A stretch of 64,000 nucleotides of DNA from Octopus vulgaris. Lineage: Eukaryota. Made by a program: the position numbers and the translations under genes. Positions 1 through 64,000 of the stretch are shown piece by piece. How positions within the stretch are numbered: position 1 is the first letter of the stretch; each line of letters begins with the position of its first letter. A model generated the notes under the pieces. The model was not told the origin of the DNA, searched no databases, and saw only the letters and a program-made list of their open reading frames with translations. The stretch is from assembly GCA_951406725.2 (NCBI GenBank), contig OX597815.1:4650001-4714000 (forward strand). The letters are read 5' to 3'.

Positions 1-162
1 AAAATAGTAAACCATCAAATGCCTTCACATCTAAAATACTGAAATTAATTATAGTTTGCAGCCCAGAAAGAGAAGGATAAGAATAAGGACAACAACGATG
101 ATTGCTAATTTGAAATTAGGTTAAGAAATGTCAGCTGAATCATTAATTTTGATGTGAGTCAC

Positions 163-217
<55 letters not shown>

Positions 218-549
218 CAAGAAAAGCTTTTAAACACTCTTCTAAATAATTTCCATGTTTCTGCTTAACATAGAAATACAATAAATCCTGTTAATATAAT
301 AAAAATTTAGCCGTCTTTTAAATTTTAAAATGTCTATTCAACTTTATCTAATTCTGTCCTCTCAAACATGCCTGAGAAGCCGTAGTAGGTCAATGGAGTT
401 GCAGGTAAAGTCACTCCTCTAGAAATATATATACATATCAGAATATATATTAGGTCAGTACATATGTAGAGCATTTGAAGGCCACCTGCTTGATAGACAT
501 TTATTTATTTATTTAATTTATTTTATTTTATTTAACTTTATTACACAAT

Positions 550-789
550 AGGCGTAAGAGTGGCTGTGTGGTAAGTAGCTTGGTTACAAACCACATGGTT
601 CCTGGTTCAGTCCCACTGCGTGGCACCTTGGGCAAGTGTCTTCTACTATAGCCTCGGGCCGACCAAAGCCTTGTGAGTGGATTTGGTAGACGGAAACAGA
701 AAGAAGCCAGTCGTGAGCGCCATACTAATACAATTGTTTGTTTGTATTCCACCTGCCTTCGTCTTTTGTCTATTTTCATAAAGCTTCCC

Positions 790-874
<85 letters not shown>

Positions 875-1090
875 TTGTGTGTCTGTATTCCCCCCCCACC
901 ATCGCTTGACAACCGGTGGGGGGGGGGGTGTTAATGTTCCCCTGTCACTTAGCGGTTCGGCAAAAGAGACTGATAGAATAAGTACTGGGCTTACAAAGAA
1001 TAAGTCCTGGGTTCGATTTGCTCGACTAAAGGCCGGTGCTCCAGCATGGCCACAGTCAAATGACTGAAACAAGTAAAAGGAAAAGGAAAG
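550..1090 (+). mobile_element. tRNA-derived CORE-like SINE (major family A)
   Basis: Head with TGGCTGTGTGG / GGTTCAGTCC Pol III boxes, CORE-like CCTTGGGCAAGTG, central (TA)n(TG)n, tail GACTGAAACAAGTAAAAG. Confidence 0.85.
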
Positions 1091-4000
1091 GAAAGGAATG
1101 TCTTACACAGCAATACATCACCACTGTTACCTTTCAAATACTACTTCAGAGAGAAGAACCGTGCACTCTGTCCCTCTTCCTTTTCTGCAGAGAAACTCTC
1201 CTTACAAATTTGCATGTCTGCCCTCTCCTCAACCACCGTTTCATTTTCATTTCCCATGCTGACAATTAAAGTGGACTTTCATTCCCATGCTGGCAATGAA
1301 AGTGGCAATGAAAGACTGCCCTTCCTAACGCCAACCACTCTGAGAGTGTAGTGGGTGTTTTTTACATGCCACTGACCTGACACCAGCATCAGCCATGACT
1401 ATGGTCTCACTTGGCTTCACAGCTCAACACAAGCATGGTATATCACCAAGGGTCTCGGTCACCTATCACTGCCACCATGAGGCCCAACACTTGAACACTG
1501 CATTTTAGGTGCCAGTCAGACGGCACTGGTATTGGCCACTAGCTGCATCAGAGAATTACATCTCTGATATTTGCTTATAACTGGATGACCATTCCTAACA
1601 CTGACCACTGGTGTTGTTGTTTTTTGTTTTTTCTTGTAGCACCATTACTAGAAAGGTTGTTATGCATTTGCCCAGGCTAAACGGGCCTCTTGATCCCAAC
1701 ACTTAACTAGGTGCATCTTATAGTAGCACCAGCATTACGGGGGTATTGGAGTGGGGGTGAGAACCTGGTGACCAGCAATAAATAATGAGAGAATATATAA
1801 TATGGATGTTTGCACCAAACAGTGAAGCGAGGAATAGAACGAGGACCATGCATGTATCTCAAGAGAGCTAGTAGGGTGATAAGGAAGTGAGAATGGGGTA
1901 GGTGGAATGCTGGTGAAAGGGCCAGATAGCATCTCTGGCATTACTGAAACAATGAGTATGATAGGCCAAATTTTTGCAAAGGAGAATTTGAAGCCATGTT
2001 GTTCATGCTTTTCTCAAAAGCATAAGAGCATGAGCGAGAGGGCTTCAATGGCACTTGCTCCTCTGAAGAGGCTAGTTTCATACCTTCTCAATTCAGGCCA
2101 TACTGGCACATCTGTCTTACCCTGATGTTACTCTCATCATTATCATCATCACCATTATCGTTTAATATCCACTTTCTATGCTGGCATGGGTTGGATGGTT
2201 TGACTGAAAACTGGTAAGCCAAGGGGGCTGCACCAGGTTCCAATCTGATTTGGCAAGGTTTCTATGACTGGGTGCCCTTCCTAACGCCAACCACTCTGAG
2301 AGTGTAGTGGGTGTTTTTTACATGCTATTGACCCGACACCAGCATTTGCCATGACTACCGTCTCACTTCACAGCTCAACACAAGCATGGTATATCACCAA
2401 GGGTCTCGGTCACCTGTCACTGCCTCCATGAGGCCCAACACTTGAACACTGCATTTTAGGTGCCAGTCAGACGGCACTGGTATTGGCCACAACTACGGTT
2501 TCACTCGGTCCGACAGGTCTTCACAAGCACAGCATATCGCCCAATGATTGAAGGGGTGCTTTTAACGGGTCAGTTGCAGGACACTGGCATTGGCCATGAC
2601 TACGATCTCCTCCATAGAAATCTCCACTATGTCTAATGGTCCTTTCACAGGAAAATCAACAACTTTCTGGGAATTCCTTGTTCCTCCTACAATCATTAAC
2701 TCACAGATACTCAAGCTGAGTACAAACCACATCAATCTTGCAAGTCTTGGGGGCCTTGTAAAAGCCATAGCCCTGTCCCTTTTACCAACAAAGCCATATT
2801 TAAGAAGAAAAAAACAAAAAAGATCAAACCAACAACACATTACATTATGGTGTCATGAAGTCACACAAACAATATAATGTCACTTGGATGTAGAAGAATT
2901 TGGAATTAAAAAGTTAATTGAAATCATACTCAACAACAAAAAAAAGAAAGAGATTCATAGGACCCCCTCCCCAAATGGTAATTAGTTTTTTTAAAAACAA
3001 TTCAAATACAATAGTTCACGTGAGTGGCAGTCATTAACGAAGTGATTCCCAAATGGTATGCAGCAAAGCATATCTCAGTCCACCACATCGTTTTAAAATC
3101 TTCATTTTGAATCATCATCATCATCATCGTTTAATGTCTGCCTTCCATGCTGGCATGGGTTGGACAGTTCAACTGGGGTCTGTAAAGCCAGAAGGCTGCA
3201 CCAGGCCCAGTCTGATCTGGCAGTGTTTCTACGGCTGGATGCCCTTCCTAACGCCAACCACTCCGTGAGTGTAGTGGGTGCTTTTTACGTGCCACCATCA
3301 TCGTTTAATGTCTGCCTTCCATGCTGGCATGGGTTGGATGATTTGACTGAGGTCTTGAGAGCCAGTGGCTGCACCAGGCTCCAGTCTGATCTGGCAGTGT
3401 TTCTACAGCTGGATGCCCTTCCTAACGCCAACCACTCCATGAGTGTAGTGGGTGCTTTTTACGTGCCACCATCATCGTTTAATGTCTGCCTTCCATGCTG
3501 CCATGGGTAGGAATGTTTGACACAGGGGCTGGCCAAGCAGAAGCCGGCACCAGACTTCTGAGACTGTTTTGGCAGCGGGATTTCTGCAGCTGGATGCCCA
3601 TCTTAACACCAACCACTCGGCAGAGTGGGCTTAGTGCTTTTCATGTGATACAAGCACAGGTGAGGTCAGTTTTGGCAAGGTTTTTAAAGCTGGATGCCCT
3701 TCCAAATGTCAACCACTTTACAGTGTGGACTGGATGCTTTTTAAGTGGCCCCTGCACTGACTGGGTCACCAAGTACCTTGCAAGACAACAAGAATCTTTT
3801 GAGAAGGGAGGGACATTGGAGGAGGGAATCTTGTGTCAGGTGATGAAAGGTTATAGTGAGGCAGAAACAGGTCCCTTGCTGTAGAGGAGGTACATGGTTA
3901 CCCGGATGGGGGTGGGGAGAGATCAGGGATGAAGATAAATCAGTGTGCTGCCTACATGGTTACCCAACCTGAGGGAAGTGCAGGAGAAGGAGAGAGAGAG

Positions 4001-4319
4001 AGAGAGAAGGGGGGAGAGAGAGAGAAGGGGGAGAGAGAGAGAGACAGAGGGGGAGAGCAAGATAGAGATGGTGGTAAAATGCCAGGCATACTTAATTTAA
4101 TTGTAAGGAAACAAAGAAAAACAGGGTGGGGTGGGGATTAAGCAGCAGAAGCTGGGGGTAGGAGGTACACCCCCAGAACAAATGGAGTGTTTAGCTGCAT
4201 CCTGTGGACATGGCTGTGATGGTGTTGCTATGGAGAATGTCTAGCAAAACTTGCTACAGCAGCCACCCCATCTCATGGGACTCCTTTCTCAGAGAGGTTG
4301 CAGTTTTCCTCCTCATTCA

Positions 4320-4723
4320 ACATCATCATCGTTCGACCGTGGTCGAGACAATGGGATTTACTATGTTACGCCAGACCTCACGGTCCATCATAGCATTACG
4401 GAGGTCCTGTTGCTGGATGCCTGTATCCCTGGAGATTACATCAGGGTAGGAGAGTGTGCGCCCTCTGGTATCGCGAGCAGATGGCTTCCAGACGAGAAGA
4501 GTAGAAATTACCTCGTTTTCAGCTCTACAACAATGTCCAGCAAACCTTTCACAAGAGATGATACAGGTGGTAATTTCCCATATATTTGTACTTTGGTTGG
4601 GTGAGGCTTCCACGAGAGATGTTGAGCTCTCATAAGGAGGCGAGTGTAAGTTCCATCCAACAGCCTCTCAAGCTTCTTTGATAACGTCCAGGTTTCTGAG
4701 CCATAGAGTACAATTGGTTCAAC
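4320..4723 (-). mobile_element. RTE-clade LINE, 5'-truncated 3' end
   Basis: Translates to VEPIVLYGSETWTLSKKLERLLDGTYTRLLMRA and FAGHCCRAENEVISTLLVWKP...AMMDREVWRNIV, followed by a (GAT)n tail. Confidence 0.85.
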
Positions 4724-4752
4724 AATTCAACTGATTGTGTTAATTGTGTTAA

Positions 4753-4912
4753 TCTCTCTCTATATAAACGGCAGTTTGTCTGTGCGTGTTTCTGTGTGTC
4801 TGTTTGCTTGTACCCTCACCCATTTTTTTGCTATTTTTTGGCTATAACTCTCTAAAAATGCTTTATAGTTATTTCCCTTACAAACCTGAGCAACGCCGGG
4901 CGATACTGCTAG
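4753..4912 (+). mobile_element. Non-autonomous Helitron (internally deleted)
   Basis: A^TC...GAGCAACGCCGGGCGATACTGCTAG^T; 5' TC, 3' CTAG, subterminal GC hairpin, no TSD. Confidence 0.8.
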
Positions 4913-4986
4913 TTACAAATAAAATACAAACAATATAAAGAGGAATTACTTTAATGGTGACCAAATAAAAATGTATCAAAACTTAC

Positions 4987-5046
4987 CCAAAGAGATAAAT
5001 TCACTCGTTTGCCACCAATGTTGATTTTTTTATTTAGACAAGAGGC
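4987..5046 (-). CDS. RAB21: Rab-21 coding exon 2 (60 bp)
   Basis: Reverse strand reads ttttatttaatag|GCCTCTTGT...TCTCTTTGG|gtaagt and encodes ASCLNKKINIGGKRVNLSLW, in frame with exon 1 (human ASFLTKKLNIGGKRVNLAIW). Exon 3 (DTAGQE...) was not seen and probably lies left of the window. Confidence 0.94.
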
Positions 5047-5699
5047 CTATTAAATAAAAAGAGAAAAGGGAAAAAAAAAGAGATTATATAGCTTCAACTG
5101 AATCTAAACAAATGGTTGTAGATCTGATATATATATTTTTATTAACACAATGGCTGTCACACAAGTTTGAGCATGTATAAAACATTAAATCTTAAAATCA
5201 GATGGAGATGAAATTCTTGTTTGTTTAACACGTTGGTTCCCACACGTCCTGCCAGTGGGTCATGGTGGTCTGTTAGTGAGTCCTGCACAACCCACCAGCA
5301 GGTCGTTTTTTAATTTCTTTCCTAAGGGCTTTCTAAGAGCTGGAATGCTCCGATTGCTTTGGTTTGTGCTTTTGTTACACTAAGAGAACAATTTTTAAGA
5401 CTGAGTATTGAGAAAAATTTATTTGTCAATGAAACAAAAATAATTCATTTTGAAAAAAAATTGGTAAATTTTCCAATAGAAACAGAAGGGAATGAAAAAT
5501 ATTTTACTTGCCATGGAAACCAAAATAGTTCTTTTTGAAAAGATTTTGAGATCTTCCAAAAGGAAAAAAAAACCCCAAATTTTTAATTGACCATGGGTAG
5601 GTTGTGTGATATCTAGGATGTGATATGAACCACATAACCCTCTGGTGGGACATGGGTATCTAATGCTACCTTTCTGACCCTTGTTTCACATGTGGTATA

Positions 5700-6020
5700 T
5701 CATCATCATCGTTTAACGTCCGTTTTCCGTGCTAGCATGGGTTGGACGGTTCGACCGGGGTCTGGGAAGCCAGGAGGCTGCACCAGGCTCCAATCTGATC
5801 TGGCAGTGTTTCTACAGCTGGATGCCCTTCCTAACGCCAACCACTCCGCGAGTGTAGTGGGTGCTTTTTACATGCCACCTGCACAGGTGCCGGGGGGGGA
5901 GGTCTGGCATCGGCCACGATCGGTTGGTGCTTTTAACGTGCCACCGGCACGGAAGCCAGCCAAGGCGGCGCTGGCATCGGCCACGTTTGGATGGTGCTTT
6001 TTATGTCCCACCGGCACAGA
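5700..6020 (-). mobile_element. RTE 3' UTR-derived repeat
   Basis: (CAT)nCGTTTAACGTCCGTTTTCC...CTGGATGCCCTTCCTAACGCCAACCACTC family. Confidence 0.85.
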
Positions 6021-6039
6021 AGCCTTGGATCATAGGGCA

Positions 6040-6398
6040 AGCTGCTGTGCTTGAGGAGACCTATTGAGTCAAGTACATCAACATCGAATAAAACACAAAT
6101 AGAAATTGTAGTTGTGATACCTATGCCAGCACCACCTTGACTGGCTTCTGTGCCAATGGCATGTAAAAAGCACCAACCGATTGTGGCCATTGCCAGCCTC
6201 CCCTGACACCTGTTCCGGTGGCACGTAAAAAGCACCCACTACACTCACGGAGTGGTTGGCATTAGGAAGGGCATCCAGCTGTAGAAACACTGCCAGATCA
6301 GACTGGAGCCTGGTGCAGCCTCCTGGCTTCCCAGACCCCGTTCGAACCGTCCAACCCATGCTAGCATGGAAAACGGATGTTAAATGGTGATGATGATG
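6040..6398 (+). mobile_element. RTE 3' UTR-derived repeat, inverted relative to 5700-6020
   Basis: Reverse complement of the neighbouring copy; (GAT)n tail. Confidence 0.85.
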
Positions 6399-7094
6399 CT
6401 GATATATATATATATATATCCCTTGTATGCTCTAGCACAAAACCCATGTACAAGTATACACACATACACAACAGCATTTGATCAAATTTCTCCTGCTTGC
6501 TTTAGTTGAAGTATTATCTACTGGAAAATTAACACTTCTATGTGTAATTTAATTCTCAGTCAACTATCAAACAAGATCATCTTTTTGGCCTTTTTTCTTC
6601 TCTCACTCTCAAAATCTCCAGCACAACTTCACATTTACCATCCTAACCATCAAGACTTCCTGTACTCGGCAACATGCTCCACCTTTTATCTACAACAATG
6701 TTTTTATAAATCACCTGACCCCGTTCCCCCCCTCCCCGAATCCTTTAACTGAAGCAAATTACACCAATTCATTTCTTGCTTATATTCTGTTTTTTATTAG
6801 CTAGCCAAGAATGAGCAGACCTGGAGGCCTTATCTGGGTTTTCAGACTGGAGTGGGTGTATGTGTAGGGGTGAGATTGATAACGTAAGTTGGGTGACAAG
6901 TCCAACATGGATTGTGGCAACTTAGATTCGTGTACCAGTCACAGAAATCTGTTACACAATAAACCAAATTTTAAAACGTATTGCAGCAGAGGTTAATAAT
7001 TAAAAACTGGTAAACACATTTAATACATTTTTATATGAAGATCAACCCATGCCAGCATGGAAAGCGGATGCTAAACGATGATGATATATATATA

Positions 7095-7725
7095 TGTATT
7101 GGAACTTACATACCATGTACAGGAAACATTTTTACCACTTTACTCGAATAATGGAACTGCAACTACAATATTTTATATGTTTTTTATACTCTGATTCTCT
7201 TATTTCAGACTCAAACATTTACCTCTCTCACATCGTCTCAGACAAAGGGATACTCTTTACTCTCTTTTACTTGTTTCAGTCATTTGACTGCGGCCATGCT
7301 GGAGCACCGCCTTTAATCGAGCAACTCGACCCCAGGACTTATTCTTTTGTAAGCCCAGTACTTATTCTATCGGTCTCTTTTGCCGAACCGCTAAGTTACG
7401 GGGACATAAACACACCAGCATCGGTTGTCAAGCAATGCTAGGGGACACACACAAACACACATATACATATATACGACGGGCTTCTTTCAGTTTCCGTCTA
7501 CCAAATCCACTCACAAGGCTTTGGTCGGCCCGAGGTTATAGTAGAAGACACTTGCCCAAGGTGCCACGCAGTGGGACTGAACCCGGAACCATGTGGCTGG
7601 TTAGCAAGCTACTTACCACACAGCCACTCCTGCGATATCCATAATATCCCAGAAACAGCTGTAAGACTATATCTCTTCCTTATAAATGTCCTGAAAACTC
7701 CTCACAGCCTTGGCTTTGTTATTTG

Positions 7726-7730
<5 letters not shown>
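7095..7730 (+). mobile_element. Penelope-like pLTR/retrozyme fragment, hammerhead split by a SINE
   Basis: 5' half cgtct-CAGACAA-AGGGATA (7234-7252) and 3' half GATATCCATAATATCCCA-GAAA-CAGCTG-TA-AGAC (7634-7667) flank a SINE. Flanked by (TA)n. Confidence 0.6.
7252..7634 (-). mobile_element. SINE family A, full length
   Basis: Reverse complement of the family consensus; apparent GATA duplication at the ends. Confidence 0.85.
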
Positions 7731-7779
<49 letters not shown>

Positions 7780-8017
7780 ATTAATATAAACAGTAGTTTG
7801 TAATGTTTCACTGAAAAGGAGAATAAGAAGTGTCACTAGATGTGACTAGGGTGTTAGGGGACACCTACATTGCTAGAAATAAAAGCCAAAATGCGCTAAT
7901 CTGTAATCAACACACATAAATGTAAACAAATACATTCATGTGGCACAAGCACAGGTGAGGTCAGCATTGCTGGATTTTACAGCTTCATTTGAAAAATGCC
8001 AATCGAGAATATATATA

Positions 8018-8442
8018 TCTCTCTTTTCTCTCTTTTACTCTTTTATTTGTTTCAGTCATTTGACTGTGGCCATGCTGGAGCACCGCCTTTAATCGAGCAA
8101 CTCGACCCCGGGACTTATTCTTTTGTAAGCCCAGTACTTATTCTATCGGTCTCTTTTTGCCGAACCGCTAAGTGACGGGGACGTAAACACACCAGCATTG
8201 GTTGTCAAGCAATGCTAGGGGGACAAACACAGACATACAAACACACACACACACACACGCATATACATATATACATATATACGACGGGCTTCTTTCAGTT
8301 TCTGTCTACCAAATCCACTCACAAGGCATTGGTCGGCCCGGGGCTATAGCAGAAGACACTTGCCCAAGATGTTACGCAGTGGGACTGAACCCGGAACCAT
8401 GTGGTTGGTTAGCAAGCTACTTACCACACAGCCACTCCTGCG

Positions 8443-8445
<3 letters not shown>
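8018..8445 (-). mobile_element. SINE family A, full length
   Basis: Family consensus on the reverse strand. Confidence 0.85.
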
Positions 8446-8482
<37 letters not shown>

Positions 8483-8483
<1 letters not shown>

Positions 8484-8846
8484 TGGAGGCTCAATGGCCC
8501 AGTGGGTAGGGTAGCGGTCTTGTGGTTTCGATTCCCAGACTGGGCGTTGTGTTTATTGAACGAAAACACCTAAATCTCCACGAGGCTCCAGCAGGGGGTT
8601 GTGGCGAACCCTGCTGTACTCTTTCACCACAGCTTTCTCTCACTCTTTCTTCCTGTTTCTGTTGCACCTGTATTTCAAAGGGCCAGACTTGTCACACTCT
8701 GTGTCATGCTGAATCTCCCCTGAGAACTACGTTAAGGGTACACGTGTCTGTGGAGTGCTCAGCCTCTTGCATGTTAATTTCATGAGCAGGCTGTTCCGTT
8801 GATCGGATCAACTGGAACCCTTGTTGTCGTAACCGACTGAGTGCCA
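8483..8846 (+). mobile_element. tRNA-derived SINE (family D)
   Basis: A box TGGCCCAGTGG, B box GTTTCGATTCC; tail shared with 26830-27135. Confidence 0.7.
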
Positions 8847-9151
8847 TGCATATATCATCGTCATCATATATACATAATTATGATTCAGTTAAATTAGGTA
8901 CTTAAATTAAGGCACCTTGCTAGTCTCATATAGCCCGTACACCTCAACAATATTATTTGAATATTGAATATATGTACCTAATATTCCTGTTGTATTGGTC
9001 CTTCCAGACATGTACTTCTTATATAAAGGTACTTCCTATAGTATTTCTGAAGTGCAATTTCAAAGTCAGGTGAACAAAATATAAATACAGCTGTCACGGA
9101 TACAACAATAGGAAAGAATGTAAATAATTTGGTTTCTATTATTGATGTAAA

Positions 9152-9553
9152 TCTTTATATATAAAAGTGAAGTTCTGTGTCTGTCTCCTACGATTTAGAT
9201 TCCTAACTACTCCCACATTTTGCGGTGCAGTTTAACCAAAACCGGGTATCTTATAGTCGTGATTCATATCGAGCCCTTCTGGGTATTAGCGCGAGTCTAC
9301 GATGAGTCTACGATTTAAAAAAAAATTTACCATCATTTTCCCCCATTTTTAATGCATTTTTTTTCGATATTATATAAGGGAAGTAACTCTCTAAAAATGT
9401 CTACGATGAGTCAACGATTTAAAAAAAAAATTTACCATCATTTTTTCCCCTTTTTTAATGCATTTTTTTGCTATTTTTTGGCTATAACTCTCTAAAAATG
9501 CTTATATAGTTATTTCCCTTACAAACCCGAGCAACGCCGGGCGATACTGCTAG
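9152..9553 (+). mobile_element. Non-autonomous Helitron
   Basis: A^TCTTTATATATAAAAG ... CCCGAGCAACGCCGGGCGATACTGCTAG^T, with an internal ~105-bp duplication. Confidence 0.85.
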
Positions 9554-10088
9554 TTTATTTATAAAGATGGTTTATCCTTCATGTTAGTTTGATGCCCGTG
9601 ATGCATGTTTTCTGCTATTTTTCAACCTTCCACCTTTTACGTCTATTTTCTTCTTGCTTCTTCTCATAATTCTGTCATCCTGTTTTAGCTGGTTATGCCA
9701 TGTGGGTAGAGCCCGAGGATTGCATGAAGGCACCAGACGTGTTATAAAATGCTTATTGAGTTGCTTTCGTTGCATGAAACCATTAGTAGCTCATAAAAAA
9801 AATATATGGAGTGTTTATTAAGTAACATTTATCTTTCACCAGATGAGGCACTATTTTGTTGATCTTATCTTCATGGAAGAGTATACTATATATATATATA
9901 TATATATATCAACCGATAAGGGTGAGAAAATTGGGTACTAATTTAATAGCACATCCATTTACCACCAAGTGGCTTAGTGAATAAAAAACCCGGATTACGA
10001 CACATTTTATACATAAATATAAGAGAATGACCACTATGTGGTCTACTCTAGCACTAAAAATAGATCCGCGAGGTTTCAGCCACAAAAG

Positions 10089-10142
<54 letters not shown>

Positions 10143-10423
10143 GCATGATAATGGCAGGGTGAATAGTAAGTTTATTAAAGTAATTACTGTGATAAATCTA
10201 GTAATTTTCTAAGGAAAGAAAAAGAAATCAGAAGAAAAATGCTAGAAGGAGAATATGATCTGATACGCAGACAACTAGGCCACACACACACACACAATTT
10301 GTTTAAACTGATAATTAATGACAACATGTAACCAAAAGACCTTTGGTACTAGACACACTCAAACATATATAACACATAGCAGACATACACATGCATATTT
10401 TTATACAAAATATATATATATAT

Positions 10424-10589
10424 AGGCGCAGGAGTGGCTGTGTGGTAAGTAGCTTGCTTACCAACCACATGGTTCCGGGTTCAGTCCCACTGCGTGGCAT
10501 CTTGGGCAAGTGTCTTCTGCTATAGCCCCGGGGCCGACCAATGCCTTGTGAGTGGATTTGGTAGACAGAAACTGAAAGAAGCCTGTCGT

Positions 10590-10649
<60 letters not shown>

Positions 10650-10845
10650 GTGTGTCTGTGTTTGTCCCCCTGACATTGCTTGACAACCGATGCTGGTGTG
10701 TTTACGTCCCCGTCACTTAGCGGTTCGGCAAAAGAGACCGATAGAATAAGTACTGGGCTTACAAAGAATAAGTCCCGGGGTCGATTTGCTCGACTAAAGG
10801 TGGTGCTCCAGCATGACCGCAGTCAAATGACTGAAACAAGTAAAA
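10424..10845 (+). mobile_element. SINE family A, full length
   Basis: Family consensus. Other copies at about 11227-11483(-), 12668-13013(-), 16800-16953(+), 18496-18646(-), 20466-20780(+), 23762-23932(-), 39845-40060(-), 41087-41488(-), 42940-43160(-), 44805-44965(+), 46908-47212(-), 59568-59775(+) and 62160-62320(+). Confidence 0.85.
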
Positions 10846-10856
10846 TAGTATACACA

Positions 10857-10900
<44 letters not shown>

Positions 10901-11291
10901 TCATTATCATCATCGTTTAACATGCTCCTTCCGTGGTGGCCAGGCAGGAGCCTGTACCAGACTTCTGTGTGTGTTTTGGCAAGTTTTTTTCAGGGCTGGA
11001 TGCTCTTCCTAACACCAACCATTCCACAGAGTGGACTGAGTGTTTTTTTATGCAGCACAAGCACAGGTGAGGTCAGTTTTGGAATGTTTTTTTTTCTTTA
11101 CAGTTGGATGCCATTCCAAATGCCAACCACTTTACAGTGTGGACTGGATGCTTTTTAAGTGGCACAAGCAATGGCATCAAGTAATTTGCAAGAAAAGGAT
11201 GATGAAAGGTGAGACAGAAACAGGTGCTAAGTGACGGCGACGTAAACACACCAGCATCGGTTGCCAAGCAATGCTAGGGGGACAAACACAG

Positions 11292-11322
<31 letters not shown>

Positions 11323-11574
11323 CATATATACGACGGGCTTCTTTCAGTTTCCGTCTACCAAATCCACTCACAAGGCTTTGGTTGGCCCGAGGCTATGGTA
11401 GAAGACACTTGCCCAAGGTGCCACACAGTGGGACTGAACCCGGAACCATGTGGTTGGTAAGCAAGCTACTTACCACACAGCCACACACATACTTATACAC
11501 ATACAATCATATATATATATATAACTATACACATACTTATACACATACATACAATCATATATATATATATAGTT

Positions 11575-11925
11575 AAATAGTTCATCCAAGACTGGGACCA
11601 GGGGCCATACGTCCTCTGCCCAATTCAAGATCACAACATACATGTACACTGCAACATAATTTCTTTTCCTCAACAGGCCCTGCCCTATTTAACATCGTCT
11701 CGAGGGAGATCAAAGAGGAAAAGGATCCCATCAACTTTAAACGGAGTCTGGATAGATTCCTTCAAGGAATACCAGATAAGCCACCCATAATTGGATACAA
11801 CTCACCCAACAAGAACTCACTACTTGAACAAAACTTGACTTAAACAGGATTCGAATAATCCTATCAGGTGGTGCTATTAAGTTAGACATGGCCTGGACCA
11901 ATCTTTGGTCGAAACATATCTAAGT
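11575..11925 (+). mobile_element. CR1-group LINE 3' end
   Basis: HPRLGP...HNFFSSTGPALFNIVSREIKEEKDPINFKRSLDRFLQGIPDKPPIIGYNSPNKNSLLE, followed by a short UTR. Confidence 0.75.
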
Positions 11926-12375
11926 TATATGTATATATATACATACTTATACACATACATACATATACATGCACACAGACCCCCACCCCACCGATAGCTG
12001 TGTAAACTTCTGCAGAGATTTTGCTACAGATGTAGCACAGTCGACATCTGCCAATCTAAACCGAAAGCAAGTTGGTGAGCAATCAGCAGCGACGAAATAC
12101 CAAGTGATAAGTGTTGGAAGGAAGTGAAGGGGTGCCAGGGGTGGAAACTGCATGACCCCCGTGTATATCTGTGTACGACGTATGTGTGTGTGTGTGTACG
12201 TATGCAGGTCAGGTGATTAATGAGTAGCTTTTTGTTTTCTCTTCGGCACAATGGTTACTCATTTTCATAAAAAAAAGCATATTAAACTCCCATTGCAATT
12301 AAAAGAAGGAAACAGCAACCCAATAGTAACACTGACTAATACACGCTGTCGTATTATTATATTAATAATTAAGAC

Positions 12376-12439
<64 letters not shown>

Positions 12440-13091
12440 GAGAGAGACATATGTCAGCAGGCATCAGTGGGTCACACATGAAAAGCATTCCCCCTTCTAG
12501 TGTTCTACGTTTCTTTTTCACTCTGTATACAATGTTAGGAGTCCACAAAACAGCAGCCTCCCACACGTCTTCACTGATAAGCCGAGAAAGAGGTCTGCTA
12601 GAAATAACAACCAAATTCTGTAGAGTGTCACCGTACCACTTTTAAAAAGGAATGACATATTGGACAATATCTTTTATCTTTTACTTGTTTCAGTCTTTGG
12701 ACTGCAGCCATTCTGGAGCACCACCTTTTTTGGTATTTTTAACCTGGTGTATTTTCCATTGGTCTTTTTGCCAAACCGCTAAGTTACAAGAATGGAAACA
12801 CACTAACACCGGTTGTCAAGCTGTGGTGGGAGACAAACACAGACACATGCATATGACAGGCTTCTTTCAGTTTCCATCTGGAAAATCCACTCACAAAGCT
12901 TTGGTCAGCAGAAGGTTATAGTAGAAGACACTTGCCCAAGGTGCCATGCAGTGGGACTGAACTAGGAACCATATGGTGAGGAAGTAAACTTCTTACCACA
13001 CAGCCATGACTGCACAAAAAGGTCAAAGCTGGAAAACCTTTGATCAAAGATCTGCTGAATCAATGCTGGCCTGGACTTAAACAACAACAAA

Positions 13092-13640
13092 CATCATCAT
13101 TGTTTAATGTCCGTTTTCCATGCTGGCATGGGTTGGATGGTTTGACTGAGGTCTGGAAAGCCAGTGGCTGCACCAAGCCCCAATCTGATCTGGCAAAATT
13201 TCTACAGCTGGATGCCCTTCCTAATGTCAACCACTCCAAGAGTCTAGTGGGTGCCTTTTTCATGCCACTGGCACAGGAGCCAGTCAAGTTGGACTGGCAT
13301 CGATCACGTTCAGATAATGCTTTTTACGTGCCACTGACACGGGGAGCCAGTCAGGGGGCACTGGCACTGGCTGCATTCGGATAGTGCTTTTTATGTGCCA
13401 CCATCACGGGTGCCAGTCAGGCGGCCCTGGCATCAATCACGTTTGAATAGTGCTTTTTATGTGCCACCAGAATGGGAGCCAGTCAGGGGACGCTGGCATT
13501 GGCCACATTTGGATGGTGCTTTTTATGTGCTACCGGCACGGGAGGCAGCCCTGGCATTGATCACGTTTGGATAGTGCTTTAAATGTGCCACCAGCACGGG
13601 AGCCAGTCAGGGGGCACTGGTCACAGCTATGATTTTGGTT
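13092..13640 (-). mobile_element. RTE 3' UTR-derived repeat with ~6 tandem ~60-bp modules
   Basis: Repeated GTGCTTTTTATGTGCCACC...GGGAGCCAGTCAGG...CTGGCAT. Further family copies at about 1315-1540, 2136-2607, 3112-3510, 14085-14292, 15450-15880, 18648-19050, 19348-19610, 20023-20400, 25108-25500, 28670-28787, 29950-30445, 40745-40915, 42650-42930, 43565-43800, 55620-56254, 56840-57201, 58350-58720, 59358-59568, 63110-63268 and 63890-64000. Confidence 0.8.
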
Positions 13641-14329
13641 TTAAAACCTCCACTATTTTATACGGCCATTGATGTGGCCCTAGTGAAGTTAGGTAAGTGG
13701 TAACAATGTTGTCTTCATGTTTTACCATTTATTTCCCGTTAGCATCATAGTTTGGACTGGTACACAGAGTGTGCATTTGCTTTAAGATGCTGGCAGTAGT
13801 AACAACTAGTATGACTAAAGACGACTGTGTTGGAACATTAAGCAGGAGCAGGGGTGGGTGGTTCCAGTTACAGTGCAATTATCTAATGATGTCTTTTAAT
13901 TGAGTTCTGGACGGAAAAACCCCCCCAAAAACCGAAAACAAAGCAAGATACAGATTTGTTTCCTGAAAACTAATCTCAGTTGGAATAAATAATTGGTTTT
14001 ATATCCATTGCTGCTCAATTAAACAGACGTTAACCCTTTTGACACCAAGTCATCTAAGACTGTCCTTGGTTCCATGATACATTAATATGTAATGTGGCTG
14101 TTGCCAGCCTTCCCTGGCATGTAAAAAGCACCCAGTACATGCATGGAGTGGTTGGCGTTTGGAAGGGCATCCAGCTGTAGAAACACTGCCAGATCAGACA
14201 AGAGCCTGGTGCAGCCTCCTGGCTTCCCAGACCCTGGTTGAACCATCCAACACATGCTAGCATGGAAAATGGACGTTAAACGATGATGATGAGGATAGGT
14301 TTTTAAGTTCCAAACACCAGATTAATAAT

Positions 14330-14728
14330 TATTTCAAATTTTTGTCACAAAGGCAGCTTGGGGGAGGTGGGGATGATGAGTTGATTACATCGACCCCAGT
14401 GTTCAACTGGTACTTATTTTATTGACCCCGAAAGGATAAAAGGCAAAGTCGACCCCGACAGAATTTGAACTCAGAACGTAATGACGGGCAAAATACCTAT
14501 TTCTTTACTACCCACAAGGGGCTAAACACAGAGGAGACAAACAAGGACAGACAAACGGATTGAGTTGATTACATCGACCCCAGTGCGTAACTGGTACTTA
14601 TTTAATTGACCCTGAAAGGATGAAAGGCAAAGTCGACCTCGGCGAAATTTGAACTCGGAACGTAACGGCAGATGAAATACCGGTAAGCATTTCGTCCGGT
14701 GTGCTAACAACTCTGCCAGCTTGCCGCA
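14330..14728 (-). mobile_element. SINE family C composite (younger body joined into an older copy)
   Basis: Two Meta-like domains; flanking direct repeat AAACACCAGATTAATAAT at ~14312 and ~14732. Confidence 0.75.
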
Positions 14729-14811
14729 TTAAACACCAGATTAATAATGACAGTCATTGTTTTTAAAAACCTTCATTATTTCTAAAATTAATTGAAGCAA
14801 CAGCAGTGTAT

Positions 14812-15450
14812 TTATTGTGTCAAAGAAGTTTCGGTAACTTATTTGCTTTATTTATCAAGTTATAACAAAAGCATCCCAGAATTCAAAGTAGAGGCAATCG
14901 TGTGGCACCATCTGAAGCCACCTTTCTGCCATTTATTTGATCCCTCACTGATACCAATCTTGTCCTTCACTGAAGCTTTCACTTCCTCTTGGTTGATGAA
15001 GTGAGCCATGGACTGGAACAAGTAATAATCTGAGGGAGCTAGGTCTAGATAATATGCTGAGAGTTTATTCCAGGTCATTCAAGCAGAATGAGGTGTGTTG
15101 TCATGGTGCTGCTGAAGAGCTCATTTTCCATTAACCAATGCTGAGTATTTTTGCTACATAGTAGCACACATGCCCTCCAGCTGTTCAGTGTACGGGTTGG
15201 CATTAATGGTTCAACTGTCCAAAATGACCTTGTAGTGAATTATCCACTCGTAATTCCATCAGACACAGAACATCAACCTGTCTGTGAAATGCCTATGTTT
15301 GGCAACAGGTTCCAGAAGCTGGCCCTGGCTTAACTACAGCTTATGCATGTTAGGATTGTGGAAAAATGTCTCCCTTTGAGGGTTACTCGTTCCAATCCAT
15401 AGCTCACTTCCTGCACCAAAATATTGCAAAACTTTTGACTCAACACAAAT
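14812..15450 (-). mobile_element. Degenerate, internally deleted mariner (DD34D) element
   Basis: Fragments DLAPSDYYLFQSMAHF, QHHDNTPH and a WNYEWIIHY / TINANPYTEQLE-like segment; decayed TIR-like ends. Confidence 0.75.
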
Positions 15451-16952
15451 GTCGTAATTGTTACCAGTGTCGCATTACTGGCACTCGAGCCCCGTGCTAG
15501 TAGGGTATTAAGAGCACCATCCGAGCGTGATCGTTGCCAGAGCGGCTATCTGGCCTCTGTGCTGGTGGCCCATAAAAGACACCATTCGAGCGTGATCATT
15601 ACCAGCATCGCCTTACTGGCACCTGTGCCGGTGGCATGTGTAAAAGATTTGAGCGAGGTCGTTGCCAGTGCAGCCTGACAGGTCCCGTGCCGGTGGCACG
15701 TAAAAGCACCCACTACACTCTCGGAGTGGTTGGCGTTAGGAAGGGCATCCAGCTGTAGAAACACTGCCAGATCAAGATTGAAGCCTGGTGCAGCCATCTG
15801 GTTCGCCAGACCTCAGTCAAATCATCCAACCCATGTCAGCATGGAAAGCGGACTTTAAACGATGATGATGATGATGATGAAAGGCTGAAAGAGACTCTTG
15901 ATGGTGTAACAAGTGAACAGTGACTAAACGGATGGTGACAGAGAGTCAATGGGAAACGTGAAAATGTTGTCTTCATTTCTCCATCAACATGTTTGAGCTC
16001 ACTACCCTACATTAACAAAACACCAATGATACAGTGAAACCGAGAACTGAATGTCTTGACCTTAGCAACACAACAGTTCTGGTGACACAATACATACTGT
16101 CAACCTTTAGAATAACAAGTCAACCCCCAACCCATTTTGTCATCTTTGTTAAACAGCTGAATTATTGAACAAATAATATTTTACATTATTTTTCTATTTG
16201 GTCTGAAAGATTCTTGATGTGAATTTGTGGGTTGAAACAAATCTTGCTGTGTTGGGAGGGTTTTTACACCAATAGTAACACATGGACTGGTTCAGCATCA
16301 CTTCTTTGTTAGTCAGTTGGTTACTCTCACACTCTTACCTTCTCTTCTAAGCAAATACACATCTACATTCACACAAGCATAAAACCAATTCTTGGACAGA
16401 CTCAGGGCAGACCTTGAAGGGAAAGGGCAGTGGTATAATGACCTTCCCAAAATAACAATATTTTGCAAGCATATCCTATTAAAAGTTTTGCACTGTATTT
16501 ATTAACCCTTTTGGAACTAACCTGCCCCAGAATGCTCCTGGTTCTATGATACAAGCTTCCTGTTTGAGTGCAACCTAAATACTTCCCACTGAATTTTCAT
16601 GCCAATTTATGTTCTAAAAGCAGTAGCTTGATAATGACAGAATGCATTTTATTAAATTCTTTGTTATTTCCAAAATAAATGGAAACAAAGCCAGAGTATT
16701 TCAACAAATGTGTTAACAAAAATGTTAATTAAGGAATTTCAGTTGGAAGATTAACATTGGTAATTAAACAATAAATAAACTGGACAGCCTCAATAACCTA
16801 AGAGTGGCTGTGTGGTAAGAAGTCTGCTTCCCAACCACACGGTCCCTGGTTCATTCCCACTGCATAACTTGTTGGGCAAGTGTCTTCTATGATAACCTTG
16901 GGCTGACTAAAACCTTTTGAGTGGATCTGGTAAATGGAAACTGAAAGAAGCT

Positions 16953-17465
16953 CGAGACCTCTGGAGGTATGCTATGACTGAGAAGACCTGGCAAATAAAG
17001 TGAGTTCACAGCTGTAACCTACACCAGTGTCGCATAACCAACTCACTCAAAAAGTACCTTGGATTGTAGGATGAGATGCTGTGCTTGAGGAGACCTATTG
17101 AGTCAAATACTTCAACATCAATATCAAAATCAAATCAAATGGAAATTGTAGTTGTGACCCCAGTGCTGGTAGCACATAAAAAAGCACCATTCGGACATGG
17201 CTGATGCCAGTGCTGGTGGCATGTAAAAAGCACCATCCAGTCATGGTTGATGCCAGCTCCTCTGGCCCCTGTACTGGTGGCATGTAAAAAGTACCCACTA
17301 CACTCTCGGAGTGGTTGGCATTAGGAAAAGCATCTAGCTGTAGAAACATTGCCAGATCAGATTGGGGCCTGGTGCAGCCTCCCGGCTTGCTAGTCCTCAG
17401 TCAAACCGTCAAACCCATGCCAGCATGGAAAACAGATGTTAAACAATAATGATGATGATGATGAT
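16953..17465 (+). mobile_element. RTE LINE 3' end with 3' UTR
   Basis: RDLWRYAMTEKTWQIK* followed by the modular UTR and a (GAT)n tail. Confidence 0.7.
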
Positions 17466-17589
17466 ATACATTTAGTACATTAGATGTTTGTAAAAACAAA
17501 TGCTGTACTGCGTAAATATACAATATGACAAAGAGAAATAAGATCAGTTTAACCACTTGTTCATTATTTCTATTTCTTAACTTTATCTT

Positions 17590-18030
17590 TTATTGGTTAC
17601 AGCCAAAGGCTAAGGCTAAGCTGGAGCACCATCTTTCAGTGGGTTCGGACTTCTTATCTGTAGTAAGTAGTGAGTTGGATGGAGCTGCTCCTCATTGTGC
17701 CTCTTCCACAATGTGGGTCCATCTGGTATCCCAGAAATTTGTCCAGATGCTCTTTGAAGACTTCCACCTTTTACAGCTTGAAAATCTCTCAAGTTGTTTG
17801 GTAGAATGTTGAGCATTTGTGGTCCCATGAAACGCAAGTTGTTACATCACTGGGTCCTTATTCTAGATGGAGAAGGTGGGATCATTGGTCCAGTTCTGGA
17901 CATATTCCTACAAGAATCCAGCAAAATCAGCCTGGTAGACTTCCAATATTCCATGAAAAACATGCCAGGGCATGGGGAAATATTACATTGCTTGCGAAAA
18001 GGTAAGGGTCAGGCAGTTGAAAATCTGCCT
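17590..18030 (-). mobile_element. Degenerate CR1-group LINE 3' end
   Basis: LRFMGPQMLNILPNNLRDFQAV, then VFKEHLDKFL after a frameshift; same C-terminal motif as 11575-11925. Confidence 0.65.
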
Positions 18031-19089
18031 CAATAAACTCAGTCCAACCTATGCAAGCAGGAAAAAGTGGACGTTAAAATGATGATCACCCAATGGAAAC
18101 TGTATATACTAGTCACCATATTCATACCAATTTAGTCACTTCTGTGTGTGTGTGTGTCTGTCAATAGTTATTGCCTGTGTTTGTGTACACACAGTCTCAA
18201 AATGCTGAAACAATGCTTAGCTCTTTTTATCGTAATTGTCTTTAAGATTTTCTAGACTCAGTGCCATAAAAGTCACATTTTCACACACAGCTCATAAAAT
18301 GCTTTTATGACCAACAGAGGTAGACTTTCTCATTCACACTCCTCCAACAGCTTTACTTTCGTGACATTCACTACTAATTATGTCACAGCAAAAACACCAT
18401 GCAATAACTATTGACTTTCTTTACAGACTGACTGACTCTCTCTCTCTCTCTCTCTCTCATCATCATCATTTAACGTCTGCCTAACACACACCTTTGATCT
18501 TTTACTTGTTTCAGTCATTAGACTGTGGCCATGCTGCAGCACCACATTGAAGGATTTTTAGTGGAATGAATTGACTCCAGTACTTATTTTTTTTTAAGGA
18601 AAGCCTGGTACTTATGCTATTAGTCACTTTTGCCAAACCGCTAAGTTCATCACCATCATTTAACGTCCGCCTTCCATGCTAGCATGGGTTGGATGGTTTG
18701 ACAAGAGCCGGACAGGTCGAAGCCTGCACCAGGCTTCTGTGACTGTTTTGGCAGGATTTTTACAGCTGGATGCCCTTCCTAACACCAACCACTCAGCAGA
18801 GTGGACTTGGTGTTTTTACGTGGCACAAACACAAGCAATGTCAGTTTTGGTGAGGTTTTTACAGCTAGATGCCCTTCCGAATGCCAACCACTTTACAGTG
18901 TGGACTGGGTGCTTTTAAGTGGCACCTGCACCGACAGGGTTGCCAAGTACCTTGCAAGACAAAAGGGGAAATCTTTTAAGAGAGAAGGGGATGCTCTTGT
19001 GTCAGATGATGAAAGGTTATAGTGAGGCAGAGAGACAGAAACAGGTATCTTGCTGGGAGGGGGGGGGGAGACAAAGAGATCAGGAATGA

Positions 19090-19168
<79 letters not shown>

Positions 19169-21321
19169 TGACAGTGCTATGTAAAAAGCAGTGGTGAGGT
19201 TGCCATATAAATAACAAAGTACACTCTGTGAAGTGGTTGGTGTTAGGAAGGGCATCCAGACATAGAATCCTTGTCTTGACACCATGTGATGGCTATAATT
19301 GAATGCCATCATCTTACAAGTAATGCTTATTATTTCCAGTCATCAAAATCATCATCATCATCATTTAATGTCCGTTTTCTATGCTAGCATGGGTTAGATG
19401 GTTCGACTGGGATCTGGAAAGCCAGGAGACTACACCAGGCTCTCCAATCTGATCTGGCAATGTTGCTACAGCTGGATGCCCTTCCTAACACCAAACACAC
19501 TGGAAGTGTAGAGGGTGCTTTTTACGTGCCATCGGCACAGGGGCTAGAGGGGGCTGGCATCGACTATGATCAGATGCTGCTTTTTATGTGCCACCGGCAT
19601 GGGAGCCAGTCTGTGAAAAACATGTATAGTCGTAAGGAACTGTAAATTTACTTGGAAATTGGAAAACAGGAGGGGGTTGGCAACAAGAAGTGCATTTGAA
19701 CACAGGAAATCTAACTTGACAAGTTTTGTCTGACCCATGCAAGCATAAAAAAGTTGGTTTAAAATGACGATGATGATAATAATCGATGAAGCCATGCTAA
19801 TGTTCCAACTTGATACACTAAGTACCAGCTGTACAGTTGTGTACTCCTTGCATTCATGATTTGAAAAGTACAACTGCTACTCACCAGATCATTAACTGGT
19901 CTTTGTGATTTAAAAAGTATTGATTTTTTTTAGCTTATTGGCTAGATCCTTCAATTCATCTGGCAATACCATCTGTCGATTCCCATCCAAGCCCTTCTTC
20001 TAATAAAAAGTTTGATAAGCCTTCATCATCATCATCATCGTTTAACATCCGATTTCTATGCTGGCATGAGTTGGATGATTTGACTGAGAAATGGCAAGTT
20101 GGGAGGCTGCACCAGGCTCTCCAGTCTGATTTGGCAAGGTTTCTACAGCTGGGTGCCCTTCCTAACGCCAACCACTCTGAGAGTGTAGTGGGCATTTTTT
20201 ATGTGCCACCAGCATGGGAGCCAGTCAGGCAGCACTGGCATCGGCCACACTTGAGTGATGCTTTTTACACAAGCCACTGGCATGGGTGCCAGTCAGGCAG
20301 CACTATGGTGCTTTTCATGTGCCCTCAACACAGGTAATGGTTATACTTGAATGGTGGTTTTACGTGTCTGACAGGTGGTACTGGCACCGGCCACGACTAT
20401 GGTAGAATAAAAAGTTTTTCTGAGTGAGGAAGGTTTGTTTTTATTTTCATATGGGTGTTGAAATGCAGGCGTGGCAGGGTGGTAAGAAGTCTGTTTCCCA
20501 ACCACATCATTCTGAGTTCAGTCCCACCACATGTGAGTAGATTTAATGGATGGAAACTGAAAGAAACCTGTTGTATGTGTGTGTGTGTGTGTGTGTTTGT
20601 CCCCACCCTGCTTGACAAGTGTTGGTAAGTTTACATCCCTATAACTTAGTGGTTCAGCAAAAAGGACTGACAGAATAAGTGCTAGTTTAAAAAAAAAATT
20701 GTGGTCGATTTGTTCAACTAAAAATTCTTCAAACCCCAGCATGGCCGCAGTCTAATGACTGAAATAAGTAAAAGAGATAAAAGGGCAAAGTTTTTAGTCA
20801 GTTTTAGTGAAAATATAGCTGTATTTATTTATTTATTTATTATTGCAAGCCTAACTCTGTGACACATTATTATATAATTATAAATCTAAGATTTGATTTG
20901 GTGGGGCAGAGTCCAAATCTAATGTCTATCCTCAGTTTATTTGAAGCCATGTAGTTACTAGAGCAGCCAGAAATAGCAGCCAAATTCCTCTGTCTGTCTT
21001 CAAAATGGAAGGATACATTTGATAAGGCAGTATGGGGGCATGGGGATAAAAAAAAAAAAGGGGGACAGGGTGCTTTACATGTTGGAAGTCTTTGATCATA
21101 AGTCAGTCATTGAGGGCCGGTCAGCAGAGATAAATAACAAGGAGAACCATTTTCCTTCTTAAGATATCCAGGTAGCTAACGAGGTCACTGTGCAGCTCTG
21201 TGGTTTTGGGTTCAGTCCCTGACCTGACCCAATGTCTTGTGAGTGGATTCGACAAATGGAAACGGTGCGGAAAGCTTGCACGTGTGCACGTTTGTCCCCA
21301 CCACACCACCTGACAACCTAA

Positions 21322-21715
21322 TCTTTATATATAAAAGTCAAGTTGTGTGTCTGTCTCCTACGATTTAGATTCCTAACTACTCCCACATTTTGCAGTGTTG
21401 TTTAACCAAAACCGGGTATCATATAGTCGTGATTCATATCGAGCCCTTCTGGGTATTAGTGTGTGTCTACGATGCGTCTATGATTTAAAAAAAAATTTAC
21501 CATCATTTTTTTCCATTTTAATGCATTTTTCGCTATTATATAAGGGAAGTAACTCTCTAAAAATGTCTACGATGAGTCAACGATTTAAAAAAAATTTACC
21601 ATCATTTTTTTCCTTTTTTAATGCATTTTTTGCTATTTTTTGGCTAAAACTCTCTAAAAATGCTTATATAGTTATTTCCCTTACAAACCCGAGCAATGCC
21701 GGGCGATACTGCTAG
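21322..21715 (+). mobile_element. Non-autonomous Helitron
   Basis: Near-identical to 9152-9553; TC/CTAG termini at an A^T site. Confidence 0.85.
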
Positions 21716-21821
21716 TATTCTATAAAGTTAATCCAAACAAGAAAACACAAAAAAACACAACGCGAGGACGTGGAACAAATATAGTATTATTGGACGCTCA
21801 GGAAAGATGGAAAGACGGAGG

Positions 21822-21856
21822 GTTTAACGTTTCAAGCAGAGCTCTTCGTCGGAAAC
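21822..21856 (-). ncRNA. Minimal type I hammerhead motif in a ~200-bp repeat (21727-21932)
   Basis: Reverse strand GTTT-CCGACGA-A-GAGC(tct)GCTT-GAAA-CG-TT^AAAC. Confidence 0.6.
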
Positions 21857-22021
21857 ATAGGAGAAGGAAAGATCCAGAGAAGGGAAGACAGGGGGAAAAA
21901 AAAATCGCCAACGGTACACACGAGGTCACATTCTATAATACTTCACAACAAATCAATATTGACATTTTATCATTATTTCAATAACAACATATCTAAAGAT
22001 ATAATATGCAAGAATTAATAT

Positions 22022-22176
22022 ATTATTTACACTATTTACATTTGACGGATATTTGTCCACATCTTGTTTGTTGTTAACACAACGTTTCGGCTGATATACC
22101 CTCCAGCCTTCATTTGGTGTCTTGGGGAAATTTCGAACCCGAGTTCTCATTCCTAAGGTATTTTTCAATGTTGTTG

Positions 22177-22211
<35 letters not shown>

Positions 22212-22283
22212 ATCACTGCCTGGAATCGAACTCGGAATCTTGGGGTTAGTAGCCTACACTCTTAACCACTACGCCATATGCCC
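22022..22283 (-). mobile_element. tRNA-headed SINE-like element with degenerate hammerhead
   Basis: Reverse strand: A box TGGCGTAGTGG, B box GTTCGATTCC, an (AAT)n(AAC)n spacer, then GACAC-CAAATGA-A-GGCTG...CAGCC-GAAA-CG-TT^GTGTT (22076-22121), and an AATAGTGTAAATAATA tail. Confidence 0.65.
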
Positions 22284-22593
22284 GTGGGCAATCACAAGTT
22301 ATCATATGTACATCCACAATAATAAATAACTTATTTATACTCAAAATTATATAAATACAACAAATGCAGCATGGAATTTTGTCAGTGAACAGGTCGTGGT
22401 CTCAAAGCGACAAAAATATTTTGGCAAATTAAATTTAGATGTTGAAGTGAATCTAACGGTTTTCATGTGTTTTTAAATGGCTTATAAACACCTTCCACGC
22501 TGCAATTGTTTTTGTTCCAGCACATGATCTCAGATCAGGTCACTTGCTATGCAAGTACATCTCCAAAAATATATAAATATAAATAACTATTAA

Positions 22594-22809
22594 CCCTTTT
22601 GTTACCATATTTCTTTTGGGAAGCTCTGTGCTTCTTTCAGTTATTTTAAATATAAACAAAGAATTTAGTAAAATAACTTAGCTATCATTAAGCTATTGTT
22701 AAGAAAATAAATTGTGACCAAGGTTTGGTGGGAGATTTTAATTGAAAACTTATGGAAACAAAACATTTGTACTACAGAGCCAGTTTCAGCCGAGTTGGTA
22801 ATAAAAGGG
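22594..22809. mobile_element. piggyBac-like MITE
   Basis: TTAA-CCCTTTTGTTACCA ... TGGTAATAAAAGGG-TTAA. Related copies at ~16502-16730, 46198-46397, 14030 and 61979. Confidence 0.8.
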
Positions 22810-23355
22810 TTAAGCTTAGAAATAACTACCTTCATAACTATTATCCAATGTTGGTTTGGTTATGTCCTTGTAATTTAGCAGTTCGGCAAGAGACTGATAG
22901 AGTAAGTAGGTCTTGACTATAACCTTTCTAAGCAGTGCTCCAGCATGGCCACAGTCCAATGACTGCCACAGGTAAACAACAAAAGATATTATGTAAATAA
23001 AAAAAAAAACCGAGGGAAATTACTAATGCACACTGCCTTTTATGTACAACCTGACATCTAAAACTGGATATGCAAGTTGGAGATATTCAATGTACAACAG
23101 AACACATTTTATATCATTGAGTAGAAATAGGTAGAACCATGTATATGAGAGAGAGAGAGAGAGAGAGAGAACTGTATAGAAAGGTGCTTTTATAATAAAG
23201 TGGAAATGCCTATAATAATGGATTTTATTTTTGCTTCCCAGATCCCAGTCGAGTCATCCAACCCATGCCAGCATGGAAAACGGACGTTAAACGATGATGA
23301 TAATGATGATGTATGTATATATATATATACATACACACACACACCACAAACACAC

Positions 23356-23721
23356 GGCAGTTTGTCTGTGCGTGTTTCTGTGTGTCTGTTTTCTCGTACC
23401 CTCACCCTGACCACGGCTTTCAACCGATTCTGATGAAACTTGACACACACATAGCCCAATGTCATAATTCAAAACTAACGCAGCGAAAATTTTGAAAAGT
23501 TAACCCCAGTTCTGAAAAAATCGATAAATTCGACATGGGGTCGAGAATCAAAAAAACAAACCACAGACTGTCTAGGGGACGCAACTCAACCTTTTTTACT
23601 CTCAAAAAAAATTTACCATAATTTTTTTCCATTTTTTTGCTATTTTTTGGCTATAACTCTCTAAAAATGCTTTATAGTTATTTCCCTTACAAACCTGAGC
23701 AACGCCGGGCGATACTGCTAG
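23356..23721 (+). mobile_element. 5'-truncated non-autonomous Helitron
   Basis: Same 3' end as the other copies. The 5' end starts at GGCAGTTTGTCTG (cf. 4770) and lacks the TC terminus. Confidence 0.8.
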
Positions 23722-24197
23722 TATATATATATATACATACACACACACACCACAAACACACAACAGGCTTCTTTCAGTTTTCAGTTTTTGTCTACCAAGT
23801 CCTCTCATAAGGGCTTGGTCGGCCCACGGCTATAGTAGAAGACATTTGCCCAAGGTGCTATGCAGTGGGATTGAACCCAGAACCATGAGGTTGGGAAGCA
23901 AGCTTCTTACCATACAGCCATGCCTGTACCTATATCTAATAGTAAAATCAGTTACTTCAACAAATAAACAACTCCACCCATGATGTATGGCTAGAAAAAA
24001 AAATAAATAAAAATCACAAAATTACCATTGCAGAGACTCTTATCTAATATCTAAAATTAAAGGCACATCAATTAGCGGTTTCAAGCTGCGTTACCCTATT
24101 AAATGATTTATTATACCATAGCAATTAAGTCGAATTAATAAGATTGTGTGCTTCCCAACCCTGTGACTTCAGGTTCAATTTGAGAGAGTGGTATGTT

Positions 24198-24610
24198 GGC
24201 GGCGAGCTGGCAGAAACGTTAGCCATGCTGGATGAGATGCTTAGCGGTATTTCGTCTGCTGTTACGTTCTGAGTTCAAATTCCGCTGAAGTCGACTTTGC
24301 CTTTCATCCTTTCGAGATCGATTAAATAAGTACCAGTTACGCACTGGGGTCGATATAATCGACTTAATCCGTCTGTCTGTCCTTGTTTGTCCCCTCTGTG
24401 TTTAGCTCCCCCCGTGGGTAGTAAAGAAATAGGTATTTCGTCTGCTGCTACGTTCTGAGTTCAAATTCCGCCGAGGTCGACTTTGCCTTTCATCCTTTCG
24501 GGATCGATTAAATAAGTACCAGTTACGCACTGGGGTTGATATAATCGACTTAATCCGTTTGTCTGTCCTCTCTGTGTGTAGCCCCTTGTGGGTAGTAAAG
24601 AAATAGGTAT
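24198..24610 (+). mobile_element. tRNA-derived SINE with Meta-like domain (family C), 3' part duplicated
   Basis: GGCGGCGAGCTGGCAGAAACGTTAG head, GAGTTCAAATTCC B box, GTCGACTTTGCCTTTCATCCTTTCGGGGTCGAT domain; TSD GGTATGTTGGC. Confidence 0.8.
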
Positions 24611-24713
24611 GTTGGCCAAGTGTTCACTACAGCCCTGGGCTATAATAAAATGAATGTGCTGTTTTGCCTTTGGCTTGTTGGCAACTAAAGTTTAGGAAAA
24701 GTTAATCATACAG

Positions 24714-24749
<36 letters not shown>

Positions 24750-25938
24750 ATGCATGTGTGTGCATATAAATTAGCTAACAGTGACAGAAGCAGCCTTAGC
24801 AATGAATATTAATTAGCACATCTGATCTAACTTGGATGTGTTGTTTAGAATGCCATAGACTGTAGAAAACGTCCTTAGATATCAATGCCTGTGTGTGTGT
24901 GTGTGTGTGTGTGTGTATGCTTGTCTTGTCATCAAGCGATAGTTGTAACCATCATACAAGCTGTGTTCTTTGTTTCCAAGCTTCCATGAAAATATGGAAA
25001 AATATGACCTTCCTTGGAAACAGGTGAAGGCTGGTGACAGGGAAGGCATCAGGACATAGAAAATCTACTTCAACAAAGTCTGTCCAACCCAAGCATTAAA
25101 ACAATGACCCTACTTGTGAAGACCTGTTGAGGCAAGTGAAAATCAAAATCAAAATTGATCAACATCAATGGAAATTGTAGCTGTGATACCAGTGCCGGTG
25201 GCACGTAAGAGAACCATCTGACCGTGGCCGTTGCCAGCCTTGCCTGGCCCCCATGCCGGTGGCACGTAAAAAGCACCATCCGATCGTGGCCGTTTGCCAA
25301 CCTCGTCTGGCACCTGTGCAGGTGGCATGCAAAAAGCACCCACTACACTCACGGAGTGGTTGGCGTTAGGAAGGGCATCCAGCTGTAGAAACACTGCCAG
25401 ATCAGACTGGAGCCGGGTGCAGCCTCCTGGCTTCCCAGACCCCAGTTGAACCGTCCAACCCATGCTAGCATGGAAAACAGATGATGATGATGATGATGAC
25501 GACACACACACACACACACAGACAAAAAAACAAAAACAGTCCCCAATATACATCATTCTTGAATGATGTTGGTTGTGGGGTCCTTACAGTATCAAGGACA
25601 TGTTGGTGGGTTGCACGTAGCTGCCTCCCCGGTTGCTGCTTCTTGGTGCTAAGAACGGTTTTGTTGAATGGCTTGATTCTTTGATGTATTTACTTGAATG
25701 TGTCAGTGGGTTTTTTTTTTTCCTTGAAGGATGTTTTTGTTGTTATTGTTATTTTTGATATTTTTCTGCTTGATGTTTTTTTGTTTTTGCCAGTGTTTGT
25801 CATTTTGTTTTCTCAATTGTTTGCTGCAACCGGTAATTTAGTTATTCAAGAAAAGAAAAAGAAATTCTGTTTATGTAACAAAGTAATTATGAATTACTGA
25901 GCAAGTTGCTTGTTCTAAATTTGAAGCTGTATTTATTA

Positions 25939-25971
<33 letters not shown>

Positions 25972-25976
<5 letters not shown>

Positions 25977-26300
25977 AATTTCTGCGTAATGAGATAAAAA
26001 AAATCAAGGCTTTGTAGATATTAGAACATTTATAGATAGAAGGTCTTACAGCTGTTTCTAGGATATTTATTAATAATACCCCTTCATCGGAGACGGTGTG
26101 AGAGGATGGTTAAGTCATGGTTAGTTTAGATGTGATACAAAATAGCGAATGAGGTAGAGGAAAGAAAATAGATGTGAGATATGTAGGTATATTGAATTTG
26201 TAGATCCATTTTTTAGGCAGAATGGTATACATGTAAGATTCCAATATCTTATGAGAAAAATCCAACAGTATTTAAAATTGTTCATTCCAAGTACAGAATT
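25972..26300 (-). mobile_element. Penelope-like pLTR/retrozyme fragment carrying a hammerhead
   Basis: Sequence around the hammerhead aligns with 7095-7730 (cacaccgtct...gaaacagctgtaagac...tataaatgt...agccttg) and abuts (TA)n. Confidence 0.6.
26043..26094 (-). ncRNA. Minimal type I hammerhead motif (U4C core variant)
   Basis: Reverse strand GTCT-CCGATGA-AGGGGTATT(attaata)AATATCCTA-GAAA-CAGCTG-TA^AGAC; palindromic stem III as in Penelope-like element hammerheads. Confidence 0.7.
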
Positions 26301-27737
26301 TATATAGTGTTGTAGAGTGTGTGTGTGTGTATGAACAGTGTGTGAGAGAGAGAAGCTGGAAAGATGTTAGTGGATTGTAACATCAAAGAATAGACAGGAA
26401 AAACTGGAACCTGGCTGAGTGTATGCTTGCAGCACAACACAGAACTGGAGAGTCAGGAAGTTGAACCCTGGCCACGGGGAGGGCACCTGACTGTTGTGGA
26501 TGATTATATGTGTGTGAAATGAACAACAACCCAACAGAGTTGTATAAATAGTTCTGCCGAGCCAGTAGCCTTAGATCAACCTGTTTACACTTTAAAAATG
26601 CAAGTAACACCACATCAAGGTAGGAAGTTTTGAAAAGCTTGGACAGGAAATATGGAGACATGATCATGCCCTTTACAGGGCATTGATGTCTGCAGAAAAA
26701 TAAAAAACAACCCCAAAAAACATGAGTTGGAATATAATTTTAATAAGCTGGCAATCTTGAAACTGAAGTGATGTAATATTTTGTGAAAACATATTTCTTA
26801 AGCAGCCCCCATATATTCTACCTGTTGTATGTGATGCAGTGGGGGAGAGTATTTAGCTCATGATTGTAGAGTTGTGAGTTCTATATCCCACAGCCCATTG
26901 TCTCCTTGAGCAAGACACTTCATTTCACATTCCCCCAGTCCACTCAGCTGCCCAAAATGAGTTATACCTGTAATTGAGGAGGGCTAACCTTATCATATTC
27001 TGTGTCATGCCGAAGCCCCCTGAGAACTACATTATGGAGTATGTTCAACCACTTGCAGGTTAATTTCATAAGCAAGCCGTTCTCTCGAGGAGACCAATTG
27101 GTGGTACTCTCATTGTCATAATTGTCAGAGTGGCAGTTTACTTTTGTTCAAACCACCAGATCTGGCCTCGCTTCCTACCCGTCAATGTCATTCTCAAAAT
27201 AAGCAATCACATCATTGAAGTATTGAAACGAGGTAACACATGATTAACATGAAACAATGTGAATAAATAAGCAGAGTAAGGGGTTCAGAGACATCTACAT
27301 TTACAGCTAGGTGGACTGGGCCATTAAGGGCTGACAAAGGGTTACAAATTGCCATTTTGTCCATCAATCAACTTGTGATATCCTATAAACCCATAACAGT
27401 ACTCTCTGGAATTACTTACACGTTAGATCACTTTTGTAAACGTGTGAGATACACAGCTATCATCATCATCATCATCATCATCATCATTTAATGTTTATCT
27501 TCCATGTTGGCATAGGTTGGATGGTTCGACAGGGTCTGATGAGCCAGAGCCGCATCAGGCTCCAACGCCAGCTTTGCCACGGTCTCTACGGCTGGATGCT
27601 CTTCCTAACAGCATCCACTTTACAGTCAAAGTAACTTGCAAGACAAAATAAAGAGAGGTAAAGGAAAAAAACCAAAAAGAAAACCCATGACTGAATGACA
27701 GCGTATTTGAGAAAGGAAGAAGTTGGTTTATGCCAGG

Positions 27738-28040
27738 TAATAATGTTCGTCCTTCGGGTTCGAAGATGACCATTGACATCATTTGGTGGAATTGCTGCTA
27801 TGAGACCGGAGGTGGCTGGTGAGGCCAATCCGGGCAAGAAAGCCCCTCCCACAGGTGGGGCAGAAGTGGGTAGGGGCTGTGCTATTGGTGCAGGTGGCTC
27901 TGGCGTTTCTGTTCTGCTGACTGAATCCGTCTCTCCTCGGCTGTCTTTGCTCCTGTGGTGATTGCGCTGCGCCAGGATGAGCGGTCGGCAGCAAGTGTCT
28001 CCCAAGTCTCTGTGCCGATGGTATGCCAGGTACTGAAGGC
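27738..28040 (-). mobile_element. RTE/BovB-like LINE 3' end with C-terminal zinc knuckle
   Basis: CPTCGRGFLARIGLTSHLRSH, then a short UTR GTCATCTTCGAACCCGAAGGACGAAC and an (ATT)n tail. Confidence 0.8.
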
Positions 28041-28217
28041 TAGAAAGTGAGAGAGGGACAAGCCCAGGTGTTCTTGCTATAGAGGAGATATATGGCTATC
28101 CTACATTGTATGAAGGTGGGTAGGAGTAGCTGTAAAGGAGATGAAAATGGTGGTGACAGGATATCAGAACCTCCATGAAAGGTTGAAGGTAAATGTAAGA
28201 GAGAATACAGACTGAGG

Positions 28218-28310
28218 AAGGACAGGGTGGGGGTAACTCCATAATAAAGAAGGAAAGGGTGGGGTAACTCCATAATAAAGAAGGAAAGGGTGGGGTAACT
28301 CCATAGTAAG
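28218..28310. repeat. Minisatellite, 3 x ~31 bp
   Basis: AAGGAAAGGGTGGGGTAACTCCATAATAAAG repeated. Confidence 0.85.
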
Positions 28311-29200
28311 AGTGTGGGAAGAGTGACAGAGGGTTAGAGATTGGATTATATTGGTTTCAAGTTCAGGGTGGGGCTAAGTTGATTACATTGAGTCCAGGGT
28401 TCAACTGGTATTTATTTTGACTGTGAAAGGATGAAAGGCCAAGTTGATCTCAGCTGCGTCTGAACTCAGAATGTAAAGATACTGAAATCAACCCATGCCA
28501 GCAGGGAAAACGGATGATGATGATGATGATGATGATGATTTAAGGAAAGCACAACTACAGACAACACTATATCAAGGTGGCTGACTTCAATCCACACTAA
28601 AACAGACAGTAAACCTTAAAGTACAGGTGACTCTGAAACATCCCTGAAAATGATTCCAGCAGTGTTTCCAGCTGTAGAAACACTGCCAGATCAGACGGGT
28701 GCCTGGTGCAGCTTTCTGGCTTCCCAGACCCCAGTTGAACCATCCAACCCATGCAAGCATGGAAAGCGGACGTTAAATGACGATGATTATAACATTACAT
28801 AATATTACACATAGAGGAAATTCTAGGGGTTACCAAATAGTTTTAACCAGACTTTCCTTTTCGTCTTCTGAGTTTCTATGGCACCTAGCCTTTGTCAATG
28901 TATCAAAGAACAGTTATATATCATCATCATCGTCACTTTCAACATCTATTTGACCCATGCAAGCATGGAAATTAGAAGTCGTTCAGACAGATTTTCTACA
29001 ATACGATGCCCCACCTGTTGCCGAGTACAGCAATACTTCCGTAGTCTACTGAACAACAAACAGCTCAGACATAATTATGCAGTGAGCCGGGGTGGGGAGA
29101 GAAAACACCACCATTTAAAGAAGCCTCTTGTTTACAAAGATTGTGCAACATGTCAAGAAGTCGAGCTATGCACTTCACGGTTGACTGCAATCAAAACACA

Positions 29201-29408
29201 CTCTTTACTCTTTTACTTGTTTCAGTCATTTGACTGCGGCCATGCTGGAGCACCGCCTTTAGTCGAGCAAATCGACCCCGGGACTTATTCTTTTGTAAGC
29301 CCAGTACTTATTCTATCTGTCTCTTTTGCCGAACCGCTAAGTAACGGGGCGTAAACACACCAGCATCGGTTGTCAAGCAATGCTAGGGGGACAAACACAG
29401 ACACACAA

Positions 29409-29460
<52 letters not shown>

Positions 29461-29623
29461 GACAGGCTTCTTTCAGTTTCCGTCTACCAAATCCACTCAC
29501 AAGGCATTGGTCGGCCCGGGCTATTAGCAGAAGACACTTGCTCAAGATGCCACGCAGTGGGACTGAACCCAGAACCATGTGGTAGGTTAGCAAGCTACTT
29601 ACCATGCAGTCACTCCTGCGCCT
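29201..29623 (-). mobile_element. SINE family A, full length
   Basis: Family consensus on the reverse strand. Confidence 0.85.
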
Positions 29624-29997
29624 ATACAATACACTGTCTGTATTGTTTACGGTCAGTTAACACATGCAAAGGTGAGAGGAAATATGAACTCACTCTAACA
29701 CAAACATGCAAAGACACACACATACATGGCAGGCTGCTTCAGGTTCTGTCATGCCATTCCACTCGCAATGATTGGTTGACCCAGGGCTATAAGTAAAGAA
29801 CACCAGCCAATGACGTCTAATCACAATTCACACATCCAACCCCCAAAGGACCAAACCACACCTCTTCTAGCACTCTGCTTGCCTCTCCCTCCTCACTCCT
29901 GTAATGCAACACTGTTTTGTCGTCTCTCTTGTATCCACCCACTGCCAACTATCGCTGTCGTTTAACATCCGCTTTCTGTTTTCCATGCTGGTATGGG

Positions 29998-30214
29998 TTG
30001 GCAGAAACGTTAGCACGGCGGGTGAAATGCGTAGCCGTATTTCGTTTGCCGTTACGTTCTGAGCTCAAATTCCGCCGAGGTCGACTTTGCCTTTCATCCT
30101 TTCGGGGTCGATAAATTAAGTACCAGTTACGCACTGGGGTCAATGTAATCGACTTAATCCGTTTGTCTGTCCTCTCTGTGTTTAGCCCCTTGTGGGTAGT
30201 AAAGAAATAGGTAT
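29998..30214 (+). mobile_element. SINE family C inserted in an RTE-UTR repeat
   Basis: TSD GGTATGGGTTGG (29990-30001 / 30210-30221). Confidence 0.85.
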
Positions 30215-31041
30215 GGGTTGGATTGTTGGACTGAGGGCTGGCAAGCCAGAAGGCTACTACACCAGGCTCCAATCTGATCTGACAAAATTTCTACAGCTGG
30301 ATGCCCTTCCTAATACTAACCACTCCGAGAGTGTAGTGGGCTCTTTTTACATGCCACTGGCATGAGAGCCAGTCAGGCAGCACTGACACCAGCCAGGCTC
30401 AAATGGTGCTTTTTATGTGCCAGTCAGGCAGCACTGGCAACGACCAGTGTCTCATTGCTGTCACTGCCCCTATATACCTGTTTCACCACTCACTGCATTC
30501 TTCCTCTGCTCTTCCCCTCTGTACCTTTGTGAAGATCATACTCATACACTTTGGGCAATCCTCTGCCATTCCATTTATATTCGTCTCCTATCTTGGGAAT
30601 ATGCCCTGGCACATCGCCACCATCTCTTTGTCTCGCTCTATCACCTCTCTAGCCTTTTTCTTCCTCCAAGTAAGGCAACCATGTATCTCCTCTACAACAA
30701 GACACCTATTTCTGGGCCTCTGGCATAATTTAACCCCTCATCACCCGGTAAAAAAACCACTTCCCTCAATACGACTCCCTCTCTCAGTCGAGAGGTCTTG
30801 GTCTGGCAAGCTAGTTGTTGACCTTGCTGGTGCCACGTAAAAAGCACCCAGTCTGTTGGTGTTAGGAAGGGCATCCAGCCGCAAAAACCATGCCGAAGCA
30901 GACAGAGGATATTGGCACAATCCTCCGGATTATCAGCTCCTGTCAACCAGTCCAACCCATGCCAGCATGGATGATGACATTAAACGATGATGATGATACA
31001 TATTCACACCCACACACACACAAATATATGCACACATGTGC

Positions 31042-31207
31042 AGGCGCAGGAGTGGCTGTGTGGTAAGTAGCTTGTTTACCAACCACATGGTTCCGGGTTC
31101 AGTCCTACTGCGTGGCACCTTGGGCAAGTGTCTTCTACTATAGCCTCAGGCCGACCAAAGCCTTGTGAGTGGATTTGGTAGATGGAAACTGAAAGAAGCC
31201 CGTCGTA

Positions 31208-31276
<69 letters not shown>

Positions 31277-31488
31277 CTGTGTTTGTCCCCCTAGCATTGC
31301 TTGACAACCGATGCTGGTGTGTTTATGTCCCCGTTACTTAGCGGTTCGGCAAAAAGAGACCGATAGAATAAGTACTGGGCTTACAAAAAGAATAAGTCCC
31401 AGGGTCGAGTTGCTCGATTAAAAGGCGGTGCTCCAGCATGGCCGCAGTCAAATGACTGAAACAAGTAAAAGAGTAAAAAGAGAAAGAG
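31042..31488 (+). mobile_element. SINE family A, full length
   Basis: Family consensus. Confidence 0.85.
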
Positions 31489-31815
31489 TAATGTGGTTGC
31501 GAAGCAAACTTCTTACCAAACAGCAACACTTGTGCCTGTAGATTCTAGATTTTTCTTCTCGTTGAGTTTATCAACAGCAAGTAGGAAACTGATAGCAAAA
31601 GCCATGTTGTTAGTATCTAGTCAAATACTAACGATGTGGTGTAGTCAGTATAAGGTGTAGGAATTAGGTTAGTTGCTAACAGATTCCATCAATGTGCACT
31701 GAACGGAATGAAAGAGATAAATCAGAGGTCAAATTTGGAAACACACACACGTGTGTGCAAGTGCGTTTTCTGTTTTTTAGGCACATTTCTTTATTAGTTA
31801 AAATGCTGGATGTTA

Positions 31816-32231
31816 TTAGCAGTATCGCCCAGCGTTACTCGGGTTTGTTTTCGACCCTTTAGAATTGGAATTTTTGAAAATAAAAAAAATTTACATTATG
31901 TAGCTTGTTATTATCTTTGGGTGAACATTTTTCTGGTTGAAATACACCGAAAAATGGCAACACAGCAGTCAAAAAATCATAAAAAAATAGGGATTTTTAT
32001 AGAAAAAAAAGCACCTTTTTGATGTAGATAATTTTTGGTGTTAACATGGTCCGATTTAAATTTTATCTTCTACGGAAGGAAAAGCAAGTCTTCTTCTATC
32101 ATACTCTCAATTTTGGTCAACTTGCGCCACAGGGTCTTGGAGGAGATAGTGGTAGTTGAAGGCTACCAAACCTGCCACACACACACACACACACACACAC
32201 AGACAACTTCAGCTTTATATAGAGAGAGAGA
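31816..32231 (-). mobile_element. Non-autonomous Helitron
   Basis: Reverse-strand TC...CTAA (mutated CTAG); body closely matches 60494-60887. Confidence 0.8.
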
Positions 32232-32378
32232 TTTGAAGTTCTCTTCTGACAAGCCTGTCAGCAAACATGACAAGCGTGGTAATCACCATCAACATTGTTT
32301 AGAGTCCAGTTTTCTAGGCGTGCATGGATTGGAAAGTCTAATGGAGGCCACTTCTGATAGGACCCTAGGTTGTGCTTT

Positions 32379-32732
32379 CACCCACTGAAACTTTTGGGAG
32401 CAGGGGTAATAAAATTGCTTTGAACATCCTGGGTTATTCAAGCTAACTCCAAAACCAGGATTTCTTTTAGGGAGCTGCACCAAAAACAAAGTAAAACGCA
32501 AGTCAATTTTTTAAAAATTTATATTTACAGAGGGAAGACCATGAAGGGCCACCATAACGATGTTTAAGTGCCCCATGCACTCCTGGGACCATCAGCACAC
32601 ACCATGACTACAAATGATAGTAGTTCACATAAGTGCAGAAATGGGTATTTATTTAGGGGATGCAAACCCAGGTCCAACCCAGGATGTTCAAAGCAATTTC
32701 ATTACCCTTGCTCCCAAAAGTTTCAGTGGGTG
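32379..32732. repeat. 57-bp inverted repeat pair (MITE-like)
   Basis: 32379-32435 and 32676-32732 are reverse complements with about 2 mismatches. Confidence 0.75.
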
Positions 32733-33561
32733 CAACTTATTTCATCGGTTCTTTAGCTGAACCACTAAATTACAGGGATGTAAACAAACCAACACTAGCT
32801 GTCACACAGTGGTGGGGGCAGCACACACGCACACGTCAAGGTTACCAGCCCCTATCCACATACACATTCTCACACACCTTCATTTTGGGATTACCACTAC
32901 TTTATTATCTCCCCTTCTTCCTAGCTCTCCAGTGTGACCCCAGTGTCCGGCATTTGCCATGATAGATCGCTAGCCACTAAACGTTTCTCCCCCTGTTCAC
33001 AAGCCTTTGGCGACTGAACTGGTTGATCCTGGTCATTGACATTTTGCAGAGTGTCTGTTCATCCCTGCAGCATTTAGTAATATTTGCTATTGACCCAATA
33101 AGTTTGTCTGCCGAAATAGTTCACACCCACCTTGCTGCAGCCTATGATTACAGCATACACTGGCTCAGGTGATTGCCAGGTGTTAGGCTTTGGTATTTAT
33201 ACCAGCTGCAAAGTCATGTTTTGTCTGTATCACTTGTCATTTAGGAAGAGTTTAAAAATGTATTTTCTGTAGCTGACTTCATGAATAGCACACTACACTG
33301 CTCCCAAAAGGTTTGATTAAAAAGCCCTGGTATAAGCTCTGCATTTGTTTGCAGATGCGATACAGTAAATTTGATTGTATCTACAAGGTTCTCACCCCCA
33401 CCCTGTACAATGACATATGGCTCAATAGATGTAACGGAGTTTTCTCAGGATAATAAACCTGACTCATTCTCTCATGTCTCCGTAATTTCTCACAGGTCAT
33501 GTCTACGGTTCAGACAAACCTGTGCACTTAGTTCAAGACAAATCAAAGAATAGAATCAACG

Positions 33562-34216
33562 GAAAATTACTATTTTTAAATCTCACAACAAGAGATATTC
33601 AGCAACAGTACTTTGTAGTAAAGATTGTTTGCCAACATAACATGGCAATCCTGGTTTAGGATGAATGCTGCAGTAATTTAGCCCCAGGAGACATCGTCTT
33701 CAGCTGGCTTTATGACATGATCTGTGTCCTTATTGTTTTGAACAAGGGAATCTAGCACGCCCACTCGGCTCAAAACAATATCCGTGTGTCTCCTAGGGCT
33801 AAATTACAGCAACATTCGTCCTAAACAAGGACTGCCATGTAATGTTGGCTAACAATCTTTACTCTAAAGAACTGTTGCTGAATATCTCACGTTGTGAGAT
33901 CTAAAAACAGTAATTTTCTAATTTATAAATCAGCAACTAGTTGTCACTTTGAAAACTATATATTTCGAACGGGAATTTGGCAGCACCACCTCTAGCCAAA
34001 CAATTATTCTGTGCTGATGAAGGAAAATAACCCGGAAATCATGATACACAGATATTGTTTTGAGCTGAGTTGGGGTGCTAGATTCCCTTGTTCGAAAATA
34101 TAAGGACACAGATCCTGTCGTATAGCCAGCTGGAGACGATGTCTCCTGGGGCTAAAATTACAGCAACATTCGTCCTAAACCAGGACTGCCATGTTATGTT
34201 GGCAAACAATCTCTAC
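33562..34216. mobile_element. Penelope-associated / retrozyme-like element: inverted partial copy plus ~1.2 tandem units of ~353 nt
   Basis: Direct repeat 33787-33862 vs 34140-34216 (period 353). 33562-33786 is the reverse complement of the same unit. One hammerhead per unit; no ORF. Confidence 0.75.
34008..34052 (+). ncRNA. Type I hammerhead ribozyme (canonical core)
   Basis: TCTGTG-CTGATGA-AGGAAAATAACCCG-GAAA-TCATGA-TA^CACAGA. Stem I is 6 bp perfect and extended by AAACAAT/ATTGTTT; stem III is the palindrome TCATGA; stem II is weak. Predicted cleavage after 34046. Confidence 0.8.
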
Positions 34217-35273
34217 CTCAAGCATATTTTTGTTTGATTACCTGACTTTCTTTCCTGAACAAAATTGTGACTTTATCACCAGCCACCATAAATTGTGACT
34301 TTTCACCTCCCCTTAGCCAAAATTATGACTTTTCTACCCCTGTGATTTTATAATAGGCCAATGGGGTTCGTTATAATCCTCCTACCTATCGGATCCTGTC
34401 AAATCATCCAGCCCCTATCAACACGGCACACGGTCACTAACTGACGCTTGTGTGCATGTGTGTCCATCTACCTTGTATATGCGTGTTTGTGAGATACATT
34501 TACACGACATATATGTCACGGTGCTATTTAAAAACCTGCGTTAATGATTTTTGCTTTCTTTTTTGCTTCATTGTTTTATTTCAGATACTAAAATAAACAC
34601 GTGATTTATATTCCCCCAACGCATCGCTTAATGTCATCTAATATTATATATATATATATATAAAGTGTATTGTCATTGTGTACGAGACACGCATTGTCAC
34701 TTAATAAAACAACCATTTCATACATTGTTTCTATCGCTATTATTTTCGGTTGTGTAAGGGGGAAGTGGGACATTTTCCTTACTGAAAATTGTGACTTCAT
34801 TTCCGTTCATCAAACACACAAAGCAGGGTAAAATGGTACACATACACACACACACACACACATAGTGTATTGGCATATATACACCGCAGGGTACACCACA
34901 ATTAGAGCAAGATAGTTTTTAACAAAATGGGTTTAACAATTATAAAGTTATGAATTATTTTGAGCTTTGACGCAAACATGTAGAGTAAAAAAAAAAAATT
35001 AAAAAAAAAAGTTTTCTTTTGATACCCTGTATAAAAGCATAACTAATTAAGTCGGGGGTGGGGTACACAGCTGTAATTATGCCTATATATATATATATAT
35101 ATATTACTTATTATATTATATATTTATCATTCATTTTATACTTTTTGAGATCTAGTTATAAGTTATATGGCGATCTTTCGTATCTATTATTTGTCAATTT
35201 CCGTATGTATTGGTCTATGTCTATCACTGTTTGAGTTGCATAATAGTGGTTTTATCTCATACATTCATATTTC

Positions 35274-35304
<31 letters not shown>

Positions 35305-35659
35305 GCCTCTTCACACATACTATATATATATATATATATACACAACATACTGTCTGTCTGAACCCCATCGACTGAAGACAGGGGTTTTTCACTTGTGTTA
35401 CACACACATGTACATCAATTTTTTTTGCACGGTTTCAAAAAACTGTCCAGTCATACAATCCTTGGGTTTGTGTCTAAGTTTTCGTTTCTCATTGTGTTCG
35501 ACATATGTTTTTTTGGAAATGACGGAAAGGTCTACTAGAGACGATATATTGCGTTATATATACATGTAGAAAATACGTACATATATGTATTTATTATTTA
35601 TATATTCATATGTTTTATTTATTAATATATATTTATATATATATATGCATGTGTGTGTG

Positions 35660-35841
35660 TAGTGGTTCTCAGCCGCGGCTCCATGGGTGCATGCAGCCCT
35701 CGACGGTCTTCCTTGTAAAAATATAATCATTTTCCATTGATTTGTGTTTTACTCTTTTAGGTGCCGCCCGTAAAAAAAAATAAGAAAAAAAATTCAGGTT
35801 TTGGATCTGACCCGGCTGTTAAAAAGGGTTGAGAACCACTG
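35660..35841. mobile_element. hAT-type MITE
   Basis: TAGTGGTTCTCAGCC ... GGTTGAGAACCACTG TIRs; no clear TSD. Confidence 0.6.
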
Positions 35842-36409
35842 ATAGACAGCCCAGAGACAGTGCAGTGCCAAACACGATACAGAGGAAGCTAGGTGTCGTT
35901 TGTAATGCGTAGAAAGTGAAATACGCCATAAATAGGAAGAGCAGGTCTCAAGGTAAACCGAACGGATTAGCGCGTTGAGGTAAATAACAACAACGATAAA
36001 GCAGGTGGCTGATTAACGAGGGATATTGGATTATCAGAGGAACGGAATTAGCTCGTAGGTTTTAGTGTATGGACCTTTTCTGGGACCTTTTCTCTTCCAT
36101 AACCAGACAGGAAAATGCGGTTTGCAGACGAGAGGACATTTACCTGAGGCAGATTTTACGTTAATTACGCGAGCAATTAGCAAGAAACAGTTTCAGAAAA
36201 TTAGAGAAGCATAGCTATAATAAAAGAAAAAAAGAAAAAGAAAATCCCAGAGGATTTATTTTGCTTCATTTTGTTGTAGAACGGAAAATAAAAGAAAATT
36301 AAATTAGATTAATAAAAAAAAAAAGAAGACAAATTTCAACTTTGCTTAATTAAAATGGTGTTTCTGAAATCTAGCCGATACAATCATTTAACACTCCACA
36401 TTCCTTTCG

Positions 36410-36411
36410 TC

Positions 36412-36442
<31 letters not shown>

Positions 36443-36445
36443 GTG

Positions 36446-36495
<50 letters not shown>

Positions 36496-36517
36496 TGTAT
36501 ATCTGTATGTATGCATG

Positions 36518-36550
<33 letters not shown>

Positions 36551-36600
36551 TATATGTATACACACATGTATATCTGTATGTATGTATGCATGTATATCTG

Positions 36601-36631
<31 letters not shown>

Positions 36632-36670
36632 TATATGTATACACACATGTATATCTGTATGTATGTATGC

Positions 36671-36706
<36 letters not shown>

Positions 36707-36710
36707 ACAC

Positions 36711-36742
<32 letters not shown>

Positions 36743-36878
36743 CTGTACGTATGTATGCATGTATATATATACATATATATATATATATACACTGTGTATA
36801 TATATATATGTATACACACGTGTATATCTGTACGTATGTATGCATGTATATATGTATACACACATGTATATGTGTGTG

Positions 36879-36929
<51 letters not shown>

Positions 36930-37700
36930 TAAGTAGGCAGTAGTCACCAAGTGGCTGGAGAGCCGAGTTCCACTTAAGGTACTTTTACAGCTTGGTAACT
37001 TTTCTAAATGGCAGACACGAAACTCTTCCAGCCTTGAGTCATTATGTAACTACTGCTGAGGAAGATTATATAACACACACACGCATAATATGTGTGTGTA
37101 TACAATATGTGTGCATATGTTTATATATATAATGTGTGTATGTAATATATATGTGTGTGTGTATGCTTATATATGTGTGTATATGTTTACATATATAATC
37201 CATGTAAATGTGTATATATATAATTTATGTATATATTTATAATGTATGTATGTGTATATATATAAATAATATAAAATGTGTGTATATGTTTATATATATA
37301 ATACATGTGTATATATATATATATATATATAATGTATATAAAATGTGTGTATATTTTATATATATATATGTGTATATATATATATAATGTATATAAAATG
37401 TGTGTATATGTTTATATATATAATACATGTGTATATATATATAATGTATATAAAATGTGTGTATATGTTTAGATATATAATACATGTGTATATATATATA
37501 TATATATAAAATGTACGTATATGTTTATATATATAATACATGTGTATATATATATATATAATGTATATAAACTGTGTGTATATGTTTAGATATATAATAC
37601 ATGTGTGTATATATATAATGTATATAAAATGTACGTATATGTTTATATATATTTATAAATGTATATGAAATGTACACATGTTTATATTTATATATTTATA
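36410..37700. repeat. Compound TA/TG microsatellite with higher-order ~55-70 bp units
   Basis: Recurring TATACACACATGTATATCTGTATGTATGCATG (36480-36870) and AATGTATATAAAATGTGTGTATATGTTT (37230-37690). Confidence 0.9.
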
Positions 37701-38507
37701 TAAACAATATCTTTTTCCTTTACTCAGAAGGAAAGTGGAAAGTGATGACGGGGGGGGGGTCAAAAATAAAATTCAACAAGATATCCATATTAAAACTCAG
37801 TTAAATTCGAGTCAGTAGAAAATCAATTAAGCTTAAAAACAGTCAAAGTAGCAATCAATAATGACAAATTGACGGTAAAAGAAGCCTGGTGGGGGTGGAT
37901 TACTTTAACTGTTAGATATAACAGGCTGACCTCCCTCATAGAGGTATCCAATCTTCAAAAATAAAAAAATTAAAATAAAAAGAGGACAGATTAGATAATG
38001 CTAGACTTAGACACACTATGTATAAAACTGAAGAGACACAATGGTCACGGTTGGACTGTCTTTGATCATAGGTCTGCTGCTGCGAAAAAGCTAATTAATT
38101 CGATACAATTAGCGATTAGTAACTTGGTACGATAAAACCGAAAACGAGGTGGATTATTGATCAAAGTGGTGTAAAAAGGTCAAGTCGACCCGGATAGGAT
38201 TTGAACTCTGAACGTCAGGAATAACAATGGAGAGCAGAGAAAAAGAGAACGAAACCCTGGATGTGAGTTGGGGGGGGGGGGGGTGGACTGAAATTTCTGA
38301 GAAAAAATTGCTCATTTTTCAAAATTGTGGTTTCTGTTCTGTGAGAGCAAGAAAACTTGCCCTTCCCTGGACAGCCATTCCAAAACACCAGCAGAACACT
38401 TTGGAACCCTGAGAGAAGCGAGGTGAGAAAATCGATGGTGATTTCGTGTTTACAGTTGTTTGAGAATCTTTGTATAGAAAATATACATAAAAATATATAT
38501 ATATGTA

Positions 38508-39219
38508 GAGTAACCCCTCGGCTATCGCGGGTGTTACGTTCCAAAACCCCACCCCGCGACGGACGAAAATCCACGAAGTAGAAACAGTACTCTCTCTACT
38601 CTTTTACTTGTTTCAGTCATTTGACTGTGGCCATGCTGGAGCACCGCCTTTAGTCGAGCAAATCGACCCTAGGACTTGTTCTTTGTAAGCCCAGTACTTA
38701 TTCTATCGGTCTCTTTTGCCGAACTGCTAAGTTACGGGGACGTAAACACACCTGCATCGGTTGTCAAGCGATGCTGGAGGGGGGGGACACAAACATATAC
38801 ACACATATACGTATGTGCATATATCTCTTTTACTCTTTTACTTGTTTCAGTCAATTGACTGTGGCCATGCTGGAGCACCGCCTCTTTAGTCTAGCAAATG
38901 GACCCCAGGACTTATTCTTGTAAGCCTAGTACTTATTCTATCGGTCTCTTTTGCCAAACCGCTAAGTTACGGGGACGTAAACACACCAGCATCGTTTATC
39001 AAGCGATGTTGGGGGCGGGGACAAACAGACACACAAATATATACATATATATATATACGACGGGCTTCTTTCAGTTTCCGTCTACCAAATCCACTCACAA
39101 GGCATTGGTCGGCCCGAAGCTATAGCAGAAGACACTTGTCCAAGGTGCCATGCAGTGGGACTGAACCCGGAACCGTGTGGTTGGTAAGCAAGCTACTTAC
39201 CACACAGCCACTCCTACGC

Positions 39220-39265
<46 letters not shown>

Positions 39266-39531
39266 TACGATGGGCTTCTTTCAGTTTCCCTCTACCAAAT
39301 CACTCACAAAACTTTGGTTGGCCCGAGGCTATAGTAGAAAACATTTGCCCAAGGTGCCACGCAGTGGGACTGAACCCAGAACCATGTGGTTCACACAGCC
39401 ACTCCTACGTATATATTAAAAAAAAAATTATTTCTATAATTTGTATATATTTATTTTATTATAAATGCAGAACACCACCACAGAGGAATTGACGTAAGCT
39501 TAATAAATTGTGATATGGCGAGGGATTACTG
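38508..39531. mobile_element. Pogo/Tigger-like MITE interrupted by three stacked SINEs
   Basis: TA-GAGTAACCCCTCG ... CGAGGGATTACTG-TA termini; SINEs at 38589-39410 inside. Confidence 0.7.
38589..39410 (-). mobile_element. Three stacked SINE family A copies/fragments
   Basis: Tail half 38589-38815, full copy 38824-39221 and head half 39255-39410; consistent with one copy nested in the central microsatellite of another. Confidence 0.8.
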
Positions 39532-40218
39532 TACCCCCATATATACAGGTGTGGTGAGAAATTTACTAATCTTCAAGATGGATTCTCAAGCCTTGGCACT
39601 CGTAAAGTCAGTTACTTAATTTCCATAGTGTCTAAGTAGTCAAGACGGCAACATTTTTCTTGAACAGGACACCAGTCCAGTGCAGGGTTGAAAGCCAGCA
39701 ATTTTTGAGGCGAGGGGACAAGTTGGTTACATCGACTCCAGTACTTGATTGGTACTTGATCTTATTGACCTCCAGGGGATGAAACACAGTTAATCCCAGT
39801 GGGATTTGATCGTTGTTTAAACGATAAGCATTTATGGTATCTAATCTTATATTTCAGTCATTGGACTGTGGCCTTGCTGGAGCACCGCCTTGAAGGGTTC
39901 ATCAAGTAAATCGACGCCAGTATTTATTTTTAATTTTGGTTAAGTTTTCTTTCTCTATCAAGCTCTTTGTTGAATTGCACATTACGTGGATGTAAACAAA
40001 CCAACACTGGCTGTGAAGTAAGGGTGTGTGGGGACACACACAAGCGTGCACACATGCAAAGTCCGCCATAAAGAAAAAAAAAAGGTATACGCAATTTAGG
40101 AAAGGAAAAATCTGTATAAATATTTTAATTCAGTGTTATTGCAATTTGATAGTTCATCGAAAGGGGTATTTATATTTATAGGGGTACTTTTTTTGGCATA
40201 CTCTATGTATAAAATCAT

Positions 40219-40355
40219 AGGCGCAGGAGAGGTTGTGTGGTAAGTAGCTTGCTTACCAACCACATGGTTCCGGGTTCAGTCCCACTGCGTGGCACCTCGG
40301 GCCGACCAAAGCCTTGTGAGTGGATTTGGTAGACGGAAATTGAAAGAAGCCTGTC

Positions 40356-40387
<32 letters not shown>

Positions 40388-40612
40388 GTGTGTGTATGTA
40401 TGTGTCTATGTATGTCTCTGCCCCGCCCCCCCCAACATCGCTTGACAACCGATGTTGGTGTGTTTACGTCTCCGTAATTTAGCGGTCCGGCAAAAGACAC
40501 CGACAGAATAAGTACTAGGCTTACAAAGAATAAGTCCCGGGGTCGATTTGCTCGACTAAAGGCGGTGCTCCAGTCTGGCCGCAGTCAAACGACTGAAACA
40601 AGTAAAAAAAAA
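40219..40612 (+). mobile_element. SINE family A
   Basis: Family consensus with a short internal deletion. Confidence 0.85.
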
Positions 40613-41296
40613 GAACATATTGAAAAATGGAGAATTATAGATCTTCAAAATATATTTATTAAAACGTTTAATTCTTTGATAAAATAAATTTTGAAGACTT
40701 AAAATTCTCCATTCTACTTTGAGAGGTTTTGATGACATAACTCTATCATCATCATCGTTTAATGTCCGCTTTCCATGCTAGCATGGGTTGGACGGTTCAA
40801 CTGGAGTCTGGGAAGTCAGGAGGCTGCGCCAGGCCCATCTGATCTGGTAGTGTTTCTACAACTGGATGCCCTTCCTAATGCCAACCACTCCGTGAGTGTA
40901 GTGGGTGCTTTTTAAGTGAACTCTGGATTTACCTATCGAATATAGCACAGTTTAATTGTTTATCTTAACTGCTTCTAAATGTTCCTCATCATTCAATGTG
41001 GTTAGCCAGATCTGGACTGCATCAAAGTGCTCATAAGGTACCTGCTTGGATTTTAAATCCCCCATTCCTTTATGCTACATTATTCTTTTATGTGTTTCAT
41101 TTGACTGTGGCCATGCTGGAGCACTGCCCTCAGTCGAACAAATATATCGACCCCGGGGCGTATTCTTTGTAAGGCTAGTACTTATTCTATCGATATCTCT
41201 CTGCCGAACCGCTAAGTGACGAGAACGCAAACACACCAACATCAGATGTCAAGCGATGGTGGGGGACAAACATAGACACAAATAACAAATATATAC

Positions 41297-41331
<35 letters not shown>

Positions 41332-41659
41332 TACACGACGCACTTCTTTTCAGCAAATCCACTCACAAAGCTTTGGTTGGCCCATGGCAATAGTAGAAGA
41401 CACTTGCTCAAGGTGCCATGCAGTGGGACTGAACCCGGAACCACATGGTTGGGAAGCAAGCTTCTTACCACACAGCCACCCCTGTGCTTATATATAGGAA
41501 TTCCACCCAATAGATCACACCCTAGCACCTCTCCTTTTTCTGTCTTGTTTAACTTGCATAAAGGACCTTTTTTTTTCTTTCATAAAGACTGAATATCATC
41601 TAAAGAAAGGATTCAACACAAGTGTAGAGTTAGTATTAATAATTAAGGCTGATGACTAT

Positions 41660-42047
41660 TACTCTTTTACTTGTTTCAGTCATTTGACTGTGGCCATGCT
41701 GGAGCACTGCCTTTAGTCGAGCAAATCGACCCCGGGACTTATTCTTTGTAAGCCCAGTACTTATTCTATTGGTCTCTTTTGCCGAACCGCTAAGTGACGG
41801 GACGTAAACACACCAGCATCGGTTGTCAAGCAATGCTAGGGGGACAAACACAGACACACAAACTTATATATATATATACATATATACGACAGGCTTCTTT
41901 CAGTTTCCGCCTACCAAATCCACTCACAAGGCATTGGTCGGCCCGGGGCTATAGTAGAAGACACTTGCCCAAGATGCCACACAGTGGGACTGAACCCAGA
42001 ACCATGTGGCTGGTTAGCAAGGTACTTACCACACAGCCACTCCTGCG
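41660..42047 (-). mobile_element. SINE family A, full length
   Basis: Family consensus on the reverse strand. Confidence 0.85.
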
Positions 42048-43527
42048 ACTATTGAGAAAATTTCTATGGCACTGTCAACAAAATGAATAAATTCCTTTTC
42101 CCTTTTGTCTATTTTTTCATGCTAGCATGGGTTAGACTAATCTCAAACAGTCAAAGCACAACCCTACTTTTAGAAAATTCCCAAGACATACAAAACGTTT
42201 AAATTATCCATTGTAATCAGATATCTATTTCACATTGAGACAGTTCCATTTTTAAAACAGAATGGTAATCCTTTGGTATTGGTGTATGTCATTCACCCAC
42301 GCAACCTTCCATCAGGATGTAGATAAAGAAGAGGCTAGGCTGAAAAAAGAGGGTGAATGACACCGTTTCCTCACACTGATACACTGTAGACCAATATCAA
42401 AGGAATGCCAACAAAATATTTATATAAAAATAATTTTGGGGTATATAAAAAAAAAAAAAATTCTTAGAGAGAGGAACATCTTGTATCAAAATTATTACAT
42501 TTTTGAAAAATAAATCATTAAGGAAAATACCCATCTTTTATCTTTTGCTTGTTTCAGTCATTAGACTGCAACTATTCCAGAGACACTGCCTTGAAGAATT
42601 TTAGTTGAATGAACTGACCCCAGAACTTGCTTTTGAGCTCCTTTCGAAAGAGGCAATGACCGAAGCCTTTGGCATTATGTTGTGTTTGAAAAGAAGACCC
42701 GTCAAGCCAAATAAACAACAGTCATGACAGATACTGGTGCCATGTAAATAGCGAGCAAAAGCACCCATTACACTCTTGGAATGGTTGGCATTAGGAAGGA
42801 GATCCAACTGTAGAAACCATGCCAAAATAGACTGGAGTCTGATGCAGCCTTCCAGTTTGCCATCCCTGGTCAAACCATCCAACCCATGTCAGCATGGACA
42901 ACGGATGTTAAAAGATGATGATGATGATGGTATTTATTCTAATAGTCTCTTCTACTGAACAGCTAAGTCTGGGGATGTGAACACACCAACACTGGTTATC
43001 AAGTGGTGTAATATGGACAAAGACACACATACACACACACAATGGACTTCTCTCAGTTTCTATTGATCAGATCTAAGCACAAGGCTTTGGTCAGCCGAAG
43101 GCTATAGTAACGGACACTTGCCTAAAGTGCCATGCCATGGGATTGAACCCGGAAGCATGTGGTTGGGAAGCAAATTTCTTTAAGGGTCTGAAATTTTAAA
43201 ATGATCTAGATAAATAAAAGAACACTGCCCTCACTCAACACGGTCAATAGCCGTTAACATGTAAGGACTTAAAGATCTTCATGACAAGACAATTTTGTGG
43301 TTAATCCATTATCTAGTTTCATGCCACTGACCTGACATCTTTAATGGAATCCAGCTTGTTCTAAGCATTCAGTTCAGGTCTCTGGCTTGAGGATACCTTC
43401 TTCCTTCTTATGAGTCACATGGACCCTGCAAAGGTACAAGGGCACTGCCTACCCCACCCTACTAAAGAGATTAAATTTTGCTTTTAAGACACACTTTGGA
43501 AGTGGACTGCCATAGCTCAGTGTAATA

Positions 43528-44468
43528 TAATGGTTCTTGACCATTTTTTTTTACTTATGGACTCATGCTGGCGGCACGCAATAAGCACCATTCATGCGTG
43601 GGTCGTTACCAGTGCCGCCTGACTGGCTCTCCATGCCAATGGCATGTAAAAAGCACCCACTGCACTCTCAGAGTGGTTGGCGTTAGGAAGGGCATGCAGC
43701 TGTAGAAACCTTGCCAAATCAGATTGGAGACTGGTGCAGTCTCTAGTCAAACCATCCAACACATGCCAGCTTGGAAAATGGATATTAAATGATGATGATG
43801 GACCCCTTTGAATCCTATTTTGTTCTACTGGCCCTTTATAAACATTTAATGTTTAAAAGAAATCATCATCGCTTAACATCTGCCTTCCATGCTGGAATGG
43901 GTGGGAATGTTTGACAGGAGCTGGCCAGGCCAAAGCCTGCACCAGACTTCTGTGACTGTTTTGGCAAGGTTTTTACAGCTGGATGCCCTTCCTAACACCA
44001 ACCACTCAGCAGAGGGGACTTAATGCTTTTTATGTGGAACAAGCACAGCCAAGGTCAGTTTTGGCAGGGTTCTTATGGCTAGAGGCCCTTCCTAACACCA
44101 ACCACTCAGCACAGTGGACTTAGTGTTTTTTATGTAGAACAAGCACGGCCGAAGTCAGTTTTGGTAGGGTTCTTACGGTTAGATGCCCTTCCTAACACCA
44201 ACTACTCAGCAGAGGGGACTTAGTGCTTTTTATGTGGAACAAGCATAGGCAAGGTTCTTACGGCTGGATGCCCTTCCTAACACCAACCACTCAGCAGAGG
44301 GGACTTAATGCTTTTTAGCATAATTAAATATTATTAGAAATTTTACCAAAAAAATTATTAAAATGTTTTGTGTAATGTAGATGTACAACCAATATTTTGT
44401 ACATAAGTTTTAAGAAGAAAATCTTACAGGGACCCCAATGTCAAACAGACTTTCATTGAGAACCACCA
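43528..44468. mobile_element. Old hAT-type MITE interrupted by two RTE-UTR repeats
   Basis: TGGTTCTTGA ... TTGAGAACCA ends, GGACCCC subterminal motifs and TGTAAT-like flanks. Confidence 0.5.
43970..44316. repeat. Tandem module repeat (4 x ~85-110 bp) inside an RTE-UTR variant
   Basis: GATGCCCTTCCTAACACCAACCACTCAGCAGAGGGGACTTA recurs four times. Confidence 0.8.
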
Positions 44469-45254
44469 ATGTAATGTGAACATCAAATCTTCAGTTACAA
44501 GAATTCCCAGGTCAGAAATAATTACTATTAATTTTTTTGAAACCAAGATGTTAAACTGAACATTTTTGGACAGCCGAAAACAAATGCAAATTTTATTAAG
44601 AACCAGTGGAGATCAAATTTTAGGATTACATAAAACTGAAATGGTATCAATAAATAAATGTATTTTTGCATGACCAGCATATAACTTTAAATTAGTACCC
44701 CCTCCCCCCCAAAAAAACCTGAATGTCATTATGACAGGTGATTCATATAAACTAGAAAAAGTATTGGCTCAAGAAGGCCTCCTTGTAGAACACCGTATGA
44801 CCAGATGATGGCTGTATGGTAAGATGTTTGCTTCCCAGCCACAGGATTCCAGGTTCACTCCCATTCTGTGGCACCTTGGCCAAATGTCTCCTACTATAGC
44901 TTCAAGCCAACCACAGCCCTCTGAATGAATTTGGTAGATGGAAACTGAAAGAAGCTGACTGTATATATATATCAACAACATCATTTAACATCCACTTTCC
45001 ATGCTGGCATTGGTTGGATGGTTTGAAATGGAGCTGGGAGCAGTCCAGACCCCAATCGTCTGTTGTGACATGTTCTCTACAGCTGGATGCCCTTCCTAAT
45101 GCCAACCACTTGACCAATCATGCTGGCTGCCTTTTAATGTGCCACTGGCATGGGTGCATTTGCACAGCACCAACACAGGTGCCGCTTATGTGGCACTGGC
45201 ACCTGCAAAGGCCAAGCCTGTATGTGTGCAAGACGGCAGTTTTACTTAGCTTGA

Positions 45255-45845
45255 CATCATCATCATTGTTTAATATCCGCTTTCAATGCTAGCATGGGTT
45301 GGACGATTTTGACTGAGGGCTGGCGAACCAGATGGCTGCACCAGGCTCCAATCTTGATCTGGCAGAGTTTCTACAGCTGGATGCCCTTCCTAACACCAAC
45401 CACTCCGAGAGTGTAGTGGCTGCTTTTTATGTACCACCAACATGGGGCCAGTCAGGCGGTACTGGCAATGACTTCGCTCGAATCTTTTTACACATGTCAC
45501 TGGCACAAGTGCCAGTAAGGCGACGCTGGTAACGATCACGCTCGAATGGTGCCTTTTACATGCCACTGACATGGAGGCCAGTTAGCCGCTCTGGTAACGA
45601 CATGTTTCATCAAATACAGCAAATCACATATTTCCCAGTCCCTTGCCATTTCCTCAGTGAGGCCCAGCCTCCAAAGATCCTTTCTCACCCCTCTGTCCCA
45701 TGTCTTCCTGGGTCTACCCCTTCCACAGGTACCCTCCACAATTACAGCTCAGCACTTCTTCATGCAGCTGTTCTCATCCATACACATCACATGACCAAAC
45801 CAGTCTTCTCTCTTGCACACAACATCTGATGCCCCTTAAATCATT
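45255..45845 (-). mobile_element. RTE LINE ORF end plus long modular 3' UTR
   Basis: GTCGRGRPRKTWDRGVRKDLWRLGLTEEMARD (with upstream WFGHVM-like motif) runs directly into the abundant GTGGCACGTAAAAAGCACC / (GAT)n repeat family. Confidence 0.85.
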
Positions 45846-45929
45846 TACATTCTGCCGTGCAGAGTGTGTGTGAGAATGTGTCTTTGTACCTGTGTTGGTG
45901 TGTTTCTGTCCCCATAACTTAATGATCCA

Positions 45930-46181
45930 CCAAATGTAACAAACTGCTGGCATCAGTTGTTAGTTGCCGGAGCACTGCATCCTTCAAAACATCCATGCTT
46001 CCTAAGATTCGCCAACACTACACCTGATTTTCTCTCCCCTCCATACACACACAAGAATGTATCTGACTCATACACTGTTCACTTCCCAGACATTGGTACA
46101 TTACTGCATATGCTTTATACAGACTTTTGACAAGTTGTGGTGCACCTGAGCACTGTATACAATAATTTTGTTATTATTATT
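45930..46181 (+). mobile_element. CR1/L2-like LINE 3' end
   Basis: NKLLASVVSCRSTASFKTSMLPKIRQHYT*, a UTR and an (ATT)n tail. Confidence 0.65.
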
Positions 46182-48599
46182 TAAATGACCTACAGAATAA
46201 ATGCTCTGTGTTTCTTTCAATTAATTTTAAATATAACAAAGAATTTAGTAAAACAACTTAGTTATCATTAAGGTAGTGTTAGGAACATAAATTGTGTCTA
46301 AGGTTTGGTGGAAGATTTTAATTCAGAACTTTTGAAAACAAGATATTTGTACTCAGAGCCAGAGCTGGTTTCAGCCGGGTTGGTATAGAAAGGGTTAAAA
46401 AAGAAAAAAATAGGTTCTGGGGTCGATTTATTTGACTAAAAATTCTTCAAGGCTGTGCCTCAGCATGGCCGCAGTCCAATGACTGACACAAGTAAAAAAA
46501 TAAAAGAGCCTTCCATTTTCCAAAGAGTTACTCAACCATACTAACAGATCTACCATCAATCTGTGTATTCACCACACTTGTCAACAGATTTTACTAAAGT
46601 AAGGTAACAGCTGATTCATTAAAACACTATAACAATTAAAAATTGTGATACTGGAAACCTTTTACTCATAAATTCAGGTCAAAAATGAAGGGTTCTCGTA
46701 CAAAATAAAATGCATAGTTTTAAAAAAGTCAGAAGATGACATGAGGGAAGAGTTGGCTGTTATTTCCAGTATTTAGTGATGCTGTAGCTAGCGCAGTGCA
46801 TTTCAACCATTTCTCTACCTGTGGACCACTTTAATTCCTGTTTTACTCTACAGAACTTCCAGAGCCATTCAATGGAGTCTTTTTTTTTTTTTAACATTAT
46901 TATTTTTCATCTTTTGCTCATTTCAGTCATTAGACTGTGGCCATGCTGGGGCATCACCTCAAAGATCCTTTAGGCGAATGAATCGACCCCAGTACTTATT
47001 TTTTAAAGCCTTCTACTCATTCTATCAGTCTCTCTTGCCGAACCACTAAGTTAAAGGGATGTAAACACACCTACACTGGTTGTCAAGTGCTGGCGGGGTA
47101 CAAACACACACACACACACATATATATATAAAACAGGATTCCTTCAGTTTCTGTCAACCAAATCCACTCATATTTGAGGCTATAGCAGAAGATATTTACC
47201 CAAAGTGCCACACACCTCCGGTTTAGGAACCTCTGCTGTTTGTCCCTGGTTTAACCAACTTATCTTTTTAGACGAACAATGTTCGTAAACTGAGATCACT
47301 TTACAACCACACAGTTTCGAGTTCAGTCCCCACTCTCAACGCATGGCACCTTGGGCAAATGGCGCTGGGCCAACCAATGCATTACGAATGAACCTGGTAA
47401 GCAGAAACTGCGCGGAAGCCCATTATATGTGTGTATGTGCATGTCTTGGAAAGCGATGTTGGGTTATGTCCCCCATAACCAAGCGGTTTGGCAAAACAGA
47501 CAGAAAGAGATAATAAATGGCAAAGTCGACCTCGGCGGAATTTGAACTCGGAACATCTTTTTAAAATGTTTCACATCAAACAAATTGAAGAAAAAGGAAC
47601 TAAAAACTTGTGATGGTGGTAGTGTTTCTTCTAAACCACTTAAGTTAACTCGGCCACTTTTCAGACCCACTGTCTATGTTTTTGTTTTCGTCACTAAATA
47701 TAAAACTAAAACCAATTATTTTTTGCTATTTCTGTGTCACTCAACGGAAATTATAATTGCTAAAAATAAAATATAAATTCAGTTTTTCACTATAACATTT
47801 ACAACACTCTGCCCCCTTTTTCCTTTCGTAATATTTTCCTTACCCCCATGAGGCACAGGAGGTGGAATCACAAACTTCACCCTTGATCAATTCATTAATT
47901 AATTGCTTACTCGTGTAGAGTGAACATTGCAATATTCTAAAAAAAATTATTTTTCATGTTAAATGTACTAAAAAAAAAACGAAATAAAAAGCAAATAGAA
48001 GATTTGAGCAGAATTTCTCAGCTCTTTCTAGCAAGTTTAATGACCGTGTAGAGGAAGCTACTTGGTTGTTTGAAGAGCATATTGACACCGATGTTATTTA
48101 GCCCTAGGTCGAACTGAAGCAACCTATGAATCATGGGCATTTCCAGCTACACATTCTGCTGCTGTTGTTGTTTAGCCCAAGGCCAGCACTCATTGAGTAA
48201 ACTTATCACACACACACACACACACACACAGAGTCCAAGATTCAGGACACCGTGTTATCTATTACTGCCACATTCATTATATATATCCTCGTTTTTATAT
48301 AAGAGATAAGGTGTGATTCGAGAGATTTTGCTGCTATTTCTAGTGGGTCATAAAGGAGACTTCCCTTGTTGGTTGGTTCCTATTTCACCCCACCCCCGCC
48401 GAGTGGAAACTGGATCAGAAATGAAGAGAATTAGGGGGGAGGGGGCTCTTTGCAGCCCCTTCTAGTTTCTCACAGACATAACCACCAATGGACCCCACCC
48501 TCCGTTCCTAGTATATAACCAACCATAGCTGGCTTTATTGATCTTGAACGAACGAAACTAAATACGGTTCCTGAATCGCTAACGAACCGAAGTTCAACT

Positions 48600-49590
48600 C
48601 TTGCTAGAAATAGCAGCTAAATCCCCCCCCTCCATCAAATAATAGCTTATGTAGTAGCCTTCCGCCCATTTAAAAAGATGGGATGGTCACATCTCGAACA
48701 CCTCTCACCATTGGTCTTGTTTCACAAAAGTTGACCCGTGGTGAAGCAACAGCCATTAACGATCCAACGAATAAGCGTCTAATTGCTAGATATAGATGCC
48801 AAAATCTCCCTCAAATCACACACTACCGTTTTGTGAAGGGCATATTACTGGCTAATTTCAGTCCTTCAAGCATCGAAGACAGGATGGTCACATATGGAAT
48901 ACTTTTGATCTGATCCTAAGTCGGTTTCATGCGATAAAGCAACAGCCATTGACGATCCAATGAAGCCTTGTGTTGCTTTGCTAGAAATAGCAGCCAAATC
49001 GTACCCTACCGCCTTATATAAAACAGGATACACTAGTAGGAGATGTAGTACTCCACACATCTATTAACATGGGATGGTCACATCTGGAATATCCTTGATC
49101 ATATGTCTGTTTCATAGGAGTGGATCTACAGTTAAACAACAGCCATTGACGATCCAACGAGAAAGCTTCTACTGTGTTGCTCTAACCGCTAAACATAGCA
49201 GCCAAATCTCCCTCAGTTTTTTTTTTGGTGGTGGGGGTGTGAACAGGAAGGGCATATTAAATAACATGGTCCTACTTAATGTATGATATAATCTGCCTTT
49301 AAAAAAATGGGATTGTCACAGCTGGAATGTCTTAGGTACTAGCGAACAGTGGTCCCGGTGCGCGCACTCGCGCAAGCTAGTCGTAAGTAGTCGATCCTAC
49401 AATTTTTTAAACTAAGTAAATAAATTATTTTTTACAAAAAAACTAAGGTTAGGGTTAAAAAGTCGTTGTAGGATCGACTACTTACGACTAGCTAGCGCGT
49501 ATGCGCGAGTGCGCGCACCGGGACCACTGTTCGTTATAGTAGTACCGTCTCTTTACTCATGGGCCTGACGACCGGGGGCTAAACAACGAG
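48600..49590 (+). repeat. Degenerate tandem array, four ~180-210 bp units of an old dispersed repeat
   Basis: GCTAGAAATAGCAGCCAAATC...GGATGGTCACATCTGGAAT...CAACAGCCATTGACGATCCAA recurs at ~48603, 48785, 48980 and 49188. Confidence 0.7.
49335..49546. mobile_element. CpG-rich foldback MITE
   Basis: Arms 49335-49402 and 49466-49546 are near-perfect inverted repeats (CGAACAGTGGTCCCGGTGCGCGCACTCGCGCA; AGCTAGTCGTAAGTAGTCGATCCTACAA). The AT-rich spacer contains TAAGGTTAGGGTTA. Confidence 0.75.
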
Positions 49591-49723
49591 TTTAATTACC
49601 GAGATGGTTACTGAAATGAAGAAAGGAAAAACAAAAAGGTACATCAAGATAGTCGAAAAAAAAAAAACCCCAACCAAACAAAACCCAACAATAATAATAA
49701 AGTAGAGATGTGTGTTGTCTTAC

Positions 49724-49879
49724 CTGTAATGTCGAGAAGTGTTTGTCGTTAAATTTGTTCTCAACGTAACGAAGAATCAAAGAGGTTTTGCCCACACAGC
49801 CCTCACCTAACAACACAATCTTGAAAGAATAGTTATGAGACGCACTTCCATGGCCTCCAACAAGGCCACTGTTGGCCAT
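49724..49879 (-). CDS. RAB21: Ras-related protein Rab-21, coding exon 1
   Basis: MANSGLVGGHGSASHNYSFKIVLLGEGCVGKTSLILRYVENKFNDKHFSTLQ carries the Rab21-specific P-loop GEGCVGKTS. Kozak-like GCACCATGG start; phase-0 donor CAG|GTAAGA at 49723, the same intron position as recalled for vertebrate RAB21. Confidence 0.96.
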
Positions 49880-51653
49880 GGTGCCTCCTCAACGGGAGAA
49901 CTGTACGCCTTGGCAATACGGAGATATATTATTTGTATGTTGTGCGGATGCGTGTATGCAATGGTGAAATATTCGGACAAGTGTGCGTGACTGTGTGTGG
50001 CTGTGTGTGGCTGGTTGGTGGCTTGTATCTTTAACCTGGTATGTGTGGGTATGTCTTGGTATTATATGTATTTATATATTTTGCTGGGGTGTTTTGTCTG
50101 TTGGTGTTGTATACGGGTGAGCGGGCTTAGAGAAGGACGTGTTTGTGTTCAGAATGCGTAAGCCATGAATGGATGAAAGAAAAACATCGGTGGAAGAGGT
50201 TAAGTGGTGATAATCCGAATGGCCATAATACGAAGTGGTGAAGACCAAGGAAATAAACAGGTTGTTTATGCTCGTCGGTGGCTTTTCTGTGTAGCAGCGA
50301 CGGCCTGGAGAGATGTTACTGGTGTTGGAAGCAATATAGAGTTTACTACACTACGTTTAGAGTAGAGGAGGAAGAAGGACAGCCAGGGAGAAGAGAGAGA
50401 GAGAGACCATGGAGGAATATGAAGTCTGTGACAGACGACAACAAGTACAATGGCTGGTCCGATGACGTCATCGGTCACGAGGACACAGCTTTTTGGGGCG
50501 AGATGAAAAGGAAATTAATAATAAAAAAAAATGTAGAAATATTCGTTTTTTATTGTGTATGAGTGAAGCTTTAAATAAAACAACAATAAAAAAAAAATAT
50601 ATGCTGCGCTTTTGCGTAATGAGTTTTATTTCTCCTCTTCGTGCCACCATACCTAAAATATATATATTTAAAAAAAAAAAAAATGTTTAGCCGCTTAGGT
50701 AATAGAAAAATACAACAGTCGGGCCGATAATCTTTAGTCTCATGACACTGGAGAATATATCAGATGATTTTATATTTCTATTCTCATCTAAAACGTTTTA
50801 TCAAAATATCAAATTCTTTTCTCACTAATGGCTCATTAACACGCACGCACACACACACATAAGTAGCTTTGGAGGAAGGCGGCAGCAACTGAAGTGAAAA
50901 TCAAGAATAATGGGGGGAGGATAAAAAAACTTGGTTTTCTCGAATGACTGAAACGAATCAAATAAACGCTTAAACTAGGTTATTATTATAGATTAGGTTT
51001 TATTTTTATAGATCATTCCTTTCGTTTCTCAACACTATTGGTTTATTAATTTATTAAGTCAGCATTGTTGAAAAGAAGACTTCTTCCATAGAAAATATAG
51101 TTCATTAAAAAAGTTATAATTTTAGCGATTATTTTGCTTAAAAGTTTTTGAAAGAGAAATTTATGAATGGAAACGTATGTCTATCTTGACAAGAAGTAAA
51201 TAAATATTTATTACACTCTGTAACGAGCAATAAAAAAATTTCGAAGATATGCAACAATTTCTTCGTCCTTTCATTTCATCATGTAAATAGCCACATCAGT
51301 TTTGTAGATTCCCCATCCTCGTCATTTTAATTGAAGCCGCTTTCGTTCAAGGTTACCATATATATATATATATATATATACATACATATGAATTATCATT
51401 TTTAATTTTGTAACGTTTATTAATTAATAATTCTTTAATTAATTTTTATATCTGTGTGCGTGAGCATTTTATGTAAATCAGAGTTGAAACCCATCTTCGG
51501 TTAAAAAGAGACAAGCAACACAACACAGCATTACTTTCGGATGACGGTCGCTTACGACGTCGACCAATCCCCCTCCTCCCTCCTCGCAACACTCACCGAC
51601 CGCATCCACCACCTCCTCCTCCCCCCATCTAATCAGTTGCCTGTTCTAGCAAT
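49880..51653. promoter_or_regulatory. Divergent promoter / 5' UTR region between RAB21 and TBC1D15
   Basis: The two start codons face outward 1775 bp apart. The region is SINE-free with CpG retained. It contains a CRE palindrome at 50459-50474, and GACGTC plus CCAAT at ~51556-51569 before a C-rich tract. Confidence 0.7.
50459..50474. promoter_or_regulatory. Palindromic CRE/ATF (bZIP) site
   Basis: CCGATGACGTCATCGG is a perfect 16-bp palindrome containing TGACGTCA, ~580 bp upstream of the RAB21 ATG. Confidence 0.6.
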
Positions 51654-51671
51654 ATGGCATCTTCGGATAAG
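51654..51671 (+). CDS. TBC1D15: TBC1 domain family member 15/17 (Rab7 GAP), coding exon 1
   Basis: ATG GCA TCT TCG GAT AAG|gtaagt = MASSDK, with a perfect phase-0 donor, in a CpG-rich promoter region. Splices in frame to 56563. Confidence 0.8.
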
Positions 51672-54514
51672 GTAAGTCTCTTGTTATCAGTGGTTTTTGT
51701 GGCGGGGGCTGTTCTTCCCGACGGGCAAACGTCTCCTTTTGTGCTCTTAACCGAATCTTTACCGTATTGGTGTGGTGATGAATGAATGCCTGTCGACCTC
51801 GTCAGAACACGTCAGCGTATCGCCAAGTAATTCATTTAATCAAAACAATTATTACTAATCAATAAAGCACCTTGCCACTTTGCATTAAGACAACAGTGCA
51901 CGTCCTGCGTGCAGCCAAGTCCCGCTTGCTTTTTTGCCACGCAACACACGTGTTGATTTATTTACTTTCAAGGAGTCCTTCCTCCCCCTGAAAACAATTA
52001 ACAACAACACATATATTGTTAATTGTTAAACTAAAAATCTGGTTCGATTCATCTTTCAAAAGTTTGCTGGAAAATCGAAGGGTTTTCAATGTATTAATTA
52101 AGTCCTCATTAAGGCTGGATTTTCCATTTATATTCCTGGTATGTATGTGAAATTATTACTATATTGATCTCTAGATTAATGTTGTATTTGTACAGGGATA
52201 TATTTAAAACACTGTCACACAATTACATTTTTTAATTATATATTTTTTATTACTCAACAAAAATGAAATAACGGAAAACTGTCAAGTGTTTGGTTAAACT
52301 AAAGTGTTTTACGAGGTGAAAAGAGAATCAGGCATCGATTACTCATATTTTAATTGAATATTTTCTTAATTTGTGTATTATTTGTAATAGAATAACGATT
52401 ATTTTATCTCTCCAACGCAAGGCCTCTACGATAGCCTAATTATCCATAGAGTAGATGTGATTCATAACCTGGAGTATAAGCTTTTGTAAGAGGTTTATAT
52501 ACGATATATATGTCTTTAATACAGGTCTTAACAAGAATTTAACTTCGTTTAGTATTAGAAATCCATCTTAAACCTTTCAACCTAAAATATATGCTTGTTC
52601 ATTTAATAAATATTAGATAACCTAGTTTTCTGAAGTCCTTTTGAACAAATACTTTTTTTTTTTTTCTGAGATATAATGAATGATTCAAAGTAGAAGCTGG
52701 GAGAAATCTTCCTGTAGCAGGTGTGTGTGAATTATTCGTTATTATTCATGAAGTTGGCGATTTCAAATAGCGACAACGAACTTCTTTAATTAAGCATTTT
52801 AACAAAAATGACAAGATTTTTCTCGTTCCACCTAACTTCGTAGTTAGGCAGTCTTGTGTATTTCATATACAATAAACCCTTTGTTTTAAATGTATGTTTG
52901 CTGTAGCCTAATATATTCTCTCTCGATTCAATAAACCGTTGGCTTTTCTACGGTAATAATTGTTCTGCCTTTGTTTTACTCTTTATTACCTGGAAACGTT
53001 GGATAAGCGATTGCTGGCCATAGTAATTACAGGAACTCTATTATTATTTCAAACGTACAACTAATCTACTAGTCTGGTTAATTATTCCTATAATTGTCTA
53101 CCACTGACCATAACCTCTTTCTTCTACGCGGTTGCTGGACCTGTCTGTTAGAAATAGTGGCCATATCTCCCAAAAGTTACTCTTCTCAAAGGACAAAGTG
53201 GTCCTTAATGTTCACTATTTACAAAAAGGGCTGACTGGGGTTGAACCTTTATTCTCTTTGGGACTGTTTACTTTTATTTTTCATTCTGACATTCGCTTCC
53301 TTAACAAGACAGGAAGTAGATGCTTCACTACTTTTGGAGTCATCTTCGAAACATTGACATTTACTACGACATAAGAAAACAAATTCTTCAACACAACACT
53401 TCGAAAATGTAAAAGTTAAATCATGGGAAATATTTTCGTGTCCTTTTTTTCTTTTTCATTTCTGTTAAATAAAAGGAAATTTGCTATTATCTTTCAATTT
53501 GTTCTTTCCTTTCACCTGAGATGAATCTATCAGAGGCTATCGATGGTCGTCAACCCGAACAACCGCAAGAAACGAACCTGGTGGGTAACAGTTCTGAGAT
53601 TGAAGAAATAGGAAAAGTGGTTTGGGGCGGGACCCTGTAGGTCGGGCAATGAGGGCCTCGAGTGATATTTTGTCCTGTTGTATTGTGATACAAAAGACAC
53701 TGTACCAGTAACCGTTTTGGTAGTTTATTTCTAATCTGAATGAATTAGTTACACAAAATTAAGGTCTCTACACCGAGTATTAAATGTTTAGAATTCTGGT
53801 GCTGGTTCCGATTTAATTCTAAGAAACTTTTGCAACTCTTAGCAAAGGGATCAGTTTGAATATTTAACACGCAGATACTGATTAAATATAGAAATATTGT
53901 AATAATGTATTTGTACATGATATATCTAAAACATTTTCAGCCTTTAATAAACGGCTATATTCTTGGGAAATTTTTATTATCTAGCAAAAAATTGCGTAAC
54001 AACTGTTAAAATTATCGATTACTCATCATTTTCATATTCGTTTCATATTCATTTTCATACCCGGATGTTTGTGTTTTTTTTGTAATATAATGGTTTTTCC
54101 GTTTGCTGTCTCTGACACGAGGCCACTACCTGATTCATCACCTGTATACCTATATATGATTAAACAAGCCCTAGCGTTGTGTAGGTACCTCTGCCACTAC
54201 GAAGACATTTCTTTGAATGGCGAATTGGAATATAATATTCTTGTCTGTCTGTTCTCGAAATTAAAGCCAAATTTTTGAGTAATGATTCCTAAATATGGTT
54301 AGTCTTATTTCTTAGACGTGTGTGTGTGTGTATTTGTGTCATACAGTATGTAAGCCATAACAGTCGTTGGTGACTACTAAACCATCACTCCAGCCGATTA
54401 ACCTTGTAAAGAAAGTTATTGAGATCTCTGAAGGATTCAAATAACACCTGTCAAAGACAGGTGTTATTTTCTGACCGTGGGATTAATGATTATTTTTATG
54501 TTTTTTTATGCGCT

Positions 54515-54781
54515 CTTTTTAAGCCTAGCCAGGCTCATGGGCCCGGTTTCTGTGGAGTATGTGTTTCCCCCCAGCTGGACGGGACGCCAGTCCATCGCAG
54601 CGTTACTCAAGAAACAGGAAGAAAGTTGTGGCGAAAGAGTACAACAGGGGTCGCCACCACACCCTGCCGGAGCCTCGGAGAGCTTTTGGGTGTTTTCGGT
54701 CAATAAATACACACAACGCCCGGTGTGGGAATCGAAACCGCGAGTCCGCTTCCCTAACCACTGGGCCATTGCGCCTCCACT
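54515..54781 (-). mobile_element. tRNA-derived SINE with family D head and V-domain-like tail
   Basis: Head aligns with 8483-8660; tail CTGCGATGGACTGGCGTCCCGTCCAG resembles the V-SINE domain. Confidence 0.65.
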
Positions 54782-54978
54782 GGATTAGTGATTAGTTAGC
54801 ATTATTAGTTTTCGCCCTGGTGGCAAATTCAAGAAATCATTATTAGTATGCGGACTTGAAAATTCCTTATTGCTGTAGGAGTAAGGCACAAAGTACACCA
54901 TTTTCCTGTTGTTAGTTTCTCCAAAAAAATGTGGCTGGTTCTACACTTCCTTGCTATAATTAAGTCTTCTGAGTAAAT

Positions 54979-55293
54979 CAGGGGTTCCCAACCGGGGTCT
55001 ACATGGACCGACAGGGATCCACAGAAGCTTTAAGGGGGTCCACGAATAAAAAATTGTAATTTGTGGGTCCATATATAAATTTTGTTTCCTAGGAGAGGCA
55101 CCTGTATTTATTGAAATTTTCAAGATTTGTATTTGGGATTTATGTTATGAATATAACGAAATTGTTTCATTGTTACTTTTTACTAATCTACAAACAAACA
55201 TTTTATTTCAAAAATTTACATGTGCATATATGGGGTCCACAGATAAGATAGCTCTCATGGGACCCACAGGCAAGATAAGGTTGGGAACCCCTG
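54979..55293. mobile_element. hAT-type MITE
   Basis: 15-bp TIR CAGGGGTTCCCAACC/GGTTGGGAACCCCTG; 8-bp TSD GAGTAAAT/GTGTAAAT. Confidence 0.85.
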
Positions 55294-56562
55294 GTGTAAA
55301 TGGTCAGTATAGTTCTATGAGAAGTAAAATATTTTCTACCGAAGTTGCCTCCCTCTCGACTGTGGCCCCGCACATTTGAAGGGGATCTTAGTCTTGCAAA
55401 CTGTATGGTGACCCCCACTTGTGCTGTTACCATGTAAAAAGCGCCCAGCACATGTCATAAAGTGGTTGGCTTTAAGGACATCCAGTCATAGAAACTGCCA
55501 CAGCAGACAGTGAAATATGATGCAGTCTTTACACCTGCAAGATCCAGTCAAACCATCCAACGTAGGCCAGTGTGGAAGATAGCCTTTAAAAAATAATGTA
55601 TTTATATATATATGCCAGGGGCGTAACCAGCCCACTTATGCATACCATTTCCTTCTTTGGACACTAAACTCTGTTTGCAAAGACCTGTTGAGGCAAGTGA
55701 AATCAAAATCAAATTCGAGGACTGGCATCCATGCTAGCAGGGTGCAAAGAGCACCATATGTGTGTGATCGTTGACAGAGCGGCTAACCGGCTTCCATGCC
55801 AGTAGCACATGAAAGGCACCATTCGAGTGTGATCGTTACCAGCGTCACCTTACTAGTACTTGTGCCCATGCTAGTAGGGTGCTAAGAGTACCATCCGAGC
55901 ATGATCGTTGCCAGAGCAGCTATCTGGCTTCTGTGCCGGGGGCACGTAAAAGCACCATTCGAGCGTGATTGTTACCAGTGTTGCCTTACTGGCACCTGTG
56001 CTGGTTGCATGTGTAAAAAGATTTGAGCGAGGTTGTTGCCAGTACCACCTGACTGGACCCTGTGCTGGTGGCATGTAAAAAGCACCCACTACACTCTTGG
56101 AGTGGTTAGCATTAGGAAGGGCATCCATCTGTAGAAACTCTGCCAGATCAGATTGGAGCCTGGCACAGCCATCTGGTTCGCCAGCCCTCAGTCAAAATCG
56201 TCCAACTCATGCTAGCATGGAAAGCGGACGTTAAACGATGATGATGATGATGATGTGTGTGTACTAACATATGAAAATGATGGGAAAAGACCAGCCGTTG
56301 GGTGAGATGCTGTGCTTGTGGAGACCTGTTGAACCGAGTGAATATTGTCGCCTGACTCTCACCTGTGCCAGTGGCACGTAAAAAGCACCATTCAAGTGTT
56401 TGGCCTCATGAAGACAGTGACTGGTGACCAAGACCTTTGGCACTATCCCATGCTTATATTGACCTGTCAAACCATCCCACCTAGGCCAGCATGGAAGGTG
56501 GACGTTAAACGATGATGGTGATATTGATTTCGTTTAAAATCTCTTCTGTTTTTCATTTGTAG

Positions 56563-56661
56563 ATTTTATGTGAGCTACACAATGTTTATATCCACATCAC
56601 TCTGTTGGAATCTAATGAAAATGATGCACACATCCCAGGAAAGTTTTACTTTGTTCAAAAG
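56563..56661 (+). CDS. TBC1D15: TBC1D15/17 coding exon 2 (99 bp)
   Basis: ctcttctgtttttcatttgtag|...|gtaaga. Encodes ILCELHNVYIHITLLESNENDAHIPGKFYFVQK (33 aa), colinear with recalled human TBC1D15 IIYEQEGVYIHSSCGKTNDQDGLISGILRVLEK (VYIH, N..D..I.G, terminal K). Confidence 0.85.
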
Positions 56662-57207
56662 GTAAGAGTATCTGCTTCATTTTCTGCAACTGCAATAGTT
56701 TGTGCATGTGGCAGATGACCAATCTGATGGTGGTCAAATGCTGTCCCCTGTCGTTAGAATATAGGAACCTTTTCTGTTGCTGTTGCAACAGTTTTCTATT
56801 TTTTCCAATTCTGTTCCAGTCATTTCCAAATTTAATTTACCAAAAATCAAAATCGATCAACATGAATGAAAATTGTCGCTGTGATATCAGGGCTGGTGGC
56901 ACATAAGAGAACCATCCGAACGTGGCCGTTGCCAGTGCCACCCTGACTGGCTTCCGTGCCGGTGGCATGTAAAAAGCACCATCTGACCGTGGCCGTTTGC
57001 CAGACTTGTCTGGCACCTGTGCAGGTGGCACGTAAAAAGCACCCACTACACTCATGGAGTGGTTGGCATTAGGAAGGGCATCCAGCCGTAGAAACATTGC
57101 CAGATCAGACTGGGCCTGGTGCAGCCTTCTGGCTTCCCAGACCCCAGTTGCACCGTCCAACCCATGCCAGCATGGAAAGCGGATGCTAAACGATGATGAT
57201 GAATTTA

Positions 57208-57826
57208 TTGGGTTGGCAACTAAATTCCATACTCTACTCTTTTACTTGGCCACAGTCATTTGACCGCCTTTCGTCGAACAAATTGATCCCAGAACTTATT
57301 CTTTGTAAGCCTAGTACTTATTCTATCGGTCTCTTTTGCCAAACCATTAAGTTACGAGGACGTAAACACACCAGCATCGGTTGTCAAGCGATGTTGGGGG
57401 GACAAACACAGATACACAAACATACACACATATACGACGGGCTTCTTTCAGTTTCTGTCTACCAAATACACTCACAAGGATTTGGTCGGCCCAAGGCTAT
57501 AGTAGAAAACACTTGCCAAGGTGCCACGCAGTGGGACTGAACCCAGAACCATGTGGTTGGTAAGCAAGCTACCTACCACACAGCCACTCCTGCTGCTTTT
57601 TTTTTTTTTAATTAAAATAATAACTAATTAATAATAATTTATTAACCCCAAAGTTCAACAAGATTTTCAATACCTCAGTAGAAATCATGCGATTTCAACT
57701 CGAAAAATTGATCCAACCAAGCTCTCAATTCTGCATCAGTATTGAACGAAACTCTGCGCCTAGAATTCTTGACAAAAATAAATTCCAAAATTTAAAAAAA
57801 CAGTGGGTACTTAGTTGCCAACCCAA
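57208..57826. mobile_element. Mariner-type MITE with TA TSD, interrupted by a SINE
   Basis: TA-TTGGGTTGGCAACTAA ... TTAGTTGCCAACCCAA-TA (perfect 16-bp TIR); SINE at 57230-57593 inside. Confidence 0.85.
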
Positions 57827-59793
57827 TAGTTTTTGTAAGCTAGTTATGAAAATTATTTATGCGATAATTTGAAAATAAAAAGTTAATAGCTTTTAAAATT
57901 TGCAAATTTTGGATGATTTTAGCCATCCCAAAAACCACAGACACATTGTTGTATTTTCTTTCATGAGGAGTCAAACTCTAACCCTAATATACCGTTTTCT
58001 TTTTGTAAATTTTTTGTAAAAAAATCTGACGTTTTTTTTTTTTCCTTTTTAAAATATTTACTTCGTTTTATACATTAAAATTTCTTACAACTTTTGTTGT
58101 AATGTTTTGCTTTCATTTTGTTTCGACTTTGTTGTTGTAATGTTTTTACCATTTTGTGATTGACAGTTATCACGCAGAAAATGCCACCTTTCAAATCCTG
58201 TTTTCTGATTGGGTAAAAATGATAAAACTTTAAACCTAAAATTTTCCCAAAATAAATGATTCACAAAATTGAATTGAATGTGAAAAATTACATCAATGGA
58301 CCAAATTTGAAAATTTTCGCTTAATTTGAAAATTTCAAAATGTGTGACATGCCATGCTTGAGGAGACCTATTGAGTCGAGTAAATCAAATCAAATCAAAC
58401 GGAAATTGTAGTTGTCGCTGGTGGCACGCAATAAACACCATTCATGTGTGGGTTGCTGCCAGAGTTGCTTGACTGGCTCCCTGTGCCGGTGGCACATAAA
58501 AAGCACCATCCAAATGTGGCCGATGCCAGTGCCACCTGACTGGCTCCTGTGCCGGTGGTACGTAAAAAGCACCCACTACACTCTCAGAGTGGTTGTCATT
58601 AGGAAGGGCATCCAGCTGTAGAAACCTTGCCAGATCAGATTGGAGCCTGGTGCGGCCTCTTGGCTTTCCAGTCCTCAGTCAAACCGTCCAACCTATGGAA
58701 AACAGTAAATGATGATGTGATAGCAACAGAAAAGATCTGAATATAGCAATACAGAGAATTTTGTCAAAGATTTAGGCCAGACCCATGTGCGTATAGGGCA
58801 AACCCTAAATCTTTGACAGGATTTTTTTCTATTGAATTTGTTGAGACAAGTATTCTATGGTTGGATGCCATTCCTGTCGCCAACCTTCACATTTCCAAGC
58901 AAAGCAATATTCTCCAATAGCCAGGCGTGTTTTTTAAGGAAAACTGGAAATGCTTAGATTTTTGGTGATTTGATGTGCTTGAGTAAAATCATAGTTGTGA
59001 CCACTGCTAGTGATACGTAGAGGGCGCCTGTGCTGGTGGCTCGTGGTGGGCACCCATGCTGGCAACACATAAAAGACACCTGGTATTGGCTTACCTGTTA
59101 CAGTCAAACTGTTTAACCCATGCAAGCACAGGATATGGATGCTAAATAATGATGATGGCTTGGGGCTGTAGAAGACCTTTATTCCATGGTGCTGCAGTAT
59201 AGGATTGAACCTAGGACCACAGGATCAAGAGCAGGCTTTTTTAACCGTGCAGCCGTACCTATCATCAACATATGATATCTGTTTTTCATGCTGGCATGGA
59301 TTGGACAGTTTGACAGGAGCTGGTACGGCTGGGGGCCACACTAGGCTCCATTTTCTTTCATCATCATCATCGTTTAACATCTGTTTTCCATGCTGGCATG
59401 GGTTGGATGGTTTGACTGGGAACTGAGAAGCCAGGAGGCAGCACCAGTCTCCAATCTGATCTGGGAGTGTTTCTACAGCTGGATGTCCTTCCTAACGCCA
59501 ACCACTCTGAGAGTGTAGTGGATGCTTTTTACATGCCGCCGGCACGGGAGCCAGTCAGGTGGCACTGCATGGCACCTCGGCAAGTGTCGTCTTCTTTAGC
59601 CTCTAGCCAACCAAAGCCTGGTGAGTAGATCTGGTAGACGGAAACTGAAGGAAGCCGGTTGTATATATCTGTATGTATGTGTGTGTGTGTCCACTTGACA
59701 ACTGGTGTTGGTATGTCCGTCCCTGATAACATAACGATTCAGCAAAAGAAACTGGTAGAATAAGTGCCAGGCTCTAAAAAAAAAAAAAAAAAA

Positions 59794-60210
59794 AGGCGCA
59801 GGAGTGGCTGTGTGGTAAGTAGCTTGCTAACCAACCACATGGTTCCGGGTTCAGTCCCACTGCCTGGCACCTTGGGCAAGTGTCTTCTACTATAGCCCCA
59901 GGCCGACCAATGCCTTGTGAATGGATTTGGTAGATGGAAACTGAAAGAAGCCTGTTGTATATATGTATATATATATAAGTGTGTGTGTATATGTTTGTGT
60001 GTTTGTGTTGGTCCCCCTAGCATTGCTTGACAACTGATGCTGGTGTGTTTAAGTCCCCGTCACTTAGCGGTTCGGCAAAAGAGACCAATAGAATAAGTAC
60101 TGGACTTACAAAGAATAAGTACCGGGGTCGATTTGCTCAATTAAAGGCGGTGCTCCAGCATGGCCGCAGTCAAATGACTGAAACAAGTAAAAGAGTAAAG
60201 AGTAAAAGAG
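59794..60210 (+). mobile_element. SINE family A, full length
   Basis: Family consensus, inserted at a poly(A) tract of an older copy. Confidence 0.85.
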
Positions 60211-60493
60211 AGGGTGGTGTGTGTGTGTGATTCTTTCTACTAAATTCTTCGTCGGTGCCCCAGCATGGCCACAGTCTAATGACTGCAACAAGTAAAAGAT
60301 AAAACAATTGCTGGATAAACTTCAAAAACTTTCCCAAGCATCATTATTTACTTTACTTCTCCTCTCACCTGTGATTTTTGTGCTCACCTGATTAATCTTG
60401 GCTCAGCTTTTCTTAATTGATTGCTTATTGGCAAGCCTGTTATCATAACCAAAGTTTTGAAGTTATTGTTTATAGAACCACCTTTATAGATTA

Positions 60494-60887
60494 CTAGCAG
60501 TATCGCCCGGCGTTGCTCGGGTTTGTTTCGACCCTTTAGAATTGGAATTTTTGAAAAGTAAAAAGTTTGCATTATGTAGCTTGTTATTCTCTTTAAGTGA
60601 ACATTTTTTTGGTTGAAATACACCGAAAAATGGCGACACAGCAGTCAAAACATCGTTAAAAAAAAGGGATTTTCATAGAAAAAAAAGCACCTTTTTCATG
60701 TAAATAATTTTTGGTGTTAACATGGTCCGATTTGAATTTTATCTTCTACGGAATGAAGAGCAAGCCTTCTTCTATCATACTCTCAATTTTGGTCAACTTG
60801 CACCACAGGGTCTCGGAGGAGATAGTGTTAGTTGAAGGCTACCAAACCTGCCACACACAGACAACTTCAGCTTTATATAGAGAGAGA
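60494..60887 (-). mobile_element. Non-autonomous Helitron
   Basis: CTAGCAGTATCGCCCGGCGTTGCTCGGG 3' terminus on the reverse strand. Confidence 0.8.
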
Positions 60888-61543
60888 GGTTGATAGAATG
60901 CATGAGTGCAGTGAGATTACAGGACTGCTAGACATATGATTTGAAACCCTACTGCTAACACTAGTGTGTCCTGAAATACCTAACTCTGACGGACTCAGTC
61001 TGCCTAATTAACAATGGGACCCTTCTCCAGCTGAGTCTGTTGCAGCAGGAAGGGATTTTAGCTGGAGAAACAATGATCATCCTCATCATCATTGATCCTG
61101 TGCTGGCACCATGTAAAAGGCCCCCATGTCAGCACCATGTAGAATAGCACCTGTGTCCATGCCACGTGAGACAACATCCACATCGGTGCCGCATGAGATA
61201 GCACCCATGATAGTGCCACGCAGGAAAACACCTGTGCTGGCATCACATAAAAGGGCCCCTATGCTGGTGTCACCTTCAAAGCAGTGGTGATTGTGTCACA
61301 TAAAATACATCGGTGCTGTTGCCATGTAAAAAGGTACCCTGTACACTCTGTATAGATGTTGGCATTTAAGACATGCACCCACAGAAACCTGCCAAAGCAG
61401 ACAGTTGGAACCTGGTGTGGGCCCTGGCCTAACTAGCTCCTGTCAAACCATCCAACCTATGCCAACAAGGAAAACCAACTTTAAATGATGATGATGATGA
61501 TAGCATGTTATCCAAATCAGAAATTGATTAAAACATTCACATT

Positions 61544-61715
61544 AGGCGCAGGAGTGGCTGTGTGGTAAGTAGCTTGCTAACCAACCACTTGGTTCCGGGT
61601 TCAGTCCCACTGCGTGGAATCTTGGGCAAGTGTCTTCTGCTATAGCCCCGGGCCGACCAATGCCTTGTGAGTGGATTTGGTAGACGGAAACTGAAAGAAG
61701 CCTGTCATATATATG

Positions 61716-61746
<31 letters not shown>

Positions 61747-61945
61747 TTTTCTGTGTTTGTCCCCCTAGCATTGCTTGACAACCAATTCTGGTGTGTTTAC
61801 GTCCCCCGTCACTTAGCGGTTTGGCAGAAGAGACCGATAGAATAAGTACTAGGCTTACAAAGAATAAGTCCCAGGGTCGATTTGCTCGACTAAAGGCGGT
61901 GCTCCAGCATGGCCGCAGTCAAATAACTGAAACAAGTAAGAGAGT
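61544..61945 (+). mobile_element. SINE family A, full length
   Basis: Family consensus. Confidence 0.85.
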
Positions 61946-64000
61946 ATTAAGTTGGCTATAAAGATTACCACTAAGGTCTTAACTCTTTTGATACCAGCCT
62001 GCTTAAGACTCCCTTGCTTCAATCATATTCTTGTGAAGTCTCTAGGACTTAGGGTATGACTAGAGGCAGGTTTGGTATCTTTTTCTAGCAGGTTGAATCA
62101 ATGTTCCAAGGGTTTCCTCAGTGTTGTTCTTAGACTGTTAATCAGTCATTCATTGCTTGCAGACATGGCTGTGTGGTTATGTTTGCTTCCTAACCACATG
62201 GTCTCAAGTTCAATCCCACTGCCTAGTATCAGGCCAGGGTCAACCAAAGTCTTGGGTGGATTTCGTGCCGTGGATGGAAACTGAAAGAAGCCCATTGTGT
62301 CTGTGTGTACACACACACACATACACTGGGCTGTTGCAGTCATGATCATGAAATTGAGGTTTCAATTCCTGTACTGGGTGGTGCATTGTGTTCTGTTGCT
62401 CTGTGATCACTTCGATGCCTGACATGTGGAATACCGTGCTCCTGTATAAGTGATGTCCGTTTGATGGAAGCCCAAAACATTTCATCACTTGAGACAAATA
62501 CATTGTGCAGGTGGTTCATCAATGAATTGCAGGACCATTGCTCTTGAACTATAAGATGCTACTATTAGCATGAGAAATAGAATGAACTAAACAGAACAAG
62601 GGGAGATACATGGGATGGAGAGCTGCTGAAGAGGTCACAGGAGGTGTGATGAAAGATTTCCAGACAAAGGACATAGAATAGGAATCGTAATAAATCTGAA
62701 GTGAAGAACGAATATGTTATGTGTGTGTGTTAATTTGACAAGAAAAAAAAAAAGGAATGACCAACCTGAAGTATAACATATTTAAACATCCTGTCATCGT
62801 CATCCAGTGTTTTAAATCCAGGTTTGGTCTCTGTTAACAGGGGTGGCTGGTTCTACCTCAATACCATAGCAACCAAGGTAGGCAGGTGCAGCCCACCCCA
62901 ACCTTTTGGCTAGCTGGTGCCCATTCTCCTTTGCTATCATGAGGCCTTTTTGGAGCTGGATTTTCTCTGGAGAGCATGCCCTTACTTACCCCTATCCTCA
63001 GTTTTTAGACATGAGTGGTCCTGAGACCATGATTTTTAAGAAATGTGGAAAATTTGCTCAGGAAGGCAAGGATGCTACTCCCTGAGACCCCTTTCAGAGA
63101 ACCCCTACCCTGTACACTGTGTAAAGTGGTTGGTGTTAGGAATGGCATCCAGCTCTAGATACTATGCCAAAGCAGCCTGGAGCTTGGTGTGGTCCCCCTG
63201 GCTTACCAGCTCCTGTCAAACCATCCAACCCATGCCAGCATGAAAGACAGACGTTCAATGATGATGATGGTATATACGTTTTTTGGGGGGTGGGGGTTGT
63301 TTTTAATCGTTGGTCGACAGTATTGCAGAAACAGTAACTGAACCACCTCTGCTGTACCAAGGCTGTTTCCAAATGCAAGTGCCAAATCTCAAGTACACTC
63401 ACAGCCTCTCCACCCATGGCTGCATCACAAACGAAAGACAAACCAATAAGTTTGCAGCATCGAAAGAGCTGCAAGAGATGCCAAATATTGGTTTTTAAGT
63501 ATAACTGTTCTTGTCTGTCTGAGACACCCTCATTCTGGACTTTTTTGTAGGGGTTTAATCTCCAAGCCCTTTTTTAAACACTCAACTTTCCCCACAGACC
63601 AGCAGGGGTTTATTATTTTAATGGGTTTGGTTTGTGCTGAGCCAATCCTGGTCTCTTGTCCTTCAAACAAGTCTTGACTATATATGGTTGTAAGTTGATT
63701 CATTTCTCGTCATTTGTAAAAACAAGTCTGGCCATGGGGTAAAACTGTTTACCTTACTTGGAAACAGGTGAGGGTTGGTGACAGGAAGGGCATCCAGCTG
63801 TAGAAAAATCTGTCTGTCCCATGCAAGCAAGGAAAAGTGGACATTAAAGCAATGATGATGATAATACCTGCTTGTCTGTTTTAATCAGTCCAATGCCAGC
63901 GCCGCCTCGACTGGCTTCCGTGCTGGTGGCACATAAAAAGCACCATCTGAATCGTGGCCGATGCCAGTGCCGCCTCGACTGGCTTCTGTGCCGGTGGCAC

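Follow-up and report, generated by a model that had tools for sequence, protein, structure and literature searches.

At 33562 to 34222 of the window (the whole 64-kb stretch of octopus DNA analysed here) a 354-nt repeat unit lies head to head with an inverted copy of itself, and the layout is best explained by one event in which Penelope-type machinery acting in trans inserted two 5′-truncated copies. We put this account at close to even chances, and in it the stop of one copy at a predicted hammerhead cut is slightly more likely to come from ordinary truncation with microhomology than to be a record of self-cleavage. The Penelope-type layout is supported because both outer ends of the insertion match the two fixed 3′ ends of the family, a tail signature already published; the first-pass annotation had likened the arrangement to the inverted 5′ pLTR of Penelope insertions, and this match strengthens the likeness. 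As judged from its letters, the element would behave as a non-autonomous element mobilised by Penelope, and it fits the retrozyme class by size and motif, with a predicted ribozyme that departs from the consensus in one feature. It is not an autonomous Penelope.

Numbering the unit from 34047, the first base 3′ of the predicted cut, the locus holds 1.2 direct units with a period of 354 nt and one inverted arm. The inverted arm (33562–33786, minus strand) runs from unit position 1 to about 226, with its 5′ end at the predicted cut and its 3′ end at the family's second, or tail, end point; it includes a tail extension of about 50 nt (33562–33611, unit ~177–226) that the right end of the insertion lacks. 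The direct arm (33787–34222, plus strand) covers unit positions 94–354 and then 1 to about 176, ends at the family's main end point, and runs through an intact predicted ribozyme with the cut site unbroken. This is a partial tandem with an adjoining inverted, 5′-truncated copy, head to head, as in Penelope-mobilised elements. The first base of the direct arm, unit 94, is the last loop base of a 6-bp hairpin (34132–34146, plus strand). Further copies of the unit were not found elsewhere within the 64-kb window, and the insertion has no convincing target-site duplication, which is optional in Penelope. The right end with its flank was seen independently in one sequencing run (X4 record 32, 34187–34500, 3 differences), while the head-to-head junction is absent among the 15 of 159 joints listed and hence stands without independent confirmation.

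Overlapping segments of the arms, which are short, differ pairwise by 6.5–12.5%. Each of the three overlapping segments carries its own private differences, and no shared derived change singles out one arm except for one A-run, as expected for a single event. C>T and G>A changes make up 50 of the 77 variable places (run X1). The arm divergence with its private changes and the excess of C>T and G>A indicate, on sequence grounds, that the head-to-head insertion of the 354-nt unit is old.

The first-pass annotation had placed the start of the inverted copy at the predicted cleavage site with about 1 nt of ambiguity, and both statements were borne out. Read on the minus strand from 33786, the inverted arm begins CACGGATATTGTTTTGAG, compared with CACAGATATTGTTTTGAG at 34047, with one substitution. 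The direct arm starts sharply at 33787, as the 11 letters on its left have no match with the family. The exact overlap at the junction (33786–33790) is 1 nt, as 33787 can be read as A17, but 3 of the next 4 nt match too: 33787–33790 reads GACA and the sequence 5′ of the cut reads GATA, and a match of at least 3 of 4 has a chance of ~0.06. Owing to this match, BLAST prolongs the inverted arm to 33790/34043, leaving two parses, one in which the arm ends at +1/−1 and one in which it extends 4 nt further and annealing used imperfect microhomology. For a uniform 354-nt unit, the chance that one of two arm ends lands in a 2-nt window at the cut is ~0.011, and 0.028 for a 5-nt window. An arm end at the cut is therefore unusual for one locus, yet in a family of thousands of contigs it should turn up many times. 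The junction at the cut is real, but by itself it is no record of in vivo cleavage. The inverted arm pairs with its counterpart over 132 nt at 89% and, by BLAST, over 174 nt at 89.7%, so the suggested potential for 130–170 bp of dsRNA is real in the sequence, although it would need read-through transcription. When a read-through transcript of the locus was folded, a ~170-bp helix sequestered the 3′ strand of the ribozyme, and on this model the ribozyme is likely silent in such a transcript.

The copies in public sequencing data were surveyed by aligning 33787–34500 to contigs of 4 of the 24 runs listed: three of DNA (X1, X4 and X10) and X15, which is RNA only by guess and was not used for expression; the list names no RNA dataset as a carrier of the family. 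The small-share runs X16–X24 lay outside the set. The DNA runs gave 10,202, 6,329 and 7,197 aligned contigs, and X15 gave 488. Loose ends mark the main 3′ end behind 34216 in 111, 106, 96 and 9 contigs (X1, X4, X10 and X15) and behind 34212 in 49, 41 and 39 contigs of the DNA runs, and the remainders past it are long, mixed and AT-rich. A few further shared letters follow 34216 and put the true main end near 34222, and binned depth drops ~900- to 1,500-fold from 34171–34194 to 34219–34242. An ORF called independently in another copy (P0002, 5 contigs) stops being similar at that point too. The tail 3′ end is marked by 30 contigs behind 33921, among the rows listed in X10 only (one of the three DNA runs); X15 record 17 ends nearby at 33922, and depth past 33921 falls to 0.22–0.29 in X4 and X10, with no drop in X1 (1.06). 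The right end of the insertion is the main family end, and its left end corresponds to 33918, 3 nt from 33921. A Penelope-mobilised element shows two fixed 3′ ends, and one of its arms may carry a tail; the main end was found in 4 of 4 runs. Family depth also decays 5′-ward, as for truncated retrocopies. As to head-to-tail repetition, other contigs bridge each part of the unit (X10 records 9–11), and a joint that goes back 353 occurs in 4 of 4 runs, with none of the pieces listed spanning a full dimer.

Several other features of the copies were observed in the survey. Seven of the 32 contig pieces listed begin exactly at 33942, the 5′ foot of a predicted rod hairpin; five of these seven carry 59–515 unaligned letters upstream, one of them with 0 substitutions relative to the window. 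These starts could represent a longer form of the element (an autonomous partner), a hotspot of 5′ ends, an allele that has gained an insertion, or clipped alignments. A joint between 33965 and 34089 skips 123 nt in 4 of 4 runs, deleting the whole ribozyme-bearing tip of the rod, with the skip lying close to a short palindrome present twice, on both strands of the hairpin. In X1 and X4, one copy has TTAGGG repeats, which we take to resemble telomeric repeats, between two element pieces (34156 to 33935/33938). Opposite-strand joints are common in the family, making up 10 of the 15 joints listed (of 159), mostly with ends 55–110 nt apart in window coordinates.

The 354-nt unit has no ORF and gave no coding match; an ORF-less unit of 150–450 bp with a type I hammerhead is the form of a retrozyme. 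An RT and GIY-YIG ORF between pLTRs was found neither in the 64-kb window nor linked to the unit by protein search, and Pfam searches of 22 of the 27 long window frames (5 microsatellite frames were excluded) gave nothing above cut-off. Searching for an autonomous partner through a 47-aa open frame found no longer protein; phmmer brought up two candidates, a spurious ORF from another copy and an unrelated repeat protein of bacterial origin, and both were rejected. Minus-strand called ORFs, examined as a record of 5′ ends, gave no match. The single match in a metagenome scan with a 19-nt motif was discarded as a chance 19-mer without further similarity, and three short motifs found no match in the octopus Naiad supplement. 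The direct arm (33787) opens one base into an ATG that heads a short frame, for which no RT-bearing protein relative was found.

From the arm coordinates, the period, the core motif, the two fixed 3′ ends and the 5′-ward decay of depth, all of which are observed, we infer the following protein action. A Penelope-type RT-endonuclease would have acted in trans to cut both strands of AT-rich DNA, and two cDNAs would have been primed at two internal start sites on the RNA, at unit ~176 and ~226. The first cDNA, of 437 nt, would have passed the ribozyme and covered more than one unit before stopping in the hairpin loop at unit 94; being longer than the unit, it implies that the template would be a circle or an uncut tandem transcript. 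The second, of 225 nt, would have halted at the cut or at most 4 nt beyond it. The 3′ ends of the cDNAs may then have been joined through complementarity of 1 exact nt or 3 of 4 nt, after which the arms would have aged independently to the divergence given above.

The predicted type I hammerhead lies at 33998–34061 (plus strand), with its scissile bond, AUA^C, at 34046–34047 in agreement with the NUH rule. The core nucleotides C3 U4 G5 A6 N7 G8 A9, G12 A13 A14 A15.1 and U16.1 H17=A are all present and in order at 34014–34046. All three stems are present: an open-ended stem I of 6 bp, which has an internal loop as well as a distal helix; a stem II that is short; and a stem III of 2 bp that is palindromic (34038–34045). 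Stem II has 2 bp in the window copy and 3 bp, with an added G-C, when the family-majority G is placed at 34024, and the majority letters at 34041–34042 preserve the stem III palindrome. An extra G (34034) between C and GAAA leaves stem II with an A.G mismatch at its base, so a G10.1-C11.1 pair directly beside G12 is missing, and the majority letters show no change there. As given in the available part of PMC4209133, the Penelope hammerhead consensus does not include such a closure of stem II, and the portion of PMC7229834 at hand describes a mismatch at the same place in axolotl HHR_Amex2. Rfam hammerhead models gave 0 matches at the gathering threshold and none at E ≤ 10. A relaxed core pattern matched 7 times in the window with 6.8 expected, a count near chance, so we credit the motif for its stems and family conservation and not for the pattern. 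The 354-nt unit folds far better than its shuffled versions (z −7.3), and folding predicts a long rod hairpin (33942–34108, plus strand) with the ribozyme at its tip; the minimum-free-energy fold is an alternative pairing and not the active hammerhead. The stem II mismatch, the alternative lowest-energy pairing and the empty Rfam search count against the ribozyme, whose self-cleavage is a prediction.

The strongest rival, which holds the fossil of self-cleavage proposed in the first-pass annotation, keeps the same Penelope-type insertion but takes the inverted arm as a copy run off a linear RNA that had cleaved itself and had its 5′-OH at unit +1, and the direct arm as a copy of a circular or uncut template. 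It is a serious contender that we would still bet against. Besides the breakpoint at +1/−1 of the predicted cut, it gains from the best parse of the junction, which assigns 33787–33790 to the direct arm (4 of 4 letters against 3 of 4), and from the ribozyme itself, with all core nucleotides present and majority letters that restore a third stem II pair and keep the stem III palindrome. There is also outside precedent, as animal retrozymes occur as linear and circular monomers (available text of PMC7229834) and ribozyme cuts mark 5′ ends in R2 and Perere-3 (PMC3774820 and PMC8501958, as far as their accessible parts go). Against it, the direct arm of the same insertion crosses the uncut site, the join could also be due to the 3-of-4 microhomology, and the A.G mismatch closing stem II lies outside the published consensus. 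In addition, of 9 dimers made from Xenopus retrozymes only 1 was cleaved in vitro according to the accessible part of bioRxiv 10.64898/2026.07.22.740005, and the available text of PMC11167929 reports that the anole element inserted in vitro without needing cleavage and that no RNA read had either of its ends at the cut.

The first-pass annotation had held that a spike of family 5′ ends at the cut would support cleavage, and this comparison was run in part. Loose ends at 34043–34047 are absent among the 24 of 1,260 rows listed, and the opposite-strand joints, 10 of the 15 listed from a total of 159 (a listing in which orientation is not given and the ranking rule is unstated), have none of their 20 ends at 34046–34047; the nearest is at +4, and four are upstream of the cut. 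All 4 listed joint arms extending as far as the cut continue beyond it, which is weak evidence given a 95% upper bound on stopping of 0.53. Leaning towards run-off, six joint ends lie at +5 to +33 as opposed to two at −1 to −35 among the joints listed, a difference that is not significant (P ~0.3). We also measured depth loss per base where the window differs from the majority, contig depth being a crude measure. Across the cut it was 1.37 and 1.28%/nt in X1 and X4, compared with 1.24 and 1.64 just downstream and ~3 just upstream, so neither run has a step at the cut. In favour of run-off, the loss in X10 was 2.42%/nt across the cut, steeper than 0.9 downstream, and a second contig end lies at 34043: X4 record 29 ends there with 113 unaligned letters, as one of 13 pieces with at least 40 unaligned letters 5′ among the 32 pieces listed. 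A strong or dominant spike at the cut is ruled out, but a modest enrichment, even of 10-fold, could be hidden. A rough odds table for run-off, whose inputs are partly assumed, spans 0.10–0.92 overall and 0.36–0.74 if 5–10% of the arms reaching the site stop there.

What stands of the proposal that self-cleavage made the template's 5′ end is the start of the arm at the cut; the family spike that it predicted did not appear among the rows listed, with the read-through of the direct arm, the microhomology and the non-canonical stem II also set against it. Given the Penelope model, run-off from cleaved RNA falls just short of an even chance, and we rate a fossil of self-cleavage in the inverted arm as somewhat below evenly balanced. 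The fuller proposal, that one insertion froze both RNA forms, a self-cleaved linear monomer in the inverted arm and a circle or uncut multimer in the direct arm (1.2 turns), both primed at two Penelope start sites, is doubtful but far from negligible. A minority peak at the cut, made by 5′ ends from throughout the family, would serve as genomic evidence both of hammerhead cleavage on the RNA used for Penelope-type retrotransposition and of the insertion of animal retrozymes by Penelope machinery.

An origin in two steps or at the DNA level, with a second insertion beside the first or a fold-back or template switch through the long hairpins, and with the position at the cut due to chance, is unlikely. 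It would fit the missing target-site duplication, the start of the direct arm within a hairpin loop, a listed joint (33988/34074) that connects near-partners of the rod hairpin, and a pairwise divergence that is uneven over short segments. However, the outer ends match both 3′ end points of the family, which is what priming of two cDNAs would give, and apart from the one A-run no shared derived changes separate one arm. A simple fold-back at the unit-93 hairpin was rejected, as it predicts a different junction, namely a palindrome centred on unit ~93 and not a jump to unit 1. Stalling of the RT at the ribozyme core without cleavage also seems unlikely, by reasoning only, as stem I would already be unwound there. 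That the junction is an assembly artefact is very improbable: it is missing among the 15 of 159 joints listed, but the arms differ by ~10%, far above read error, ten other opposite-strand joints point to such inversions being common in the family, and the right end with its flank recurs in X4.

The preferred reading, a single Penelope-type insertion, can be set against known systems as they are described in the available parts of the papers cited. Penelope-like elements typically have inverted 5′-truncated copies, to which a tail may be added (PMC8557442, PMC3846280), and in the anole element the tail equals the distance between two RT start sites (PMC11167929). Like endonuclease-containing Penelope-like elements (Penelope/Poseidon, Neptune; PMC8557442, PMC3846280, PMC11167929, PMC4209133), the window locus has a partial tandem, a head-to-head inverted 5′-truncated copy, two fixed 3′ ends with a tail that one arm may carry, a hammerhead with an extra base after A9, and AT-rich flanks. 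Unlike them, it has no RT/GIY-YIG ORF in the unit or the window and has an extra G before GAAA. Its tail is ~50 nt as opposed to 30–40, and its 3′ ends lie ~176 and ~226 nt past the cut as opposed to ~85–92 nt for the main start of the anole element (PMC11167929). Circular templates have been proposed for more-than-unit copying (PMC4209133).

Animal non-LTR retrozymes have units of 330–390 nt with type I hammerheads and are expressed in the form of both linear and circular RNA (Cervera and de la Pena 2020, accessible text of PMC7229834), and the available part of Li et al. 2026 (bioRxiv 10.64898/2026.07.22.740005) argues that they are non-autonomous Penelope derivatives. The window unit, with 354 nt and no ORF, resembles those of Mytilus galloprovincialis (350–390 bp) and axolotl (330/350 bp) in these two sources, and it shares with animal retrozymes a type I hammerhead with a short palindromic stem III, strong self-pairing, many genomic copies and head-to-tail continuity across the unit. 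It differs from them in that the locus has 1.2 direct units and one ribozyme, no tandem array was shown, and it is known from DNA alone; by the criteria of Li et al., so far as the available text gives them, a locus with one ribozyme would not count as active. The inverted arm and the tail are additions relative to retrozymes as described in the same two sources. The R2 HDV-like and Perere-3 twister ribozymes (accessible parts of PMC3774820 and PMC8501958) are a precedent for reading a ribozyme cut from genomic 5′ junctions, but the cut there defines the full-length 5′ end, whereas most copies of the window family end elsewhere and many read through. A literature search that took in few subscription papers found none on an octopus hammerhead repeat or on 5′-end histograms at Penelope hammerhead cuts, and the word 'ribozyme' does not occur in the available text of PMC13282606. 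The supplements of PMC7229834, bioRxiv 10.64898/2026.07.22.740005 and PMC13282606 could list the 354-nt family.

What the hammerhead does in Penelope-like elements is described as unclear in the available text of PMC8557442 and PMC11167929, and the mobiliser of animal retrozymes has so far been argued from co-occurrence and sequence kinship (PMC7229834 and bioRxiv 10.64898/2026.07.22.740005, in the parts at hand). To this the 354-nt family adds insertion-level anatomy on an ORF-less unit, with two fixed 3′ ends, a tail, an inverted arm and a more-than-unit copy. While the single junction alone is no proof of in vivo cleavage, the family has thousands of copies, which makes the cleavage question directly testable by a histogram of 5′ ends.

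Two observations concern the surroundings of the insertion. Contig depth in the right flank at 34219–34290 and 34387–34434 is well above the single-contig level of its neighbours, which suggests that another low-copy repeat adjoins the insertion. The 64-kb window is also dense in microsatellites and in short dispersed repeats that look octopus-like and end in (TA)n/(CA)n, with self-hits up to ~40 deep; examples are the pair 31042–31226 and 39037–39221, and 38588–39391.
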